Shown piece after piece: positions 1 to 64,000 of a DNA stretch of 64,000 nt. Within the stretch, counting starts at the first letter, position 1. Each line of letters begins with the position of its first letter. The notes beneath the pieces were generated by a model that did not search any database, was not told the origin of the DNA, and saw only the letters and a list, made by a program, of their open reading frames with translations. Made by a program: the position numbers and the translations under genes. Source of the DNA: Candidatus Magasanikiibacteriota bacterium. Lineage in GTDB: Bacteria > Patescibacteriota > Patescibacteriia > Magasanikbacterales > UBA922. The stretch is from assembly GCA_041665025.1 (NCBI GenBank), contig JBAYJP010000001.1, positions 110,555 through 174,554 of the forward strand. Direction: 5' to 3'.

Positions 1-2
1 TG

Positions 3-671
3 AAAGAAAGCAAACAACTCACATTTCAAAATACTAAGCCCGGGGGGAGAGTTAGTGGGGCCAAAACAATTGAAGGAAAAAATATATATAGGAAACAAAA
101 GCGTGTAGATTTTCAAAATGTGATCGACATTGAACGAGAGAAAACTATACTCAGAAGACTGCGCGGGGCAGGTCTTTTAGTTGAAGTCCCTTTTGAAGGT
201 GGTGACAATCGGAGTATGTTTGTATTTGACGAGGGAAAGGAAATACTCAAAGTATTACACACATTTGATAGAGAAAAACGCAAATTAATTTATTACCAGT
301 TAGGACAAGAATTAGCAAAAATTCATAACGTAGGGATCTTGCATGGTGACATGTCGCCACGAAATATTGTGTGTGATTCACACGGTAAAGTTTCGTTTAT
401 AGACTTTGAATTCGCCAAATATATAGATTCTCGAGAGCAACATACACACAAGACGGACCAAGAATATAATGAATGGTGTGCAGAGAAGATGGCTAAAGAA
501 GTAAGACAATTGGCAGTAGTATTATCTTTTGAAATGAATGACGGTGATGTCATCCAGGCTCTTTTAGAGGCCTATCTTAACGAAATGCACCCCGTAAATG
601 AAGAAATAAAACAACAATTATTGAAAAAAATTGATCTCATCAAACAACAAATTAAACCAAAACAAACGTGA
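3..671 (+). CDS. Bud32/RIO-type (Kae1-associated) protein kinase-like; 5' end runs off the window
   Basis: The frame is open from the window edge through the GTG at 120. It has an N-terminal lobe and the motif GILHGDMSPRNIV, which matches the Bud32/RIO catalytic loop HGDLxxxNI. The size is typical of a small atypical kinase. Confidence 0.55.
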   Translation, partial: KESKQLTFQNTKPGGRVSGAKTIEGKNIYRKQKRVDFQNVIDIEREKTILRRLRGAGLLVEVPFEGGDNRSMFVFDEGKEILKVLHTFDREKRKLIYYQLGQELAKIHNVGILHGDMSPRNIVCDSHGKVSFIDFEFAKYIDSREQHTHKTDQEYNEWCAEKMAKEVRQLAVVLSFEMNDGDVIQALLEAYLNEMHPVNEEIKQQLLKKIDLIKQQIKPKQT

Positions 672-680
672 ACCATTTAT

Positions 681-863
681 ATGACAAACACCTGTGGTAC
701 AAATTCCTGCAACATGAACCATGATGGAGATGGAACTGTCCCAAAAAAACTTGAGGAAAAATGGAAAGATTTTATTGAAAAAAGCTGTTCATCCGTAGAT
801 TGCGCACGGAGATACACAACCAAGTGTTGTGTTTGGGGAGCTTTTGAAGAAAAACTCAACTAA
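681..863 (+). CDS. small cysteine-rich protein (9 Cys in 60 aa), hypothetical
   Basis: ATG-initiated ORF packed between the kinase-like gene (ends 671) and the YwbE-like gene (starts 866). There is no homology call. Confidence 0.3.
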   Translation: MTNTCGTNSCNMNHDGDGTVPKKLEEKWKDFIEKSCSSVDCARRYTTKCCVWGAFEEKLN

Positions 864-865
864 TT

Positions 866-1057
866 ATGGATGGAAGCAAAAGAGAAAATATCAAACCTGG
901 AATGCACGTATCTATTGTGCTCAAAAAAGATCAACTAACTGAAAAGCTACTAGACGGTATTGTTCAGGATATCCTCACCAACTCCCCTACCCATCCACAT
1001 GGAATCAAAGTTAGACTAAAGACAGGTGAGGTGGGAAGGGTAAAAATTATAAGATGA
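866..1057 (+). CDS. YwbE-family small protein (DUF2196/TIGR03833-like)
   Basis: The motif ...DILTNSPTHPHGIKVRLKTGEVGRV matches the conserved core of YwbE-family proteins. Confidence 0.6.
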   Translation: MDGSKRENIKPGMHVSIVLKKDQLTEKLLDGIVQDILTNSPTHPHGIKVRLKTGEVGRVKIIR

Positions 1058-1149
1058 GTAAACTCTTCATCTACCAACTGATAATATCATTTTGGTAGTC
1101 TACCAAAAATCTCAGTCTCATTCTTATTCTTAATCTTAATTTTTAATAT

Positions 1150-1839
1150 ATGAAAAACAAGACTAAGGGTATTCTCTTTATCATCATACCCATACTAGGC
1201 CTTGTATTTATTTTATCTGCCCACGCAGTGACCCAATTTATCCTCCAAAAAACAGAACCCGAAAGACAATACGTCAGTAATGACACGGGACAATTAAATG
1301 GAGTTGGTAACTCTATACAATTGGATATAGCATCATCGGCTGTTCAATTGGGACAATACAGCACGACGGCTACCATAGCACGCATTGTAAATATGGTGCT
1401 CGGTTTACTAGGTATAATTGCTGTTGTAGGAATCCTCATCGGTATTCCCATAGGAATTTATCTGATAACCAGGAAAGAATTTCCTCTCACTCCTGAACGA
1501 ATTTCCGAACTCCAAAAACAAGAAAAATATAAAATGCTTACCCCTGAACAAATACGGTATATCCACCAATGGTCGTGGGGTGCCTTTTTTGGACGATGGA
1601 TATGGTCGCTCGGAAATAAGCTGTACATGTGGACCCTAGGATTTTTAGTCCCTTTCTTCAATCTCTACGTGTGGATCAAACTTTCTATAGATGGCAGAAA
1701 AATGGCATGGGAACAAAAGGAGTGGGATTCATTTGAACAATTTAAGAAAAGACAAACCATAATAGTCTGGATATTAATTAGTCTTATTATCGCAGGACTT
1801 TTTGTCAGTCTTGTCCTCCCTGAAACAATGTCTTCATAG
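1150..1839 (+). CDS. membrane protein with signal peptide/TM segments, hypothetical
   Basis: N-terminal hydrophobic leader and at least 4 predicted TM helices. It lies upstream of the T4CP-like ATPase. Confidence 0.5.
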   Translation: MKNKTKGILFIIIPILGLVFILSAHAVTQFILQKTEPERQYVSNDTGQLNGVGNSIQLDIASSAVQLGQYSTTATIARIVNMVLGLLGIIAVVGILIGIPIGIYLITRKEFPLTPERISELQKQEKYKMLTPEQIRYIHQWSWGAFFGRWIWSLGNKLYMWTLGFLVPFFNLYVWIKLSIDGRKMAWEQKEWDSFEQFKKRQTIIVWILISLIIAGLFVSLVLPETMSS

Positions 1840-1914
1840 TATCATATAGCACATTTCTATTTTTTTTGTTATACTATACGTGCCACACAAAAGTAATTTT
1901 GGCGAATTTAATGT

Positions 1915-2496
1915 ATGGACAATAAAGAAGTAGACAATCTTCTTCCTGAACAAAATATACCCTCGGAAATTCCACAGCCCGTGTTTCAACCTGATACATT
2001 TGTTAATGCTCCGCAAAAACAGGAAACACAACAACCCCAAAGCGAACAAAATCCACAACCCGCTGAAAACCAAGAACAATTACCCCAAAGAGAAATGCCA
2101 CAGAATGTCGAAATACAGCAAGAACAGACGATTGATGACAGAATAAGCTCTCTCAAACAAAAACTTCGCCTAAAAAAGAAAAAAATAACGCAAATCCCGC
2201 GCGTTCGTGATGAACTTACGGTGCGTGTTGAAGAAGTCATGCAAGAAGGGCTTGCCGATGCCTATCGAGAGCTCACTCCTATACAACAGCAGGAATTCAA
2301 AATAAAGGGAGAAGAAACAGCCTGGCAGATACGCCAACTTCTCAAAGAGACTCATATAAAAATAAAGGAAATTTTTAGGCTTCTTCTCGAGTGGCTAAAA
2401 ATGCTTCCTGGCATCAATAGATTTTTCCTTGAACAAGAAGCAAAAATTAAAGCAGACAAAATTATTACGCTTAAAGAATTCCATCAGGATAAGTAA
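1915..2496 (+). CDS. hypothetical protein with Q/P-rich low-complexity N-terminus
   Basis: Long ORF. The N-terminal third is Q/P/E-rich and the C-terminal part is helical. Confidence 0.45.
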   Translation: MDNKEVDNLLPEQNIPSEIPQPVFQPDTFVNAPQKQETQQPQSEQNPQPAENQEQLPQREMPQNVEIQQEQTIDDRISSLKQKLRLKKKKITQIPRVRDELTVRVEEVMQEGLADAYRELTPIQQQEFKIKGEETAWQIRQLLKETHIKIKEIFRLLLEWLKMLPGINRFFLEQEAKIKADKIITLKEFHQDK

Positions 2497-2526
2497 TGGT
2501 ACTATTGTTATATTCGCCACATATAG

Positions 2527-5166
2527 ATGATATATGATAGATGGTACATGCCCGTCTGTCATCTATCATTTATCATCCTTATGCTCCCCTTTTTAACATT
2601 ACAGCTGTTCACTCAATCAGGGACTTTAATCGGAACGACAACCTCCAATGATGCAATGATTCTCAATCTGACTATTACCGGTTCAGCTATTTTGTTTGTG
2701 GTGAGCATTATTTTTATCATTCGTGCATTACTCACCCGAAAGATCTTTAAAATTAAACATGCATTTGACCGCGTCGTGCTGCAAATTCTCGTACCAAAAG
2801 AAAAAAAATCTGAAGGTGCGGGAAATTCGAACCAAGAAGAGCGGCTTGAACAAGTCAAAGAAGAAATTGGAATTACTGAAACGCTTTTTGCGTCAATTGC
2901 AGGCTTGCGCGCCGAACGTGGTATACGCAGATGGTTTCGCGGACGCAATGATCACGCCGCATTTGAAATTGTGGTGCATAATGGCCTTATTAATTTTTAT
3001 GTTGCCATTCCTCATCGTCTGAAAGCTTTTGTCGAACAACAAATCAACGCGCAATATCCATACGCCCATATTGAAGAAATTGTCGACTATAATATTTTTA
3101 CGCCAAAAAGTTCAATTACCAGTGCCTACCTCGTGGATAAAGAAGTTCATGTATTTCCTTTTAAGACCTATAAAAAAATGGATTCTGACCCGCTGTCCGG
3201 TGTTCTTAATGTGTTGGCCCGCGTCCAAGAACATAATAGTTCTGCTGCCATACAATTTGTCGTGCGCTCCGCACACAGAAAATGGCGTAGGAAAGGCGTA
3301 CGCATTGTACGCGAAGTGAAAAAAGGAGAAAGGTTTGAACGCGTGGCAAAACGTGGCTGGTTCCACCATATATTTCGCTATGCCTCAAAAGGACTTGGGG
3401 AACAATTTCGTGGAAAATCGAAAGATCCTTCGATGCAACAAAAAGAGCATTATCAGCTCTCGGCTATGGAAGAAGAAATGCTCAAAGGCATAGAAGAAAA
3501 ACTGTCCAAAGGAGGACTTGATGTTACCCTGCGATTACTCAGCTCATCGGACAGCGCCGATATTGCACGCATGAATCTCGACAACATGATTAATGGGTTT
3601 AGCCAATATAACTTGTATCGCTATGGCAATTCGTTTTCTGCAATCATTCCTCGCAATCAGCGTGTAGTTATACAAGATTTTATTTATCGCTCATTTCATG
3701 AAAACAGACACATGGTCCTAAATACCGAAGAAATGGCGGGGTTATGGCATCTTCCTCTCCATTCAACTGAAGCACCAAATATTAAATGGCTCTTAGCGCG
3801 CAAAGCACCTCCGCCGTCAAATTTACCGCGTGAAGGGCTTCTACTCGGACATATTCCGTATCGTGGACAAGATTATGAAGTGCATATGAAGGATGCGGAC
3901 AGACGACGCCACTTATATGTGATGGGAAAATCTGGCGGTGGAAAATCAGTATTTATCCAAGGCCTTGCCGTACAAGATATACAAGCAGGACATGGGGTTT
4001 GTGTAGTAGACCCGCATGGTGATTTTGCTGAATATGTGCTCCAGCACGTTCCCAAAGAACGCGCAGATGATGTTATTATTTTTGACCCATCTGACACGAG
4101 CCGTCCGGTCGGGCTCAATATGCTTGAAGCAAAAACTGAAGACCAAAAAGATTATGCCGTGCAAGAAATGATTGGGATTTTCTACAAATTGTTCCCGCCA
4201 GAGATGATCGGCCCGATGTTTGAGCATCAAATGCGCAATGTCATGCTTACCCTCATGGCAGATATTGAAAACCCCGGAACAATTATTGATATTCCACGCA
4301 TGTTTACTGATGATGATTATGTAAAAATTTATTTGAAAAAATTAAAAGATCCTGTGGTGCGAGCGTTTTGGGAAAAAGAAATGGCAAAGACATCAGATTT
4401 TCATAAATCAGAAATGTTGGGTTATCTTATTTCCAAAGTAGGCCGATTTGTCGAAAATGACATGATGCGCAATATCATGGGACAACAGCATTCGGGATTT
4501 GACTTCCGCGATGTCATGGATAAACAAAAAATTCTTATTGTAAATCTTGCAAAAGGAAAAACAGGAGAAGTGAACGCCAAGCTCCTTGGTCTTATTGTGG
4601 TGGCAAAACTCCAAATGGCTGCTATGGGACGCGCAGAATTACCCGAGGATCAGCGTAAAGATTTTTATCTCTATATTGATGAGTTCCAAAACTTTATTAC
4701 CGATTCAATCGCGACCATTTTGTCTGAAGCGCGCAAATACCGCCTGGATCTCATTATCGCGCATCAATACTTAGGACAATTGACTGATGACAAAGGAAAA
4801 CCTGAAATTCGTGATGCAGTACTTGGAAATGCAGGCACTATGTGCGTATTTCGCATAGGTCCAGAGGATTCAGAAATTTTTGCAAAAGAATTTGCACCAA
4901 CATTTGGCGCATATGATCTTATGAACGTTGAAAAATTTACGTGCAACACCAAACTTTTGGTTGACAACGAAGCGTTGAAGCCTTTCAACATGAATGTATA
5001 CCCGCCTGAACGTGGAAATGTCCAGCTTGGCGAAGCAATCAAACAGCTTTCACGCCTTAAGTTCGGCCGCGACCGCAGTATTGTCGAAGCTGAAATTCTT
5101 GAACGTACAAAACTTGATCAGGGAGTTAGCGAGAGCAAAGATGATATGATTGAAGCGAGTCTTTAA
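2527..5166 (+). CDS. TraG/VirD4/TraD-like type IV coupling protein family ATPase (T4CP-like; HerA/DUF87-related)
   Basis: Two N-terminal TM helices. Walker A VMGKSGGGKS and VVDPHGDF, Walker B YLYIDEFQNF, and a Q-rich IIAHQYLGQL motif are typical of T4CP/TraG proteins. Confidence 0.6.
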   Translation: MIYDRWYMPVCHLSFIILMLPFLTLQLFTQSGTLIGTTTSNDAMILNLTITGSAILFVVSIIFIIRALLTRKIFKIKHAFDRVVLQILVPKEKKSEGAGNSNQEERLEQVKEEIGITETLFASIAGLRAERGIRRWFRGRNDHAAFEIVVHNGLINFYVAIPHRLKAFVEQQINAQYPYAHIEEIVDYNIFTPKSSITSAYLVDKEVHVFPFKTYKKMDSDPLSGVLNVLARVQEHNSSAAIQFVVRSAHRKWRRKGVRIVREVKKGERFERVAKRGWFHHIFRYASKGLGEQFRGKSKDPSMQQKEHYQLSAMEEEMLKGIEEKLSKGGLDVTLRLLSSSDSADIARMNLDNMINGFSQYNLYRYGNSFSAIIPRNQRVVIQDFIYRSFHENRHMVLNTEEMAGLWHLPLHSTEAPNIKWLLARKAPPPSNLPREGLLLGHIPYRGQDYEVHMKDADRRRHLYVMGKSGGGKSVFIQGLAVQDIQAGHGVCVVDPHGDFAEYVLQHVPKERADDVIIFDPSDTSRPVGLNMLEAKTEDQKDYAVQEMIGIFYKLFPPEMIGPMFEHQMRNVMLTLMADIENPGTIIDIPRMFTDDDYVKIYLKKLKDPVVRAFWEKEMAKTSDFHKSEMLGYLISKVGRFVENDMMRNIMGQQHSGFDFRDVMDKQKILIVNLAKGKTGEVNAKLLGLIVVAKLQMAAMGRAELPEDQRKDFYLYIDEFQNFITDSIATILSEARKYRLDLIIAHQYLGQLTDDKGKPEIRDAVLGNAGTMCVFRIGPEDSEIFAKEFAPTFGAYDLMNVEKFTCNTKLLVDNEALKPFNMNVYPPERGNVQLGEAIKQLSRLKFGRDRSIVEAEILERTKLDQGVSESKDDMIEASL

Positions 5167-5220
5167 ACCAGCTTTCTAGGCTATTTTGGCTATCTAAGTC
5201 TTCTGAGCACAAACAACGAT

Positions 5221-5574
5221 ATGGGAAATTACAAAAAACTTGATATATATCAACGTTCATTTCGTGCATCTATAGCCATATATAAATTGTCACTAGAATT
5301 GCCGAAATATTTACAATATGACATTGCCGATGACCTGAGAAGAGCTGCCCGATCCATTCCTTCAAATATCGCCGAAGGATTTGGACGAAACAAGTCAGAT
5401 AAGGATAAAATAAATTTCTTAAGAACATCTTTGGGGTCAAATGATGAAGTATTATTTAATCTTGAATTTATAAAAGAATTAAAATTGATTGATGATGAAC
5501 GACATAATAAAGCAACTATCGAATATAATAAAATTGGTTCTGGCATTATCCACTTAATAGAGGCAATAAATTAA
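5221..5574 (+). CDS. four-helix-bundle protein (TIGR02436; '23S rRNA intervening sequence protein' family)
   Basis: 117 aa. The start YQRSFRASIAIYKLSLELPK...AEGFGR matches the family signature. Confidence 0.75.
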   Translation: MGNYKKLDIYQRSFRASIAIYKLSLELPKYLQYDIADDLRRAARSIPSNIAEGFGRNKSDKDKINFLRTSLGSNDEVLFNLEFIKELKLIDDERHNKATIEYNKIGSGIIHLIEAIN

Positions 5575-5728
5575 AATACAAAAGCTGAGAAAGCCTAGAT
5601 AGCTTAGAAAACTAAGATGGCTAAAAATTATCCCCCTCTCGTCCACACTTCATCCCCTTTCATCGCCTGACACTGTCGGCGTTTTTTGTTATAATTTCAA
5701 AACTAAACACCAATAACAAACACCCCCT

Positions 5729-6442
5729 ATGAACCAGATATCTAATATTCTCACGGACAGAATAAATAATTTTTTAGATGAAATACATGTACCCACATCT
5801 GCTGTGGCACAAGAGTCGGTTCATACTTCTCCCCTCTCTATTTCTATAGAGCCAACTGAAGTTCCACAAGCTTCCACACAAACACCTGATTTCAAACAGA
5901 CTATTACACAATCGCTGTACCGCATAAAAGATGAGATAGAAAAACTTCTAAGAACTCTGCAACAAAGTGAAGCACCCATTGAATCAACTTCCACGCATAA
6001 ACCATTTGTATTCTCTAGTCAACAAACACCAGCAATCAATACATTCACTGCATCGGATGAAAAGATAATTGAGGGCGTCTTTAATGGACAAAAAATGATT
6101 GGCCCGGATGGGACTGAATACGCGGTCCCTCCCAATTACGCAAGCAAATCAAAGCTCGTTGAGGGTGATATGATGAAACTCATCATAACCAGAGAAGGTA
6201 GATTTTTATTCAAACAAATCGGCCCTATTGTCCGCAAACGCGTGATAGGAAAACTTATGTTTGATACCGCACAACAACTATGGTCTGTCGTGCTTGAAGA
6301 TAGACATTACAAAATTTTAACCGCTTCAGCTACCTTTTATAAGGGCAACCCTGGCGACCAGGTCGTAATGTTCATCCCCGAGGACGGACAAAGTGAGTGG
6401 GGCGCGGTTGAGAATATTATCCATTCTTCTTATAGTATATAA
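5729..6442 (+). CDS. hypothetical protein
   Basis: 237-aa ORF followed by a strong hairpin terminator. No recognisable domain. Confidence 0.5.
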   Translation: MNQISNILTDRINNFLDEIHVPTSAVAQESVHTSPLSISIEPTEVPQASTQTPDFKQTITQSLYRIKDEIEKLLRTLQQSEAPIESTSTHKPFVFSSQQTPAINTFTASDEKIIEGVFNGQKMIGPDGTEYAVPPNYASKSKLVEGDMMKLIITREGRFLFKQIGPIVRKRVIGKLMFDTAQQLWSVVLEDRHYKILTASATFYKGNPGDQVVMFIPEDGQSEWGAVENIIHSSYSI

Positions 6443-6465
6443 ATCTATACATATTTTGTCTTTAA

Positions 6466-6497
6466 AACCCTGTACCGTCCTGGTACAGGGTTATTTT
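6466..6497 (+). terminator. rho-independent terminator (aaccctgtaccgtcctggtacagggtt + T-run)
   Basis: Perfect GC-containing hairpin followed by TTATTTTTGG, immediately after the 5729..6442 ORF. Confidence 0.6.
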
Positions 6498-6562
6498 TGG
6501 GATGATATGGTCAAATAAAAGCACCCCGTTATTCGGGATGCTTTAATGTGCTAAAGTGAAAA

Positions 6563-6817
6563 CTAACTCAAATGTGTTGAAACCAATTTTGTCATTTCAA
6601 ACATGTTTACTTCTTTTTTACCAAAGATAGGAAGTAAAAGATCATCTGCAAAGATATTTCGTTTGTTTGCTGGATTCTGTAAATTATTCTTTTTGATGTA
6701 TTCCCAAAGTTTCTTAACAACCTGTGAACGTGGCATTGGGCCCTTTCCGACGACTGCTTCTAAATCAGCAGTTAATGTCATCGGTTTGAGCAAAGCTGGA
6801 TTTGCTTTACGTGGCAT
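6563..6817 (-). CDS. SWIB/MDM2 domain protein
   Basis: 84 aa. LSADLAAVVGKGPMPRSQVVKKLWEYIKKNNLQNPANKRNI matches the SWIB domain consensus. It has its own hairpin terminator at about 6518-6545. Confidence 0.75.
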   Translation of the reverse strand: MPRKANPALLKPMTLTADLEAVVGKGPMPRSQVVKKLWEYIKKNNLQNPANKRNIFADDLLLPIFGKKEVNMFEMTKLVSTHLS

Positions 6818-7032
6818 ATACGTTAATGTTAAAAATTATTGCCCTTATTAATTATCCACAGTATACCATAGAGGGGCAAAACGTGCAATGGCGTGGTCAA
6901 GTAAGAGGGGTTTACCAGAAGCTACAATTGGGATATACTATCTACGCGAAAACGACCAATTTCTAGATACCAATTTCCAAACTTTCTTAATTTTTTTAAA
7001 AATTCGAAATTCAAAATTTAAACTTCTTCTTT

Positions 7033-8613
7033 ATGGCACTTTATCTTGATTACCGCCCACAGCAATTTGATGACATTATAGGGCAGGCACATATCATTAC
7101 TACGCTAAAAAACCAGGTTTTACGCCAAAAAACAGCTCATGCGTACCTTTTTTCTGGTCCTCGAGGCGTTGGCAAAACTACGACTGCCCGCATTTTGGCT
7201 AAAGCGCTGAATTGTGAAAAAAGAAAAGAAAACTCGTACGAACCGTGCAATGAATGTGAATCGTGCAAAGAGATCAGCGAGACGCGATCTATAGACGTCA
7301 TCGAGATAGATGCCGCGAGTCATACAGGTGTGGATAATGTGCGGGAAAATATTATTGAAAATGCTCAATTTAAACCTACCAAATCAAAAAATAAAATATT
7401 TATTATAGACGAAGTACACATGCTCTCTACCGCGTCTTTTAATGCACTTCTAAAAACTCTTGAGGAACCACCCGCATATGTTAGCTTTATTCTCGCAACC
7501 ACTGATTCACACAAACTTCCCGCGACTATTATCTCCCGGTGTCAGCGATTCAACTATTCCAAAGTCCCCGACGATGACATGAAGTCATATATCAAATCAA
7601 TTGCAAAAAAAGAAGGAATAAAAATTGATGATGAGGTAATTGCGCGCATCACACGCAAAAGCGAAGGATGCGCGCGTGATGCAGTTGGGTTGCTCGATCA
7701 AATTATGGCTTCGGGCGAAAAACATATTACCGAGGATGTAGCTTCTCTTGTCTTGCCTACCACGCATATTGAACTACAGCTTGATTTTGCTGAACAGCTT
7801 ATTTTGAAGCAAAAAGAACAAGGTCTTACCACATTGCGAACTTTGGCAAGTGATGGCGTGAGCTTGCCTCATTTTGCCGAAGATCTTATTGAGCTCCTGC
7901 GCGTCATTATGATTGGATGCATTGATATAAAACTATCAGAAAAAGAACTAGACCTCCCCAAAGACGCGTTTAAACGAGTATTAGAACTTACCAAGTCCAT
8001 AAACTCTGTCCAAATGGTACGCCTTATTGATCTCGCATTGAAACGGACAAATGAAATTCGCAATTCCCCTCTTCCCCAACTCCCATTGGAAATGCTTGTG
8101 ATTGAGTGGTGTATGAGTGATGAAGACAACGACCAGGGAACGACGACCAGGGAACAAAAAACCCCAATAAAATCATCGGATACAAAAACGAGTACAACTC
8201 AAAAGACAATGCTGCAAGATAATACCACTTCATCAATAACACAACCAGAAAATCAAACTGATGTTGCAATAGTTAAAAATAACGATACTCAGATCAATTC
8301 CGAACAAGCAAAAAAGGCATGGGAGTCATGCGTTGATGAAATATCCAAGCAAATGCCTTCTTTTGGCTTTATCCTCAAAATGTCTGAATTTGAGTGTGTC
8401 GAAGGGAACTTAATAAAAATTCTTGCGAATTATACATTTCACAAAGATAAAATCACTGAAAAACCAATTCGCGAAAAAATTGAATCGTTGCTCAGCGCCA
8501 TTCTCAAAACACCCGTGCGAATAGAAGTAAATGTCAAAGACGGAGCAATACAGCAACAAGAAACACAGGAGTTGCAAGAACTTGCGACGATGCTGGGTGG
8601 TGAAGTTGTTTAA
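7033..8613 (+). CDS. dnaX: DNA polymerase III subunit gamma/tau
   Basis: N-terminal FDDIIGQ...AHAYLFSGPRGVGKTTTARILAKALNCE with a Cys4 zinc module, a DEVHML Walker B and SRCQRF sensor. Confidence 0.9.
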   Translation: MALYLDYRPQQFDDIIGQAHIITTLKNQVLRQKTAHAYLFSGPRGVGKTTTARILAKALNCEKRKENSYEPCNECESCKEISETRSIDVIEIDAASHTGVDNVRENIIENAQFKPTKSKNKIFIIDEVHMLSTASFNALLKTLEEPPAYVSFILATTDSHKLPATIISRCQRFNYSKVPDDDMKSYIKSIAKKEGIKIDDEVIARITRKSEGCARDAVGLLDQIMASGEKHITEDVASLVLPTTHIELQLDFAEQLILKQKEQGLTTLRTLASDGVSLPHFAEDLIELLRVIMIGCIDIKLSEKELDLPKDAFKRVLELTKSINSVQMVRLIDLALKRTNEIRNSPLPQLPLEMLVIEWCMSDEDNDQGTTTREQKTPIKSSDTKTSTTQKTMLQDNTTSSITQPENQTDVAIVKNNDTQINSEQAKKAWESCVDEISKQMPSFGFILKMSEFECVEGNLIKILANYTFHKDKITEKPIREKIESLLSAILKTPVRIEVNVKDGAIQQQETQELQELATMLGGEVV

Positions 8614-8631
8614 ATAATCTCATCGCGTATA

Positions 8632-8745
8632 CAACTCAAAAGTCAAATCTCAAAACTCAAATTTGGAACTCAAAACCTGTAAACTTTTAAGTTTGAAGTT
8701 TATATTTTGACTTTTGACATTTGAATTTTGAATTATTTGATGGTG
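8632..8745. repeat. palindromic intergenic repeat, family D (tcaaaagtcaaaact ... agttttgacttttga words)
   Basis: Word-like inverted repeats. Related copies occur at 54125-54240 and 55150-55238. Confidence 0.6.
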
Positions 8746-8757
8746 AATTAGAAATTT

Positions 8758-9744
8758 ATGAAATATAATTTTTTAATTTCATTAGCATTAGCTTTGTCTC
8801 TTACACCTATATCTCTGCATGCAGCCAATCTGCCTGTTCCTTTTTCTTCCCAAGCGCCACAAGGCAGATGGGTTGAACCCTGGAAAAATGCATGTGAAGA
8901 AGCTTCTACCATGCTCGTTGATCTATTTTATTATGGATACACAAGTAAACAAGTAGACGCCGATGGCGCAACAAAACTCATTTCTCTGTTAGTAAAGCTC
9001 GAAAATAACCATTTTGGGTTTAACAAAGATACCAATGCGGTACAAATCACAGAACTTATCAATTTATACCTACCGTGGGAAGCGTATATTGTAGAAAATC
9101 CAACTCTAGAACAACTCAAAGCAGAAATTGATAATGGACACCCTATATTATTTCCAGTACATGGACGCGATTTGCGTAATCCTCATTACAATACAGATCA
9201 AATTGATTACCATGTGTTTGTGATTAGCGGGTATGATGATGAGAAAAAAGAATTCATTGCACAAGAAGTAGCAACACAGTTTGGTATTGACTTTCGCTAC
9301 TCATATGATACAATCATGACCGCAATGCACGACTTTTTACCCAGAGATAAAACATATCTAGGAAGAAAGGTTGCCATATTTACCCGCAAAGAACTTATTG
9401 ATTCTGGAGCAACTGATGGAGACAAAGATGGACTCACAAAACGTGATGAAATTGAACTAGGGACAATACTGTATTATGCAGATAGCGACGGAGATGGATT
9501 TAATGACGGGCTGGAAGTTGCCAACGGCTATTCCCCTACAGTAAATGAAACAAAACTGGGCAATAATGCACTTATCAAAACAAACGGAAGTCCTGATGTA
9601 TTTCTCTTAGACAACGGAAAAACACAAAAAATTGTATCAGAACAAGTATTACAAAATCATGGATGGAAGTGGCAGGATGTGAAGACAATAAGTAAGAAAT
9701 TTTTTGAGACGAAATTGATTTTGGGAACGGATATTACAGAATAA
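8758..9744 (+). CDS. secreted peptidase C39-like (YvpB/BtrH-like) domain protein with C-terminal Asp-rich Ca-binding-like repeats
   Basis: Signal peptide. VPFSSQAPQGRW...NACEEASTMLVDLFYYGY fits the C39_2 motif (Q...C...YYG). DGDKDG and DSDGDGFNDG repeats are thrombospondin-type-3-like. Confidence 0.55.
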   Translation: MKYNFLISLALALSLTPISLHAANLPVPFSSQAPQGRWVEPWKNACEEASTMLVDLFYYGYTSKQVDADGATKLISLLVKLENNHFGFNKDTNAVQITELINLYLPWEAYIVENPTLEQLKAEIDNGHPILFPVHGRDLRNPHYNTDQIDYHVFVISGYDDEKKEFIAQEVATQFGIDFRYSYDTIMTAMHDFLPRDKTYLGRKVAIFTRKELIDSGATDGDKDGLTKRDEIELGTILYYADSDGDGFNDGLEVANGYSPTVNETKLGNNALIKTNGSPDVFLLDNGKTQKIVSEQVLQNHGWKWQDVKTISKKFFETKLILGTDITE

Positions 9745-9751
9745 AAACCAT

Positions 9752-9822
9752 TCGGAGATCGTCTAATGGTAGGACAGCAGACTCTGAATCTGCTTATCCT
9801 GGTTCGAATCCAGGCCTCCGAG
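9752..9822 (+). tRNA. tRNA-Gln (anticodon CUG)
   Basis: Hand-folded cloverleaf: acceptor TCGGAGA/CCTCCGA with U1-A72, D-arm GTCT..GGAC, anticodon stem GCAGA/TCTGC with loop CTCTGAA, T-arm CCTGG-TTCGAAT-CCAGG, discriminator G. CCA is not encoded. Confidence 0.8.
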
Positions 9823-9985
9823 CTACTAAATGTAGTAGACTCTTCCGCCAGAGGCGGACCAGCCTTGGGCTGGGAATCCATTTATCTTGCCTGCCCGCCG
9901 AAATGGAGGGGTTCAAATCCAAGTCCTCGAGCAAATCTGCTTATCCTGCCTGTCCGCCTTTGGCGGAGTGAGAATCCAGGCCTCC
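9823..9985 (+). repeat. degenerate echoes of the tRNA-Gln 3' half (tRNA-derived fragments; possible integration scar)
   Basis: ctgcttatcctg and aatccaggcctccgagc recur at 9937-9985, with weaker copies gggctgggaatcca and ggaggggttcaaatccaagtcctcgagc. The region is GC-richer than its surroundings. Confidence 0.5.
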
Positions 9986-9991
9986 GAGCAA

Positions 9992-10015
9992 AAATCCCCT
10001 CTTCGGGGATTTTTT
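9992..10015. terminator. hairpin aaaatcccctcttcggggatttt (copy 1 of a direct repeat); bidirectional terminator
   Basis: Perfect stem-loop with A-run and T-run flanks between convergent genes. An identical 24-mer recurs at 12722. Confidence 0.65.
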
Positions 10016-10035
10016 ATGTATTATTCTTTTAATAA

Positions 10036-10806
10036 CTAGTCTTTCATTTCCCAATTTTTAAACATCACTAATTCAAGCTTTTTAAAAATTAATAATTCAC
10101 AGATTAACCCTATGGCTGCAATAGTGATGATTCCAGTCAGGACTTGATCTAAATCAAAAGACCACTGCGACATCCAAATATATTTGCCTAGTCCGCCTAC
10201 CCCCGTCACTAACATCTCCGCTCCAATCAGAGATCTCCAACTAGAACCAAAACCCATCCTTAAGCCAATGACTATATTAGGTAAAGCACCCGGAATGACA
10301 ACTTTAAATAATACTCCCATTTTACTCATACCTAAATTCTTAGCTGCTAAAATCCAATGGGGATTAATGTTCTGAATTCCAGTAATCATATTAAGCACTA
10401 TCTTCAAAAAACTAGAAATAAAAACCAATATCCAAACCGACCATTGTGTAAAACCTGTCATAATAATAATCATTGGTAACCAAGCCAATGATGGAATAGG
10501 ATAAAAAAAAGAAATAAGAGGCAATATCATCGATTGTCTAACCTTACTAGTGCCAACAAACAATCCTACTAAAAAAGCAACAATAATAGATAGCAAATAT
10601 GGCGGCAAACAATTCAATAAACTTTTACTTACAATCAGATAGAGAGTACCCTCTTTTAGCAATCTAAAAAAAACAGAAATCACTGCTAAAGGAGAGGGAA
10701 GCAAGTAGGATGGTACCAGTTGCAAATAAGTTATGACACTCCAAGCAGTGAACAGCAAGAGAAATGGAACTAAGGGATAAAATATTTTTTTAATTAATAC
10801 CGTCAT
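10036..10806 (-). CDS. ABC transporter permease (NitT/TauT-SsuC-like family)
   Basis: Six TMs and a binding-protein-dependent permease signature region. The likely start is MTVLIKK; the upstream extension in the ORF track overlaps the SBP gene. Confidence 0.8.
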   Translation of the reverse strand: MTVLIKKIFYPLVPFLLLFTAWSVITYLQLVPSYLLPSPLAVISVFFRLLKEGTLYLIVSKSLLNCLPPYLLSIIVAFLVGLFVGTSKVRQSMILPLISFFYPIPSLAWLPMIIIMTGFTQWSVWILVFISSFLKIVLNMITGIQNINPHWILAAKNLGMSKMGVLFKVVIPGALPNIVIGLRMGFGSSWRSLIGAEMLVTGVGGLGKYIWMSQWSFDLDQVLTGIITIAAIGLICELLIFKKLELVMFKNWEMKD

Positions 10807-11830
10807 ATATCTCTCCTTGGGCATTAAGTAATAAATCCGTAAATTGACCGTCAAAAATATTTTTTTCTGTTAATTTATTTTTTATTGTCTCAGTTTCATA
10901 GCTAATATTAGCTACATCAGAAAACATCGTGGGATTAACCCAAGAGTAAAACTTAATATCACCCCTCTCAATTTTCTCTTGTACGACATCCGGTGTGTAA
11001 TCTATCGCTCCCAAAGTTTCTTTTTTAACAAACTCAGAGAAAGCCTGGCTGGTACCCTGGGGGTTTTCTTTGATATATTTCTGTGTTTCAATTAAAGCAA
11101 GAAGAAATTTACGAATAATAACAGAATTTTTGTTTAGATAATCTTCTTGACTTGAAAAAACCACCATACCGGATGGGTTTTCTGCATAACCTTTCTCAAA
11201 CCATCCAGGAAGTGCCATTACTCTATCCCCATACTGACTATAATCAGAGTCAATGGGTATTATGGCATCAACTGATTTCTTTTCTAACAAAGCAATAGCT
11301 TCGTATGTTTCATCTATGCCAGCAAATTCGATTTTGTTATAATCAAGACCTTCTTTCCTAAGTGCATATTTTAGAGCTAAACCGCGGCCACTATTTCCTC
11401 TTACAGAGACAACTTTCCCTATAATATCTTCCAATTTTTTGATATTACTATCACCACGTACATAAACTCCCATTTTAGAAATTGAAGATGGCGAAAAAGC
11501 TTTAACGGGTACTCCTTTGTCAATAAAACTCAATAAGGTAGTAATACCAATACTAGCAACATCTACTTGGCCAACCGACAAAGCTGTCATAGATTCCGTA
11601 CCTCCCAAGTCAATCAATTTTACATCGAGTCCTTGCTTCAAAAAAAATCCTTTTTCTTGAGCAACGACAATAGGTAGACTGGATATAAGCTGAATATTAT
11701 AGGCAACAGAAATATTATTTATTTTTTCTACTTCATACTTTTTCTCTTTATTCGACACAAAATTCCATGCAAGAAGTATAATTAGACCTATTAAAATAGC
11801 CGAAACTAAAATACAATATATTTTTTTCAT
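10790..11830 (-). CDS. ABC transporter substrate-binding protein (NMT1/SsuA-like)
   Basis: N-terminal TM/signal peptide, periplasmic-binding fold, operonic with the ATPase and permease. Confidence 0.7.
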   Translation of the reverse strand: MKKIYCILVSAILIGLIILLAWNFVSNKEKKYEVEKINNISVAYNIQLISSLPIVVAQEKGFFLKQGLDVKLIDLGGTESMTALSVGQVDVASIGITTLLSFIDKGVPVKAFSPSSISKMGVYVRGDSNIKKLEDIIGKVVSVRGNSGRGLALKYALRKEGLDYNKIEFAGIDETYEAIALLEKKSVDAIIPIDSDYSQYGDRVMALPGWFEKGYAENPSGMVVFSSQEDYLNKNSVIIRKFLLALIETQKYIKENPQGTSQAFSEFVKKETLGAIDYTPDVVQEKIERGDIKFYSWVNPTMFSDVANISYETETIKNKLTEKNIFDGQFTDLLLNAQGEIYDGIN

Positions 11831-11833
11831 ATA

Positions 11834-12628
11834 CTACTTTGTTAAATTAAAATTATACAAGTATGATTTATTAAAGATTTTAAATTCTGAATCAATTTCG
11901 GCTTCGATCTCTTTCATCAGGCGTATAAAAGTTGGGTCATCTACTTGTCGGGGGCGAGCTAAGGATAATTCATACTTTTTCTTGATCACAAAAGGCCGCG
12001 AACTGACTACATAAATAGTATCTGCTAAACAGAGAGCTTCATGAACACTATGGGTTACAAACAAGATTGTTTTATGGTTTCTATCCCAGATTTCCAGCAA
12101 ATTATTCCGTAAATGCCGCCGGGTTTGCGAATCTAGAGCTGAAAATGGTTCATCCATTAACAAAATATCTGGATCCACAACCAGTGACCTGGCAAAAGCC
12201 ACGCGCTGTTTCATGCCGCCTGACAGCTTATATATCGGCCAATCTTTAAACTCCCCTAGTCCAACCATTTCTAAATAATACAAAGCTTTTTTTCTTTTTT
12301 CCTCTTTACTTAGTTCTGAATTAGACAAACCAAATAAAACATTACCAAGAACCGTTTTCCACGGAAAAAGCATGTGGTCTTGAAAAACCATGAGGCGTTC
12401 CGAACTAATAGATTCAACTTTTTTTCCATATGTAAAAATATCACCGGCAGTAGGTGATAAAAAACCAGCAATTAAATACAATAAAACGGTCTTTCCACAA
12501 CCAGACGGTCCTACAATACATACAAATTCTCCATCTCTGACCTTCATATCCACGCTATCTAGCGCACAAAAATTACCGCCAAAGCTTTTTTTAACCCCTA
12601 ATAATTCTAAAGCAGAACTTGATGACAT
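11834..12628 (-). CDS. ABC transporter ATP-binding protein (SsuB/TauB-like)
   Basis: Walker A GPSGCGKT, signature LSGGMKQRVAFARSL, Walker B LLMDEPFSALD. The start is probably MSSSSALELLG. Confidence 0.85.
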   Translation of the reverse strand: MSSSSALELLGVKKSFGGNFCALDSVDMKVRDGEFVCIVGPSGCGKTVLLYLIAGFLSPTAGDIFTYGKKVESISSERLMVFQDHMLFPWKTVLGNVLFGLSNSELSKEEKRKKALYYLEMVGLGEFKDWPIYKLSGGMKQRVAFARSLVVDPDILLMDEPFSALDSQTRRHLRNNLLEIWDRNHKTILFVTHSVHEALCLADTIYVVSSRPFVIKKKYELSLARPRQVDDPTFIRLMKEIEAEIDSEFKIFNKSYLYNFNLTK

Positions 12629-12721
12629 ATCTTCACACAAAAATTCATGATAAATAGTCCACATTGTTATAGCGCAAAAAACCTTTTTTGTCAACTAATG
12701 AAAGGCACTTTTTTAGTACAC

Positions 12722-12750
12722 AAAATCCCCTCTTCGGGGATTTTAATTTT
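12722..12750. terminator. hairpin aaaatcccctcttcggggatttt (copy 2, identical to 9992-10015)
   Basis: Same 24-mer as downstream of the tRNA. It sits between the ABC ATPase start side and the methyltransferase gene end. Confidence 0.6.
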
Positions 12751-13441
12751 TATGTACCACACTTACTATATTTCTCCCTCCTCTAGAATCAGAAAGATAC
12801 GGTTCTTGTTCAAAATATTGTTCATCGATAACAAATCCAGATTCTTCAAACAATTGTTTTAATTCGTCTTCGGTAAAAGAATGATAATATCTATCTCCCA
12901 AAATATTTCCTTGTGGATCACGCCACGGCACAATAAAATCATTGTCCCCTATTTTCGTATATTTTCCTTTTTCGACTTTTTTATTTGCCCAATCGCTTCC
13001 TAAATTCCAATTTTTCATAATAAGTCGCCCATCTTTTTTCAAAACGCGCTTCATTTCACCTAATGCCTTTAGGCGTGTTTCTTTGTCAGGCAAATGGTGA
13101 AATGCGGCAATACAATAGATGATATCAAATGTATTATTCTGAAAAGGAAATGTTTCTGCCATATTTCCCTCAACAAACACCACCTCTGACCACTTTTTAC
13201 GCGCAATAGCGAGTAGTTCTCCACTCAAGTCCATTCCTGTATACGTCACTTGCATTTTATCAAACAGATGGTATAATTTGCCATTCCCGCACCCCAGGTC
13301 TAACATGTTGTCTCCGTCTTTGGTATACTTCACGAGTTCCTTTTCACTTTCTCTCACATATTTTCGCGTATCAGAAAAAAAGGAAGCAATTTTGTTATAA
13401 ATGTCCTTTGTCTGTCTAATTGTATCTTGGGGACTATCCAT
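12743..13441 (-). CDS. class I SAM-dependent methyltransferase
   Basis: Motif I LDLGCGNGKLY with a conserved acidic post-I/post-II arrangement. 232 aa. Confidence 0.8.
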   Translation of the reverse strand: MDSPQDTIRQTKDIYNKIASFFSDTRKYVRESEKELVKYTKDGDNMLDLGCGNGKLYHLFDKMQVTYTGMDLSGELLAIARKKWSEVVFVEGNMAETFPFQNNTFDIIYCIAAFHHLPDKETRLKALGEMKRVLKKDGRLIMKNWNLGSDWANKKVEKGKYTKIGDNDFIVPWRDPQGNILGDRYYHSFTEDELKQLFEESGFVIDEQYFEQEPYLSDSRGGRNIVSVVHKN

Positions 13442-13452
13442 ATTGACAAATT

Positions 13453-13515
13453 AATAGAACACGAATGAAACAAATTCGTCCAAATTAGTTTAATTCGTTA
13501 AATTCGCGTTCTATA
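13453..13515. repeat. palindromic intergenic repeat, family A (aatagaacacg...gaacgaattcgtt...cgtgttctat)
   Basis: Outer inverted repeat aatagaacacg/cgcgttctat. Related copies at 20097, 21477 and 23292, with a partial copy at 49741. Confidence 0.6.
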
Positions 13516-13520
13516 AACCT

Positions 13521-15236
13521 ATGCAAGAGTTAGAAAATATTGTACTACAAATCATTGAAAAGCATCCTAAAACCAAGGATGATTTTAATGAAGCAAAACG
13601 ACAGATTACATCAAAACTCCAGATAAACTCTCCGTCAAACCGAAATCTTATCTCAGCTTATCAAAATTTATTAAAAAAGAAAAGAGTTGTGAAAGACGTG
13701 GGGTTAGAATTTCTCATGCGCAAGGCCGAAATGCGTACTCTTTCTGGTGTAGCCATCATTACGTCCCTAGTCAAGCCATATGCCTGCCCCGGAGACTGCA
13801 TATATTGCCCTACAGAGGTCAAAATGCCCAAAAGCTATATCGCAACCGAACCAGCCGCCGCACGCGCTCTAGCGCTCAAATTTGACCCCTACGAACAAAT
13901 GCGCAGGCGTATTGAGGTATTGGAACAAAACAACCACCCAACAGACAAGATTGAGTTTATTATCAAAGGCGGAACGTGGAATGCGTATCCCCTTTTATAC
14001 CAATACTGGTTCGTACTAAGGTCGTTCCAAGCATGTAACGATTTGTCACGCAAAAATAAAAGATTAAAAGATTATAAAATTAAAAGATTACCGGACAATC
14101 ACAATCTTTCAATCTTTCAATCTTTCAATCTTGAAGATTTGCAAAATCTTTTAAACACCGAACAACAATATAACGATAAAAAAGCACGTCATAAGATTAT
14201 AGGTGTGACCCTCGAAACCCGTCCAGATGCAATCTCTCCAAAAACAATTTATCACATGCGTCAACAAGGATGCACACGCATTGAACTAGGACTTCAAGCA
14301 CCTGATGATAATATTTTAAAACTTATTAAACGCGGACATACGGTTCAACAATTCAAAGATGCGATGTATTTACTAAGGCAAGCTGGATTTAAAGTTGATT
14401 TGCACTTTATGCCCGCATTGCCAGGATCATCTGCAAAACATGATGTCGAAATGTACAAACAATTATTTTCTGATCCAGGATTGAAGCCTGACATGATAAA
14501 AATATACCCATGCACCGTAATAAAAAATACGGAATTATACACATGGCTACAAAATAAAAAATATAAACCATACGACCAAAAAGATCTTTTTGAAAGTATT
14601 ATTCAAATGAAAATAAACACTCCTCGTTATTGCCGTATTTCTCGACTTATTCGCGATATTCCCGCCAATGAAATTGAGGGCGGAAATATCATTACGAACC
14701 TGCGCGAAGCATTGCAAAGTGAAATGAAGAAGCGAGGATTAAAATGTGAATGTTTGAGGTGCAGAGAAGTGGGACATGTGAGCACTTTAGCACGACAGCA
14801 CTTTAGCACTTTAGCACCGAAACCATTTATTGACGTATACGAAACAAATGGAGGAACGGAGTATTTTTTGAGTTTTGAAGATTCAAAGAGACATGTTGTC
14901 TTTGCCTTTCTACGTCTAAGAATACCAAACCAAAGCCCCTCCATTTTTAAGGGAGGGGTTGGGGGTGGGTTGCTCGATCATCTACCTGAAATGAAAAACT
15001 CTGCATTCATTCGTGAGCTTCATACGTATGGCCAACTTCTTGAACTTGGAGAAAAAAATAAATCTGCAAGTCAACACAAAGGCCTTGGCAAAAAACTTGT
15101 GCAAAAAGCAGAAAAAATCGCAAAGAAAAATGGATATACAAAACTTGCAGTGATTTCAGGAGTAGGCGTCCGTGGCTACTACAGAAAATTAGGATACAAA
15201 AAACGAGGAACATACATGGTTAAAAATATAAAATAA
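13521..15236 (+). CDS. elp3: Elp3-like tRNA uridine(34) acetyltransferase (radical SAM + GNAT)
   Basis: Radical SAM cluster motif YACPGDCIYCP, conserved FDPYEQ...IEFIIKGGTWNAYP, and a C-terminal GNAT with HKGLGKKLV. It carries two in-frame low-complexity insertions (14055-14150; 14775-14815). Confidence 0.85.
   Translation: MQELENIVLQIIEKHPKTKDDFNEAKRQITSKLQINSPSNRNLISAYQNLLKKKRVVKDVGLEFLMRKAEMRTLSGVAIITSLVKPYACPGDCIYCPTEVKMPKSYIATEPAAARALALKFDPYEQMRRRIEVLEQNNHPTDKIEFIIKGGTWNAYPLLYQYWFVLRSFQACNDLSRKNKRLKDYKIKRLPDNHNLSIFQSFNLEDLQNLLNTEQQYNDKKARHKIIGVTLETRPDAISPKTIYHMRQQGCTRIELGLQAPDDNILKLIKRGHTVQQFKDAMYLLRQAGFKVDLHFMPALPGSSAKHDVEMYKQLFSDPGLKPDMIKIYPCTVIKNTELYTWLQNKKYKPYDQKDLFESIIQMKINTPRYCRISRLIRDIPANEIEGGNIITNLREALQSEMKKRGLKCECLRCREVGHVSTLARQHFSTLAPKPFIDVYETNGGTEYFLSFEDSKRHVVFAFLRLRIPNQSPSIFKGGVGGGLLDHLPEMKNSAFIRELHTYGQLLELGEKNKSASQHKGLGKKLVQKAEKIAKKNGYTKLAVISGVGVRGYYRKLGYKKRGTYMVKNIK
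14055..14150 (+). repeat. family E repeat (aagattaaaagatt / caatctttcaatctttc) inserted in-frame in elp3
   Basis: It encodes KRLKDYKIKRLPDNHNLSIFQSFNLED. The same word repeat is intergenic at 30287-30420 and in-frame in tsaE and the GT2 at 38285-38335. Confidence 0.6.
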
Positions 15237-15386
15237 CTCCCCTTCTCAGGGAGTTTTAAATTATTCTAATTAACCTAATTGTTCTAATTATTCTAAATAA
15301 TGACTAGGCTTTGTATAATATTTTGAAATTGAGATTTGTTTTAGGTTAATTAGTATAATTAGAATAATTAGTATAATTAAATTCCA

Positions 15387-16565
15387 CTACATTTCCCCGC
15401 CCACCTTCGTCTTTATTTCTTCCTTCAGTTCTTCAACAAACTCATCAATCCTCTCTTTTGAGATCTGTTGCATCACAACCACATGAGCAAGATCACCCTG
15501 CACCGCGAGCTGATGGCGATGAATGAGTGCTTCAGAAGGCCGTTCAAACACAACAGTCGTAGACCACTTATTCAAAAAGCATTTGGGATAATGTATTGCA
15601 ACCAAACTTTCATATAAATATTGAGCGCGTGCGAGGCAGTCGTACACATCCTTTTTAAAACCTTCCACGCCCCGAGACATAAACGCATACCAAGAAATAA
15701 GCGCAGTATGTCCCCCACGTGAACCACTAATGGTACTATCGTGACTTCCGATATATTCTATTTCATGCGAAATTTTGTCTATGTTCTTTTTGCGCGCAAG
15801 CACTATACCATATGGTATCGGAGAACCTATAAATTTATGTCCGGAAATAGCAACACTATCAATTGACTTAGAAAAATTTATAACTGGAGCGTCGGGCTCA
15901 GAAATAAATGGCAAAATTAAACCAGATAGAGCGCCATCGCAATGAATATAATGCTCTTCAATGCCATTTCGTTTCAATACCTCGAGTATTTCGTCAAGAT
16001 TATCAATCGCTCCTTTTACCGTCGTGCCTATGTTGATTACAACAACAGCAGGGCGTTTGCCATGCTGTTGTAAAATCTTTTCAAATTTTGAGACGTTCAT
16101 CTCCCCATTTTCACAAGAAGGTACGATACTATAATCCAATTGCAAAATATGTGCGCTTTTCTTCAATGAATAATGTGCATCTTCAGAAAAATATAATCGC
16201 GCCTTGGGATATAATTCACGAGCCACAAACAATCCATGCATATTGCCCTCCGTACCGCACGATGCGGTATACCCCCAAAATTCTTCGCGGGGTAATTTGT
16301 ATACATCGGCAAGCCAGTACAAAGCCTCGCGTTCAAATTCACGCGCATGCATCTGGTAATTGCATTCATCAAATGGATCGCCTAAATTATTTAAATTATA
16401 TTTAAATAAAGGAAATATAGGCGAATAGTCAAAATCAAAATTGCACGGAAAACCCATGTGCAGTATCGATTTAGCATGTATTTCTTCTTCAAATTTACTA
16501 AGTCGTTCATTTATCTCTTCTGGTGTCATACAAAATTTAAGAAAATATTGCATCAAGTAAAGCAA
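15387..16565 (-). CDS. hdc: PLP-dependent histidine decarboxylase (group II decarboxylase, Gram-negative HDC type)
   Basis: Near-collinear similarity to Morganella/Klebsiella HDC: WGYTASCGTEGNMHG, NIGTTVKGAIDNL, and the PLP lysine SGHKFIGSPIPYGIVLARK. Confidence 0.8.
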   Translation of the reverse strand: MLYLMQYFLKFCMTPEEINERLSKFEEEIHAKSILHMGFPCNFDFDYSPIFPLFKYNLNNLGDPFDECNYQMHAREFEREALYWLADVYKLPREEFWGYTASCGTEGNMHGLFVARELYPKARLYFSEDAHYSLKKSAHILQLDYSIVPSCENGEMNVSKFEKILQQHGKRPAVVVINIGTTVKGAIDNLDEILEVLKRNGIEEHYIHCDGALSGLILPFISEPDAPVINFSKSIDSVAISGHKFIGSPIPYGIVLARKKNIDKISHEIEYIGSHDSTISGSRGGHTALISWYAFMSRGVEGFKKDVYDCLARAQYLYESLVAIHYPKCFLNKWSTTVVFERPSEALIHRHQLAVQGDLAHVVVMQQISKERIDEFVEELKEEIKTKVGGEM

Positions 16566-16747
16566 AAAATAGAAATACTGTCAACACCGCTTATAGACCT
16601 TGCGAGGAAAAAGAAAGATTTATGACTCCCACAATCATTAATAACAGAGCATTAATTTTTAATACAATATTTTTTCTGTCTATTTCTTCTTCTATAATAT
16701 GCGGAAAAAATAAGGAATATGTATGATAAAAAGTATAGAATAATAGA

Positions 16748-18706
16748 TTAACTTTTTTCTAATATCCAGGTGTCAGCAGACTGTTTTCCTTCTCGCTCAA
16801 ATCTTAATATATAATCTCGAGCTGTCCCCGCAGACACTTTTGATCTGGTAAGTCTTCTCAGAAAAAAACACACACGGCTAAGCGCATTTGTCGTATCCGT
16901 ATCCTCAAATCCTTGAAACGAAATGGGCGCGGCTTTTCCAATGCTACTTCTTTCTAATACGGATACGACATGAGCACGAAGTTCTCGATTATTCAAAATT
17001 TCATGAGCACTTATATACTTTTTCTGCATTTCTCTTTTTACATACTCAAGTGCTTCTTCTCTACCGCTGTTAACAAGTTCCCCAATAAATTGTCTACTGA
17101 GTAGTGACGAGATGCGGCCATCAACTTTCAATTCTTGGGTGAGATGATGTCCGACTCTTTGTAAAAAACTGTTAAGCATAACAACACGGTAACCTTCTAT
17201 AGAAAGAGTCACTTTATTTCGGGAATGGACAGGCGCATGGCCAATTTGTTCCCAAATTTTTCTACATAGTTCAGAATCTCTATACAACTCCTCTAATGTA
17301 AGATCTTTTTTCCTAGCTTCATCTTCAATAAATTTTTCAACATGAGCCTCACCGTCTTGCGTAGCTAAAAGACGTATGAATGTAAGCGCTCGTTTTCTAG
17401 ATACTGAACCTCGGGGTAATGTATACCTTTGTTCTATTTCTTTTGCCATGGTATCTAATAATTGACGAGCTTGGGCAGTAGTAGTAGCTCCCTCAATCTT
17501 GATAGGAGAAAGGTCTTCAAAATGCGAAACGATCTTTACACCGGACAATGCTTGTGCAAGGGGTTGACGCATCTCAGGATGCTCCATCAATGTTTCTAAA
17601 CTAATTCTCGTTTTCCCCAAAAATGAATACCAATCCACCCACTCCCCATAGACATGATTGGGATTAGATGGCCAATTAGGATGTTTTTTACTTTCTTGTC
17701 TATATCTTTCTGACCCCATAATAGGAGGGTCACAGCTCCGCACCTCTGCTTGCAACTCCATATAGGTAAGAAATGATGCTTTTTCCTTTTGCCTCTCCTT
17801 TTTCAAAAAATCATACCAATTTGTCCATTCATCTTTATATGTCTCAAATGGTTCCGATGGCCATTGCACATGATTTTTCCGTTCTACTTCATAACTAGAA
17901 CTACTAGTAACCCCGCAGCCCAATACGTCGTGTTGGAGATCAGTGTACGACAAATAGCGAGGCCCTTTTGTCTCCAAAAAATATTTTAGGACAGTCTTCC
18001 ACTCATCAACATTAGAAATCCACTCTATAGGTGTAGCACTGGTTTGCAAAAACTGAACCATGTGCTCTTTGTCCATACCCAAGATATGTGCATTCCACTG
18101 TTCCCTCGTTATATCATGCAAAACAAAGGTGCTATTTCCCTCTTCATTGTTGACTAAAACAATAATATGTTCTTCATCAACGACATATGCTCTATATAGT
18201 TCGTTTCTTCTCATCTTATGTCTCCTTCTAAATTCCTCCTCTGCTTGCGGAGAGGTCTCAAGGATATGATAATCTAAATCTAAACTCTCAAGTACCTGCT
18301 CAAGATATTGATCTCTTGGTATAATTTGCAGTTCCCGTGTTCTTTCAGCGGCACCCGTAATAATTCGTGGATATGCGTTTGGAGGCAAAATAACTTTATC
18401 AATATATTCTACGGGTTTACTCAATGCCAGTTCATGGGCAGCATCTATTAATACACTATCCACGTAGCCTTGCCCTTCCTTATCATATTTATTCATATCA
18501 AAATCCAAATTCATTGTCTCGGCTGCTTCGCCTGGTTCAAGATATGACTGAAAAACAAGAGCTTCCCACTCATGTTTGAGACGTTCAAACCAATATTCTT
18601 CGGGGTCATTAATTTTTTCGATTCTTTGTATTTCTCTTTGCTCTTCTGTTTTTCTTCTATAATTTTCCCTGGTTGAGTTAACTCCAGATGTTACAGACTC
18701 GTTCAT
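16748..18706 (-). CDS. large hypothetical protein with two tandem Trp-rich repeats (WPSxP..Y.EW..WYDFLxK)
   Basis: 652 aa. The repeats are ...HVQWPSEPFETYKDEWTNWYDFLKKE and ...HPNWPSNPNHVYGEWVDWYSFLGK. No confident family assignment. Confidence 0.6.
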   Translation of the reverse strand: MNESVTSGVNSTRENYRRKTEEQREIQRIEKINDPEEYWFERLKHEWEALVFQSYLEPGEAAETMNLDFDMNKYDKEGQGYVDSVLIDAAHELALSKPVEYIDKVILPPNAYPRIITGAAERTRELQIIPRDQYLEQVLESLDLDYHILETSPQAEEEFRRRHKMRRNELYRAYVVDEEHIIVLVNNEEGNSTFVLHDITREQWNAHILGMDKEHMVQFLQTSATPIEWISNVDEWKTVLKYFLETKGPRYLSYTDLQHDVLGCGVTSSSSYEVERKNHVQWPSEPFETYKDEWTNWYDFLKKERQKEKASFLTYMELQAEVRSCDPPIMGSERYRQESKKHPNWPSNPNHVYGEWVDWYSFLGKTRISLETLMEHPEMRQPLAQALSGVKIVSHFEDLSPIKIEGATTTAQARQLLDTMAKEIEQRYTLPRGSVSRKRALTFIRLLATQDGEAHVEKFIEDEARKKDLTLEELYRDSELCRKIWEQIGHAPVHSRNKVTLSIEGYRVVMLNSFLQRVGHHLTQELKVDGRISSLLSRQFIGELVNSGREEALEYVKREMQKKYISAHEILNNRELRAHVVSVLERSSIGKAAPISFQGFEDTDTTNALSRVCFFLRRLTRSKVSAGTARDYILRFEREGKQSADTWILEKS

Positions 18707-18712
18707 ATAAAA

Positions 18713-19609
18713 TTAATGAAATGCGAGTATTATTATAGCACACAACATAAGTACAAGTGCTACTATCTTTAAAAAGACATTTTTCTTATCCAATTCCTCT
18801 TTCAAAATGTGGGGAATAAAAATAGAAAATAATACTGCTATACTAAACACAAAAATAGTCTGCATTCCCTCAAACGCAAAGACAAGAGCGGCAGGTCCAA
18901 GCGATAATGCCCATATATTTATGCCAACGGCTACATAATCTGTTATTGAAAGGGCACATAAAAACAAGCCGAGTTTACTATCTATATGGTGAAACGTTTG
19001 ATTCAAATTGGATCTAAAATTTTTAGAAAAAAATAAAAATACCGAAGACAATAGCATAAAAATAGTCATCCATACAAACGCAAGTAGAAATGGCACAAAT
19101 TGAGTGACGTAACTAAATATCGTCGCATAGGTGGCATATATAACAGATGCAAACATCATCCAAAAAAGCGCCTTTGATAATTTAAAAAAACCTTTGGTAA
19201 TATGTATAGACGCAAGGATAGAACCAAACAGAAGTAGAAAAAAAGCTAAGAGCTGAAAGCCATACAACTTTTGATCTATGAAAATCCATGCGATCACAAA
19301 AGTAAAAATGGGGACAAAATTCCACAGCACATTAACGCGTGAAATCTCTTCCATGCCCAATGCTTTCACATACGGAATAGCACCGTAAAAATAGATAAAT
19401 CCGGTAAATGCAAGCAACAATAAAAACTTTGTTTCTATGACATAAAAATCTATAAACGGAATTATTATAATTACCAAAATACCAAATATCCACCTCAAAA
19501 AAGTAAACACGTAAGGATCTTGTATCCTTTTTTCAACTACATATTTGTCTCCAACATTTGTCCATGCCCACAAAAAATGAGCTCCGGTCTGTAAAAATAC
19601 CCACAACAT
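18713..19609 (-). CDS. polytopic membrane protein (about 10 TM; DMT/EamA-like transporter candidate)
   Basis: Hydrophobicity pattern with two 5-TM halves. Adjacent to the hdc locus. Confidence 0.5.
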   Translation of the reverse strand: MLWVFLQTGAHFLWAWTNVGDKYVVEKRIQDPYVFTFLRWIFGILVIIIIPFIDFYVIETKFLLLLAFTGFIYFYGAIPYVKALGMEEISRVNVLWNFVPIFTFVIAWIFIDQKLYGFQLLAFFLLLFGSILASIHITKGFFKLSKALFWMMFASVIYATYATIFSYVTQFVPFLLAFVWMTIFMLLSSVFLFFSKNFRSNLNQTFHHIDSKLGLFLCALSITDYVAVGINIWALSLGPAALVFAFEGMQTIFVFSIAVLFSIFIPHILKEELDKKNVFLKIVALVLMLCAIIILAFH

Positions 19610-19676
19610 AGGTTATTTGATAGAAGACTTTAAAAATGATAGACTAAATATACTCTAAAAATAGCTTAAAAACAAT

Positions 19677-20075
19677 ATGGAATCCTCTACCTGGGAAAAC
19701 ATGGCCGCTGGACCGGTTATAATTGAGAATGGAAAAATTTTGCTCGATCGCGAGATGAAAGACAACGCCATAACGCCTTGGTTTTTCCCAGGAGGAGGCG
19801 CTGAAGAAAGAGATTTGAATCCGGAAGAAACATGTAAAAGAGAAGCACGTGAGGAATTGAGTATTGAAATAGAAATAATTAGACAATTAAAAACTATAAA
19901 AACAGTACATAAAAACAAAGAAATTATACTCAAACATTTCCTAGCAAAACGAACTGGAGAAATAAAGCCAGGTCTAGATATTGCTGACTGGGGATGGTTT
20001 GATATCAATAATTTGCCGGAAAATTGTGCTCAAAATGTCTTGGAAATAATCAATGACATCAAAAAAGAAATATGA
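19677..20075 (+). CDS. NUDIX hydrolase
   Basis: Nudix box GGGAEERDLNPEETCKREAREELSIEI (GX5EX7REUXEEXGU). Confidence 0.8.
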   Translation: MESSTWENMAAGPVIIENGKILLDREMKDNAITPWFFPGGGAEERDLNPEETCKREAREELSIEIEIIRQLKTIKTVHKNKEIILKHFLAKRTGEIKPGLDIADWGWFDINNLPENCAQNVLEIINDIKKEI

Positions 20076-20096
20076 TTTTTGAATCTTTGGAATTTA

Positions 20097-20214
20097 AATA
20101 GAACACGGATTGAACTAATTTAACGAATCAAAACGAATTCGTTCAAATTAGTTAGATTAGTTAGATTAGTTAGATTAGTTAGATTAGTTAGATTCGTTTT
20201 ATTCGTGTTCTATT
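20097..20214. repeat. family A palindromic element containing 6 tandem copies of ttagattag
   Basis: aatagaacacggattgaac...gaacgaattcgttcaaatt + (ttagattag)x6 + attcgtgttctatt. Intergenic between the NUDIX gene and glyA. Confidence 0.65.
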
Positions 20215-20229
20215 TTTTAATTTAAAAAT

Positions 20230-21480
20230 ATGAATAAAATTAAATTATCACAATACGATCCAGCTACCCAACAAGCAATACAAAAAGAACTCAATCGCCA
20301 AGAACAAGGTCTTGAGATGATTCCATCTGAAAACTTCGTCTCAATCGCCGTACTCGAAGCGCTTGGATCTGTTTTGACAAACAAATATTCTGAAGGGTAT
20401 GTAGGCAAACGATATTATGGCGGTTGCGAATTTATAGATGAAGTGGAACAACTTGCGATTGACAGAGCAAAACAATTATTTGGCGCGGAACATGTAAATG
20501 TTCAACCACTGTCTGGCGCCCCTGCTAATATTGCAGTGTATTTTGCCTTGCTTGAACCTGGTGACACAATACTCGGAATGGATTTGTCTCATGGCGGACA
20601 CCTTACACACGGGCACCCTGTCACCTACATGACAAAAATATTTAACTTTGTCAGATACAAAACTGATACACAAGGAAAAATAGATTTGGATAATTTGCGC
20701 GAAATGGCGCAGACACACAAGCCAAAGGTTATTCTAGTTGGATACAGCGCGTACTCGCGTGAAATTGAATATGAAAAAATAAAAGCTATTGCAGACGAAG
20801 TTGGCGCAATCACTATGGCAGATATTGCTCACATTGCCGGCCTTATTGCTGCTGGCGAGATGAACAATCCGGTGCCCATTTTTGATGTCGTAACAACTAC
20901 GACGCACAAAACATTGCGAGGTCCTCGCGGCGGTATGATTATGTGCAAAGAAAAATTTGCAAAACAAATTGACAAAGCAGTTTTCCCTGGATTTCAAGGG
21001 GGACCACATGAAAATAATATTGCAGGAAAAGCAATTGCCTTCAAAGAAGCGTTGGAACCTTCTTTCAAAGAATATGCTCAGCAAATAAAAAAGAACGCAA
21101 AAGTATTGGAGAAAAAATTCAATGATTTCGGGTACAAGCTCATGTTTGGGGGAACAGATAATCATTTGCTACTTGTTGATGTATTTGCTTCAAAAGGAGT
21201 GACGGGCAAACATGCCCAAGAAGCTCTAGACAAAGCAGGTATTACAGTAAACAAAAATATGATCCCTGATGATCCGCGAAGTCCTATGGATCCATCAGGT
21301 ATTCGCTTTGGTACACCAGCCCTGACTACGCGCGGAATGAAAGAAGCTGAGATGGAATTGGTTGCAGACTGGATGAACGAGGCAATTATACATTGGGAAG
21401 ATGATGCCAAGCTGACAGAAATTAAACAACGAGTCATAGAATTAACTGCAAAATTTCCTTTATACCCTGAATTACAATAG
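20230..21480 (+). CDS. glyA: serine hydroxymethyltransferase
   Basis: Full-length SHMT: [25 protein letters not shown], the PLP site [14 protein letters not shown] and HLLLVD. Confidence 0.95.
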
Positions 21481-21558
21481 AACGCGAATCTAACGAATTG
21501 AACGAATCGAAACAAATTCGTTCAAATTCGTTAAATTAGTTCAATCCGTGTTCCATTA
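21477..21558. repeat. family A palindromic intergenic element
   Basis: aatagaacgcgaatctaacgaattgaacgaatcgaaacaaattcgttcaaattcgttaaattagttcaatccgtgttccatt. Confidence 0.6.
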
Positions 21559-21561
21559 TTT

Positions 21562-21996
21562 ATGCAAAAAATAAATTCTACACCAGAAATGATAAACTTT
21601 GGTAAAGAAATCGCCTCTAAACTCAAAGGTGGTGATATTGTATTACTCCATGGAGATCTCGGAGCAGGAAAAACTACCCTGACGAAAGGGATTGCCATGG
21701 GATTGGGTATTACAGATGATATTGTTAGTCCGACATTTACGTTGATGCAAGAGTATAAGATTGAAGATTCAAGATTTAAGATTAAAAGATTACTTCATGT
21801 TGATACATACAGACTGGAAAACGAGGAGCAGCTGATTGAAATCGGTGTGGAAGATTATTTGGGAGATAAAGAGACGGTGTGCGTGATAGAGTGGCCGGAG
21901 AAAATAAAAAGGTTATTGAAGAATAAAAAAGTGCACAATATAATAATTGAACACAACAACATACAGGGGAGAAAAATCATATATGAAAAAAAATAA
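21562..21996 (+). CDS. tsaE: tRNA t6A37 threonylcarbamoyladenosine biosynthesis protein TsaE
   Basis: GDIVLLHGDLGAGKTTLTKGIAMGLGI...VSPTFTLMQEY. Contains an in-frame family E repeat (21757-21795) encoding DSRFKIKRLLHVD. Confidence 0.85.
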   Translation: MQKINSTPEMINFGKEIASKLKGGDIVLLHGDLGAGKTTLTKGIAMGLGITDDIVSPTFTLMQEYKIEDSRFKIKRLLHVDTYRLENEEQLIEIGVEDYLGDKETVCVIEWPEKIKRLLKNKKVHNIIIEHNNIQGRKIIYEKK

Positions 21997-22690
21997 AAAA
22001 ATTAATATGAATCTATTTATCACAATTTTGGGTGTTCTTGGGCTTTCAGTATTGGGTATTTTAGGGTGGGGTTACAAAAAAATTGATTTAAAATATAGAC
22101 CTCTAAAAATAAACCAGAAAGAAATTTCTAATAATTTTTCTTATCCAATAAAAGAAATAATATCAATTACTAATGCTAGAGATGAAAACTTGTATGACAT
22201 TGGTTTGAGGATTGACATAAATAATCAACAAAAGCTAACAATAAAAAAACAGGACGACTTTGATATAAATATCAGCGAAAAAATGGGAGATACCTTTATA
22301 AATAAGGATATCAAAACAGTAGATATATATTATAATAAAGAGACGAACGATAAGCATTTCTATATCATTAAACTATATAAGATCGAGAAGAAACAAGAAT
22401 TGGAAATTGTTATACCACCAGAAACTAAAATAAAAATTCGAGTTAAGGAGTTTGATATTAAACCAAACGATATAGCATACCCGTCGTTTGGAAGTATGAA
22501 AGGTATACAATTAGGACTTACTAATTTTGACACCTATTTTTCCAGACAAGAAAAAAATACCAGGGAACAAATCAGTTCAATAATTTTTACAATGTATATC
22601 AACCAGAGACCTGTCGAATCACCTCCAATTACTTTCAAAGGTTATACGTCAAAAAAAACTATAGTCAATCCAATTTTACTTCAGCAATAA
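21983..22690 (+). CDS. hypothetical N-terminally membrane-anchored Lys/Asn-rich protein
   Basis: The start is placed at the internal MKKNKKINMNLF to avoid a 50-nt overlap with tsaE. One TM, then an AT-rich coding region. Confidence 0.45.
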   Translation: MKKNKKINMNLFITILGVLGLSVLGILGWGYKKIDLKYRPLKINQKEISNNFSYPIKEIISITNARDENLYDIGLRIDINNQQKLTIKKQDDFDINISEKMGDTFINKDIKTVDIYYNKETNDKHFYIIKLYKIEKKQELEIVIPPETKIKIRVKEFDIKPNDIAYPSFGSMKGIQLGLTNFDTYFSRQEKNTREQISSIIFTMYINQRPVESPPITFKGYTSKKTIVNPILLQQ

Positions 22691-22749
22691 ATACGAATCA
22701 AAAATCTAGTAGAATACAATTTTATATTTAAAACCAAAAATAATTTTTA

Positions 22750-23301
22750 TCATTTGGACGAATACTTACATCCACAATAACTTTGTCTATATATATTTCT
22801 TTCTTCAACCAAACGCCTCCCCTTTTCTTGCCTTCCACCTTTCTTCCAATCAACATCATAAAACTTCAAGCCATACTTTTCAGCTAGCTTTAAACCAATC
22901 GGATGAATAACATCTGATTTTTTATTTCGTCCGCTCGTTAAACTCGTCCCAAAAATATCAAAATCATGTTCTTTTGCATATTGAGCCGTTCGATTCAATC
23001 GTAATGTAAAACACTGAATGCATCGAGCTCCGCCTTCTAGTTCTTTTTCGAGACCAGTAACTTTTTCGTGCCATTTATCTTGCTCATAGTCCATATCCAC
23101 CATGGGCACGTTCCACTCTTCACACACACGAACCACTTCTTTTTTTCGTTTGAGATATTCTTCTTCGGGGTGAATATTTGGATTATAAAAAAAGACAGTC
23201 AAATCGTATTTGCTTTTAAGTTCATCGACAATGGCGATACTACATGGCGCACAGCAGGTATGGAGTAAAAACTTTTGCTTTTGCATAAAATAATAGAACA
23301 C
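22750..23301 (-). CDS. queH: epoxyqueuosine reductase QueH (DUF208)
   Basis: LLHTCCAPCS, a second Cys cluster RCIQCF and a C-terminal YCGCKYS. About 175 aa. Confidence 0.8.
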   Translation of the reverse strand: MFYYFMQKQKFLLHTCCAPCSIAIVDELKSKYDLTVFFYNPNIHPEEEYLKRKKEVVRVCEEWNVPMVDMDYEQDKWHEKVTGLEKELEGGARCIQCFTLRLNRTAQYAKEHDFDIFGTSLTSGRNKKSDVIHPIGLKLAEKYGLKFYDVDWKKGGRQEKGRRLVEERNIYRQSYCGCKYSSK

Positions 23302-23373
23302 GGATTGAACTAATTTAACGAATTTGAACGAATTCGTTTCTATTAGTTTTATTCGTTAAATTCGTGTTCTATT
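23292..23373. repeat. family A palindromic intergenic element
   Basis: aatagaacacggattgaactaatttaacgaatttgaacgaattcgtttctattagttttattcgttaaattcgtgttctatt. Confidence 0.6.
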
Positions 23374-23378
23374 TTACT

Positions 23379-24608
23379 TTACTTAAAATAATCTTTATTC
23401 TTCAACTCTCGCGGCAAATAATCCTGCTTTGCCTCTTCACCTTTGAAGTCTGGTGTATATTTATAATCTTTACCATACCCAATATCTTTCATAAACCTCG
23501 TCGGTGCATTGCGTAAATGTAATGGGACACCCAAATGAGATGTAGCTTTTGCATCTTCTGCAGCTTTTTGATATGCCGTATACAACAAATTAGATTTCTT
23601 CGACTTGGCGCAATATACCACAGCTTGCGCGAGATGAACAGAGCATTCAGGCATCCCAATCTTATGGCAGGCATCATACGCGGCATTTGCCTGTATCATA
23701 GCTTCACTATTTGCCATACCAATATCTTCACTCGCAAAACGAAGTACCCGACGAGCAACATACAAGGGATCCGCTCCGCCCTCAAGCATCCGTGCGAGCC
23801 AATACAATGCCGCGTTTGCATCTGACCCTCTCATTGATTTGTGCAAAGCTGAAATAAGATTATAAAATTCTTCTCCTTTTTTATCAAATATCAGATGGGT
23901 TCGTTGCAGGGCTTCTTTGACATCCTCTTTGTTTATTTCAATCTTGTTCCCTGCTCCCTCCTTATTCCCTGTTTTAAACGCTAATTCTATCCCATTCAAC
24001 GCCACTCTCGCATCTCCTCCAGCTAATTCTGACAAAAATTCAATAGTCTCTTTCTCAATCTTCACTTCATATTCGCCCAGTCCCCTTTCTTTATCTTGAA
24101 GAGCTTGTTGTATTATTTTTACAATATCATGTTCTTCTAATCTTTTTAAAATAAATACTCGAGAACGTGATAACAATGGTCCAATAATTTCAAACGAAGG
24201 ATTTTCTGTTGTCGCACCGATTAATACAATTCTACCCTTCTCAACATATGGCAACAAGGCGTCTTGTTGTGCTTTATTCCACCTATGAATTTCATCTATA
24301 AACAAAATCGTACGCTTTTGTTCGTACTTCACACGTTCTTCTGCCCGTTTTATGACCTTTCTCAAGTCATCTTTACCACTTTCAACACCACTCAAAATTT
24401 CAAAATACGACTCAGTTTGCTGCGCAATTAAATTCGCCAAACTTGTCTTGCCAACACCCGGGGGACCCCAGAGCATTATAGAAGAAAGTTCATCATGCTC
24501 AATGAGCTTACGCAACAACTTGCCTTTGCCCACAATTTCCTGTTGCCCTACAAATTCATCAAAATTACGCGGGCGCATGCGGTCTGCCAATGGTTGCTGT
24601 TTTTCCAT
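23379..24608 (-). CDS. rarA: replication-associated recombination protein A (AAA+ ATPase RarA/MgsA)
   Basis: Collinear RarA architecture with GPPGVGKTSLANLIA and a FIDEIHRWNK Walker B. It carries an in-frame family H repeat (TGNKEGAGNK). Confidence 0.9.
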   Translation of the reverse strand: MEKQQPLADRMRPRNFDEFVGQQEIVGKGKLLRKLIEHDELSSIMLWGPPGVGKTSLANLIAQQTESYFEILSGVESGKDDLRKVIKRAEERVKYEQKRTILFIDEIHRWNKAQQDALLPYVEKGRIVLIGATTENPSFEIIGPLLSRSRVFILKRLEEHDIVKIIQQALQDKERGLGEYEVKIEKETIEFLSELAGGDARVALNGIELAFKTGNKEGAGNKIEINKEDVKEALQRTHLIFDKKGEEFYNLISALHKSMRGSDANAALYWLARMLEGGADPLYVARRVLRFASEDIGMANSEAMIQANAAYDACHKIGMPECSVHLAQAVVYCAKSKKSNLLYTAYQKAAEDAKATSHLGVPLHLRNAPTRFMKDIGYGKDYKYTPDFKGEEAKQDYLPRELKNKDYFK

Positions 24609-24616
24609 ATATACTA

Positions 24617-25714
24617 TTAGTCAGAATCTTTGAACCACAATTTATATAATCTAAACGCCACTCGTTCAAACATACGCGTAAAAAAACTACGCTCTTTCCA
24701 TTTGACTTCTTCGAGAGTATAGGAATTATCCATCCAACGCTTCAATATGCGTTGAAGCTTGCCCACAATTTTTTTATCATGAGTTTTTATATTTACTTCA
24801 TAATTATGGTAAAAACTTGTGAATTCAATATTACTGCTTCCTATCATCGCCCAATCATCATCAACCACAATACCTTTACCATGGGACATCTTTTTTAATA
24901 AATGTATGCGTACACCTAATTTTTCTATAATCGAAAACCACGCATGCGCGGCATATTGCATAAACCGTAAATCACCGCGATATGGGATAAGCAGATCAAC
25001 TTTTACCCCACGTTTGCGCGCCTGCCACAAGGCATGAACAAATTCTTTTCCTGGGAAATAGTAGGGGGAAAATAGAATAATGCGTTCACGGGCTTTCATA
25101 AAGGCCTCTATATAACGCTCACGGACCCGAGAATATTTTTTTTCTGTTGGTTTATCATACACAAAATCCAACAATGCATGTTTCACACGATGTCTATACC
25201 TTAGCAGATGTTCAACTGACGCACGCTCACCTCCAGACTGAATATATAATTTCGCAAAAGATCGTAAAAGCGACCGTACAATTTTCCCGCGCAATTGCAT
25301 ATGAATATCATTCCAATCTTTCATATGATGCTGGACATTCACGCCCCCAACAAAACCAATCTGCCCATCAACAACCAAAATTTTACGATGCGTACCGCCC
25401 ATAAGCCATTGCCGTACTCCATAAAAAGGATGTTTAAACGGCCTAAATATGCGTATATCCACATGAGACTGTGCAAGTTGAGCAATCATTTTCCGTGATA
25501 GACTAAAACTTCCCCAATAATCTAGTACGATTTTCACATCCACGCCTTGCAATGCTTTCTGTTTGAGTAAATCAAAAAATGGCGTACCAGAAGAGTCATC
25601 AACCAATACAAAAACTTCCCAATAAATTGAACTCTGAGCATGCGCAATAGCTTCATACATCGCCTGCCATGCTTGCGATGTCGTATCATATATATTGTAT
25701 GCGGATGTCTTCAT
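24617..25714 (-). CDS. phospholipase D-family protein (cardiolipin synthase-like, two HKD motifs)
   Basis: HRKILVVDGQIGFVGGVNV and HGKGIVVDDDWAMIGSSNIE. Confidence 0.75.
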   Translation of the reverse strand: MKTSAYNIYDTTSQAWQAMYEAIAHAQSSIYWEVFVLVDDSSGTPFFDLLKQKALQGVDVKIVLDYWGSFSLSRKMIAQLAQSHVDIRIFRPFKHPFYGVRQWLMGGTHRKILVVDGQIGFVGGVNVQHHMKDWNDIHMQLRGKIVRSLLRSFAKLYIQSGGERASVEHLLRYRHRVKHALLDFVYDKPTEKKYSRVRERYIEAFMKARERIILFSPYYFPGKEFVHALWQARKRGVKVDLLIPYRGDLRFMQYAAHAWFSIIEKLGVRIHLLKKMSHGKGIVVDDDWAMIGSSNIEFTSFYHNYEVNIKTHDKKIVGKLQRILKRWMDNSYTLEEVKWKERSFFTRMFERVAFRLYKLWFKDSD

Positions 25715-25848
25715 ACATTCTTAATGTACCATAAATAGAGTTTTTTTCAAGTATGGTATACATACTAGAAAAAATTCTTACCTTCAATCCTTTACAAGTC
25801 TCTCTCTATTAACTATAATTTCTGCAACCCGCATACCGCGGGCAGGAG

Positions 25849-26100
25849 GTGAAACCCACCATGAACGGGAGGTGGTGGGAACAATTCCCGTGGGAGGTGT
25901 TTTTCCTCTTCGCCATCCTGGCGGTTCCGTGTCTGGCGGATGCTTTTAGTTCGCCAAACCCCGCCGAGATGGTAAAACTCCCTCCGTTGTTCGTCGGCCT
26001 TGAGTGCTTGGCTGGCGGACTTCTCATATCGCTTCTGCATGTACGCGACGAACGCCGCGATAGAAAGAAGCGGTACCTGCAGCAGAGCCAGGGCTGCTAA
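25849..26100 (+). CDS. small hydrophobic protein on GC-rich mini-island A
   Basis: GGAGG SD 9-11 nt upstream of the ATG. About 60% GC in an AT-rich genome. Followed by the hairpin terminator aacgccc...gggcgttttttt (26130-26165). The opposite-strand ORF starts with GTG inside the terminator and is rejected. Confidence 0.45.
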   Translation: MKPTMNGRWWEQFPWEVFFLFAILAVPCLADAFSSPNPAEMVKLPPLFVGLECLAGGLLISLLHVRDERRDRKKRYLQQSQGC

Positions 26101-26215
26101 CTCCTCGAACCCTGGCTTGATTCCTAAATAAAACGCCCACACAAAAGTTGCGGGCGTTTTTTTATTTACTATAATAGCAAAAACTAGAAAACAGCTAATT
26201 TAAGTGCTCGAATGA

Positions 26216-27853
26216 TTAGTGTTTCAGCGCTACTTTTATAAATTCTCTAAACAGCGGATGTGGTCGCATGGGACGTGATTTGAACTCGGGATGAAATTGA
26301 CTGCCCACAAAAAAAGGATGATCTTTTAATTCTACAATTTCAACTAAATTTGATTCTGGATTCACACCAACTACATGCAGGCCTGCTTTTTCCATTTCAT
26401 CGCGATAATCATTATTGAACTCATATCTATGGCGATGGCGTTCTGAAATTTTTTCTATCCCATACGCTTTGCCAGCCTTAGTTCCTTTTTTTAGTACGCA
26501 ATCATATGCACCGAGACGCATGGTACCACCATACCTATTTTCGCGCACATTTTGCGCCTGATGAGGATTGATATGAATGACAGGATTTTTTGTATCTGGA
26601 CTAATTTCAACCGTATGCGCGTCTTTTTTCCCCAGCACATTTCTGACAAATTCAATGGTGGCCAACTGCATACCATAGCAAAGCCCCAAATAAGGCTTTT
26701 TGTGTTCGCGGGCAAACGTAACAGCTTTGATAATCCCTTCCACACCGCGCGACCCAAATCCTCCAGGGACAATAATACCATCATACCCCGCAAGCATAGA
26801 GACTTTTTTGGAATCCTTTTCAAACTCTTCTGAGTCAATCCAATCAAGTGCAGGCTTTACATGATGAAACCAGCTTGCGTGTTTTATCGCTTCAATAACT
26901 GAGATATACGAATCAGACAATGTGAACGTGCCGGTTCCAAAATATTTTCCCACAACAGCAATTTTAACCTCTTTGGTACTTGTTTTGATCGTATGGACAA
27001 ATGTATTCCACGGAGTTAAGTCTGTTTTGCGTGGTCGTGTATGGAGCACTTTGAGTACTTTATTTCCGATTTGCTGTTCTTCCAGGCGAATAGGAATTTC
27101 ATAAATTGAAGGCACATCTGGAGCTGAGATACAATTTTCTTTTCTGACCCCACAAAACACGGCAAGCTTTTCACGGCGAGGTTTGTCTAATTCAAAAGGC
27201 CCGCGTGCGACGATAATGTCTGCTTGAATTCCTGCTGTATTCAATGTGCGTGCCGCATGCTGTGTTGGTTTGGTCTTCATCTCACCCAAATGAGAAGGTA
27301 CAGGCATATAGCTCACAAGAATAAAAGCTACATCATCTGGACGATTCATCTTCATCATGCGAGCCGCTTCGAGAAAAAGTAAATTTTGATATTCACCAAG
27401 CGTACCACCAACTTCAATAATCGTGACATCAGCATTTTTCTTTTCAGCTGCGGCAGTAATTCTCCTAATCACTTCCTCGGGAATATGAGGTACAACCTCC
27501 ACACAACGTCCTTTGTATTTCATGGCACGTTCATTTTCAATGACTGTCAGGTATACACGTCCCGTCGTCATGTAATTTTCTGAATTCAAATCAGTATCCA
27601 AAAAACGCTCATAATTGCCCATGTCCTGGTCTGTCTCGTCTCCATCATTTGTCACAAAAACCTCTCCGTGCTCTACCGGATTCATGGTTCCTGCATCAAC
27701 ATTGATATACGGGTCAATTTTAAGCGCAGTAACACTAAATCCTTTTGCCTCAAGTATAGCTCCGAGAGAAGCAGACGTTACTCCTTTTCCAACTCCGCTC
27801 AAAACCCCTCCTACGACAAAGACGTATTTACGTTTTTTAGTTTTTGCTACCAT
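26216..27853 (-). CDS. pyrG: CTP synthase
   Basis: YVFVVGGVLSGVGKG at the N-terminus and a glutaminase domain with GLCYGMQ. The start is set at MVAKTKKRKY; the 15-aa upstream extension in the ORF track is unlikely to be translated. Confidence 0.95.
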   Translation of the reverse strand: MVAKTKKRKYVFVVGGVLSGVGKGVTSASLGAILEAKGFSVTALKIDPYINVDAGTMNPVEHGEVFVTNDGDETDQDMGNYERFLDTDLNSENYMTTGRVYLTVIENERAMKYKGRCVEVVPHIPEEVIRRITAAAEKKNADVTIIEVGGTLGEYQNLLFLEAARMMKMNRPDDVAFILVSYMPVPSHLGEMKTKPTQHAARTLNTAGIQADIIVARGPFELDKPRREKLAVFCGVRKENCISAPDVPSIYEIPIRLEEQQIGNKVLKVLHTRPRKTDLTPWNTFVHTIKTSTKEVKIAVVGKYFGTGTFTLSDSYISVIEAIKHASWFHHVKPALDWIDSEEFEKDSKKVSMLAGYDGIIVPGGFGSRGVEGIIKAVTFAREHKKPYLGLCYGMQLATIEFVRNVLGKKDAHTVEISPDTKNPVIHINPHQAQNVRENRYGGTMRLGAYDCVLKKGTKAGKAYGIEKISERHRHRYEFNNDYRDEMEKAGLHVVGVNPESNLVEIVELKDHPFFVGSQFHPEFKSRPMRPHPLFREFIKVALKH

Positions 27854-27939
27854 AACTAAAATTATTAAGAAACAAATTCCAGCAACAGTATACCACAAAC
27901 CAACATAAATAAAAATCCCTCCGGAGGTGGAGGGACTAT

Positions 27940-28386
27940 TTATTCTTCGTAGACACTGACGCGGAGCTCTGCCTCAAGCCCGTGATTGAACCGCACAACT
28001 GCTCGATGTTCTCCGAGTTCTTTAATTGAATGTGGAATAAAAATTTGGACAGGCTTTATTGCCACGCCATATTGTTTTTTTATTACTTCAACAAGTTTAG
28101 AACCATTTACGCTTGCATACAACTTTCCTTCGCTATTTATTTTACCAAAAACCTCTAGTTCAGCCCCATCGAGCTTACCAGCAGTTTTCTGCTGTTCTTT
28201 GAGCTCTTGCTCAGCCAGCTTTGTCTTCTTTTTTTCCTGAGCCTCAAGCTGAACTACCACATCAGTCGTCATAATTTTGGCCAATTTTTTTGCCAATAAA
28301 AAATTTCGAGCATATCCTTCTGCTACTTCTTTTATATCCCCCTTTTTGCCTGTTCCCGATACATCTTGTAAAAGTATTACTTTCAT
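27940..28386 (-). CDS. rplI: 50S ribosomal protein L9
   Basis: [30 protein letters not shown] is a classic L9 N-domain. A hairpin terminator lies at about 27912-27945. Confidence 0.9.
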
Positions 28387-28518
28387 ACTCTATATATAAT
28401 AGAACAACCTTGAATTTTACGCAAGTACATGGTATTATCTCACTATTAGGCAAGGAAACCAGATACTAGAATGTGAAAGTCTATTCCGGTTTCCAGTTTC
28501 TTAATCCAATATCCCACT

Positions 28519-29367
28519 ATGAAATCTGGTTTTGCAATACTCGTAGGACGTTCAAATGTCGGAAAATCTACTCTTCTCAATACCCTGGTAGGAACCAAAA
28601 TTGCTGCCACGTCTTTTCGCGCACAAATGACGCGAGATATTATTCACGGTGTTGTCAACATGCCCGAAGGCCAGATTGTGTTTATGGACACACCCGGAAT
28701 ACTGAAAGAAAAACACAGTAGTCTGACAGGAAAATTGATTGAAAAAGCAAAAGATGCTCTTCAAGGTGTGGACGTTATCTTGTATGTAGTAGACCCAAGT
28801 CGTGAAATTGGAGATGAAGAAAAATTTACCTATGGTCTTATTCGCCATATTGAAGTACCAAAAATTTTGGTAATAAATAAAAGTGATTTGTCTCAATCTG
28901 AACGCAGACATCAGCAAGAATATGAACGATGGGGTTCTGATTTTAATGCCGTGTTTGCACTTTCTGCCCTTCGCGCAAGCCATATCCAACCACTCAAAGA
29001 AAAAGTTCTTGAACTTCTACCAGAAGGACAGCCTATGTATGATGGTGCTCAGCTTACAAATGTCCACGAATATTTTTGGGTAGGAGAATTGATACGTGAA
29101 AAAATATTTTCAGTATTTGATAAAGAAGTCCCCTATTCTATGACAGTGGAAGTTCAGAGCATAGAAGAAAAAAAAGATATGTTCGTTATTACCGCGCACA
29201 TACTTACTAATCAGGAACGATACAAAAAATTAATTATTGGCAAAGGTGGAAGCAAAATAAAAGAAATTGGTGTGATGGCCCGACGTGAATTGGAACAATC
29301 ACTTAATAAAAAAGTGTTTTTGGAATTAGAAGTTGAAGTTGATGGACATTGGATTGAGAGGGTTTAA
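28519..29367 (+). CDS. era: GTPase Era
   Basis: G1 GRSNVGKST, G3 DTPG, G4 NKSD and a C-terminal KH domain. Confidence 0.9.
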   Translation: MKSGFAILVGRSNVGKSTLLNTLVGTKIAATSFRAQMTRDIIHGVVNMPEGQIVFMDTPGILKEKHSSLTGKLIEKAKDALQGVDVILYVVDPSREIGDEEKFTYGLIRHIEVPKILVINKSDLSQSERRHQQEYERWGSDFNAVFALSALRASHIQPLKEKVLELLPEGQPMYDGAQLTNVHEYFWVGELIREKIFSVFDKEVPYSMTVEVQSIEEKKDMFVITAHILTNQERYKKLIIGKGGSKIKEIGVMARRELEQSLNKKVFLELEVEVDGHWIERV

Positions 29368-29376
29368 TAACAATAT

Positions 29377-29895
29377 ATGCCCGAACTAATAACCGAAGTA
29401 GACAGAAGTGACGGTGAAATTGGTGCTCGCCCGAAGACAGATTTTTTTACCAACCACGAGCTCATTTGCCGTACATCCCACCTATATCTGTTCAATTCAA
29501 AACGGCAACTCCTCATGCAATTGCGTGCCAAAAATAGAAAAAATTACCCAAATCAATATGATGCATCAGTATCGGGGACCGTGCGTGCAGGAGAAACATA
29601 CAACCAAGCGCTTGAACGAGAGATGAAAGAAGAATTAGGTATTTGCATACCTGCAACTATGTTTATAAAAGGATTTTATGAAGATGACATACACCGTTCG
29701 CACAAAATGTGCTTCTGGGGTATGTATGATGGTCCGATAGAAATCCAAAAATCTGAAATCGCTCAAATACTGTGGATCGACAGAACTGAACTCAAGAAAA
29801 AAATGGCAGAAGAAAAAGATAAATTTTGCCCTCCATTTTTAGAGGAACTGCATGAGATAATCCAAAAAAATTATTTAATAGAAGTATTTACATAA
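29377..29895 (+). CDS. NUDIX hydrolase
   Basis: Nudix box GTVRAGETYNQALEREMKEELGI, followed by a strong hairpin terminator at 29896-29928. Confidence 0.7.
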   Translation: MPELITEVDRSDGEIGARPKTDFFTNHELICRTSHLYLFNSKRQLLMQLRAKNRKNYPNQYDASVSGTVRAGETYNQALEREMKEELGICIPATMFIKGFYEDDIHRSHKMCFWGMYDGPIEIQKSEIAQILWIDRTELKKKMAEEKDKFCPPFLEELHEIIQKNYLIEVFT

Positions 29896-29932
29896 ATTCC
29901 CCCGAGTGCCGAGGGAATTTTTATTTTGTTTA

Positions 29933-30283
29933 TTATGTTAGATTGAGCATTTCTTTTATCATTTCCACATCTCTTTTTATTTTTTCAATAAGCTCGCCTG
30001 TATTGTCAAATCGCTCCAATTCACTTACTTTTTGTTTCAAATCAACATCTATATGCTTGTCGTACAAATCTTCCCCTATATAATCGATTAAATATACCTC
30101 TACTTTCCAAGGCTGTTCTCGAATAGCGACAGCTGCTTTATACCTCGTGCGGTCAACAAAAGCAAAGCCGGCATACACGCCACTCCCCCATACCACATGT
30201 TGCTTTTTACAATCAATATTAGCAGTAGGATAACCATACTGTTTTCCTAGACCATCGCCATGTACGACTTTGCCTCCGAACAT
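29933..30283 (-). CDS. riboflavin kinase domain protein (RibF C-terminal-like, stand-alone)
   Basis: GKVVHGDGLGKQYGYPTANI matches the riboflavin kinase G.V..G...G..LG.PTAN motif. 116 aa with no FAD synthetase domain. Confidence 0.65.
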   Translation of the reverse strand: MFGGKVVHGDGLGKQYGYPTANIDCKKQHVVWGSGVYAGFAFVDRTRYKAAVAIREQPWKVEVYLIDYIGEDLYDKHIDVDLKQKVSELERFDNTGELIEKIKRDVEMIKEMLNLT

Positions 30284-30286
30284 ACG

Positions 30287-30420
30287 AATAAAAGATTAAA
30301 AGATTCCGTCTTCGCCCCGAATACCAGGGGCTACGCCGGATAAATTCCAGATTAGAAGATTAATAAAATTTTCTTTCAATTTCTTTATTTCTAGTTTCTA
30401 ATTTCCAGTTTCTTTTAATA
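30287..30420. repeat. family E repeat element (aaagattaaaagatt ... attagaagatt ... tttctagtttctaatttccagtttc) with a GC-rich central hairpin
   Basis: Intergenic. Its 3' end supplies the last codons of ctpA. Confidence 0.55.
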
Positions 30421-31651
30421 CTTCCATCGCTTTCTCTAATCCCTTATCCACAAAATCCTCTACTTTTGTCCCGTCAGTACCTTGTTTTTGTACAAACATT
30501 TCTTCAATAACGACATCTGGATCTATTCCTTTGTTGTTAATTTGTCTACCAAGTGGAGTATACCATTCAGCTATAGTCAATTTTAAAGCAGACCCGTCGG
30601 GTAACACTTCAAAATCTTGTACTGAACCTTTTCCAAAACTCTTGTTGCCGACAAGTGTAGCCACCTTATGATCTTGCAGAGCGCCTGCAACTATTTCAGC
30701 ACCAGATGCGGTCCCTTCGTCAATAAGTACGACGGTGGGTATACCTGCTAAACGATGTTGTCCTTCTGAGGTATACGTGGTTTCTTTGCCATCATTAAAG
30801 CGTTCTGAAACTATAGTCCCGCTCGATATCCATTCACTCGCAACCCTCACGGACGTATCCAAATACCCACCTGGATTTGTCCTCATATCCAAAACAATAC
30901 CTTCTGGAGCCGCAAGTAATATTTCTTTGGTTGCTTTATCAAATTCAGTCCACGTCGTGTCATTAAAATACAAAAGCTGTAAATGTATAATACCATTGTC
31001 ATCTTTGTTCCATTTTACCGTTGGGACATTAATCGTATCACGAATAATTGGAATCTCTTTTGCAGTTTCAAATCCATTTTGAGTGATAGTAAGCGTGACT
31101 GTCGACCCTTTGGGACCGCGGATCTTTGTTATTGCTTCCATAATATCGAGACCATTGGTATCTTGTCCATCAATCGCAAGAATTTTATCCAATGGATGAA
31201 GTCCTGCCTTTTCTGCGGGAGAACCTGAAAGCGGGGCTATAATCACAAGCTGTTCGTCACGTTTGCCAATTTCAGCGCCAATACCTTCAAATTCACCGGC
31301 TAAGTCGCTCGTAAATTCTTTTGCTTTTTCTGGTGGAAAATAAATAGAATACGGATCATGGAGACCAGCCACGAGTCCTTGCAAAGATCCATAAAACAGG
31401 TCCACATCACTAACCGGCTGATAAACATATTTTTGTTTTATTTTATCCCATACATCCCAAAATTGATCAAAGCTAACTTCACTTGAACGTGTTGCACTAT
31501 ACAGATCAATGACTTTGGAGATGTCTACTGTCTTATCTTCGTTGGTAAGCGCATGATAGGTGCTATATGACATACCCGCAAAAACACCACCACCAAAAAT
31601 GATAGACAGACCAACAATGATTAATAAAATTTTATTTACCCGTGATTTCAT
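30398..31651 (-). CDS. ctpA: carboxyl-terminal processing protease (S41, PDZ-containing)
   Basis: N-terminal TM, a PDZ domain (GAEIGKRDEQLVIIAPLSGSPAEKAG) and the S41 catalytic region VVLIDEGTASGAEI...GKGSVQ. Confidence 0.85.
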   Translation of the reverse strand: MKSRVNKILLIIVGLSIIFGGGVFAGMSYSTYHALTNEDKTVDISKVIDLYSATRSSEVSFDQFWDVWDKIKQKYVYQPVSDVDLFYGSLQGLVAGLHDPYSIYFPPEKAKEFTSDLAGEFEGIGAEIGKRDEQLVIIAPLSGSPAEKAGLHPLDKILAIDGQDTNGLDIMEAITKIRGPKGSTVTLTITQNGFETAKEIPIIRDTINVPTVKWNKDDNGIIHLQLLYFNDTTWTEFDKATKEILLAAPEGIVLDMRTNPGGYLDTSVRVASEWISSGTIVSERFNDGKETTYTSEGQHRLAGIPTVVLIDEGTASGAEIVAGALQDHKVATLVGNKSFGKGSVQDFEVLPDGSALKLTIAEWYTPLGRQINNKGIDPDVVIEEMFVQKQGTDGTKVEDFVDKGLEKAMEVLKETGN

Positions 31652-31677
31652 ATTAAAATTTTTCCTCTTTAAATAAA

Positions 31678-32934
31678 TTATGCAACTCTCTTAATCTTTG
31701 CCCCTACTGCGGTGAGACGCGATTCTAAATCCTCGTATCCGCGTTCAATATGATGAATATCATTTACAATTGTGGTATTATCAGCGACAAGGCCAGCCAA
31801 TACAAGACTTGCACCAGCGCGTAAATCGGTAGCCAAAACCTCTGCCCCACTTAGCTTCACTCCTCCTTCTATAATGGCTTTATTCCCCTCAACTTTTATA
31901 TGAGCGCCAAGCCTATTGAGTTCAAGCACGTGGCCAAATCTATTTTCAAAAATATTCTCCTTAATCTCACTTATACCTTTAACAAGGCTAAGTAAAACCA
32001 TTGTCTGTGCTTGCAAGTCGGTTGGAAACCCCGGATAAGGCTCTGTGTCTATCGAAACACATTTTAGCTTACCAAGTTCTGCTGAAACTTTTATACTTTG
32101 CTGCGTTATATCAAATTTAACCCCCATTTGTTCTAATTTTGAAATAAAACCTCCCAAATGTCTTGAATTTGTCTTTTCTATCTCAATGCCGCAACCAGTA
32201 ATTAGTGAAGCAATAATAAAGGTGCCTGTTTCAATCCTGTCTGGAATAATTGTGTATTCGCCTGGCGTTAATTTTTCAACACCCTGGATAGATAATGTAT
32301 CTGTGCCAATCCCTTCAATTTTGGCGCCCATACTCACTAGAAAATTGCACAGATCTTCTACTTCTGGCTCTTTGGCTGCATTATGAATTATCGTGGTGCC
32401 GTGCGCTTTTACCGCAGCCATTACAATATTTTCTGTGCCTGTGACAGTTACCAAATCAAGATTCATTTCTTTTCCAACCAATTCATGCGCTTGCACATTG
32501 ACGAAACCGTGTTCTATATTTACGTGCGCGCCCAAAGCTTCAAAACCCTTGAGATGAACATCTACAGGTCGCGTACCGATGGCACACCCACCAGGCAAAG
32601 GCACCGAAGCCCGTTTTTTATGCGCCAGCAACGGCCCCATGACGACAAAAGAAGCCCTCATAGCCTTGACGAGCTCATAGGGTGCCTTGGTATCAGCTAT
32701 ACCCGAATTTATAATTTTGTATGAATGCTCCTCCACTCTTTCTGTCTTTAGACCAAACCCGTGCAAGAGGTTGATCATTGTTTCAACATCTTTTAAATCG
32801 GGGATATTATGCAAAATATATTCTCCCTCTTCAATCAATGTACATGCTAAAATAGGAAGGGCCGCATTTTTTGATCCATGTATACTCAAAATACCTTTCA
32901 ATGTAGTCCCTCCTTGGATAGAAAATCTGGCCAT
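31678..32934 (-). CDS. murA: UDP-N-acetylglucosamine 1-carboxyvinyltransferase
   Basis: Full-length MurA (418 aa) with the catalytic Cys context LPGGCAIGTRPVD. Confidence 0.95.
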   Translation of the reverse strand: MARFSIQGGTTLKGILSIHGSKNAALPILACTLIEEGEYILHNIPDLKDVETMINLLHGFGLKTERVEEHSYKIINSGIADTKAPYELVKAMRASFVVMGPLLAHKKRASVPLPGGCAIGTRPVDVHLKGFEALGAHVNIEHGFVNVQAHELVGKEMNLDLVTVTGTENIVMAAVKAHGTTIIHNAAKEPEVEDLCNFLVSMGAKIEGIGTDTLSIQGVEKLTPGEYTIIPDRIETGTFIIASLITGCGIEIEKTNSRHLGGFISKLEQMGVKFDITQQSIKVSAELGKLKCVSIDTEPYPGFPTDLQAQTMVLLSLVKGISEIKENIFENRFGHVLELNRLGAHIKVEGNKAIIEGGVKLSGAEVLATDLRAGASLVLAGLVADNTTIVNDIHHIERGYEDLESRLTAVGAKIKRVA

Positions 32935-32986
32935 ACTGCAGGTTGATTTTATCTAAATACAATGGTATGATTATACATAATTTCAT

Positions 32987-34357
32987 ATGGCAAAGCAAAT
33001 TAAAAAAGACTTCCAACCACATACACTGGTAACAGGAAAATACCTAGGCAAAAAAATGCGCCGATTTATTATGATTGTGCTCATCAGCGCTTTTTTTATT
33101 GCTTCCCCGCTGGTGATTTTTTATACTGCGGGTTATCGCTATGACTTAATCCAAAGAACCATTAAACAAACGGGGGTACTCAGTGTTGACATAAAACCAA
33201 TTGACGCGGAAATTTATTTAAATGAAGTAAAAATTGAAAAAAAAATACCTATACGCCTCACTAATCGAGCACCAGGAACATATCATATCAAAATCCAAAA
33301 AGAAGGATACAAACCATGGGAAAAAGACATTACCATACAAAGCAACCAAACGACATTTATAAAAGATGTAATCCTGTTAAAGAATGCTGCACCTCAACTA
33401 ATTCCCCACATTCCCGAGAATACCACACAAATATTTGGCTCTGAATTCCATGACAATTTTCTTATCCTGACACAAGATGAAAATACATACGAGATATACA
33501 TATATAATACGCGGACGCAGACAACAGAGTCTCTCATACGAGGCATGAGTGTATCACAACCTCAGATATCTGTCTCTCCTTTCCAAGAAGTTGCATACGC
33601 GCGTTTTGATGAGACAGATGATGGATCGTCAATACTTTATCTGATATCATTATCAAACCTAGAAAAACCAGTGGTCTTGCACTACAACAAGCCTATATAC
33701 ATACAATGGAGTAAAACTGCCAGTGACTCTCCTTTATTTATACAATCAGAAAACACCATTAGGAACATTTCCTTGTCTGGGGTACAAAATATAATTGCAA
33801 GAGCAGTAAGTAGCAGTATATGGTATGTTGATACCAATAACCACGTATGGACATACGACACACATACACTTAATAATCTCAGTACGCAAAAAGTATATTC
33901 TCTTACACAAGAGCCTAGATTAATTCTTGATATCAATGAATATAGAGTCATCACACAGAGCATGGATAATAAAACATTTGTGTATCAGCCGGACAAAGAC
34001 AGACTAACAGAAAAAAGATCTCTGCCAGGTACAAAGATATTTTATAAGAGAGACACAAAAGAGTGGTGGATTTGGTCTGATTGGGAATTAAGCAGTGTAT
34101 ATAATGATGGTGGTATAAACCTGCTTGAGCGCGGTGGAGAAAAAATAAAAAACGCCATGCTGCTTGATTTGAGTGGCGTTATGTTATTTGTCTATGACAA
34201 TAAATTTGCGAGTTTCAATCCGGGATACTATGTACGACACGAACTTCTTCAAACAGACAGTACCATACTGGATACCTTTGTAAACCTACGCCAGCGAAAG
34301 ATATTTTATATGATTAATGAAAATGGAAAAAATAATGTATATGCTCTTGCATACTAG
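32987..34357 (+). CDS. PEGA domain-containing membrane-anchored protein
   Basis: N-terminal TM, then a PEGA motif (TYHIKIQKEGYKPWEKDITI), then a long beta-rich region. Confidence 0.55.
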   Translation: MAKQIKKDFQPHTLVTGKYLGKKMRRFIMIVLISAFFIASPLVIFYTAGYRYDLIQRTIKQTGVLSVDIKPIDAEIYLNEVKIEKKIPIRLTNRAPGTYHIKIQKEGYKPWEKDITIQSNQTTFIKDVILLKNAAPQLIPHIPENTTQIFGSEFHDNFLILTQDENTYEIYIYNTRTQTTESLIRGMSVSQPQISVSPFQEVAYARFDETDDGSSILYLISLSNLEKPVVLHYNKPIYIQWSKTASDSPLFIQSENTIRNISLSGVQNIIARAVSSSIWYVDTNNHVWTYDTHTLNNLSTQKVYSLTQEPRLILDINEYRVITQSMDNKTFVYQPDKDRLTEKRSLPGTKIFYKRDTKEWWIWSDWELSSVYNDGGINLLERGGEKIKNAMLLDLSGVMLFVYDNKFASFNPGYYVRHELLQTDSTILDTFVNLRQRKIFYMINENGKNNVYALAY

Positions 34358-35490
34358 TGTTCCACAATAGCCTTGTCTCCTATAATCATTGAACGGCCCT
34401 CTTCGGAGGGCTTTTTGACAAGCCGAACATGTTTTCCAATCATACTGTTGTGTATATGCAAATCAGTATCAATAAAGCTATGATCAAAAATAATGCTTTT
34501 TTCAATTGTTGCATTTCGTACTTCTGCCCCAGAACCAATAGTTACATGCGGGCCAATACGGCAATGTTCTAACACACAGTTTTCTCCAATGATAACCGGG
34601 CCTAACATAACAACATCATGTGCTACGCGTGATCCCCTGCCTATATGCACATTACCAGAAATCTGGGCTCCCGATTCAACCGTACCATGATTAGGAAAAT
34701 CTTCTGCGGACATTTGATCTAGTAACATTCTGTTTGCATTGAGAAGATCCTCGGGCTTTCCTGTATCTTTCCACCACCCCGTAATTTCTTTCCACCCGAC
34801 ACGATGGTTATTCTTCAAAAGATAGGAATGAATGTCAGAAATTTCGTATTCTCCACGCGCACTTCGCTCAATATGGTCAAACGCCTCGAAAAAAACACGA
34901 GGGCCATACAGATACATGCCAGTGACCGCGAAATTGTTTGGTGGATCCTGAGGCTTTTCTATAACTTTGACGAGGTTGCCCTTGTCATCAAAAATAGGAA
35001 CACCGAATGCCTTTGCATTAGGGACTTGTGCGAAAGCAAGCATACAATCATATTTTTCTTTGCTAAATTTTTCAAATGTCTCTTTCAAACTGCCGAGCAA
35101 AATATTGTCCGACAAATAAAACATAAATGGATCATCTCCAATAAACTTCTGCGCTTCTTTTACCACATGAGCGATTCCCTGCGGTCCGCCTGTTTGTTCA
35201 AAAAATTTGATTTTTATTCCCCAATGTCCTCCATCGCCCACATATTTTGCGAGCTCGGTATCACCTGGGTTAGTATTGATAAAAATCTCTTCTACACCAG
35301 CTTCTACTGCTTTTTCTATAGCATGAAAAATCATCGGCTTATTTGCCAACGGAATGAGGTGTTTATTGATTGTTGTTGTGATCGGATGCAATCGCGTTGC
35401 GTGTCCACCACCGGTTAATATTGCTTTTCTTATTTTCATATAACTTAGTTCATCCCGAGAAGGTCCCAAGACCGACGAGGGATCTTTCAT
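34354..35490 (-). CDS. sugar-phosphate nucleotidyltransferase with C-terminal left-handed beta-helix (long-form RmlA/GlmU-like glucose-1-phosphate thymidylyltransferase)
   Basis: KAILTGGGHATRLHPITT (a G-x-G-T-R-L-type NTP-transferase motif) plus C-terminal hexapeptide repeats. Confidence 0.7.
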   Translation of the reverse strand: MKDPSSVLGPSRDELSYMKIRKAILTGGGHATRLHPITTTINKHLIPLANKPMIFHAIEKAVEAGVEEIFINTNPGDTELAKYVGDGGHWGIKIKFFEQTGGPQGIAHVVKEAQKFIGDDPFMFYLSDNILLGSLKETFEKFSKEKYDCMLAFAQVPNAKAFGVPIFDDKGNLVKVIEKPQDPPNNFAVTGMYLYGPRVFFEAFDHIERSARGEYEISDIHSYLLKNNHRVGWKEITGWWKDTGKPEDLLNANRMLLDQMSAEDFPNHGTVESGAQISGNVHIGRGSRVAHDVVMLGPVIIGENCVLEHCRIGPHVTIGSGAEVRNATIEKSIIFDHSFIDTDLHIHNSMIGKHVRLVKKPSEEGRSMIIGDKAIVEH

Positions 35491-35510
35491 ACACTAATCG
35501 TATTTTCATT

Positions 35511-35840
35511 TCAAAATAATGATCTAATTTTCGACATCTCAATAACAAGCTGATACAAATCATTCCATTCCGGATTTTCCTTTTTAATTAATGCCATTTT
35601 CTTCTCTCTTCTCCACGTTTTCATTTGACGTTCTCGTTTGAAGGCCTCGTCCATGGAATAATAATGTTCCCAATATACTAATCTGTTTGTCTTATATTTT
35701 TTACTAAAAGAATTTTGATATGTTCCTTTCTTATGCTGCTTAATTCTTGTAACCAGACAATCTGTGAATCCAACATATATAACCCCGCTGATACTTGCTG
35801 TAATATACACATAATAATATTTCCTACTTGATTGTTTCAT
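35511..35840 (-). CDS. GIY-YIG nuclease superfamily protein
   Basis: YYYVYI...GVIYVGFT...R...H... spacing is typical of small GIY-YIG proteins. Confidence 0.75.
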   Translation of the reverse strand: MKQSSRKYYYVYITASISGVIYVGFTDCLVTRIKQHKKGTYQNSFSKKYKTNRLVYWEHYYSMDEAFKRERQMKTWRREKKMALIKKENPEWNDLYQLVIEMSKIRSLF

Positions 35841-35909
35841 ACAATCCTCTATGATTATCCTTCGAAAGATTCCTCGTCGGAATCGAATCCTCCTCGGAAT
35901 GAATGGGCT

Positions 35910-37010
35910 CTACCACCAAATCAACCCCCTCACCACCACCCAATAATATACCTTCATCACCGGATTTCCAATGTACTTCAAAATCGGATTTTCCATTGTT
36001 CTTTCTTGAAAATAAATACCTGTGACTGCATAGGACATCAAAAATCGGTCACTCACCTTCCGCATAGATTGAATTTTTTTTCTTTTATTGATCCACAATT
36101 TCCAATGCTTTCCATGGGTCCAGTACTTATACACCTTCATGCGCTCTTTAGCCCAGCCGCCCTTCGCGGCAAACAACCACAAACCAAGCTCGAGAATAAC
36201 ACCCATAGGCAACAAAAGCAATAGTGTTGGCCATCTGAAAAACATCAGCATAGTACCATACCGATTTCGTTCCATCCAATAAAACTTGGTAATACTCCGG
36301 CTAAATTGGTATTTATGATAAAAAATAGAATCACTAACCAAAGCTATTTTATATCCAACTGCACGCAAACGAAATGACCATTCCAAATCTTCATGATACA
36401 AGAAAAAATCATTGTCCCACGCGCCATATTGTTTGATAAGATCAGCACGTGTCATAAGAGCAGCTCCGCTTGCATATGAAACTTCCTGCACCTTGTTATA
36501 CTTCATATCTCTAAATTTGGTACGATAATTATTACAGTAACCAAATCCTAGATAGTGGAATGAATTTCCATCACTATTAATAAGTTCCGTATCTGGATGC
36601 AAGAGCATAAGTGACTGAGCCAGACCAATAGTTTTATCTTGTTCCATAGCTTCAACAAGCGGTTCCAAAGCATTACTGGCCAAAAATCCATCATTATTAT
36701 GAAAAAATATATAATCAAACCCGTGTTCAATAGCCCATTGCGCACCAATATTATTACCACCAGCAAATCCAAGGTTTTCTTTTTGCGCCAATAATGTTGC
36801 GTGCGGAATTTCTTTGTCAGATAATGGCATGACATTTTCTTCGATAAAACGAACCGAGGGTCCATGTTCAGGATGTGGATTATCAACAATAATAAATTCA
36901 ATCTTATCTTTTGGATACGTTATCTTCTTTAATGCAGACACCACATCGTCTATGTATGGCTCACAATGGAATGAAAGATATACAATGGCGATTTTTGGAT
37001 AATTACTCAT
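35910..37010 (-). CDS. glycosyltransferase family 2
   Basis: IAIVYLSF...IIVDN plus DxD-type region. GT-A fold signature. Confidence 0.8.
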   Translation of the reverse strand: MSNYPKIAIVYLSFHCEPYIDDVVSALKKITYPKDKIEFIIVDNPHPEHGPSVRFIEENVMPLSDKEIPHATLLAQKENLGFAGGNNIGAQWAIEHGFDYIFFHNNDGFLASNALEPLVEAMEQDKTIGLAQSLMLLHPDTELINSDGNSFHYLGFGYCNNYRTKFRDMKYNKVQEVSYASGAALMTRADLIKQYGAWDNDFFLYHEDLEWSFRLRAVGYKIALVSDSIFYHKYQFSRSITKFYWMERNRYGTMLMFFRWPTLLLLLPMGVILELGLWLFAAKGGWAKERMKVYKYWTHGKHWKLWINKRKKIQSMRKVSDRFLMSYAVTGIYFQERTMENPILKYIGNPVMKVYYWVVVRGLIWW

Positions 37011-37020
37011 ATCTAATCGA

Positions 37021-37854
37021 TTAACGTTTAACGATATAATACTTATGATTTGTACGCCATTTCCACATATACTTAAACCAACTCAGAAGATGAATGCGAG
37101 CAAGTTTGTTCTTTATCAACGCCTTAAAAATACCGGGAACTTTTGCTGAACCGCGTCCATGAAAATGCTTTATAACAATGCTATGTACATAGTATACAGG
37201 CCAGCCAGCTTCCCACATACGACGGCACAAGTCGCTGTCCTCTGCATACATCCAATATCTCTCATCAAATAAACCTACTTGTTTGAGAGTTGACCCGCGT
37301 GCAAACATAGCCGAGCCCATGATCCAATCTACCGGCGTAGTTGCATTATGGTCAAAATCTTTCATCAAAAAATGATCATTGATTTTTTTACCAAACCCCA
37401 TCTGACCTAATTTTGTCCTGCTAAATAATGGCTGCCAAAAAAGAGGAAAACGATAACACGAATACTGCAAGGAACCATCAGCATTAATAATTTTCGGCCC
37501 AATCATTCCTATTTTGGAATGGGACTCCATAAAATCAAACATCTTTTTCATGATGTGCTGGCCATCAACAAAGACCGTGTCTGGATTCAAAATAAAATGG
37601 TATGTTGCTTGAATTGAATTCAAACCAATGTTTTGTGCGTGTCCAAAACCTTTATTTTCATTCAGTGAAATGACATTAACGGCTGGAAATTTTTCTTTAA
37701 GCATCTCATCTACATTATCATCGGATTTATTATCTACGACAACAATGCTTAAATCCAATCCATCTCCCTCAACATCTTCATACAAAGAATTCAGACATTG
37801 TTTTATGTCTTGTCTCATCTTGTAATTTACAATGATAATGTTTATGTCTTTCAT
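37021..37854 (-). CDS. glycosyltransferase family 2
   Basis: INIIIVNYK...VVVDNKSDD and a downstream YAEDSDL (DxD). Confidence 0.8.
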   Translation of the reverse strand: MKDINIIIVNYKMRQDIKQCLNSLYEDVEGDGLDLSIVVVDNKSDDNVDEMLKEKFPAVNVISLNENKGFGHAQNIGLNSIQATYHFILNPDTVFVDGQHIMKKMFDFMESHSKIGMIGPKIINADGSLQYSCYRFPLFWQPLFSRTKLGQMGFGKKINDHFLMKDFDHNATTPVDWIMGSAMFARGSTLKQVGLFDERYWMYAEDSDLCRRMWEAGWPVYYVHSIVIKHFHGRGSAKVPGIFKALIKNKLARIHLLSWFKYMWKWRTNHKYYIVKR

Positions 37855-38276
37855 AACGAAAACTCTTGAGTTTTTTTCAATGCCGTAACAAGTAGTTCCT
37901 TTAGTTCCTTTAATGATAAACTGCTATAGTTATTCATACGGTCAACTAGCTCATCTAAATCTCTAATAAATTTCTGATATTTTTCTTGTTTGAGAGCCTC
38001 ATCAATCATGGGATATTGTCTATAATTTTTATCAGCGTCTAAAAATTTTTTTACCAAAACACCTCCATTGGTTTTTTCAATATCTCTTAGAGAAACCATC
38101 CAACCACTTTTCTCTCGTAACACCCCTACAACAAAATTAAATGCTGCGAGATCATTACGATAATCTTTGATAGCCCACGCTAAATCAAACCCTCTTTGCT
38201 CTTGTCTTCCATCGTCCACCATATGATTATATTTTAAATTATAGGTTATCTCCACCACTTCCTTATTTCCCTCCAT
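37851..38276 (-). CDS. hypothetical protein
   Basis: 141-aa ORF translationally coupled inside the GT2 gene string. Confidence 0.45.
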   Translation of the reverse strand: MEGNKEVVEITYNLKYNHMVDDGRQEQRGFDLAWAIKDYRNDLAAFNFVVGVLREKSGWMVSLRDIEKTNGGVLVKKFLDADKNYRQYPMIDEALKQEKYQKFIRDLDELVDRMNNYSSLSLKELKELLVTALKKTQEFSL

Positions 38277-39379
38277 CCGACTTTTCTCAAGCTTTTAATC
38301 TTTAATCTTTTAATCTTCAAATCTTTTCGGTTTTTCCATATCTCTGCCCAGCCTCTCAAAACCGCTCTATCAAACAACAAAAACCATACGAATTTCTTCA
38401 ATTCATACCATTTTATAAAGACCGCGTCAAGGAGCCAATTCTGCCAATATTCATTTTTATACAATGTCATGAGATGATTTTTGTAACTATGATACTTTAC
38501 CCACTCAGATTGTTTCTTCTTATTTTCTACGGCTGCACTGTCTCCCATCTCTTGTGGGCCAGCGGCAGAACGGTCATGATATGCGACCGTATCAAGTAAC
38601 ACGTACGATTTAAATCCTGCAGACTGTAATCGAAATGCTAAATCCACATCTTCTTTGTACGAATGATATGATTCATCTAAAAATGATCCGTCGCCAAACT
38701 TTACTGCTTCAATTGCAGCACGTCTATACAAGGGAAACGCCCCAGATACGCCAAACACTTCAAGCGCCGTTCCATCTCCGTTAAATCGTTCAGCACGATA
38801 CGACATCTTCATCTTTGGTTCAAGCACAGACCAATCTTTGCCTGTATATTTTTCTATTACCCGTCTGTTGCGGAATATTTTTAAACCCAAGGCATCAATA
38901 TTATTACTCAAGGAATCTTCAATTCTGCGTTCTGCGTTCTCAATTCTACATTTGCCAAAGTCCCATCTCATCAGCCGAGGGCTTACGACAGCAACGTCTT
39001 CATGAGTATCCATAAACTTCACCATTTTTTCCAAGCAATCGGGCATAAGATACATATCTTGGTTGAGCAACAAAACATATTCTCCTACTCCCTGATCCTT
39101 ATTCCCTGTTCCCCTAAATAACTGATTATGCCCCCCTGCAAATCCCTTATTCTCTTTATTTTCAATTAACTCCACTTCAACAGGAAAATTTTTCTTGTCC
39201 GCCGTAGCTTTAGCGAAGGTGGAAATCTCAGTCTTAATTTCTCGAAGTGTATCATCAGTTGATGCATTATCTAAGATTATCAGACGCCAATCTTTGAAAG
39301 TTTGTTTTCTTAGCGAATCAAAAAGATACGGGATATATTTTCCACCGTTCCAAGTTACTAAATGTACACTAAGTTTCAT
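38246..39379 (-). CDS. glycosyltransferase family 2
   Basis: LSVHLVTWNGGKYI...IILDNASTD. It contains an in-frame family H repeat (GTGNKDQGVGE) and a C-terminal family E repeat encoding KIKRLKIKS. Confidence 0.8.
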   Translation of the reverse strand: MKLSVHLVTWNGGKYIPYLFDSLRKQTFKDWRLIILDNASTDDTLREIKTEISTFAKATADKKNFPVEVELIENKENKGFAGGHNQLFRGTGNKDQGVGEYVLLLNQDMYLMPDCLEKMVKFMDTHEDVAVVSPRLMRWDFGKCRIENAERRIEDSLSNNIDALGLKIFRNRRVIEKYTGKDWSVLEPKMKMSYRAERFNGDGTALEVFGVSGAFPLYRRAAIEAVKFGDGSFLDESYHSYKEDVDLAFRLQSAGFKSYVLLDTVAYHDRSAAGPQEMGDSAAVENKKKQSEWVKYHSYKNHLMTLYKNEYWQNWLLDAVFIKWYELKKFVWFLLFDRAVLRGWAEIWKNRKDLKIKRLKIKSLRKVGWREIRKWWR

Positions 39380-39452
39380 AAGTTTTCTAAGTAACTAAGT
39401 TCACTAAGTAACAACTTAGAAAACTTAGCTAACTTAGCTACTTAGACAACTT
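39366..39452. repeat. palindromic intergenic repeat, family C (actaagt / acttagt words)
   Basis: cactaagtttcataagttttctaagtaactaagttcactaagtaacaacttagaaaacttagctaacttagctacttagacaactta. The second copy is at 59540-59640. Confidence 0.6.
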
Positions 39453-40289
39453 ATCGTTGACCCACGCCATAAAAATTCCAATCGGCCTAAGCAATGCAAT
39501 CCACATCCACTTCCACCACGGTTCCCACTTTTTAAAATATATCGACATTGACTTCGTAAACTGTTTTTGTTTCCACAATGTCGTTCTCTTCTTGAAACTC
39601 TGCCCCACATAGTCAACACAAGTGACAACAGGCGTATACATTACTTTCATACCTAACTTTTTTACCTCTCTACAAATATCCACATCTTCAAACCAAAAAA
39701 AATACCTAGGATCCCATGCCCATCCCAATTTTTCTACCACTTCCCGACGCATGAGCATAAAAGCTCCACGCACAGTATCAACTTCCTGTTCTTTTTCAGG
39801 ATCAAAATCTTTCATAAGATACGAATCTAATATCTTAGGGAAGATATGTGGCAATTTGAGAATAAGTGCAATTTGGTTTAAGACCGTTGGAAATCGACGC
39901 GGGCCAGCTTCAGGTTTAAAATTTCCTTGTGTATCAACTAGTTTACAACTTCCAATACCAACGTCTACATGTTCGTCCATCCACTTAACCATAATATCTA
40001 AACTCCCCTCTTGTACGCGCATATCGGGATTCAAAAAAAGGAGATAATGACCTTGTGCTATTTCAACGCCTGTATTATTTGCAGGCCCAAAACCTATGTT
40101 TGCGTTATTTTCAACAACCTTAACATTTGGAAATTCTTTTTTGATATAATCGACAGTGCCATCTTTTGAACCATTATCTGAAATAATTTCTTCACATATT
40201 ATTTCTTTACAACCCTTAAAAACCGAGTTTATTTGCTCGGTGATATTTTTTTTATTATTCCATGTAACAGTTATAATTGATAAGTTCAT
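39438..40289 (-). CDS. glycosyltransferase family 2
   Basis: LSIITVTWNN...IISDNGSKDGT, FEDVD. Confidence 0.8.
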   Translation of the reverse strand: MNLSIITVTWNNKKNITEQINSVFKGCKEIICEEIISDNGSKDGTVDYIKKEFPNVKVVENNANIGFGPANNTGVEIAQGHYLLFLNPDMRVQEGSLDIMVKWMDEHVDVGIGSCKLVDTQGNFKPEAGPRRFPTVLNQIALILKLPHIFPKILDSYLMKDFDPEKEQEVDTVRGAFMLMRREVVEKLGWAWDPRYFFWFEDVDICREVKKLGMKVMYTPVVTCVDYVGQSFKKRTTLWKQKQFTKSMSIYFKKWEPWWKWMWIALLRPIGIFMAWVNDKLSK

Positions 40290-40373
40290 AAAGGAACACA
40301 GATGTAACTGATTAAACAGATTTTCCCAGATTACAAATCTGTTTCCAACTGTCTAATCTATTGGATCTGTGTA

Positions 40374-41447
40374 CTATTTTTTCAATTCTTGTTTGAAGAA
40401 GTCGACAAACGGAATCGCGGTCGGGTCAATGCCTTTTAATAAAGCAGAATAATAACTTACATACGAACCAAGGACCAAAACCTCACACCCTTGCAGAACC
40501 CTATCTTTTTCTCGGCAATGGTATGATTCAAACTGAATATTATTTTTCATCAAAACTTGTTTGGTAACTTCATACCGCTTTTGATTTCTGCTGTAATAGA
40601 GGTGTGATTGCAATAATATAAATAACAAATTTTCTTTATTGCTTGTTGGGTTTACCATTCCCTCCATAAGGTGGTGGTTCAATTCCGGAATAGCAAAATA
40701 CGCGGCAAACCGTTTTGCGTTTTCATTCATTTGATTTGCAGCGATGTGTGCGTTGCCAAGCAAATGTTCGGATGCGACGTACATAACACTTCGGTCAATA
40801 GTTTTGAGTGCTAGTTGTTTGGCCGGATTTCTTTCAGATGGAGTTTCCACACCGAACTCTGTATTATATTTTTCAAGTGTTCTAATTATTTGCTTAATTT
40901 TTACATCTGACAATTTCAATAGTCCAACTTTCGAATATAGCAATAATTGCCCAATGATAGAATACCCAAGCCCCATGCGTGGCGAACCGCATGGATTATT
41001 TTCAGTAGTAAAAATGAGAGCGGGAACTTTATTTCGTTTTGCAAAATCAGCTAATTTTCCTCCTGCCGTAATAACAAGCAGTTTTGCTTTTTTCTTTTTT
41101 GCCTCAGCAAATGCTGCGACCGTTTCTTCTGTTCCTCCTGAGTAGCTTGAACCAACAACAAGAGAATCTTTATTTACAAAAGCAGGGATATTATAGTCAT
41201 TGCAAATCTCAACGGGCAATTTTAATTCGTTTGCAAATAATGTCTTTACCAGATGAGTTCCAATAGCAGAACCACCCATTCCCAAAACAACTAAATTTTT
41301 TGCCTGTTTATAATTACTCGAAATTTTTAATTTTGATGCTGTTTGCAAAACCTGCAATGCTTGTTTACTAAGCAACTGCAAACTCCCCAGCATGTTTTGT
41401 GAATCTAATTTTTTAATTTCCGCTAAATTATCAAGAATATTAGACAT
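40374..41447 (-). CDS. SIS-domain sugar isomerase (bifunctional phosphoglucose/phosphomannose isomerase-like)
   Basis: Two SIS-like segments (VVLGMGGSAIG; VVGSSYSGGTEET). Confidence 0.6.
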   Translation of the reverse strand: MSNILDNLAEIKKLDSQNMLGSLQLLSKQALQVLQTASKLKISSNYKQAKNLVVLGMGGSAIGTHLVKTLFANELKLPVEICNDYNIPAFVNKDSLVVGSSYSGGTEETVAAFAEAKKKKAKLLVITAGGKLADFAKRNKVPALIFTTENNPCGSPRMGLGYSIIGQLLLYSKVGLLKLSDVKIKQIIRTLEKYNTEFGVETPSERNPAKQLALKTIDRSVMYVASEHLLGNAHIAANQMNENAKRFAAYFAIPELNHHLMEGMVNPTSNKENLLFILLQSHLYYSRNQKRYEVTKQVLMKNNIQFESYHCREKDRVLQGCEVLVLGSYVSYYSALLKGIDPTAIPFVDFFKQELKK

Positions 41448-41582
41448 AAAACATTAATTTAAAAGATTAAGACAGATGGTATAGTAGCAAAAAAACGCTT
41501 ATTTGTAAATAAAAAAAGCTATACATTTTCTTGACTTTTCTGTATGTTATGATAACATCTTTCCTAGGAAAGGAGGCAACAG

Positions 41583-41777
41583 ATGGCTGACGAAGAAAAA
41601 GAGGCGAAAGCCCCGACCTCGTCGGGTGACGAGAAGAGAAAGGCCCTCCTCCGGGAGAAGGCAGCCCTGGAGGCCTACCTCGCGTTTCTCGAGACCGCGA
41701 ATAAGGCGGCGGATCAAGAACCGCCGTTCGAAGTCCCCGCCCGGTACGGAACCGGCACGACCACGGATCTTAAATGA
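41583..41777 (+). CDS. small hydrophilic protein on GC-rich mini-island B
   Basis: AAGGAGG SD 6-7 nt upstream of the ATG. About 62% GC. Charged coiled-coil-like 64-aa product. Confidence 0.4.
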   Translation: MADEEKEAKAPTSSGDEKRKALLREKAALEAYLAFLETANKAADQEPPFEVPARYGTGTTTDLK

Positions 41778-42060
41778 GCCCTTCTAGCTCGTGCTTCCCC
41801 CTAACTTATTAGTTCTTTGATAGATTAGGAAGGAAACTTGCATGAGCGGACGAAAAAAATAGTTCTTGTAACCAAAAACAACCATAAAAGGTTGTTTTTG
41901 AAAATTCGTAAATTGAAAATTTATTTGTATCCCTGCCTGCCGGCAGACAGGGAATCCCTTTCTTAAAGATATATTTTTCAAAAAAAAAGGGATTCCTCCA
42001 CTCATCCCGATTTCGCTTCGCTATATCGGGATTCGGTCGGAATGACAAATGTAAACTAAA

Positions 42061-42933
42061 CTAGCAAGACAGTACCTTGTCACTATTCTTCCCTTCTTTC
42101 TTCATCTTCGCATATTTCTCCATGGTATCTCGCAACGCTTCATGGACCTCGCGCATTTCAATACCCAATTTTTCAAGATTTTCTGACGCAAGAAAATTGT
42201 TTGAACGTCCTTTTGTCGCAAGGCCTTGTTTGACCAAATCATCATTTGATATCCATTCATTTGTATGTGCTGGGTCAACTAATTCTTCATACAACGCCAT
42301 AAGTTCACGATGCTTCATAGTACCTGGATTGGTGACGTGAAAAATACCTTCTGCTTTTTTCTGTAATAATTTGTAAAACACATCAACCATGTCATCTAAA
42401 ATAGTCACACTATTTTCTACATCAATTACTTTTGGATAACGTGCCAATTTATCTATGAGATTCCGCTCCGACGGCATCCAGTCTATAGGCATACGAATAC
42501 GAGCTATCCCAACATTTGGCAATGTGGAAAGAACCAAATCAGCTGCCCACTTTGCGCGTGAGTATGTTGGTAATGGATTCCCAAAATCATTCTCTCTCCA
42601 TTTTTTATCTTCATGAGGAGAATCACCGTAATAAATACATCCAGAACCCATGTGCAATAAATATATTCCTCGTTCCTGACAGGCTTCTGCGAGTATGATA
42701 GGAAGTTTTGTATTACCCAAAATCGTTTCAAGTTGGTGTTCATCGCACCAATCTACATTTGGTTTTCCGGTAACGCCGGCTGCGTTTAAGACTACATCTG
42801 GTTTATGCTCATCCAAAAATGACAGCATGTCCTCTTTTGAATTTACATGTTTGTCCGCAAGTACTGCCTCATCACCCCATGCATCTTTGCATCGATGACC
42901 AATGTAACCGTTGCCTATAATTAAAATTTTCAT
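42061..42933 (-). CDS. NAD(P)-dependent sugar-nucleotide reductase/epimerase (dTDP-4-dehydrorhamnose reductase RmlD-like)
   Basis: N-terminal Rossmann fold MKILIIGNGYIGHRC and catalytic YSRAK (YxxxK). Confidence 0.65.
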   Translation of the reverse strand: MKILIIGNGYIGHRCKDAWGDEAVLADKHVNSKEDMLSFLDEHKPDVVLNAAGVTGKPNVDWCDEHQLETILGNTKLPIILAEACQERGIYLLHMGSGCIYYGDSPHEDKKWRENDFGNPLPTYSRAKWAADLVLSTLPNVGIARIRMPIDWMPSERNLIDKLARYPKVIDVENSVTILDDMVDVFYKLLQKKAEGIFHVTNPGTMKHRELMALYEELVDPAHTNEWISNDDLVKQGLATKGRSNNFLASENLEKLGIEMREVHEALRDTMEKYAKMKKEGKNSDKVLSC

Positions 42934-42973
42934 AATTAATATTAATTTATAATTTTGAATTTCAAATTAAAAA

Positions 42974-43981
42974 TTACGCCCGTCCATACCACTTCTCATA
43001 ATATTCCTGATATGCTCCACTCCGACAATCCATCACCCATTTTTGATTCTGTGTGTACCATTCAACTGTTTTCTTCAATCCATCATCTAAACCAATTAAT
43101 GGTTCCCAGTCTAATTCTGTTTGTGCCTTTGAATAATCTATGGAATACCTGCGATCATGCCCTGGCCTATCTTTTACATATTCAATATATGATTCATCTT
43201 TTCCCAAGAGCGCCAGCAATTTCTTCGTCAATTCGAGATTAGTGATTTCTGAATCTTTTCCCCCAAGACAATAGGTGTCGCCTATTCTGCCTTTTTGCAA
43301 AATCATATCAACTCCTCTGCTGTGGTCATCAACAAAAATCCAATCACGCATTTGTTGTCCATCTCCATATACGGGTACTTTATTACCTTCCATTAAATTT
43401 GAAATAAACAATGGAATAATCTTCTCAGGAAACATGTATGGCCCATAATTATTTGAACAATTCGAAATGGTTGCTTCCAAACCATATGTCGTATGATATG
43501 CGCGGACGAGGTGATCTGATGCTGCTTTTGCAGCTGCGTATGGACTGCGTGGCGCGTATCGAGTTTGCTCGTCAAACGATGGATCCTCTGGCCTTAATGC
43601 ACCAAATACTTCATCTGTTGAAATATGATGAAAACGTTTTTTATACTCTCGGGCAGCATCAAGTAATGTTTGAGTTCCTAAAACATTTGTCTTGATAAAT
43701 GCGCTTGGGTCCATGATAGATCTATCCACATGTGTTTCAGCGGCAAAATGTACAATAACGTCTGATTCCTTTACCTTATCAAAAACTAAATCACGATCGC
43801 AAATATCTCCTTTGATAAAAGAATAATGTGGATTTTCTTCAACATCTTTCAAATTTTCCAAATTACCCGCATAGGTCAATACGTCATAATTAAAAATATC
43901 ATCCTGTGGATGTTGTAAAAGCCAATAATGGATAAAATTTGAACCAATAAACCCTGCACCGCCTGTAATTAATAATTTCAT
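42974..43981 (-). CDS. rmlB: dTDP-glucose 4,6-dehydratase
   Basis: MKLLITGGAGFIGSNF, catalytic YAAAKAASD and the RmlB C-terminal region. Confidence 0.9.
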   Translation of the reverse strand: MKLLITGGAGFIGSNFIHYWLLQHPQDDIFNYDVLTYAGNLENLKDVEENPHYSFIKGDICDRDLVFDKVKESDVIVHFAAETHVDRSIMDPSAFIKTNVLGTQTLLDAAREYKKRFHHISTDEVFGALRPEDPSFDEQTRYAPRSPYAAAKAASDHLVRAYHTTYGLEATISNCSNNYGPYMFPEKIIPLFISNLMEGNKVPVYGDGQQMRDWIFVDDHSRGVDMILQKGRIGDTYCLGGKDSEITNLELTKKLLALLGKDESYIEYVKDRPGHDRRYSIDYSKAQTELDWEPLIGLDDGLKKTVEWYTQNQKWVMDCRSGAYQEYYEKWYGRA

Positions 43982-43986
43982 AAGTA

Positions 43987-44424
43987 TTATAGAATAGGCT
44001 GACCTTCGGAATGTTCAAAAAAATCGCGAATTATATTTGCATGATGAAATCCTATATCAATAGGTATATTATCTTTGGAAAAAAATTTACTTTCTATTAC
44101 TTCAATAGTTTCTTGCAAACTGCCTGCAATAATATGTGCAACATAAATCACAGTAACACGCGCTCCCCGAGGATCTTTACCCGTGCTTGTATATACTCCG
44201 TATAATTTATCGATATGAATTTCGACGCCTATTTCCTCATATACTTCTCTCTTTGCGGCCTCAATAGGCTGTTCTTCTTTTATATGACCCCCGGGTAATA
44301 TCCAAAAACCTTTATAGGGCTCGACTCCACGTTTTGTCAATAATATTTCATCTAGTTCATTCAAAATAATGACATCGGCAGAACATGTTGGATATTTTTT
44401 TTCTAATTCAAAAGGTATTTCCAT
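43987..44424 (-). CDS. NUDIX hydrolase
   Basis: Nudix box GGHIKEEQPIEAAKREVYEEIGVEI. Confidence 0.8.
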   Translation of the reverse strand: MEIPFELEKKYPTCSADVIILNELDEILLTKRGVEPYKGFWILPGGHIKEEQPIEAAKREVYEEIGVEIHIDKLYGVYTSTGKDPRGARVTVIYVAHIIAGSLQETIEVIESKFFSKDNIPIDIGFHHANIIRDFFEHSEGQPIL

Positions 44425-44425
44425 A

Positions 44426-45376
44426 TTATTTTTCTTGCACTTTATGTCTGATATCTTTCATCGCAGCATCTAGATGATATGCCAAAGATGGCAAATCATC
44501 AAGAGGAAAATATCTAAAATCATCCATTTCGACATTTTTGACAAAATGATGGCTCTTGATCTTGATAAAATACAAAATCATAGCACGTGCAAAACGTGGA
44601 CTCATACCTTTGTCAGAATATACATGAAATAAATCACCTATTGTACATTCTACGCCGAGCTCTTCGCGGACTTCACGTTTGAGACACTCCTCAATAGACT
44701 CATATACATACATATGACCCCCAGGCAAATCCCATGTATCTTTGAATGGATCCTGTGCTCTATGCGCAAGCAGAATTTCATTTTGTTCATTGAGCACAAT
44801 ACCCATCGCAACCGTATGCATAAAATCATTATCGCGATAATTGTATATTGTTCCAAAATTATCCGTATAAAATGAGCGAGATGCGGGGATCAATTTTCCT
44901 GAATGTTTTTTTTGTATATATCTACGAAGAACTTTGTTATGATTATAACCAAGCCTTTTCCAAAACAAGTAGTGAGGTTTTACCCACTTACATTCTTGGA
45001 CAAATTCAGTAGGAATATCAAAGGTACACCCCGGTTTAGGCCGTGCAGCAAAAATAACTTGAACTCCATAAAAGCGCGGATCTGCAGGGGGCTTCGAATC
45101 TGGATCGCCAAGCACATCTATAAGATACGAAAGTTCAATATCCAACCCTATTTCTTCTTTTACACTGCGTATAGCAGATGCCTGTATGTTATCATCTTCT
45201 ACATACGCGTAGCCGCTTGGCAAAATCCATTTATCTTTCATCGGAGGCACGCCACTTTTTTCAATCAAAATTTCTCCCTGTTCATTTTCAATTATGAGAT
45301 CAACACAAAGCACTGCATATCTCTGCTGTTTCAAAAAAGGAATTTGGGTAATTGTGTCCAAAAACCGAGCTGACAT
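44426..45376 (-). CDS. tandem-domain NUDIX hydrolase (two Nudix boxes)
   Basis: SGYAYVEDDNIQASAIRSVKEEIGL and PGGHMYVYESIEECLKREVREELGVE. The start is set at MSARFLD, which gives a 2-nt gap to the upstream NUDIX gene. Confidence 0.75.
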   Translation of the reverse strand: MSARFLDTITQIPFLKQQRYAVLCVDLIIENEQGEILIEKSGVPPMKDKWILPSGYAYVEDDNIQASAIRSVKEEIGLDIELSYLIDVLGDPDSKPPADPRFYGVQVIFAARPKPGCTFDIPTEFVQECKWVKPHYLFWKRLGYNHNKVLRRYIQKKHSGKLIPASRSFYTDNFGTIYNYRDNDFMHTVAMGIVLNEQNEILLAHRAQDPFKDTWDLPGGHMYVYESIEECLKREVREELGVECTIGDLFHVYSDKGMSPRFARAMILYFIKIKSHHFVKNVEMDDFRYFPLDDLPSLAYHLDAAMKDIRHKVQEK

Positions 45377-45378
45377 AT

Positions 45379-45915
45379 TTAATGTGAAAAATAATAATGT
45401 GTAAGCGCCCACGCAGCCATAGTTTGTCCATCCCAAATTTCATTATTTCGTATCATATTATCCACTTCATCTGGACGACGATAGAGCAATTCAATTTCTT
45501 CCGTATCATCTGTATGTTGCTCATGTTGTTCAGTTACATGCACGAGAAATACGTGACACGTTTCTTTTATCAGACCATTGGCAGTTTCAAATGTTCCCAT
45601 TTTTACAAATTCTTTTGCGGTGTATCCAGTTTCCTCAGAAAGTTCGATTTGTGCAGCCTCAAGCGGAAGTATACCTTTCCTTACCCCGCCACCGGGAAAT
45701 TCAACGCTCTGTTTGTCAACTAGATATCTATGTTGCAGTGTAAGCACTAACCGGCCATCGGGCAATACGGGAACAAGCATGACCATGCCTGGAGTTTCTC
45801 CATAATAATAATCGCCTATTTGCCCATTTGGTTTTTCATACGTATCATGCTTATACGTCCACCAAGGATTTTCGTGCAATATTTCTTCGGTAAGTTTTTT
45901 TAAGTGTTTGGGCAT
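45379..45915 (-). CDS. NUDIX hydrolase (ADP-ribose pyrophosphatase-like)
   Basis: PGGGVRKGILPLEAAQIELSEETGY. Confidence 0.8.
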   Translation of the reverse strand: MPKHLKKLTEEILHENPWWTYKHDTYEKPNGQIGDYYYGETPGMVMLVPVLPDGRLVLTLQHRYLVDKQSVEFPGGGVRKGILPLEAAQIELSEETGYTAKEFVKMGTFETANGLIKETCHVFLVHVTEQHEQHTDDTEEIELLYRRPDEVDNMIRNNEIWDGQTMAAWALTHYYFSH

Positions 45916-45917
45916 AA

Positions 45918-46781
45918 TTAGGTTTCACAATCAAATGATCCTTGTACGACCAATTTTTTCAAAAAATCTACTCTTTTCTTTAACATTAAACGGTAACGTC
46001 TACTTTTGTCTTCCGAGGATCTCAAATCTCCCATATCAAGTATGTGTATTCCTTTAATCTCACCACCTATTTTATTAATACAAAGGTTAAAATCGCCCAT
46101 TGTCTCAACCATATAACCTGTTTTTTCAAAATAGTCTAAAGTTATACATGTAAATTTTCTTAATTGTCTGTTAAATTCCGAATTTACTGATGCTATTCTT
46201 AAAAGATCTTCTACAGTATAACTAAAAAAATTTGACAACTTCCCCTCAACTAGTCTTTGAATCATTGCGGCTCTTGGTTCATTTGAAAATGGATCGTTAA
46301 TTATAAAGTTTGCAGACTCTGGAATTATTTCTGAAATAGATGCATATATCTCTCTTAGCTTTTCATAATTCGTTTGAAAATGCTTTGCTACATCTACCAG
46401 GCTACCCCCTTTTTGTGGTGGAAATAACAACTTCAGCGCCCAAGAAGGACCCTTGTGCTTATTTTTTAGTAGATATACTTTTGCTTCTCCCCCGCCACCT
46501 ATTCTCTCCGAGAATTCATATTTATTAGGGTCAAAGGGTAAATGTTCCACATATTGACGTTTAAAATAACGTTCAACAACTTCTCGACCCAAACCTTCTG
46601 GAGCATATACTAATGCTGCGCGGATTAATGAAACTAAACGGGCATAACGACCTGATGATTCATCATTTAATCTACGCCACAACTCTCCGGTCCCTTTTGG
46701 ACAAGGACCTCTTTCACATGATTCTTCTACTGCGCTAGACAACTTACGCACAAAATGAGGCAATCTATCCCTTTCTATCAT
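45918..46781 (-). CDS. hypothetical protein with protein-kinase-like features
   Basis: Gly-rich loop IGGGGEAKVYLL followed by WALKLL (VAIK-like), later HILDMGDL. The fold assignment is tentative. Confidence 0.35.
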   Translation of the reverse strand: MIERDRLPHFVRKLSSAVEESCERGPCPKGTGELWRRLNDESSGRYARLVSLIRAALVYAPEGLGREVVERYFKRQYVEHLPFDPNKYEFSERIGGGGEAKVYLLKNKHKGPSWALKLLFPPQKGGSLVDVAKHFQTNYEKLREIYASISEIIPESANFIINDPFSNEPRAAMIQRLVEGKLSNFFSYTVEDLLRIASVNSEFNRQLRKFTCITLDYFEKTGYMVETMGDFNLCINKIGGEIKGIHILDMGDLRSSEDKSRRYRLMLKKRVDFLKKLVVQGSFDCET

Positions 46782-46794
46782 ATCCTATTATGGG

Positions 46795-47199
46795 CTAAGC
46801 AAATAAAGTACTAATTTCTTGAACACTCGTGTGCCCCGGCGCATTTACAATAGCATGCATATTACTGCCACCATCGTCATTCCATCGCGGTATAATATGA
46901 ATGTGCAAATGCGGGACTACCTGTCCGCCGGCCTCGCCATGATTCCATCCTACATTATATCCGTCTGGCTGGAGCACATGATCGATTTTTTCTTGCGTGC
47001 GTTTTACTGCAGTCATCAAAAATCCTAAGAGCTCATCATTAAGTTCAAGTAGTGTTTCTGTATGCAATTTGGGGACAACGACCGCATGACCTTTCGCGCG
47101 CGGGTAGATATCCAAAAAAGCAAGCACATGATCATCTTCGTACACGGTGTAGTTTGGAATTTCTTTTTTTATAATTTTGCAAAAAATACAATTGTCCAT
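46795..47199 (-). CDS. HIT (histidine triad) family hydrolase
   Basis: CIFCKI...HLHIHIIPR histidine triad. Confidence 0.85.
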   Translation of the reverse strand: MDNCIFCKIIKKEIPNYTVYEDDHVLAFLDIYPRAKGHAVVVPKLHTETLLELNDELLGFLMTAVKRTQEKIDHVLQPDGYNVGWNHGEAGGQVVPHLHIHIIPRWNDDGGSNMHAIVNAPGHTSVQEISTLFA

Positions 47200-47212
47200 A
47201 TTAGTAAAATAA

Positions 47213-47279
47213 GTTCATAGCCAATAGCCAATAATTCATAGTCGTCAACCTATTGGCTATGAACTACTGGCTATGAACT
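47213..47279. repeat. palindromic intergenic repeat, family B (gttcatagccaatag ... ctattggctatgaac)
   Basis: Copies also at 52804-52887 and 58161-58234. Confidence 0.6.
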
Positions 47280-48889
47280 TTCAAATTATACAAGGTATGA
47301 TCTTTGAAAAACATTTTTTCTTCTAAAGAAAGCCCAAACTGTCCCAGATAATCAACAGTGTTTTGATAATGTGCCTCGTCCAACTTCGGAGTGAGATAAT
47401 AGACTGGATTTCCCGCAAAAACGAGTTTACCCAATGCCTGACCCACCCGAGAGTCAAAAAAACGGACAATTACTTGCCTTTCAGGCCATACAAATTTATC
47501 CTCTCTATCAGATACGATTATAGCATGGGTTTGCGTGCTTGCCAAGATGTCTTTTTTGACTAATTCTACATATTTTAACTGTCCTCGCACAGCCAAAATT
47601 CCATCAACTCCTCTAAACGCTGCATTATAAGACAATAAAGCCATACCAGACAAGACAATCACTCCAAGCAGCCAAGCCCTTTTTTTCTGGGCTATACCCT
47701 GCCAAACACTCCCCACAAACGGCAACATAAGGATAAAAATAGGCAACCAATAGCGTGTGTAGGCAACACCTATTGTCTTCATGCTATAGAGCGTGTCTGC
47801 ACTACTTCCATAGTAAATAAAAAGAAATGATGAAACGAAAATACAAACTATTGCGTATATTTTTTGTGCACGAGTCAAAATTCCTTTTTTCCAATTAAAT
47901 ATAAAAAATGCAAATCCAAACAGTGCGGGAACTGTGTACCACCATTGTATATTGATAAAATAAAACCAAACACTTCGCACAATCATGCCAACACTAACAC
48001 CAAAAGGAAATAAAAATGAATACCAATGTGAAACTCCAATAGAACGAGAGGTAATATATGCACCAATTGGATTTCCATACACCTGTATGTTAAACCACGC
48101 GTATAACCCGATAAAAATTAAACTCGTTATAATCCACGTGAGCAATCGTGAAAATGAAATTTCTTTTCTGTAGGCTATAATGACAATACACATTGCAAGA
48201 CCAATCCATACAATTTCATTTGGCCGCATCAAAATACCAAGCATAAAAACCGACATTCCCAAAATATCGTTTACCATCATCGAAATCCGTTCAAACCTGC
48301 CTGCCGGCAAGGCAGGTCTGTTAAATCTGTGTTCTATTATCATCTTCAAGGGATTCACTAACAAAAACCAAATTCCTATCAACAACAAACTCACAGACGG
48401 CACATTATGAAACATACTTCGTGCCGTGTAATAAAAAAGCACTGGCTGAAAAAATAATAATAGCGAACTGTAGAACGCAACTTCTTTATTGAATATCTTT
48501 TTTATAATTCCATAAAACGCCCACACACCCAAAATTGCAAGAACGGATGTCAAAAACACCATTGCATTCATACCAACTATTTTTGCAATAAGTCCATACA
48601 TCATGGGCATTCCCAAAAATCCAACAGGTAAAATTTCTTTTCCTCCATTTTCTTCTACATAGGTACTGCGCGGATGAATAAATTCATTCAATTCTCCATA
48701 ATCTTGTGGCAAGGAATACGAAAGTTTATTTTCTTTCGCCACTGTGCCAGTAAATACATAATTTGCTGTTTCATCGGGCGAATTAAAAATTCCCGGCACT
48801 GAAAAATTTAAATAATTATATAAAACAAAAAATACTATTGAAAAAATAAGTAGGATGATTTTATGTTTGTTAAGAAAAAAATTATTCAT
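47264..48889 (-). CDS. polytopic membrane protein, GT-C-like (ArnT/PMT-type glycosyltransferase candidate)
   Basis: More than 10 TM helices. It carries the in-frame palindrome cctgcctgccggcaaggcagg (48296-48320) encoding PALPAG. Confidence 0.5.
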   Translation of the reverse strand: MNNFFLNKHKIILLIFSIVFFVLYNYLNFSVPGIFNSPDETANYVFTGTVAKENKLSYSLPQDYGELNEFIHPRSTYVEENGGKEILPVGFLGMPMMYGLIAKIVGMNAMVFLTSVLAILGVWAFYGIIKKIFNKEVAFYSSLLLFFQPVLFYYTARSMFHNVPSVSLLLIGIWFLLVNPLKMIIEHRFNRPALPAGRFERISMMVNDILGMSVFMLGILMRPNEIVWIGLAMCIVIIAYRKEISFSRLLTWIITSLIFIGLYAWFNIQVYGNPIGAYITSRSIGVSHWYSFLFPFGVSVGMIVRSVWFYFINIQWWYTVPALFGFAFFIFNWKKGILTRAQKIYAIVCIFVSSFLFIYYGSSADTLYSMKTIGVAYTRYWLPIFILMLPFVGSVWQGIAQKKRAWLLGVIVLSGMALLSYNAAFRGVDGILAVRGQLKYVELVKKDILASTQTHAIIVSDREDKFVWPERQVIVRFFDSRVGQALGKLVFAGNPVYYLTPKLDEAHYQNTVDYLGQFGLSLEEKMFFKDHTLYNLKVHSQ

Positions 48890-48957
48890 AATGCTTGACC
48901 GAAACTATATAAAATGATAGAACATGATAAACCTAAGGCCGTGGAAAGGAGGACACC

Positions 48958-49662
48958 ATGGCCAAGCGCGTGAGACGCGCTCGTAGTGTGACCGGTGTCC
49001 CCACCCGGCCACAAGACCCGCTTCACGAGTGGCTCGGTATCACCGGGCTACTCATGAAACACGAGGTGACCGCGAACACCGTTACGGTTGTTCGTGGAAT
49101 CCTCGTTCTGCCGGTGATCATACTGGCAGGATTCGGCTTCAGTGGGGCGGCGTTTATTCTCCACCTTGTGAGCTGGTGGGGCGACGCCGTGGATGGTTCG
49201 GTCGCGCGCGAACGGCAGCGATGCGGCTACGTCGATAATCGGGATTTAGGGGAGTATCTTGACCCGATGGTCGACAAGGCTGCATGGGTGGCAGAGGCAA
49301 TGTTTTTACCTTTCGCCGCCCAAGCTGAACTCCGTCCGACGTGGGTGGTGGTAATCGCTATCGCGGCGATGTGTGTGCTCGTCCTCATCGAGGTTGCACT
49401 CGGCATCGTCCGGTGGCAAGATTACCACGCTAACACCAAGCAGACTACAGATGCGCCCAAACTCAACCTTGGGGCGCGCTGGTCAGGCAAGGTGAAGATG
49501 GTGCTCGAGGTCGCAGGACTCTCGACACTAATCCTTACCTCGTCCGACGAGGCTACTTGGTGCGTCCACGTGTGGGCGTGGGCGCTCGCGGCTGCTATGC
49601 CACTCGCCTCGCTCAGCCTGCTCCAAAAGATCTGGAGCAGGAAGGCTATAGTGGCAAACTAA
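48958..49662 (+). CDS. CDP-alcohol phosphatidyltransferase family protein on GC-rich island C
   Basis: Catalytic motif DAVDGSVARERQRCGYVDNRDLGEYLDPMVD (D-G-x2-A-R...G...D...D). AAGGAGG SD 5 nt upstream. About 62% GC versus about 32% in the flanks. Confidence 0.7.
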   Translation: MAKRVRRARSVTGVPTRPQDPLHEWLGITGLLMKHEVTANTVTVVRGILVLPVIILAGFGFSGAAFILHLVSWWGDAVDGSVARERQRCGYVDNRDLGEYLDPMVDKAAWVAEAMFLPFAAQAELRPTWVVVIAIAAMCVLVLIEVALGIVRWQDYHANTKQTTDAPKLNLGARWSGKVKMVLEVAGLSTLILTSSDEATWCVHVWAWALAAAMPLASLSLLQKIWSRKAIVAN

Positions 49663-49795
49663 GGAGCTACGCCCCGCGGGATTGGAGGATCCCCGGGGCG
49701 ATTGCGTTTTATAACACAGATTGCACAGAATAAAAAGGAAACACGGATTACTATTTCGGTGTATTCCTTGTCATTCCGTGTAATCCGTGTTCTAT

Positions 49796-50440
49796 CTATA
49801 CACCATGTCTAAACAAACTCACAAGCGCAAACCCGACTGACAACCCCAAAATTCCACTTGCAAATCTCAAAAATACTTCATTATCAAATACGAGTGCGAT
49901 AAGGATGGCGCACACTGCTAAAACCTGCAAAAACATTTTTATCTTTCCCCACAAATTTGCCATACGTACGGTCTTGAACTTCACATGAGCAACATATGCA
50001 CTGGCAATAAATATTATTTCAATGCCAAGTACAGCGATTCCAAGCCAAAAATTTAAATACTTAAAAACTAACAACAGCACCATGGAACCAATCAAAAATT
50101 TGTCCGCGAGTGGATCAATAAGCATGCCAAATTTGGTTATTTTGTTTTGAGTGCGTGCGAGAGATCCATCAAGCGCGTCAGTAAATGCAACTACTAAAAA
50201 TAAACCAACCCCTGTCTTGTAGTATCCATAAAGTATGGTGAAAAATACTACAGGGGTTGCGATAATGCGAAATATACTTATTTTGTTTGGCGTAATAGCA
50301 GATGGAAGCAATTTTAAAAATGTGCGGGCCAAAAAATAATCATGGGGATGAACTTCCTCTGCTTTGAGATAGGTGAACAAATCGTGGTTACGTTCCTTGA
50401 ACCGTTTGATAAAATTCATATTTTTCGCTAAACTATACAT
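49796..50440 (-). CDS. CDP-alcohol phosphatidyltransferase family protein (native AT-rich copy)
   Basis: AFTDALDGSLARTQNKITKFGMLIDPLADK motif and multiple TMs. Confidence 0.75.
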   Translation of the reverse strand: MYSLAKNMNFIKRFKERNHDLFTYLKAEEVHPHDYFLARTFLKLLPSAITPNKISIFRIIATPVVFFTILYGYYKTGVGLFLVVAFTDALDGSLARTQNKITKFGMLIDPLADKFLIGSMVLLLVFKYLNFWLGIAVLGIEIIFIASAYVAHVKFKTVRMANLWGKIKMFLQVLAVCAILIALVFDNEVFLRFASGILGLSVGFALVSLFRHGV

Positions 50441-50551
50441 ATCTTACCTAAGATTGGGGAAAAAATCAATAACGAATCAACATAAAGTTGCACTTTGTGA
50501 GGGGCTAAAGTATACATAATTAGTCTAGACGCATGAGTGGTACGCCCCCTT

Positions 50552-50595
50552 GAAACAGGGTTTTGGCCCGCCGCGGCGGGCCAAAACCCTGTTTC
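50552..50595. repeat. perfect 44-bp palindrome gaaacagggttttggcccgccg|cggcgggccaaaaccctgtttc
   Basis: Exact 22+22 inverted repeat with a GC-rich core, in the divergent intergenic region between 49796..50440(-) and the membrane protein (+). Confidence 0.7.
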
Positions 50596-50667
50596 ATAAA
50601 TCCGAGCCTAAAGATAGTTCCATATCACCATGCATACACGAGGATTTATTCCACGGACTACAAAAAT

Positions 50668-52803
50668 ATGAATATACAGAAAAATAAAATTATTTCTTTA
50701 ACCATTTTCGGAATTATTTTGTGCATACTCAATATTTTTGTAGTGCACAGTGTTGTGATAGGCATAATAGGAATAGCATTGTACGCAACACAGCTTAGTA
50801 AATGGATAGGACATCTTGCTTTTACGAAATACGAAAGATTTGGAAAAAAATTATTTGGTTTTGTCATTCTCACGGGAATCATAATGACACTCAATGTACT
50901 TGTATATTACCCATACAAATTAACCACACTCACCACCATTATAATCCTATTAATCCCCTGTTTTCTCTTTTTTATAAAATCAAATCAGGAGAAGAGCACA
51001 AATGACAGTCCATGGGTCATGGAACGTTCACACGCCATGCAAACACTATTGTTTGTGGCTATAGATATAGCTCTTATTTATATTCTCACACAAAACAGCA
51101 CAACTGATGTTCTGCCATCTCCATGGATGAATATCAAACCCTGGTTTTTTATTTTATACGCAATCGCGACCGTAATATTACTCCATACCGTATCTGTCTC
51201 GCGACATGTTGGTAAAAGTATTGCACTTATTTCACTACATTTGTTTGTTACGTATAGCGTCGCATCGATTATCTATACACTTGGTTATGGATTTGATGGT
51301 TTTATCCATCGTGCCACAGAAACCTGGATTTTAAACAATGGGTTTATTACACCAAAACAACCATTTTATATTGGACAATACGGGCTCGTAGTGTGGCTTT
51401 CGCAGATCACACATATTTCAATTAAGATACTCGATATATATCTCGTGCCAGTCTTAACATCTCTCACACTTCCATTTTTTGTATATCACGCATTGCGATA
51501 CACGTGGAATATAGCGCAAGGCATTGCATTAAATCTTACATGGCTTTTGCCCTTTTTATTTTTCTTATCTTTTTATTTTACCACGCCACACAATTTAGCC
51601 TTACTATTTTTTATACTCGCCGTATTTGCAACAATTTCGTATGCAAAAGAAAAAATGCCATTCATTGTCCCTGGTGTTCTCTGTATAATGGCATCAATAA
51701 CACACCCACTTATTGGAGCACCGCTCTGTGTTTTTGTCTTTATTGCATTTGTTATACGAAAAATAAAAAACAAGTCTATTTCAGTTGTACTATCTATTTT
51801 TAATGGGATATCTATTGCGCTTGTACCGATTATTTTATTTACTCTGTTTCTTTTTATACATCATAATCCCCTTCCGAGCATTCAAAATCCTTTTACATTT
51901 GAACAAGTCCAGAGATTTACAGAATTAGTTGCACGTCCACATTGGTACATTGCACATGCGCCCATTATATTTGAATTACTTTACCTATGGCATGACGCTA
52001 TAATTCCGCTGGTAGTTATTATCGGCCTTGTTGGATTTTTTATAAAAAAAGAAAAGACATACATAGATTATCTCCTTATTTCTTCCTCACTTGGTTCTTT
52101 TATTGGCGCATGGTTATTGCGTACATGGGTTGTACTGCCCAATTTACTTGAAGAAGAACAAGCATCCTACCCTTTGCGCCTTTTGAGCATGGGGCTTCTT
52201 TTCCTCATGCCATTTTCAATGTATGGGCTATACGCCTTAGGCACGTGGTTTATGGAGAAAATAAAAAAATCCCGCAGCGAGCGGGATCCCGCTGTAGCGG
52301 GACAGCACATAGTAAAAGCATTATATATTCTTGGAGCAAGCGCACTTTTGATGGTTTCATTTTATTTTTCATATCCACAGCGCAATCCAAAAGTTTGGTT
52401 TCCCGGATTTAATGTTTCTCAAGCTGACTTTAGTGCCGTGGAGTGGATTCGCAATCAACATACTGATTATAATTATGTCGTGCTTTCAAATCCTATTACT
52501 GCCATGGCTGCTCTCACCAATTATAATTTTGTAAAACATTTCCAAACGCAAGAGCAAGGCGAATTATTTTATTATTCAATCCCAAGCGGTGGATATTTGT
52601 ACCGCATGTATTTGAACATGCTGTATGAAGTTCCCAAAGAACAATTTGTAGACGAAGTTAAAAAAACAACAGGGGTTGACACGGTTTATTTTGTGGTAAA
52701 TTCATATTGGGGAAGTTTCAAAAAAATTGTGGAAGAGCACAAAAAAACTGCCAAATCATGGCAGTCGATTGATGACGGAAAAGTGATGATATTTACTTAC
52801 TAA
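50668..52803 (+). CDS. large polytopic membrane protein (GT-C/O-antigen polymerase-like candidate)
   Basis: The start is placed at MNIQKNK because the upstream extension covers the palindrome. About 15 TMs, then a C-terminal soluble domain. Confidence 0.5.
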   Translation: MNIQKNKIISLTIFGIILCILNIFVVHSVVIGIIGIALYATQLSKWIGHLAFTKYERFGKKLFGFVILTGIIMTLNVLVYYPYKLTTLTTIIILLIPCFLFFIKSNQEKSTNDSPWVMERSHAMQTLLFVAIDIALIYILTQNSTTDVLPSPWMNIKPWFFILYAIATVILLHTVSVSRHVGKSIALISLHLFVTYSVASIIYTLGYGFDGFIHRATETWILNNGFITPKQPFYIGQYGLVVWLSQITHISIKILDIYLVPVLTSLTLPFFVYHALRYTWNIAQGIALNLTWLLPFLFFLSFYFTTPHNLALLFFILAVFATISYAKEKMPFIVPGVLCIMASITHPLIGAPLCVFVFIAFVIRKIKNKSISVVLSIFNGISIALVPIILFTLFLFIHHNPLPSIQNPFTFEQVQRFTELVARPHWYIAHAPIIFELLYLWHDAIIPLVVIIGLVGFFIKKEKTYIDYLLISSSLGSFIGAWLLRTWVVLPNLLEEEQASYPLRLLSMGLLFLMPFSMYGLYALGTWFMEKIKKSRSERDPAVAGQHIVKALYILGASALLMVSFYFSYPQRNPKVWFPGFNVSQADFSAVEWIRNQHTDYNYVVLSNPITAMAALTNYNFVKHFQTQEQGELFYYSIPSGGYLYRMYLNMLYEVPKEQFVDEVKKTTGVDTVYFVVNSYWGSFKKIVEEHKKTAKSWQSIDDGKVMIFTY

Positions 52804-52887
52804 GCCAATAGCCAATAGTTCGTAGCCAATAAATATCGCCCAAAACTCTATTGGCAATTGGCTATTGGCTCTGAACTATTGGCTATA
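52804..52887. repeat. family B palindromic intergenic element
   Basis: aagccaatagccaatagttcgtagccaat...ctattggcaattggctattggctctgaactattggctat. Confidence 0.6.
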
Positions 52888-54105
52888 AAGACTTACAAGC
52901 TTTTCAATATATTTCTCCTGCGTCAGCCCAGACAACATCTGGGTTGTTTTATTACTCATGATATGCAAATCTTGCGGATGTTCTATAGCCCATTTCATTT
53001 TCTCTGCAAGAGACGCCACATTCCCCGCTTCAAATGTAATACCACTCTCCCCTTCTTCAATAAGTTCGGCAATACCCTCGATGCGGCTGGCAAGAACCGG
53101 AATATGAAAAAATAAACTTTCAAAAATCACGGTCGGAGAATTTTCATAACATAACGATGGCACAACGGTTACATTCATGCGAGAAAATAATTCTGGCAAT
53201 TTATCCCGTTCCACACGCCCATGTACCGTAATATGCACGTTACCTTTTGTTTTTTCAATGACTTCATCTAACTGTGAACCATTTCCCACAATATGCAAAT
53301 GAATTTGTTTTTGCATGTCCAACTGAATATTTTTAAATGCTTCTATAAGCAAAAAAATACCTTTATGCGTCTCTATTTGCCCAAGATACAAAAAATTAAA
53401 CAGATCATTTCCCTGTTTCCTGTTCCCTGTTCCCTGTTCCCTGCTCTCCAATGTAAAGTCAAACGTCAATGGATTTCTCACCACTACTGTCTTTGACAAC
53501 GGAAAAAATCCTCGCTTGGTATAAAAGTCTAACAAAAATTGCGAAGGAGAAATGACAACCTGTGGCGAACCCATGAGTTTTTTCATAACCCACGTATATA
53601 TTTTTGTAGGAAACCCAGTATAACGCCATGAATGTTCCCTGTCTTTCAAAATCATCGCACTTGGTTCTACCAATTGCACGTCATGCACGGTATGGATATG
53701 ACGCAAACCAAGTTTGCGAATGACAGATGGAATAAAAAATGATAGGCCAATAAGATTATGCGTATGCACAATATCTGGTTTTTCTTTTTCCAAAATATTT
53801 TTTACCCAGCTGGCCGTAGAAAAATTAAAAATATCGCATACATGCCATATAAAACGTACCATACCGCTATGTTTGTGCGCGTCAGTATAAAAATACACAT
53901 TCGGCGGCCTGCGACGATAAATGGTCGTGTGTTCGTGACGTTCACTAAAATCCCCTCGCGGGGCACTGGTAATAATGACCACATCGTGACCTTGGGCAAC
54001 CAAACCCTGCGCAGACTTAACTACAACCTGCTCAGCTCCGCCACGGTGATAAGGAGGATAGATGTTGTTGATGATGCACACTTTCATAGCTCTGTAATAA
54101 TACAA
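52876..54105 (-). CDS. glycosyltransferase family 4 (GT-B)
   Basis: MKVCIINNIYPPYHRGGAEQ and a C-terminal E-x7-E-like EGIAELIEEGESG. It contains an in-frame family H repeat (EQGTGNRKQGND). Confidence 0.8.
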   Translation of the reverse strand: MYYYRAMKVCIINNIYPPYHRGGAEQVVVKSAQGLVAQGHDVVIITSAPRGDFSERHEHTTIYRRRPPNVYFYTDAHKHSGMVRFIWHVCDIFNFSTASWVKNILEKEKPDIVHTHNLIGLSFFIPSVIRKLGLRHIHTVHDVQLVEPSAMILKDREHSWRYTGFPTKIYTWVMKKLMGSPQVVISPSQFLLDFYTKRGFFPLSKTVVVRNPLTFDFTLESREQGTGNRKQGNDLFNFLYLGQIETHKGIFLLIEAFKNIQLDMQKQIHLHIVGNGSQLDEVIEKTKGNVHITVHGRVERDKLPELFSRMNVTVVPSLCYENSPTVIFESLFFHIPVLASRIEGIAELIEEGESGITFEAGNVASLAEKMKWAIEHPQDLHIMSNKTTQMLSGLTQEKYIEKLVSLYSQ

Positions 54106-54124
54106 AAATTCCTAATTCACCCAT

Positions 54125-54240
54125 GCATAATTCAAATCTCAAACGTCAAAAGTCAAAACTGCAACTAAAAATTTAAAAGTTTATATATTTGAGTTTTCAT
54201 TTTGAGTTTTGAGATTTGACTTTTGAATTTTATTTGCACC
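54125..54240. repeat. family D palindromic element (overlaps the 3' end of the methyltransferase gene)
   Basis: ctcaaacgtcaaaagtcaaaactgcaactaaaaatttaaaagtttatatatttgagttttcattttgagttttgagatttgacttttga. Its right half encodes the methyltransferase C-terminus KIQKSNLKTQNENSNI. Confidence 0.6.
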
Positions 54241-55146
54241 TATCGTCCAATGCCATCCTAGATGCTTAAACCCTGGAATCTTGAATAACATTTCATCAAC
54301 CGCCACGATTCCTTTTTCCAACCATAATGGCAAAACGATTCTCTTTTTAAGTTTGAATGCGCGAAAGGTAAATTCCAAAATATATTGTATCCATCCTGCA
54401 AACAACCACATAGGACGTACCGAAACTTTTTCCCATTTTCCTTCATGCAATACATAATTTATTTTTCTATAAGAAAATCCTGTCATTTCAGCGTCTGCGT
54501 GAGATACATTGTGTTCATCAGTGTGAGTCAGTCGTGACATGATGGGACGAATTATTTTCAGAGGCAAAAAATATGTTTTATTTGGCTCAACCCAAATACA
54601 CAGTTTGCCACCAGATTTCAAAACACGCGCAAATTCTTTCAAAGCTTCGCCATAATCTGAAAAATGATGCCAGACGGCGACCATATACAGTGAATCAAAC
54701 GTATTGTCTGCAAACGGCAAGTGCATACCATCTGCCGCAACATAGGTAGCATTTGTAGAATGTAATTTTGTAGAAAGTCGTTCCAGTGTTTTGGAAGAAA
54801 TATCAGACAACACCATTTTGTAATCAGGTAGGAAATGTTGCGCGTCATGTCCGCTCCCTGCGCCAATTTCCAAAATCAGACTGCCGGGTCGCAATTCTTT
54901 TATTGCACTGTGCAATCGAGTGTGATAATACACATTTCTCCATGCATTGAGCTGGTGCACGTTGTTGGCATCATCTTCCAAATGATCGTGATACTCTGCT
55001 TCTTCCTTTGCAAGTTCACCTAGTTCAGTTGGTAAGGCAACAATGACATTATTTTTCTTTTCATATACTTTTCCACATGAACAAATATAGCTTTGTCCGG
55101 GGATAAGCTCTTTCATTTCATTGTGACAGTCGGTGCAGATAAACAT
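54181..55146 (-). CDS. class I SAM-dependent methyltransferase with N-terminal zinc-ribbon
   Basis: CTDCHNEM...CSCGKVYE ribbon and motif I LEIGAGSGHDAQHF. Flanked on both sides by family D elements. Confidence 0.75.
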   Translation of the reverse strand: MFICTDCHNEMKELIPGQSYICSCGKVYEKKNNVIVALPTELGELAKEEAEYHDHLEDDANNVHQLNAWRNVYYHTRLHSAIKELRPGSLILEIGAGSGHDAQHFLPDYKMVLSDISSKTLERLSTKLHSTNATYVAADGMHLPFADNTFDSLYMVAVWHHFSDYGEALKEFARVLKSGGKLCIWVEPNKTYFLPLKIIRPIMSRLTHTDEHNVSHADAEMTGFSYRKINYVLHEGKWEKVSVRPMWLFAGWIQYILEFTFRAFKLKKRIVLPLWLEKGIVAVDEMLFKIPGFKHLGWHWTIGANKIQKSNLKTQNENSNI

Positions 55147-55149
55147 ACT

Positions 55150-55238
55150 TTAAATCTCAAAATTCAAATATCAAAAGTCAAAACTACAACTAAAAACTTA
55201 AAAGTTTATAGTTTTGAGATTTGACTTTTGAGTTTTCA
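55150..55238. repeat. family D palindromic element (immediately upstream of the methyltransferase start)
   Basis: aaatctcaaaattcaaatatcaaaagtcaaaactacaactaaaaacttaaaagtttatagttttgagatttgacttttgagttttcaa. Confidence 0.6.
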
Positions 55239-55636
55239 ACGCTCAGTATACCACATTTTAGAATAAAAAAACTACTTTTCTATAGTAGTCATTCGTGCTG
55301 ATATGGAGTGTGTCGCGCGCCCGGTGACGGCGGCGGAACGCCTAGCGACATCCAGAATTGGATGCCACCGTCACCGGGACACGCGCGGATCAGCGATCGA
55401 AGGCCTTGCCGCTTCCGGTTCTGCTCGCGATGTACGCGCATCGGCACTGCCGTGCCTCCTCGCGACTTGCGTGCGAACCGCTGCAGAAGCGACACGCCTT
55501 GACCCGCCGATTCTTGCTCTTGCTGGGACGAGGCATCCCAACCTCCTTCCTCGCGCGCCTCCGTGGCGCGCACAATGGTTCACATCATACACAAAAAAAG
55601 TCCAGATGTCAATCTGGACTGTAAAAAAATACAAAA

Positions 55637-55782
55637 CCCCGTTCGCACAAGTCACGTGGTCGCGAAGCGACTTTACGTGACTGTCACGTGTCCGCCCAAA
55701 GCGGATTTACGTGACATAACCTCCCCCACACTTCTACCAAATATCTGATAAAAGTATGGGCGAGTGCGAACGGGGTCGTTGC
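55637..55782. promoter_or_regulatory. putative operator/iteron region: 12-bp inverted repeat (ccccgttcgcac / gtgcgaacgggg) enclosing repeated ACGTG-containing sites
   Basis: gtcacgtggtcgcgaagcgactttacgtgactgtcacgtgtccgcccaaagcggatttacgtgaca has TTTACGTGAC x2 and GTCACGTG x2. It lies inside GC-rich island D, downstream of the 55829..56104 gene. Confidence 0.3.
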
Positions 55783-55828
55783 ATCGCCCTCTTGTTTTCG
55801 GTGGTGACCGAGCTTTCATGATCCCCCC

Positions 55829-56104
55829 TCACCCGCCCAAAAAATACCTCGGGCTGTATACCGGCTTGCGGCATGCGGCGCACTTGCCGGCGTTCTTGTC
55901 CTCGTCGTGGACGAGAACTGCGCCGCATCCGGTGCACCGGATGACCTTGGCGATGTTCGCCGGCGCCCTTGAGCAGTTCGCGTACTTGTTGACGTGGACG
56001 TGTACCTTCTGCCCCTTCCCCTTCTTCTTGTTCTTCACCTTTCCCCCACTGTTCTTCCAGCCCTTCTGTCGTTTCTTCTCACCCGTCGGGTTGATCTGCG
56101 CCAT
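55829..56104 (-). CDS. small Lys-rich protein with C-terminal CxxC...CxxC zinc-ribbon, on GC-rich island D
   Basis: GAGGAGG SD 6 nt upstream of the ATG. 91 aa: basic N-terminus, then IRCTGCG...KCAACRK. Confidence 0.45.
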   Translation of the reverse strand: MAQINPTGEKKRQKGWKNSGGKVKNKKKGKGQKVHVHVNKYANCSRAPANIAKVIRCTGCGAVLVHDEDKNAGKCAACRKPVYSPRYFLGG

Positions 56105-56301
56105 CGATCCTCCTCGTCAGCCGCCCAATATGTCGGGCGGGAAAATGGTTGCAACTATCCTCTCAAACTCTCTCTCTCTTGTCAACATCGTTTGCACATT
56201 TCATCAACAACTATCACTAAACATGGGTTGATAAATAAAGGTTAGTAAGGTAATATACGTGGGCGTTGGGTTAAGAAACTGGAAACCAGAATATATATCC
56301 G

Positions 56302-57774
56302 GTGTCTGGTTTCCTAACCCATCGCCCTTCCCATATGGTAGATATTACAGAGCTCGAAAAAATCCCCCCTCAAAACCTCGAAGCTGAAATGTCTTTACTC
56401 GGGTCTATTTTGCTTGATAAAGAAGCGCTTTTGAAAATCGCTGACATGATTGATAGTGATGATTTTTATAAATCGATACACAGTGACATTTATGAGACCA
56501 TGCTTGAGTTGTATGAAAAAAATGAACCCATAGATGTCTTGACCATGGGAAACAGATTGGAAGAAAAAAAGTTATTAGAAAAAATTGGTGGACGAAGTTA
56601 TTTGGTAAACTTATCAAATACCGTTCCTACTGCTTCGCATGTTCCCAAATACGCAGAAATTATTCGAAGAAAATCTACTTTGCGAAAACTCTTGCGTTCT
56701 GCGCAAGAAATATCACGATTGGGATACAAAGAAGATGCGGAAAGTGTCGAGTACATACTTGATGAAGCGCAACAACAACTATATAGCGTCACGCAAAAAC
56801 ATTTAAAGCAGACATTTACGCCCATTAGAGGAATTCTAAGCGATGCGTTTGAACGTATTGATGAATTGCATAGAGAAAAAGGAAAACTCCGCGGTGTGCC
56901 AACCGGATACAAACAATTGGACAACTTGCTTGCGGGATTGCAAAAGTCAGACCTCGTAATTCTCGCTGCTCGTCCATCAGTTGGAAAAACATCTCTCGCG
57001 CTTGATATGGCGCGCAATGTCGCAGTCCGCGCAAAAGTACCGGTCGGCATATTTTCGCTTGAAATGAGTAAGGAACAACTCGTCGATCGTCTACTCTGCG
57101 CTGAAGCTGGTGTTGATTTGTGGAAAATGAGAACAGGAAATTTATCTGACCGCCCAGATAGTGATGATTTTCCACGCATTGGACATGCGATGGGCGTGTT
57201 ATCTGAATCCCCTATTTTTATCGATGATTCTCCGGGAAATAACGTCATGCAAATACGCACGAAAGCTCGACGCTTGCAAGCAGAACATGGTCTCGGACTG
57301 GTAGTGATAGACTACTTACAACTCATGGAATCGCCAAATTCAAAAGGCAATGACAATCGTGTTCAGGAAGTCGCGGAAATCAGTAGAAATTTAAAAGGCC
57401 TTGCGCGTGAACTCAATGTGCCTGTGCTTGCGTTATCACAGCTATCACGTCTCGTAGAACAACGCAAGCCGGCAATACCAAAACTTTCTGATTTGCGCGA
57501 ATCAGGATCTATTGAACAAGATGCTGATGTAGTAATGTTTATATATAGAAAGTCCGCAGACAGAAACTACCGATTGGAAGATGTACCGCCCGATGAACGA
57601 AGTATTGCAGAAATTCATATCGCAAAACATAGAAATGGTCCGACCGGCATGGTGCGTGTATTTTTTGATGAACAGCGTGCGAGTTTCAGAAATTTGGACA
57701 CTCAGATGGGAAATTTTACCCCTCCACCACAATCAATGCCTCCACAAAAGACAAATTCGGTGCCAGCGTTTTAA
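56302..57774 (+). CDS. dnaB: replicative DNA helicase DnaB
   Basis: N-terminal NLEAEMSLLGSILLD, RecA-like domain with GKTSLALD and the H4 motif. A possible true start is MVDITEL at about 56335. Confidence 0.9.
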   Translation: MSGFLTHRPSHMVDITELEKIPPQNLEAEMSLLGSILLDKEALLKIADMIDSDDFYKSIHSDIYETMLELYEKNEPIDVLTMGNRLEEKKLLEKIGGRSYLVNLSNTVPTASHVPKYAEIIRRKSTLRKLLRSAQEISRLGYKEDAESVEYILDEAQQQLYSVTQKHLKQTFTPIRGILSDAFERIDELHREKGKLRGVPTGYKQLDNLLAGLQKSDLVILAARPSVGKTSLALDMARNVAVRAKVPVGIFSLEMSKEQLVDRLLCAEAGVDLWKMRTGNLSDRPDSDDFPRIGHAMGVLSESPIFIDDSPGNNVMQIRTKARRLQAEHGLGLVVIDYLQLMESPNSKGNDNRVQEVAEISRNLKGLARELNVPVLALSQLSRLVEQRKPAIPKLSDLRESGSIEQDADVVMFIYRKSADRNYRLEDVPPDERSIAEIHIAKHRNGPTGMVRVFFDEQRASFRNLDTQMGNFTPPPQSMPPQKTNSVPAF

Positions 57775-57853
57775 AACATTAGTTCAAGCTGAAAGAATAG
57801 ATTTAAACTGAAAAAAATTTCTGTTTAAATCAATTTTTAATCAGTATAAATCA

Positions 57854-58162
57854 ATGCTTATGTTCAATAAGTTAAAACAATTCAAAGACCTCCGTAGTCA
57901 GGCAAAAACATTACAAAATACCTTGTCTCAAGAGAGTATTACGGTTCGCGCAGCTGGAGATCAGGTTGTACTTACAATGGATGGCAACCTCACGTTGACT
58001 GGTCTTGCAATTGACGATGCACTTCTGGCACCCGACAAAAAAGACAAACTTCAAAATGCAATCAAAGAAGCTCATGCAGATGCACTCAAAAAAATGCAAC
58101 GCATCATGGCAATGAAGATGAAAGAAATGGGGGGTTTACCTAACATTCCAGGACTAAACTAG
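57854..58162 (+). CDS. ybaB: nucleoid-associated protein YbaB/EbfC
   Basis: About 100 aa, ...GDQVVLTMDGNLTLTGLAIDDALLAPDKKDKLQNAIKEA pattern. Located immediately upstream of recR. Confidence 0.85.
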   Translation: MLMFNKLKQFKDLRSQAKTLQNTLSQESITVRAAGDQVVLTMDGNLTLTGLAIDDALLAPDKKDKLQNAIKEAHADALKKMQRIMAMKMKEMGGLPNIPGLN

Positions 58163-58234
58163 TTCGTAGTTCATAGCCAATAGCCAATAGTTTACAATCG
58201 CCAATTTATTGGCTGTGAACTATTGGCTATGAAC
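58161..58234. repeat. family B palindromic intergenic element
   Basis: agttcgtagttcatagccaatagccaatag...ttattggctgtgaactattggctatgaac. Confidence 0.6.
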
Positions 58235-58238
58235 TTCT

Positions 58239-58838
58239 ATGTACGCTCAACCCATAGATAAACTAATCAAAGCATTTTCCAAGCTTCCAAGCGTCGGCCC
58301 GCGTACAGCCGAACGTTTTGTTTTTTATCTTCTTAAATCAGGGAAAAAGGATGCTGGAGAACTTACCCTGGCATTAAAAGAACTAATTGAAAATGTAAAA
58401 AGCTGTGAAGTCTGTTGGAATTTTTCTGATACAAGTCCGTGTGAAATTTGTACTGACACAAGACGGCATTACAAGACAATGTGTGTAGTTGCCGAGCCTC
58501 AAGATTTACAGACTCTTGAAAAAACACATCACTATCATGGCGTGTACCATGTATTGCGCGGTACACTTGCACCCGACGATGAATATATCATGAAGACGGT
58601 CAAAATCAATGAGCTCATGAATCGCGTACAGAAAAATGAAGTGGATGAAGTAATACTTGCCTTAAACCCGGACATAGCTGGAGAGACGACCATGATGTAT
58701 TTACAAAAACAACTAAAAACTATCCGTCCTGATCTCAAAGTTACCAGACTAGCTCGCGGATTGCCTATGGGTAGCGACTTACAATATGCTGATGAAATAA
58801 CGATTGAAAGTGCACTAAAAAATAGAACTCAAAACTAA
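58239..58838 (+). CDS. recR: recombination protein RecR
   Basis: HhH LPSVGPRTAERFVFYLL, a C4 zinc finger (CEVC...CEIC) and a Toprim domain. Confidence 0.9.
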   Translation: MYAQPIDKLIKAFSKLPSVGPRTAERFVFYLLKSGKKDAGELTLALKELIENVKSCEVCWNFSDTSPCEICTDTRRHYKTMCVVAEPQDLQTLEKTHHYHGVYHVLRGTLAPDDEYIMKTVKINELMNRVQKNEVDEVILALNPDIAGETTMMYLQKQLKTIRPDLKVTRLARGLPMGSDLQYADEITIESALKNRTQN

Positions 58839-58868
58839 AATCCTCCCGAATTTGGGAGGATTTATTTT
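58839..58868 (+). terminator. hairpin aatcctcccgaatttgggaggatt + T-run (recR terminator)
   Basis: Perfect 9-bp stem followed by TTATTTT. Its 3' arm (GGGAGG) doubles as a possible SD for the next ORF. Confidence 0.6.
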
Positions 58869-59096
58869 ATGGGAACGGCTGGCCTCGAGCATTTGCTTGG
58901 CTCGAGTGGGTGGGTTGTGGAGCCGAATGGAGCTCCTGCCCAAGACCAGCCGATCGACTGCCACAGGTTGTTCGCTAGCGACCCTGTATCGGAATTTCCG
59001 GGGACGGGAAGCTTTCCGTCCTGCCCAGGGGCTGCAAAAACCTACGACAAATCGACGAAGCACCTTATCACAAAGACGATAAAATGTCGACAATAA
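58869..59096 (+). CDS. small hypothetical protein on GC-rich island E
   Basis: ATG 10 nt after GGGAGG. About 58% GC. Followed directly by the terminator aaaacccgcgtctttgcgggttttt. Coding status is uncertain. Confidence 0.35.
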   Translation: MGTAGLEHLLGSSGWVVEPNGAPAQDQPIDCHRLFASDPVSEFPGTGSFPSCPGAAKTYDKSTKHLITKTIKCRQ

Positions 59097-59125
59097 AACC
59101 CGCGTCTTTGCGGGTTTTTATTTTT
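59096..59125 (+). terminator. rho-independent terminator aaaacccgcgtctttgcgggtttttattttttt
   Basis: Perfect GC stem plus a long T-run. Confidence 0.65.
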
Positions 59126-59137
59126 TTATTCTGTTTA

Positions 59138-59452
59138 CTAAGCTACTTTCGCTATCTTCACTTTCGTAAAATGCTGTCTATGTCCATGTACTTTGTGATA
59201 ACGAATTTTTCTCTTGTATTTAACTACTCTAATCTTTTTAGCTCTGGCTTGTTCTTCTACAGACGCAGTCACTTTTGCACCAGAAACATATGGAGCGCCA
59301 AGCTGTATATTTAGACCATCTTCATCGCTAAGAAGCAATACCTGGTCAAAAACAGCTTCTTTACCTGCTTCAAGAGCTAATTTCTCTATTCTTAAGGTGT
59401 CACCAGCCTTTACCAGATACTGTTTTCCACCTGTTGCAATAACGGCTAACAT
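59138..59452 (-). CDS. rplU: 50S ribosomal protein L21
   Basis: MLAVIATGGKQYLVKAGDTLRIEKL is a classic L21 N-terminus. 104 aa. Confidence 0.9.
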   Translation of the reverse strand: MLAVIATGGKQYLVKAGDTLRIEKLALEAGKEAVFDQVLLLSDEDGLNIQLGAPYVSGAKVTASVEEQARAKKIRVVKYKRKIRYHKVHGHRQHFTKVKIAKVA

Positions 59453-59539
59453 AATTTTTAAATTTAGATTATTAGATAATTGGTATTAGGGAAACGGTGA
59501 TAGTTTAGCTCATTTAAAAAGAAAAGTCAAGGGGTTGGA

Positions 59540-59640
59540 TAAGTTGACTAAGTTTTCTAAATTTACTAAGTATCTAAGTTATAGAAAACCAATCACAACT
59601 TAGCCAACTTAGGTACTTAATAAACTTAGTTACTTTGGTA
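59540..59640. repeat. family C palindromic intergenic element (actaagt/acttagt words)
   Basis: gttgactaagttttctaaatttactaagtatctaagttatagaaaaccaatcacaacttagccaacttaggtacttaataaacttagttac. Confidence 0.6.
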
Positions 59641-60097
59641 AGGTCATTACATCCCCTATCTTAAGCCCATTTTTCTGCGTCCAGCCAGCCTGCAGTTCAA
59701 GGACCAAATTTGCCTCTGTACGCGGATAATAGCGTGCCAACTCTTGTTCCGAAGCATCTGGTTCGATGGGGACATTGGGGGCAATATCCACAACTACCCC
59801 ATCTTTAAGCCACACAATGTCAATGGGAAATTCCATGTCCCTCATGACAAACGTATGCTTATCAAGTAAATAAAATGGAAAAATCATGCCATCATACGGC
59901 GCAAGTTGTTTTCTTCCGCCCAAGCCTTTGTATTGTTGATATATATTCTTTGCTACGAGTACATGCAATTCTTGATCTTTCAAAGAAATACTCATACTAC
60001 TCCAGTGAAACCGTTGCCAAAAAAATAAAAAAATGGCAGTAGCAAAAAAAATACCGATAAAATATAACATTTTTTTGGATAATGGTTTTGATGACAT
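59630..60097 (-). CDS. DUF192 domain-containing protein
   Basis: N-terminal TM, then ...YDGMIFPF....FVMRDMEFPIDIVWLKDGVVVDI...LVLELQAG matches the DUF192/COG1430 pattern. Confidence 0.65.
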   Translation of the reverse strand: MSSKPLSKKMLYFIGIFFATAIFLFFWQRFHWSSMSISLKDQELHVLVAKNIYQQYKGLGGRKQLAPYDGMIFPFYLLDKHTFVMRDMEFPIDIVWLKDGVVVDIAPNVPIEPDASEQELARYYPRTEANLVLELQAGWTQKNGLKIGDVMTLPK

Positions 60098-60188
60098 AAT
60101 ATACAGCTCATGTACGAAATACGAAAGCTACGAAATATCCGAAATAACACTTTCGTACCTTTCGCAGTTTTCGTATTTCGTACATAAA

Positions 60189-61253
60189 TCATTCTTTACC
60201 TTGTCCATTTCTTTTAGAGAAATATATCCCTACTAATAGCATTAGTATAAACAAAAACACCAGTGCAATCAACTTTTGTTTGCTCTGCAAGAATAATGCG
60301 GAAATACCAAACAAAAGCGCAATGGCATACAACAAAATTACTGTCTGTTTTTGGCTCATTCCTGATTCAAGCAACTGAAAATGCAAATGTTCATTATCTC
60401 CTACATATACCGGTTTGCGTTTCTGAATACGACGAACGATGACGCGCACTACATCCAAAACAGGTACAGCCATAACTAATAGTGTGGTTGCAATCTTTCC
60501 TCCAGAAACAATAGCCAAAGATGCTAACATAAATCCTGCAAATAAACTGCCACCTTCACCTAAAAATATTTTTGCTGGATGCCAATTCCATACCAAAAAA
60601 CCAAGAACAGTACCCGCAAATACAATAGATAAGACCGCTACGTCTGGCTGATACCATTGTTTTTGTATTGACAAAAAGAAAATAATCAAAGCTCCAATAC
60701 TTACAATACCCGACACCAGGCCATCAAGACCGTCTAAAAATTTTGTTGTAAACATCATGCCCATGAGCCAGAGGAAAACGAGTGAGTCAGCAACAACTAC
60801 AAGTGTACCCAATCCGTCAACCGTAATTTTCCATTTTGATAAATCAATAATACCACCCCAAGGACTCGTGATAACGTGCGGTCCAATGCCAAACGCAATT
60901 ATACAAAGGGCTGCTAACACAGGAAATAAAATCTGATATCGCGGACGGAGTACATATTTATCATCGAGTAGTCCGCCGATCATCAAAATTAACCCTCCTA
61001 CAAAAAGTCCAAGAATATTTCTCGGCACAACATCTATTTCAAAATATCTTCCCGTACTTAAAATAAATGCAATCACCACAAAAAAACTCACAAAAATTGC
61101 AAGCCCACCTCCAAGAGGCACACTGTTTTTATGAATTTTTCGTTCATCCTTTTTTGCTCTGTCTATTACATCCAGTTTTCGCATGAGAATAGCAACAATG
61201 CCAGTAAGAATGAGGCAAAGGAGAAAAGAGATAAAAAAATAGGCTAAGTACAT
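60189..61253 (-). CDS. polyprenyl-phosphate N-acetylhexosamine-1-phosphate transferase (MraY/WecA family)
   Basis: 10-11 TMs, VPLGGGLAIF, a DD-containing loop LLDDKYVL and the MraY/WecA cytoplasmic-loop pattern. Confidence 0.75.
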   Translation of the reverse strand: MYLAYFFISFLLCLILTGIVAILMRKLDVIDRAKKDERKIHKNSVPLGGGLAIFVSFFVVIAFILSTGRYFEIDVVPRNILGLFVGGLILMIGGLLDDKYVLRPRYQILFPVLAALCIIAFGIGPHVITSPWGGIIDLSKWKITVDGLGTLVVVADSLVFLWLMGMMFTTKFLDGLDGLVSGIVSIGALIIFFLSIQKQWYQPDVAVLSIVFAGTVLGFLVWNWHPAKIFLGEGGSLFAGFMLASLAIVSGGKIATTLLVMAVPVLDVVRVIVRRIQKRKPVYVGDNEHLHFQLLESGMSQKQTVILLYAIALLFGISALFLQSKQKLIALVFLFILMLLVGIYFSKRNGQGKE

Positions 61254-61386
61254 ATAATAATTTTCATGAGTATTTTACTCCACTTACGTTTCCTTGACAA
61301 CTCTCTCTCTCTTTGTTAGCGTTATCTCAAGTTTCTCGGTAGACGCCGAGAATTTTGCCGAATGACGCACAGCGCGGAGGACGTCG

Positions 61387-61662
61387 ATGAGTACTCTCTT
61401 TTACATCGGGGCACTGGCAGGGTGGATCGCCGTCGGCTTCTACGTCGCCGCCATGTGTCTCCCCAAGGTCGACCACACGATGTTGGGCAAGCTGTTGAAG
61501 TGGCTCGATGTGCTCCCCAGTCCGAGCAACGTGATCCTCAAGTTCATGGCGGGGTTCATGCTCGCCATCGCTGTCGTCATCCTCCTGCTCAGCTGGGGTG
61601 CGGTCTGGCCGCTGTCCATCCCCATCGAGCGCTTCGTCTACTGGTGGCGACGGCGGGCGTGA
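61387..61662 (+). CDS. small 2-TM membrane protein on GC-rich island F
   Basis: GCGGAGG SD 6 nt upstream of the ATG. About 62% GC. Followed by a second SD plus a 16-codon Cys-rich micro-ORF and a 12-bp inverted repeat (aaacccacctgc...gcaggtgggttt). Confidence 0.4.
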   Translation: MSTLFYIGALAGWIAVGFYVAAMCLPKVDHTMLGKLLKWLDVLPSPSNVILKFMAGFMLAIAVVILLLSWGAVWPLSIPIERFVYWWRRRA

Positions 61663-61802
61663 ACAACTTCCGACTTCGGTCGGCGCGGTTCAAGGAGGGA
61701 CGCGATGGAAAGGACGACGAAACCCACCTGCGACTGCGTATGTGTCTGAATATCAGACATATACGAAGGAGATGCAGGTGGGTTTTGTTGTATAGAAATA
61801 TT

Positions 61803-62108
61803 TTAATATTTTCTTCTTTTCAATTCTTTACACAAATCCAAAATATCTTGCAACATATATTCCCTTCTAAATAATACTTGATCATTGGTAAACCTTTTTG
61901 TTATATAACCATGAATTCTAAACCAATGATCTCGATTCCTGTCATATTCAATTTGTTGATAATGTATCGGACCATCAACTTCAACAATCAATTTGCACTC
62001 ATGACAATAAAAGTCCGCTATGAACGGACCAATACTAAATTGCCTACGAAATTTATACCCTCCCAAACGTCTATCTCTCAATTCATACCATAAAACTTTT
62101 TCTGCCAT
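61803..62108 (-). CDS. DUF559 endonuclease-domain protein (Vsr-like fold)
   Basis: ...LWYELRDRRLGGYKFRRQFSIGPFIADFYCHECKLIVEVDG... The start is set at MAEKV; the upstream extension in the ORF track runs through a GC-rich multi-hairpin element. Confidence 0.7.
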   Translation of the reverse strand: MAEKVLWYELRDRRLGGYKFRRQFSIGPFIADFYCHECKLIVEVDGPIHYQQIEYDRNRDHWFRIHGYITKRFTNDQVLFRREYMLQDILDLCKELKRRKY

Positions 62109-62199
62109 TGTCTGATTCCTGCGTAATCTCCTGCGCCTTTCAATAAAGTGAGGTTTATTTTTGAAAAAGTCGGAATATCGAATCACAAAAGAATAATTT

Positions 62200-62292
62200 A
62201 GAAACGTTCCTCCCCTAGTAGGGGAGGTCAGGTGAGGTTGAGGCAGCCATAACCTCACCCTGTCCCTCTCCTACCGAGGAGAGGGAACGTGC
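62200..62292. other. GC-rich triple-hairpin structured element enclosed by an outer stem (candidate structured RNA or MITE-like element)
   Basis: cgttcc [cctcccctagtaggggagg] tca [ggtgaggtt-gaggcagccat-aacctcacc] ctgt [ccctctcc-taccga-ggagaggg] aacg. Three perfect or near-perfect hairpins inside the outer stem cgttcc/ggaacg. Confidence 0.4.
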
Positions 62293-62308
62293 TAAGGACG
62301 TTTTTGTT

Positions 62309-64000
62309 TTATCCACGCTCCACCCTCATCTGACACCCTTCGCCCACTATCACTACATCACGCCTTTGTAATTTATTTTGCAATACCAGTTCTGCTAAAT
62401 AATTTTCAATGCGGTCTTGAATAGCACGACGCATAGGACGCGCGCCAAAGTCTGGATCAAACCCAACATCCGCAAGCGCTTCAAGAGCGGCATCTTCAAA
62501 CCGAAGTTCAACTCCGCGAAGTTCAAGATCTTTGCCAACACCTTTCAACATCAATCCTGCAATCTGTTTTATTTCATCACGATTCAATGCTTTGAACAAT
62601 ACAATGCCATCAAAACGATTCAAAAACTCTGGACGATAATATTGGCGCAATTCACCACGAATGAGATGATCGCGAATCACGTCTAAATCAACACCCTGTT
62701 TCATTTGATCTTGAACATAACTCGTGCCTGCGTTTGACGTAGCGATGATAATGCTGTTGGTAAAATCAACTACACGTCCGACACTATCGGTAAGACGACC
62801 ATCATCAAATACTTGCAAAAATAAATTCAAAATATCTGGATCTGCTTTTTCAAGTTCATCAAGCAAAATGAGAGAAAACGGATTTTGCCGTACAGCTTCA
62901 GTGAGAAGTCCGGTACCCTGCTGTCCTGGCTGTCCAATAAGACGATACACCCCGCTTTTGTCCTGATATTCACTCATATCTATACGGATCATGCGTTCTT
63001 CTCCGCCAAAATAAACATGGGCAATTGTTTTGGCAAGTTCTGTTTTCCCAACACCCGTGGGACCAAGAAACAAAAAGTTTGAAATAGGTCTATTTTTGGA
63101 ACGAATATCTGCGCGAGCCCTGCGAAGGGCGTTGGCAACCATCTGAACCGCCACATCTTGACCTATTACCCGCTTGTGCATTTCATCTTCAAGACGCAAT
63201 AATTTTTGTGATTCATCTTCTGAAATACTCGTAACGGGTATACCAGTTTTTTCGCTCACAATTGAAGCAACATCTTCGGCAGTGACCAAATGATTTTCTC
63301 CTTTGTGTGAACGCGCGAAACTCGCCACTTCGGACAGAAGCGACATAGCACTCTCGGGCAAATTTTGATCATAAAAAAACTTTTTTGCGAGTACCACGCA
63401 CCGGTCAATAGAATCGTACGAAAAAAATATATTATGTTTGTATTCCACACTGCCTGCCTTTGATTCCAATACTTGAATTGCTTGGTTGGTATCCATTTCT
63501 GCGACTTCTACTTTGGTAAATAATGTACCAATTTCTGTATTTACAATATGCTTCGCATATCCATCAGGCAGAGTCGTAGCAAACATAATAAACCGCCCAG
63601 TGCTCAAATGTTCTGCCAAAGCCTCTGACACATCCAAACCTTCACCTTGGGTATCTGCCATGCCCGTAAGGTCGTGTAAATTATTAATAAACAAAATAAT
63701 ATTTTTTGCACGGCCCACTTCATTCATAATGCGAATCAAACGTTCTTGCGCCCCTGCAACTGTCGTCCCTGCCATAAGTGCGGATGTCGATATCTGCACA
63801 AAACGCTTATCTACCAGACGTTGTGGCGCATCGCCCTGCACCATGCGCGATACCACACCTTCGATAATAGACATCTTTCCCACGCCGTGTTCGCCTACCA
63901 AAATAACATTTTGTCTTCCACCTTCAATAATGCGAAATATTTCTTCAATTTCCTTATCACGCGCAACGCATTGGCTAATTTGTCCATATTTTGCCGCAAT
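62309..64000 (-). CDS. Clp ATPase, ClpC/ClpB family (chaperone subunit); N-terminal part lies beyond the window
   Basis: Two AAA+ modules: NVILVGEHGVGKMSIIEG (NBD1) and FLFLGPTGVGKTELAKTIA (NBD2), the sensor GARPMRRAI and a C-terminal small domain. The ORF is open to the window end. Confidence 0.85.
   Translation of the reverse strand: MAAKYGQISQCVARDKEIEEIFRIIEGGRQNVILVGEHGVGKMSIIEGVVSRMVQGDAPQRLVDKRFVQISTSALMAGTTVAGAQERLIRIMNEVGRAKNIILFINNLHDLTGMADTQGEGLDVSEALAEHLSTGRFIMFATTLPDGYAKHIVNTEIGTLFTKVEVAEMDTNQAIQVLESKAGSVEYKHNIFFSYDSIDRCVVLAKKFFYDQNLPESAMSLLSEVASFARSHKGENHLVTAEDVASIVSEKTGIPVTSISEDESQKLLRLEDEMHKRVIGQDVAVQMVANALRRARADIRSKNRPISNFLFLGPTGVGKTELAKTIAHVYFGGEERMIRIDMSEYQDKSGVYRLIGQPGQQGTGLLTEAVRQNPFSLILLDELEKADPDILNLFLQVFDDGRLTDSVGRVVDFTNSIIIATSNAGTSYVQDQMKQGVDLDVIRDHLIRGELRQYYRPEFLNRFDGIVLFKALNRDEIKQIAGLMLKGVGKDLELRGVELRFEDAALEALADVGFDPDFGARPMRRAIQDRIENYLAELVLQNKLQRRDVVIVGEGCQMRVERG

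Follow-up and report, generated by a model that had tools for sequence, protein, structure and literature searches.

The GC-rich structured region of island D, for which the initial annotation suggested a DNA control region among other readings, is probably an RNA with comparative support and not an array of DNA-binding sites. Island D was analysed within a 64-kb stretch of a Candidatus Magasanikbacteria genome (the window). It likely represents a lineage-specific, self-contained inserted cassette of two mini-genes transcribed from the minus strand (Table 1), one of which had been missed and is added here. Two supposed "iterons" in the island led to a hairpin family that, in many CPR phyla, marks where tRNA, tmRNA, and rRNA genes end. 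The data establish the anatomy of the island, its strand and coding signal, a fold that is conserved and covaries, the lack of the island in related genomes, and the place of the two hairpins in the family.

Table 1. Features of island D, with positions given along the window.
Feature	Position	Strand	Description
Island D	~55260-56185	-	Two tandem mini-genes, Candidatus Magasanikbacteria genome
Promoter P1 (predicted)	56154..56185	-	-35 TTGACA 56185-56180, then (AG)6 56179-56168
Gene 1 5′UTR	56109..56140	-	Hairpin CCGCCC-8 nt-GGGCGG 56140-56121; SD AGGAGG 56114-56109
ORF p91	55829..56104	-	91 aa, SD-led; Lys/Gly-rich N-terminal tail, then CxxC-14-CxxC
Four-way-junction RNA	55636..55776	-	141 nt; closing stem P1 and hairpins A, B, and C
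Closing stem P1	55776-55764 with 55648-55636	-	13 bp, 100% complementary
Hairpin A	55760-55725	-	Arm of the 141-nt junction
Hairpin B	55715-55683	-	Arm of the 141-nt junction; one "ACGTG iteron" unit
Hairpin C	55681-55651	-	Arm of the 141-nt junction; other "ACGTG iteron" unit
U-tract UUUUGUAUUUUUUU	55622..55635	-	Directly 3′ of closing stem P1
Terminator-like hairpin and promoter P2 (predicted)	55584..55620	-	Hairpin 55620-55599, then T7
Gene 2 5′UTR	55542..55571	-	Hairpin GCGCGCC-ACGGA-GGCGCGC 55571-55553; SD AGGAGG 55547-55542
ORF p48	55390..55536	-	48 aa, basic, CxxC-12-CxC
Branched 3′ hairpin	55312..55387	-	Closed by the 15-nt inverted repeat and a CGCGCG/CGCGCG extension
Final AU-rich terminator (predicted)	55265..55289	-	ACUACU-7 nt-AGUAGU (stem 55289-55271), then U6

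The GC island described in the initial annotation is real, with a GC content of 58-68% compared to 38.8% for the 64-kb window. A JGI contig of 1359 bp (L001) matched both island junctions at 100% identity, which counts against an assembly chimera. The island is absent from the same site in related genomes: in three Magasanikbacteria relatives (DnaB about 81-82% identical), the gap between the glycosyltransferase gene and dnaB was only 80-280 bp. A homologous island was present on an unrelated contig with different flanks (L197), which ends at the gene 2 start codon; the comparative support described below comes from this one homologous contig. We consider it scarcely credible that island D arose by chimeric assembly, or that it was recently acquired from a GC-rich organism and is functionless in its present host. 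The GC content and the GC3 of p91 (0.84 vs. 0.34-0.35 in neighbouring host genes) would suit such an origin, but both junctions recur without a difference in a second contig, the L197 island likewise lies in AT-rich flanks and has the same AT-rich promoter, the island holds a hairpin typical of CPR, and for a gene of another GC island, a relative has a syntenic orthologue that is GC-rich too. Among mobile-element collections, viral contigs searched with the proteins and with the promoter pattern contained no relatives of the island, nor did phage or plasmid records. The island resembles phage "morons" in being an independent promoter-gene-terminator unit of foreign composition inserted between resident genes; unlike them, it has no phage context and no match in phage or viral collections.

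Gene 1 would be transcribed from promoter P1, for which no good -10 box was found at the canonical spacing; as read from the sequence, either GAGGAT (17 nt spacing) or GATAGT (20 nt) could serve. Homology to L197 starts at the -35 box, and the block TTGACAAGAGAGAGAGA-TTTGAGAGGATA of the promoter is kept there. The stem of the 5′UTR hairpin is also kept, with a different loop. The SD-led 91-aa CxxC…CxxC ORF listed in the initial annotation is genuine. Its very basic product carries the paired cysteines at C57, C60, C75, and C78, all of which are invariant in the only homologue detected (P0122, 62% identity, E 1.7e-22); C44 is not conserved. This homologous ORF, in L197, has a GC3 of 0.82. Judged by these comparisons, p91 is a conserved gene encoding a formerly orphan Cys4 protein.

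Database searches gave little information on the p91 product. A word-index protein search returned only the query itself, and nothing significant was found in Pfam, NCBIfam, PHROGs, PADLOC, PDB, or Foldseek; Pfam zinc-finger matches fell below their cut-offs. An AF2 model built from two sequences had a pLDDT of 72-79, limited to residues 51-80, and gave no Foldseek match in PDB at E <=0.001; the single-sequence model (pLDDT 48) was not usable. The protein has the two conserved CxxC knuckles of a zinc ribbon. Its CxxC-14-CxxC arrangement and Lys/Gly-rich tail recall small basic-tailed zinc-ribbon proteins, Zn-binding ribosomal proteins among them, from which it differs in lacking a significant sequence or fold match. 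When p91, p48, and other island proteins were searched against Pfam, PHROGs, NCBIfam, PADLOC, and PDB sequences, the sole significant match was that of the island protein at 48958 to CDP-alcohol phosphatidyltransferase. Both p91 and p48 may bind nucleic acid.

The RNA interpretation concerns the region downstream of p91. The 211-nt stretch following the ORF folded far better than shuffled sequences on either strand, with z of -9.25 for the minus and -7.6 for the plus strand, and the minimum free energy of the junction region was -102.2 kcal/mol (minus) vs. -83.6 kcal/mol (plus). Four G·U pairs of hairpin A on the minus strand correspond to A·C mismatches on the plus strand, where the hairpin does not fold. 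Taken together with the lower minus-strand energy and a U·G wobble in a 15-nt repeat further downstream, these pairs indicate a minus-strand RNA. The structured RNA suggested in the initial annotation was supported by L197, in which compensatory changes keep the minus-strand fold. The L197 island aligned with promoter P1, the 5′ hairpin, the ORF, closing stem P1, hairpins A and B, and the U-tract. Five pairs of hairpin A were unchanged between the window and L197, six had one-sided, wobble-compatible changes, five had compensatory changes, and none was broken. Closing stem P1 showed one compensatory change and one wobble, and the L197 element folded with a z of -6.5. In L197, hairpin B has a decayed base, and hairpin C is absent as an exact 32-nt indel.

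The initial annotation had set an Rfam hit covering the structured region as a refutation, and no Rfam family covers it. At the gathering threshold, the only Rfam 15 hit in the whole window was a tRNA at 9752; searching the island at E up to 10 added nothing but microRNA and snoRNA hits at chance level (15-17 bits).

The 12-bp inverted repeat placed at 55637/55767 in the initial annotation exists but is one base pair longer, and is closing stem P1 of the junction. The two motifs reported twice each inside it, TTTACGTGAC and GTCACGTG, were both found there and pair into hairpins C and B. The upper stems of hairpins B and C differ from one another at every position, yet each remains self-complementary. 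CACGTG alone was not enriched in the window (11 vs. 6.8 expected). The paired form GTCACGTAAA-N12-20-CACGTGAC occurred twice vs. 0.00 expected.

These observations bear on the proposal, one of several in the initial annotation, of double-stranded DNA operators or iterons that are bound by the Zn-ribbon protein and control a small replicon or addiction module. Two near-identical motifs of 8-10 bp, arranged in inverted pairs about 32-34 bp apart beside a small basic Cys4 protein, are what such a block would look like. Nevertheless, we find the proposal highly improbable. Each unit is a hairpin whose interior differs between copies while staying complementary, here and in 73 non-redundant relatives; the motif occurs in many phyla without p91; Rep, toxin, and antitoxin domains were absent (Pfam, NCBIfam, PHROGs, PADLOC); and plasmid and phage records gave no match. 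The genes do not form an operon; each has its own predicted promoter and terminator. For a type II toxin-antitoxin system in particular, the separate promoters, the terminator between the genes, and the lack of a domain match (including PADLOC) led us to reject the assignment. Since the hairpin family extends across CPR and p91 has a single homologue, p91 cannot be the general binding partner of the family.

The approximately 550 bp that the initial annotation described as lacking a convincing ORF in fact hold p48, whose ATG is preceded by AGGAGG 5 nt upstream and which lies behind a predicted promoter, P2. In a terminator and promoter scan, this promoter (TTGACA-17-TATGAT) matched 11/12 consensus positions, with the -35 box (55612-55607) in the loop of the terminator-like hairpin between the two genes and the -10 box at 55589-55584. 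This hairpin is the perfect 9-bp hairpin of the initial annotation, correctly recognized there but starting at 55599 and not at 55598 (stem 55599-55607/55612-55620); together with T7, it has the G+C-rich stem and U-run of an intrinsic terminator on the transcribed strand. The mechanical ORF list gave p48 an earlier TTG start, making it 61 aa. Neither version had a homologue in the word-index protein search, and p48 had no match in Pfam, NCBIfam, PHROGs, or PADLOC. The module of terminator, promoter P2, and 5′UTR also aligned with L197, where the arrangement is the same and the stem letters are different. The gene 2 5′UTR is kept in L197 up to the ATG at the contig end, with the same SD-ATG spacing.

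Downstream of p48, the 14-bp inverted repeat reported at 55320/55366 was present with a length of 15 nt (55320-55334/55364-55378); it is 93% complementary, and its lone mismatch is the U·G wobble on the minus strand. Folding of the branched 3′ hairpin with DNA parameters gave -32.5 kcal/mol (z -6.7) for the minus and -30.2 kcal/mol for the plus strand. The predicted promoter P2 transcript is strongly structured (z -6.0). The final AU-rich terminator, read from the sequence, has a weaker stem and was missed by the consensus scan because this stem has <3 G-C pairs. It adjoins the promoter region of a methyltransferase gene.

We propose the following organization, in which the island promoters and terminators would be active. 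The mRNA made from promoter P1 would carry a 5′ hairpin and a strong SD and encode the 91-aa basic Cys4 protein. The 3′ end of this mRNA would be the 141-nt four-way junction with its 13-bp GC-rich closing stem, followed by the U-tract. Closing stem P1 and the U-tract resemble an intrinsic terminator in that the stem is G+C-rich and precedes UUUUGUAUUUUUUU on the transcribed strand; GGGGUUUUGU of the tract is kept in L197. The junction may both terminate transcription and block 3′ exonucleases. The second hairpin with its T-run would serve as a termination back-up, its loop bearing the -35 box of promoter P2. From promoter P2, a second short mRNA would extend through a 5′ hairpin, SD, p48, and the branched 3′ hairpin to the final terminator. 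Hairpins B and C most likely came into the 3′UTR secondarily, by insertion or duplication, and would add stability there; hairpin C is missing from the L197 island.

The GC-rich stem and U-tract are shared with intrinsic terminators and structured 3′UTRs; here, in contrast, a conserved four-way junction of 141 nt is closed by the predicted terminator stem. A conserved branched structure of this size is rarely needed by intrinsic terminators, and that hairpin A is conserved hints at a role other than termination. The junction could itself be a functional RNA: a cis-regulatory platform, a processed small RNA, or a putative RNP partner of p91 that would serve autoregulation or packaging. Preservation of closing stem P1 and hairpin A by compensatory changes across about 38% protein divergence, the extreme fold scores (z -9.25 and -6.5), and a very basic protein encoded directly upstream in both islands all speak for this. 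On the other hand, no separate promoter could be read in front of the 141-nt element, L197 does without hairpin C, which is thus dispensable, and hairpin B has lost its base there. We regard it as rather unlikely, and note that it overlaps with the explanation given above and does not exclude that explanation.

Hairpins B and C belong by shape to a hairpin family of CPR that we defined here and named "CACGUAAA". Its members have a 7-bp GUCACGU/ACGUGAC base with an AAA bulge of 3 nt, a Watson-Crick top of 4-8 bp, a loop of 3-6 nt, and one unpaired C. Both hairpin B and hairpin C possess this base, the AAA bulge, a top of 5-6 bp, and the lone unpaired C. A covariance model (R1) detected only these two copies in the 64 kb (50.4 and 46.7 bits) and matched both units end to end (E 6e-11 and 6e-10). 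All six upper-stem pairs of the family had changes on both sides, and the self-complementary but variable interior recurred in the 73 non-redundant relatives. Upper stems contained 523 Watson-Crick, one G·U, and six A·C pairs; being almost purely Watson-Crick, they offered no use of G·U counts as a guide to the RNA strand, and the family looks like a true palindrome.

In many Patescibacteria, the "CACGUAAA" hairpin was located 26-31 nt (or 62-132 nt) from tRNA, tmRNA, and rRNA genes, and the bracketed stable RNAs comprised tRNA, tmRNA, and 5S/23S. The AAA-type lay upstream of the stable-RNA gene and the UUU-type downstream, with a mirror polarity of 55 to 0. Outer and inner hairpins were nested, starting at the CCA end, and small GIY-YIG ORFs often adjoined the hairpin, which precedes them. 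Rfam contained nothing that covers these hairpins in 20 related loci or in the canonical module, and a literature search found no description of the family.

A more far-reaching interpretation is tentative and falls a little short of an even call: the "CACGUAAA" hairpin would be an undescribed element across Patescibacteria, mirror-polar at stable-RNA genes and starting from the CCA end, and island D would be both a case of its capture into the 3′UTR of an orphan mRNA and one of several promoter-bearing, GC-rich orphan cassettes in AT-rich CPR genomes. Hairpins B and C lie outside the usual family context, with the nearest tRNA 45.8 kb away and no outer CCACG..CGUGG hairpin.

The rule that the AAA-type lies upstream predicts a stable RNA in 55290-55620. 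According to this alternative, which we consider improbable, the hairpins mark a stable-RNA gene, 55290-55620 behind promoter P2 is a structured ncRNA, and p48 is fortuitous. The polarity of 55 to 0, which points below 55651, and the fold score of the P2 transcript agree with it, as does the failure of p48 to find a homologue in our search; the promoter P2 transcript may act as an RNA. Coding is suggested instead by the p48 GC3 of 0.73 and by the SD and ATG at the same spacing in L197. Moreover, there was no Rfam match, and the island lacks the typical module in which 26-31 nt separate the hairpin from the RNA end.

Under the more far-reaching interpretation, two readings of the "CACGUAAA" hairpin fit the data. 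It could be a conserved processing or insulation signal for stable-RNA precursors with a CPR-specific reader, or a palindromic mobile element homing to stable-RNA ends together with GIY-YIG nuclease genes. Leader-trailer pairing was rejected as a general role since most tRNAs have the downstream module alone; it is also disfavoured by the independent covariation of the flanking hairpin tops (L141).

The "CACGUAAA" family appears to parallel the GC-rich palindromes at fungal mitochondrial tRNA genes. GC-rich PstI palindromes reportedly flank tRNA genes in Neurospora crassa mitochondria, as Yin, Heckman and RajBhandary are said to have described in 1981, and yeast mitochondria carry GC clusters. 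Shared features are short, conserved, GC-rich hairpins near tRNA and rRNA genes of an AT-rich genome, a palindromic core resembling a restriction site (here CACGTG), and a suspected role both in mobility and as an RNA-processing mark. In contrast to the fungal elements, the "CACGUAAA" family has another sequence, is bacterial (Patescibacteria) and not organellar, shows strict mirror polarity at 26-31 nt, and includes nested outer and inner hairpins from the CCA end with GIY-YIG ORFs nearby.

The REP/BIME elements of proteobacteria are likewise imperfect intergenic palindromes of 30-35 nt that have a conserved base and bulge asymmetrically; they occur in many copies per genome, with a cognate RAYT (Y1 transposase). 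They too are located in 3′UTRs, where they stabilize mRNA and aid termination, and are gained and lost as discrete units, as is hairpin C with its clean 32-nt indel. Unlike REP/BIME, the hairpins here have no GTAG head and no RAYT transposase was seen; there are two copies in 64 kb, the upper stem varies from copy to copy within one genome, and the family strongly prefers stable-RNA gene ends. No recognizable transposase, integrase, or Tas gene was found among the window ORFs when read by eye.

Integron attC sites have the core sites RYYYAAC and GTTRRRY and a nearby intI. The conserved base here is GTCACGT/ACGTGAC and the window has no recognizable integrase, so an attC site was rejected. On reading the sequence, the defining nucleotides of a K-turn, hammerhead, group II domain V, bulge-helix-bulge, or attC were absent. 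TIGR arrays, described from CPR bacteria and phages, have variable stems, and loops with box C/D motifs and spacers (PMC12045711). They also consist of tandem hairpins in CPR genomes, but in hairpins B and C the architecture is reversed, with a conserved stem base and loops of 3-5 nt, and this assignment was rejected as well.

A conserved and searchable hairpin signal offers a concrete handle on stable-RNA processing in CPR, and the "CACGUAAA" family is also a useful annotation mark. To our knowledge, CPR bacteria are not yet genetically tractable and their stable-RNA processing is poorly known. The GC-rich cassettes have their own promoters and keep a GC3 above 0.8, although the genomes they lie in have a GC content of 38-42%. 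Two further GC islands have similar promoters with (CT)n.

Island D, a GC-rich block at ~55260-56185, lies in a metagenome-assembled genome of Candidatus Magasanikbacteria (CPR/Patescibacteria; contig of 282,871 bp), between a methyltransferase gene (54181-55146, minus strand) and dnaB (56302/56335-57774, plus strand). The GC content of the window is 38.8%, with several short islands of 55-68% GC inside it. Island D is probably a self-contained two-gene cassette, and its parts were ordered by reading the minus-strand sequence (see table). In such a cassette, the structured parts would be hairpins in the 5'UTRs, a branched 3'UTR/terminator RNA that is conserved, a terminator that overlaps a promoter, and another 3' structure.

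Parts of island D in the order in which they are read on the minus strand
Part	Position	Strand	Description
Promoter P1	56154-56185	minus	First part of gene 1; TTGACA, then (AG)6
Gene 1 after promoter P1	55829-56104 (ORF)	minus	5'UTR hairpin, AGGAGG, 91-aa ORF (p91; locus tag WCW16_00860)
141-nt element		minus	~50 nt past the 91-aa ORF; 13-bp closing stem P1 around hairpins A, B, and C
Closing stem P1 (long inverted repeat)	55636-55648 / 55764-55776	minus	Arms of the stem
Hairpins B and C	55683-55715 (B) and 55651-55681 (C)	minus	Arms carry the four ACGTG motifs
UUUUGUAUUUUUUU		minus	Directly after closing stem P1
9-bp hairpin, then T7	55599-55620	minus	Loop holds the -35 box of promoter P2
Gene 2	55390-55536 (ORF)	minus	GC-rich 5'UTR hairpin, AGGAGG, 48-aa ORF (p48)
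Branched hairpin	55320-55334 / 55364-55378 (repeat arms)	minus	After the 48-aa ORF; closed by the 15-bp inverted repeat
AU-rich terminator	55289-55265	minus	Last part of island D; ends in U6

All repeats listed in the initial annotation were found in the sequence, among them the hairpin with a 9-bp stem. Both inverted repeats are present, but the long one measures 13 bp rather than 12 bp, and the other 15 nt with one mismatch rather than 14 bp. The 550 bp described as ORF-free hold the SD-led 48-aa ORF behind a TTGACA-17-TATGAT promoter, which matches the consensus at 11 of 12 positions. The four ACGTG motifs, taken for iterons, are rather the paired arms of two hairpins. The composite hairpin motif occurs twice in the window (0.00 expected), and CACGTG by itself was not enriched there (11 found vs. 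6.8 expected). We consider it very improbable that the region is a DNA iteron or operator, a replicon, or an addiction module.

The suggestion of a structured RNA, in contrast, held up, both in folding and in the pairings kept in a homologous island. The 211 nt downstream of the 91-aa ORF folded more stably on the minus strand (-102.2 kcal/mol, z -9.25) than on the plus strand (-83.6 kcal/mol, z -7.6). Hairpin A, an AU-rich stem of 16 bp, includes four G.U pairs on the minus strand and does not fold on the plus strand (-2.3 kcal/mol, z -0.7). Read on the minus strand, the single mismatch of the 15-bp inverted repeat becomes a U.G wobble. Together, these observations point to RNA transcribed from the minus strand.

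The homologous island was found via p91. When 1.84 billion representative proteins were searched exhaustively with HMMER, p91 had a sole homologue, P0122 (83 aa, 62% identity, E 1.7e-22), in which C57, C60, C75, and C78 are invariant. Its gene is located on L197, a contig of 1312 bp with AT-rich flanks different from those of the window. Homology starts at the -35 box and takes in the promoter block TTGACAAGAGAGAGAGA..TTTGAGAGGATA, the 5' hairpin, the homologue of the 91-aa ORF and, in the RNA element, closing stem P1, hairpin A, hairpin B, and GGGGUUUUGU. L197 then carries an inserted DUF559 gene, beyond which lies the same terminator/P2/5'UTR module, and the contig stops at the ATG. Between the two hairpins A, five pairs are unchanged, six have one-side changes that still pair, five have two-side changes, and none is broken; closing stem P1 differs by one compensatory change and one wobble. 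The RNA element of L197 has a fold z of -6.5, and its terminator hairpin keeps TTGACA in the loop with different stem letters. GC3 is 0.84 in the 91-aa ORF and 0.82 in its homologue, vs. 0.34-0.35 in adjacent host genes. The conserved cysteines, the high GC3, and the kept pairings argue that, judged from L197 as a single second sequence, the 91-aa ORF is a real gene and the 3' element a conserved RNA structure.

DUF559 (endonuclease-like) genes were seen beside or inside GC islands in the window (61803-62258, abutting the island at 61264) and in L197 (845-1207), where the gene separates both halves of the island D homologue and is flanked by two extra hairpins.

Neither p91 nor p48 had a significant sequence or fold match in domain and structure libraries; their composition suggests that both may bind nucleic acids. 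The cassette and its RNA are new, without a described family. A role of its own for the four-way-junction RNA, for example as a ligand of p91, would be compatible with the two-gene cassette, and we regard it as possible but unlikely.

A 1359-bp JGI contig matches both junctions of island D at 100% identity, which makes a mis-join unlikely. An artefact is very improbable. In three Magasanikbacteria relatives (DnaB ~81-82% identical), the gene order is glycosyltransferase, dnaB, ybaB, recR, rplU, DUF192, Glycos_transf_4, clpB, the glycosyltransferase-dnaB gap is just 80-280 bp, and both island D and the methyltransferase gene are absent from the dnaB locus. Judged against these relatives, island D is an insertion. 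Searches of phage, plasmid, and viral collections with island D gave no match. A long inverted repeat immediately upstream of the dnaB start (56262-56330, GGGCGTTGGGTTAAGAAACTGGAAACCAG ... CTGGTTTCCTAACCCATCGCCC) may be a 5'UTR structure.

Hairpins B and C belong to a hairpin family that we followed across public contigs with the pattern GTCACGTAAA-N12-20-CACGTGAC. It matched at least 119 metagenome loci and at least 72 genome loci. Patescibacteria accounted for 51 of the 73 genome-scan matches (Magasanik-, Peregrini-/Peri-, Parcu-, Levy-, Zambryski-, Nomura-, Gottesman-, Andersen-, and Saccharibacteria). The variable middle formed a perfect stem of at least 4 bp in 37 of these 51, vs. 2.2% of shuffled middles; the majority of non-CPR matches were without a stem and resemble chance hits. 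Aligning 28 distinct hairpins revealed a constant 7-bp base, an AAA bulge, a lone C, and two-side changes at all six upper-stem pairs. These 28 had been selected for folding; the measure free of this bias is the share of matches that form a stem. Upper-stem pairs were nearly purely Watson-Crick (523, with one GU and six AC), which fits a palindrome in the DNA or use of the element on both strands.

A tRNA or tmRNA gene was present within 150 nt of 39 of 73 non-redundant good-stem hairpins (~4.5% of bases are that close), most commonly at 26-31 nt. This spacer is one arm of an outer hairpin of the same type, which begins at the CCA of the tRNA (CCA|CGUAAA...) and has the inner hairpin in its loop. 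On the gene's strand, the AAA-bulge form was upstream and the mirror (UUU) form downstream with no exception (38 to 0, plus 17 to 0 in the tandem-mismatch subclass; 55 to 0 together). This polarity would suggest that the promoter P2 transcript is a stable RNA, a reading made improbable by the SD site and ATG conserved in L197 and by a GC3 of 0.73 in the 48-aa ORF. One family copy lies between the 23S 3' end and the 5S rRNA gene (locus L178). At five loci (L047, L075, L077, L172, L008), a conserved sequence (...aacggtgaaccc...accgtgggaa) stops right at the family hairpin; it is a candidate for a stable-RNA 3' end left unnamed by Rfam there. The start of a small GIY-YIG ORF was at most 250 nt away in 16 of 103 hairpins (~1% expected), in constant orientation.

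No Rfam family covers these hairpins and no description was found in the literature, so the family appears undescribed, though similar to known palindromic elements. We take its nearest parallels to be the GC-rich PstI palindromes beside Neurospora mitochondrial tRNA genes, yeast mitochondrial GC clusters, and REP/BIME elements. On a wider reading, still to be confirmed, the family would mark the ends of stable-RNA genes throughout the CPR or be a homing element associated with GIY-YIG genes.

A search of the window with R1, the covariance model of the family, matched hairpins B and C only. These lie outside the usual setting, with neither a nearby stable-RNA gene nor an outer hairpin. Relative to L197, hairpin C is a clean 32-nt indel, and in L197 hairpin B keeps its top (UCCGC/GCGGA) over a decayed base; the conserved core is thus closing stem P1 with hairpins A and B, and hairpin C looks like a later-added unit of the family.

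Four further GC-rich islands (55-64% GC) were observed at 25779-26168, 41513-41870, 48878-49783, and 61264-61811. In each, a small GC-rich ORF is accompanied by a strong SD site, an AT-rich sigma-70-like promoter, and a hairpin terminator. No family hit was obtained for three of the four ORFs, and two of these three resemble membrane proteins. The promoters at 25790, 56185, and 61290 have TTGACAA/TTTACAA in common and, after it, a spacer run of (AG)n or (CT)n. A related Magasanikbacterium (L196, 440-1120) carries a syntenic orthologue, at 49% identity, of the GC-rich CDP-alcohol phosphatidyltransferase gene at 48958-49662. That copy is GC-elevated as well (0.53, vs. 0.41 for its locus); high GC thus persists across long divergence rather than decaying. 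Between recR and rplU, a GC-rich stretch (58808-59124, up to 59%) without an Rfam hit has terminator-like hairpins on both sides; it is missing in two relatives, and the third, L196, has a 99-aa ORF without a family hit in the same gap. After the tRNA-Gln gene (9752-9823) come GC-rich hairpins over ~170 nt, and then the 3' part of the gene appears a second time (atctgcttatcctg ... aatccaggcctccgagc, ~9935-9990); the arrangement at 9752-10000 resembles a scar left by insertion into this gene. An AT-rich motif of ~30 nt (tttgagatttgacttttgagttttcaa-like) occurs at 55210-55242, 8625-8657, and 54205-54231, sites that include the 3' end of the methyltransferase ORF and the spacer adjoining island D.
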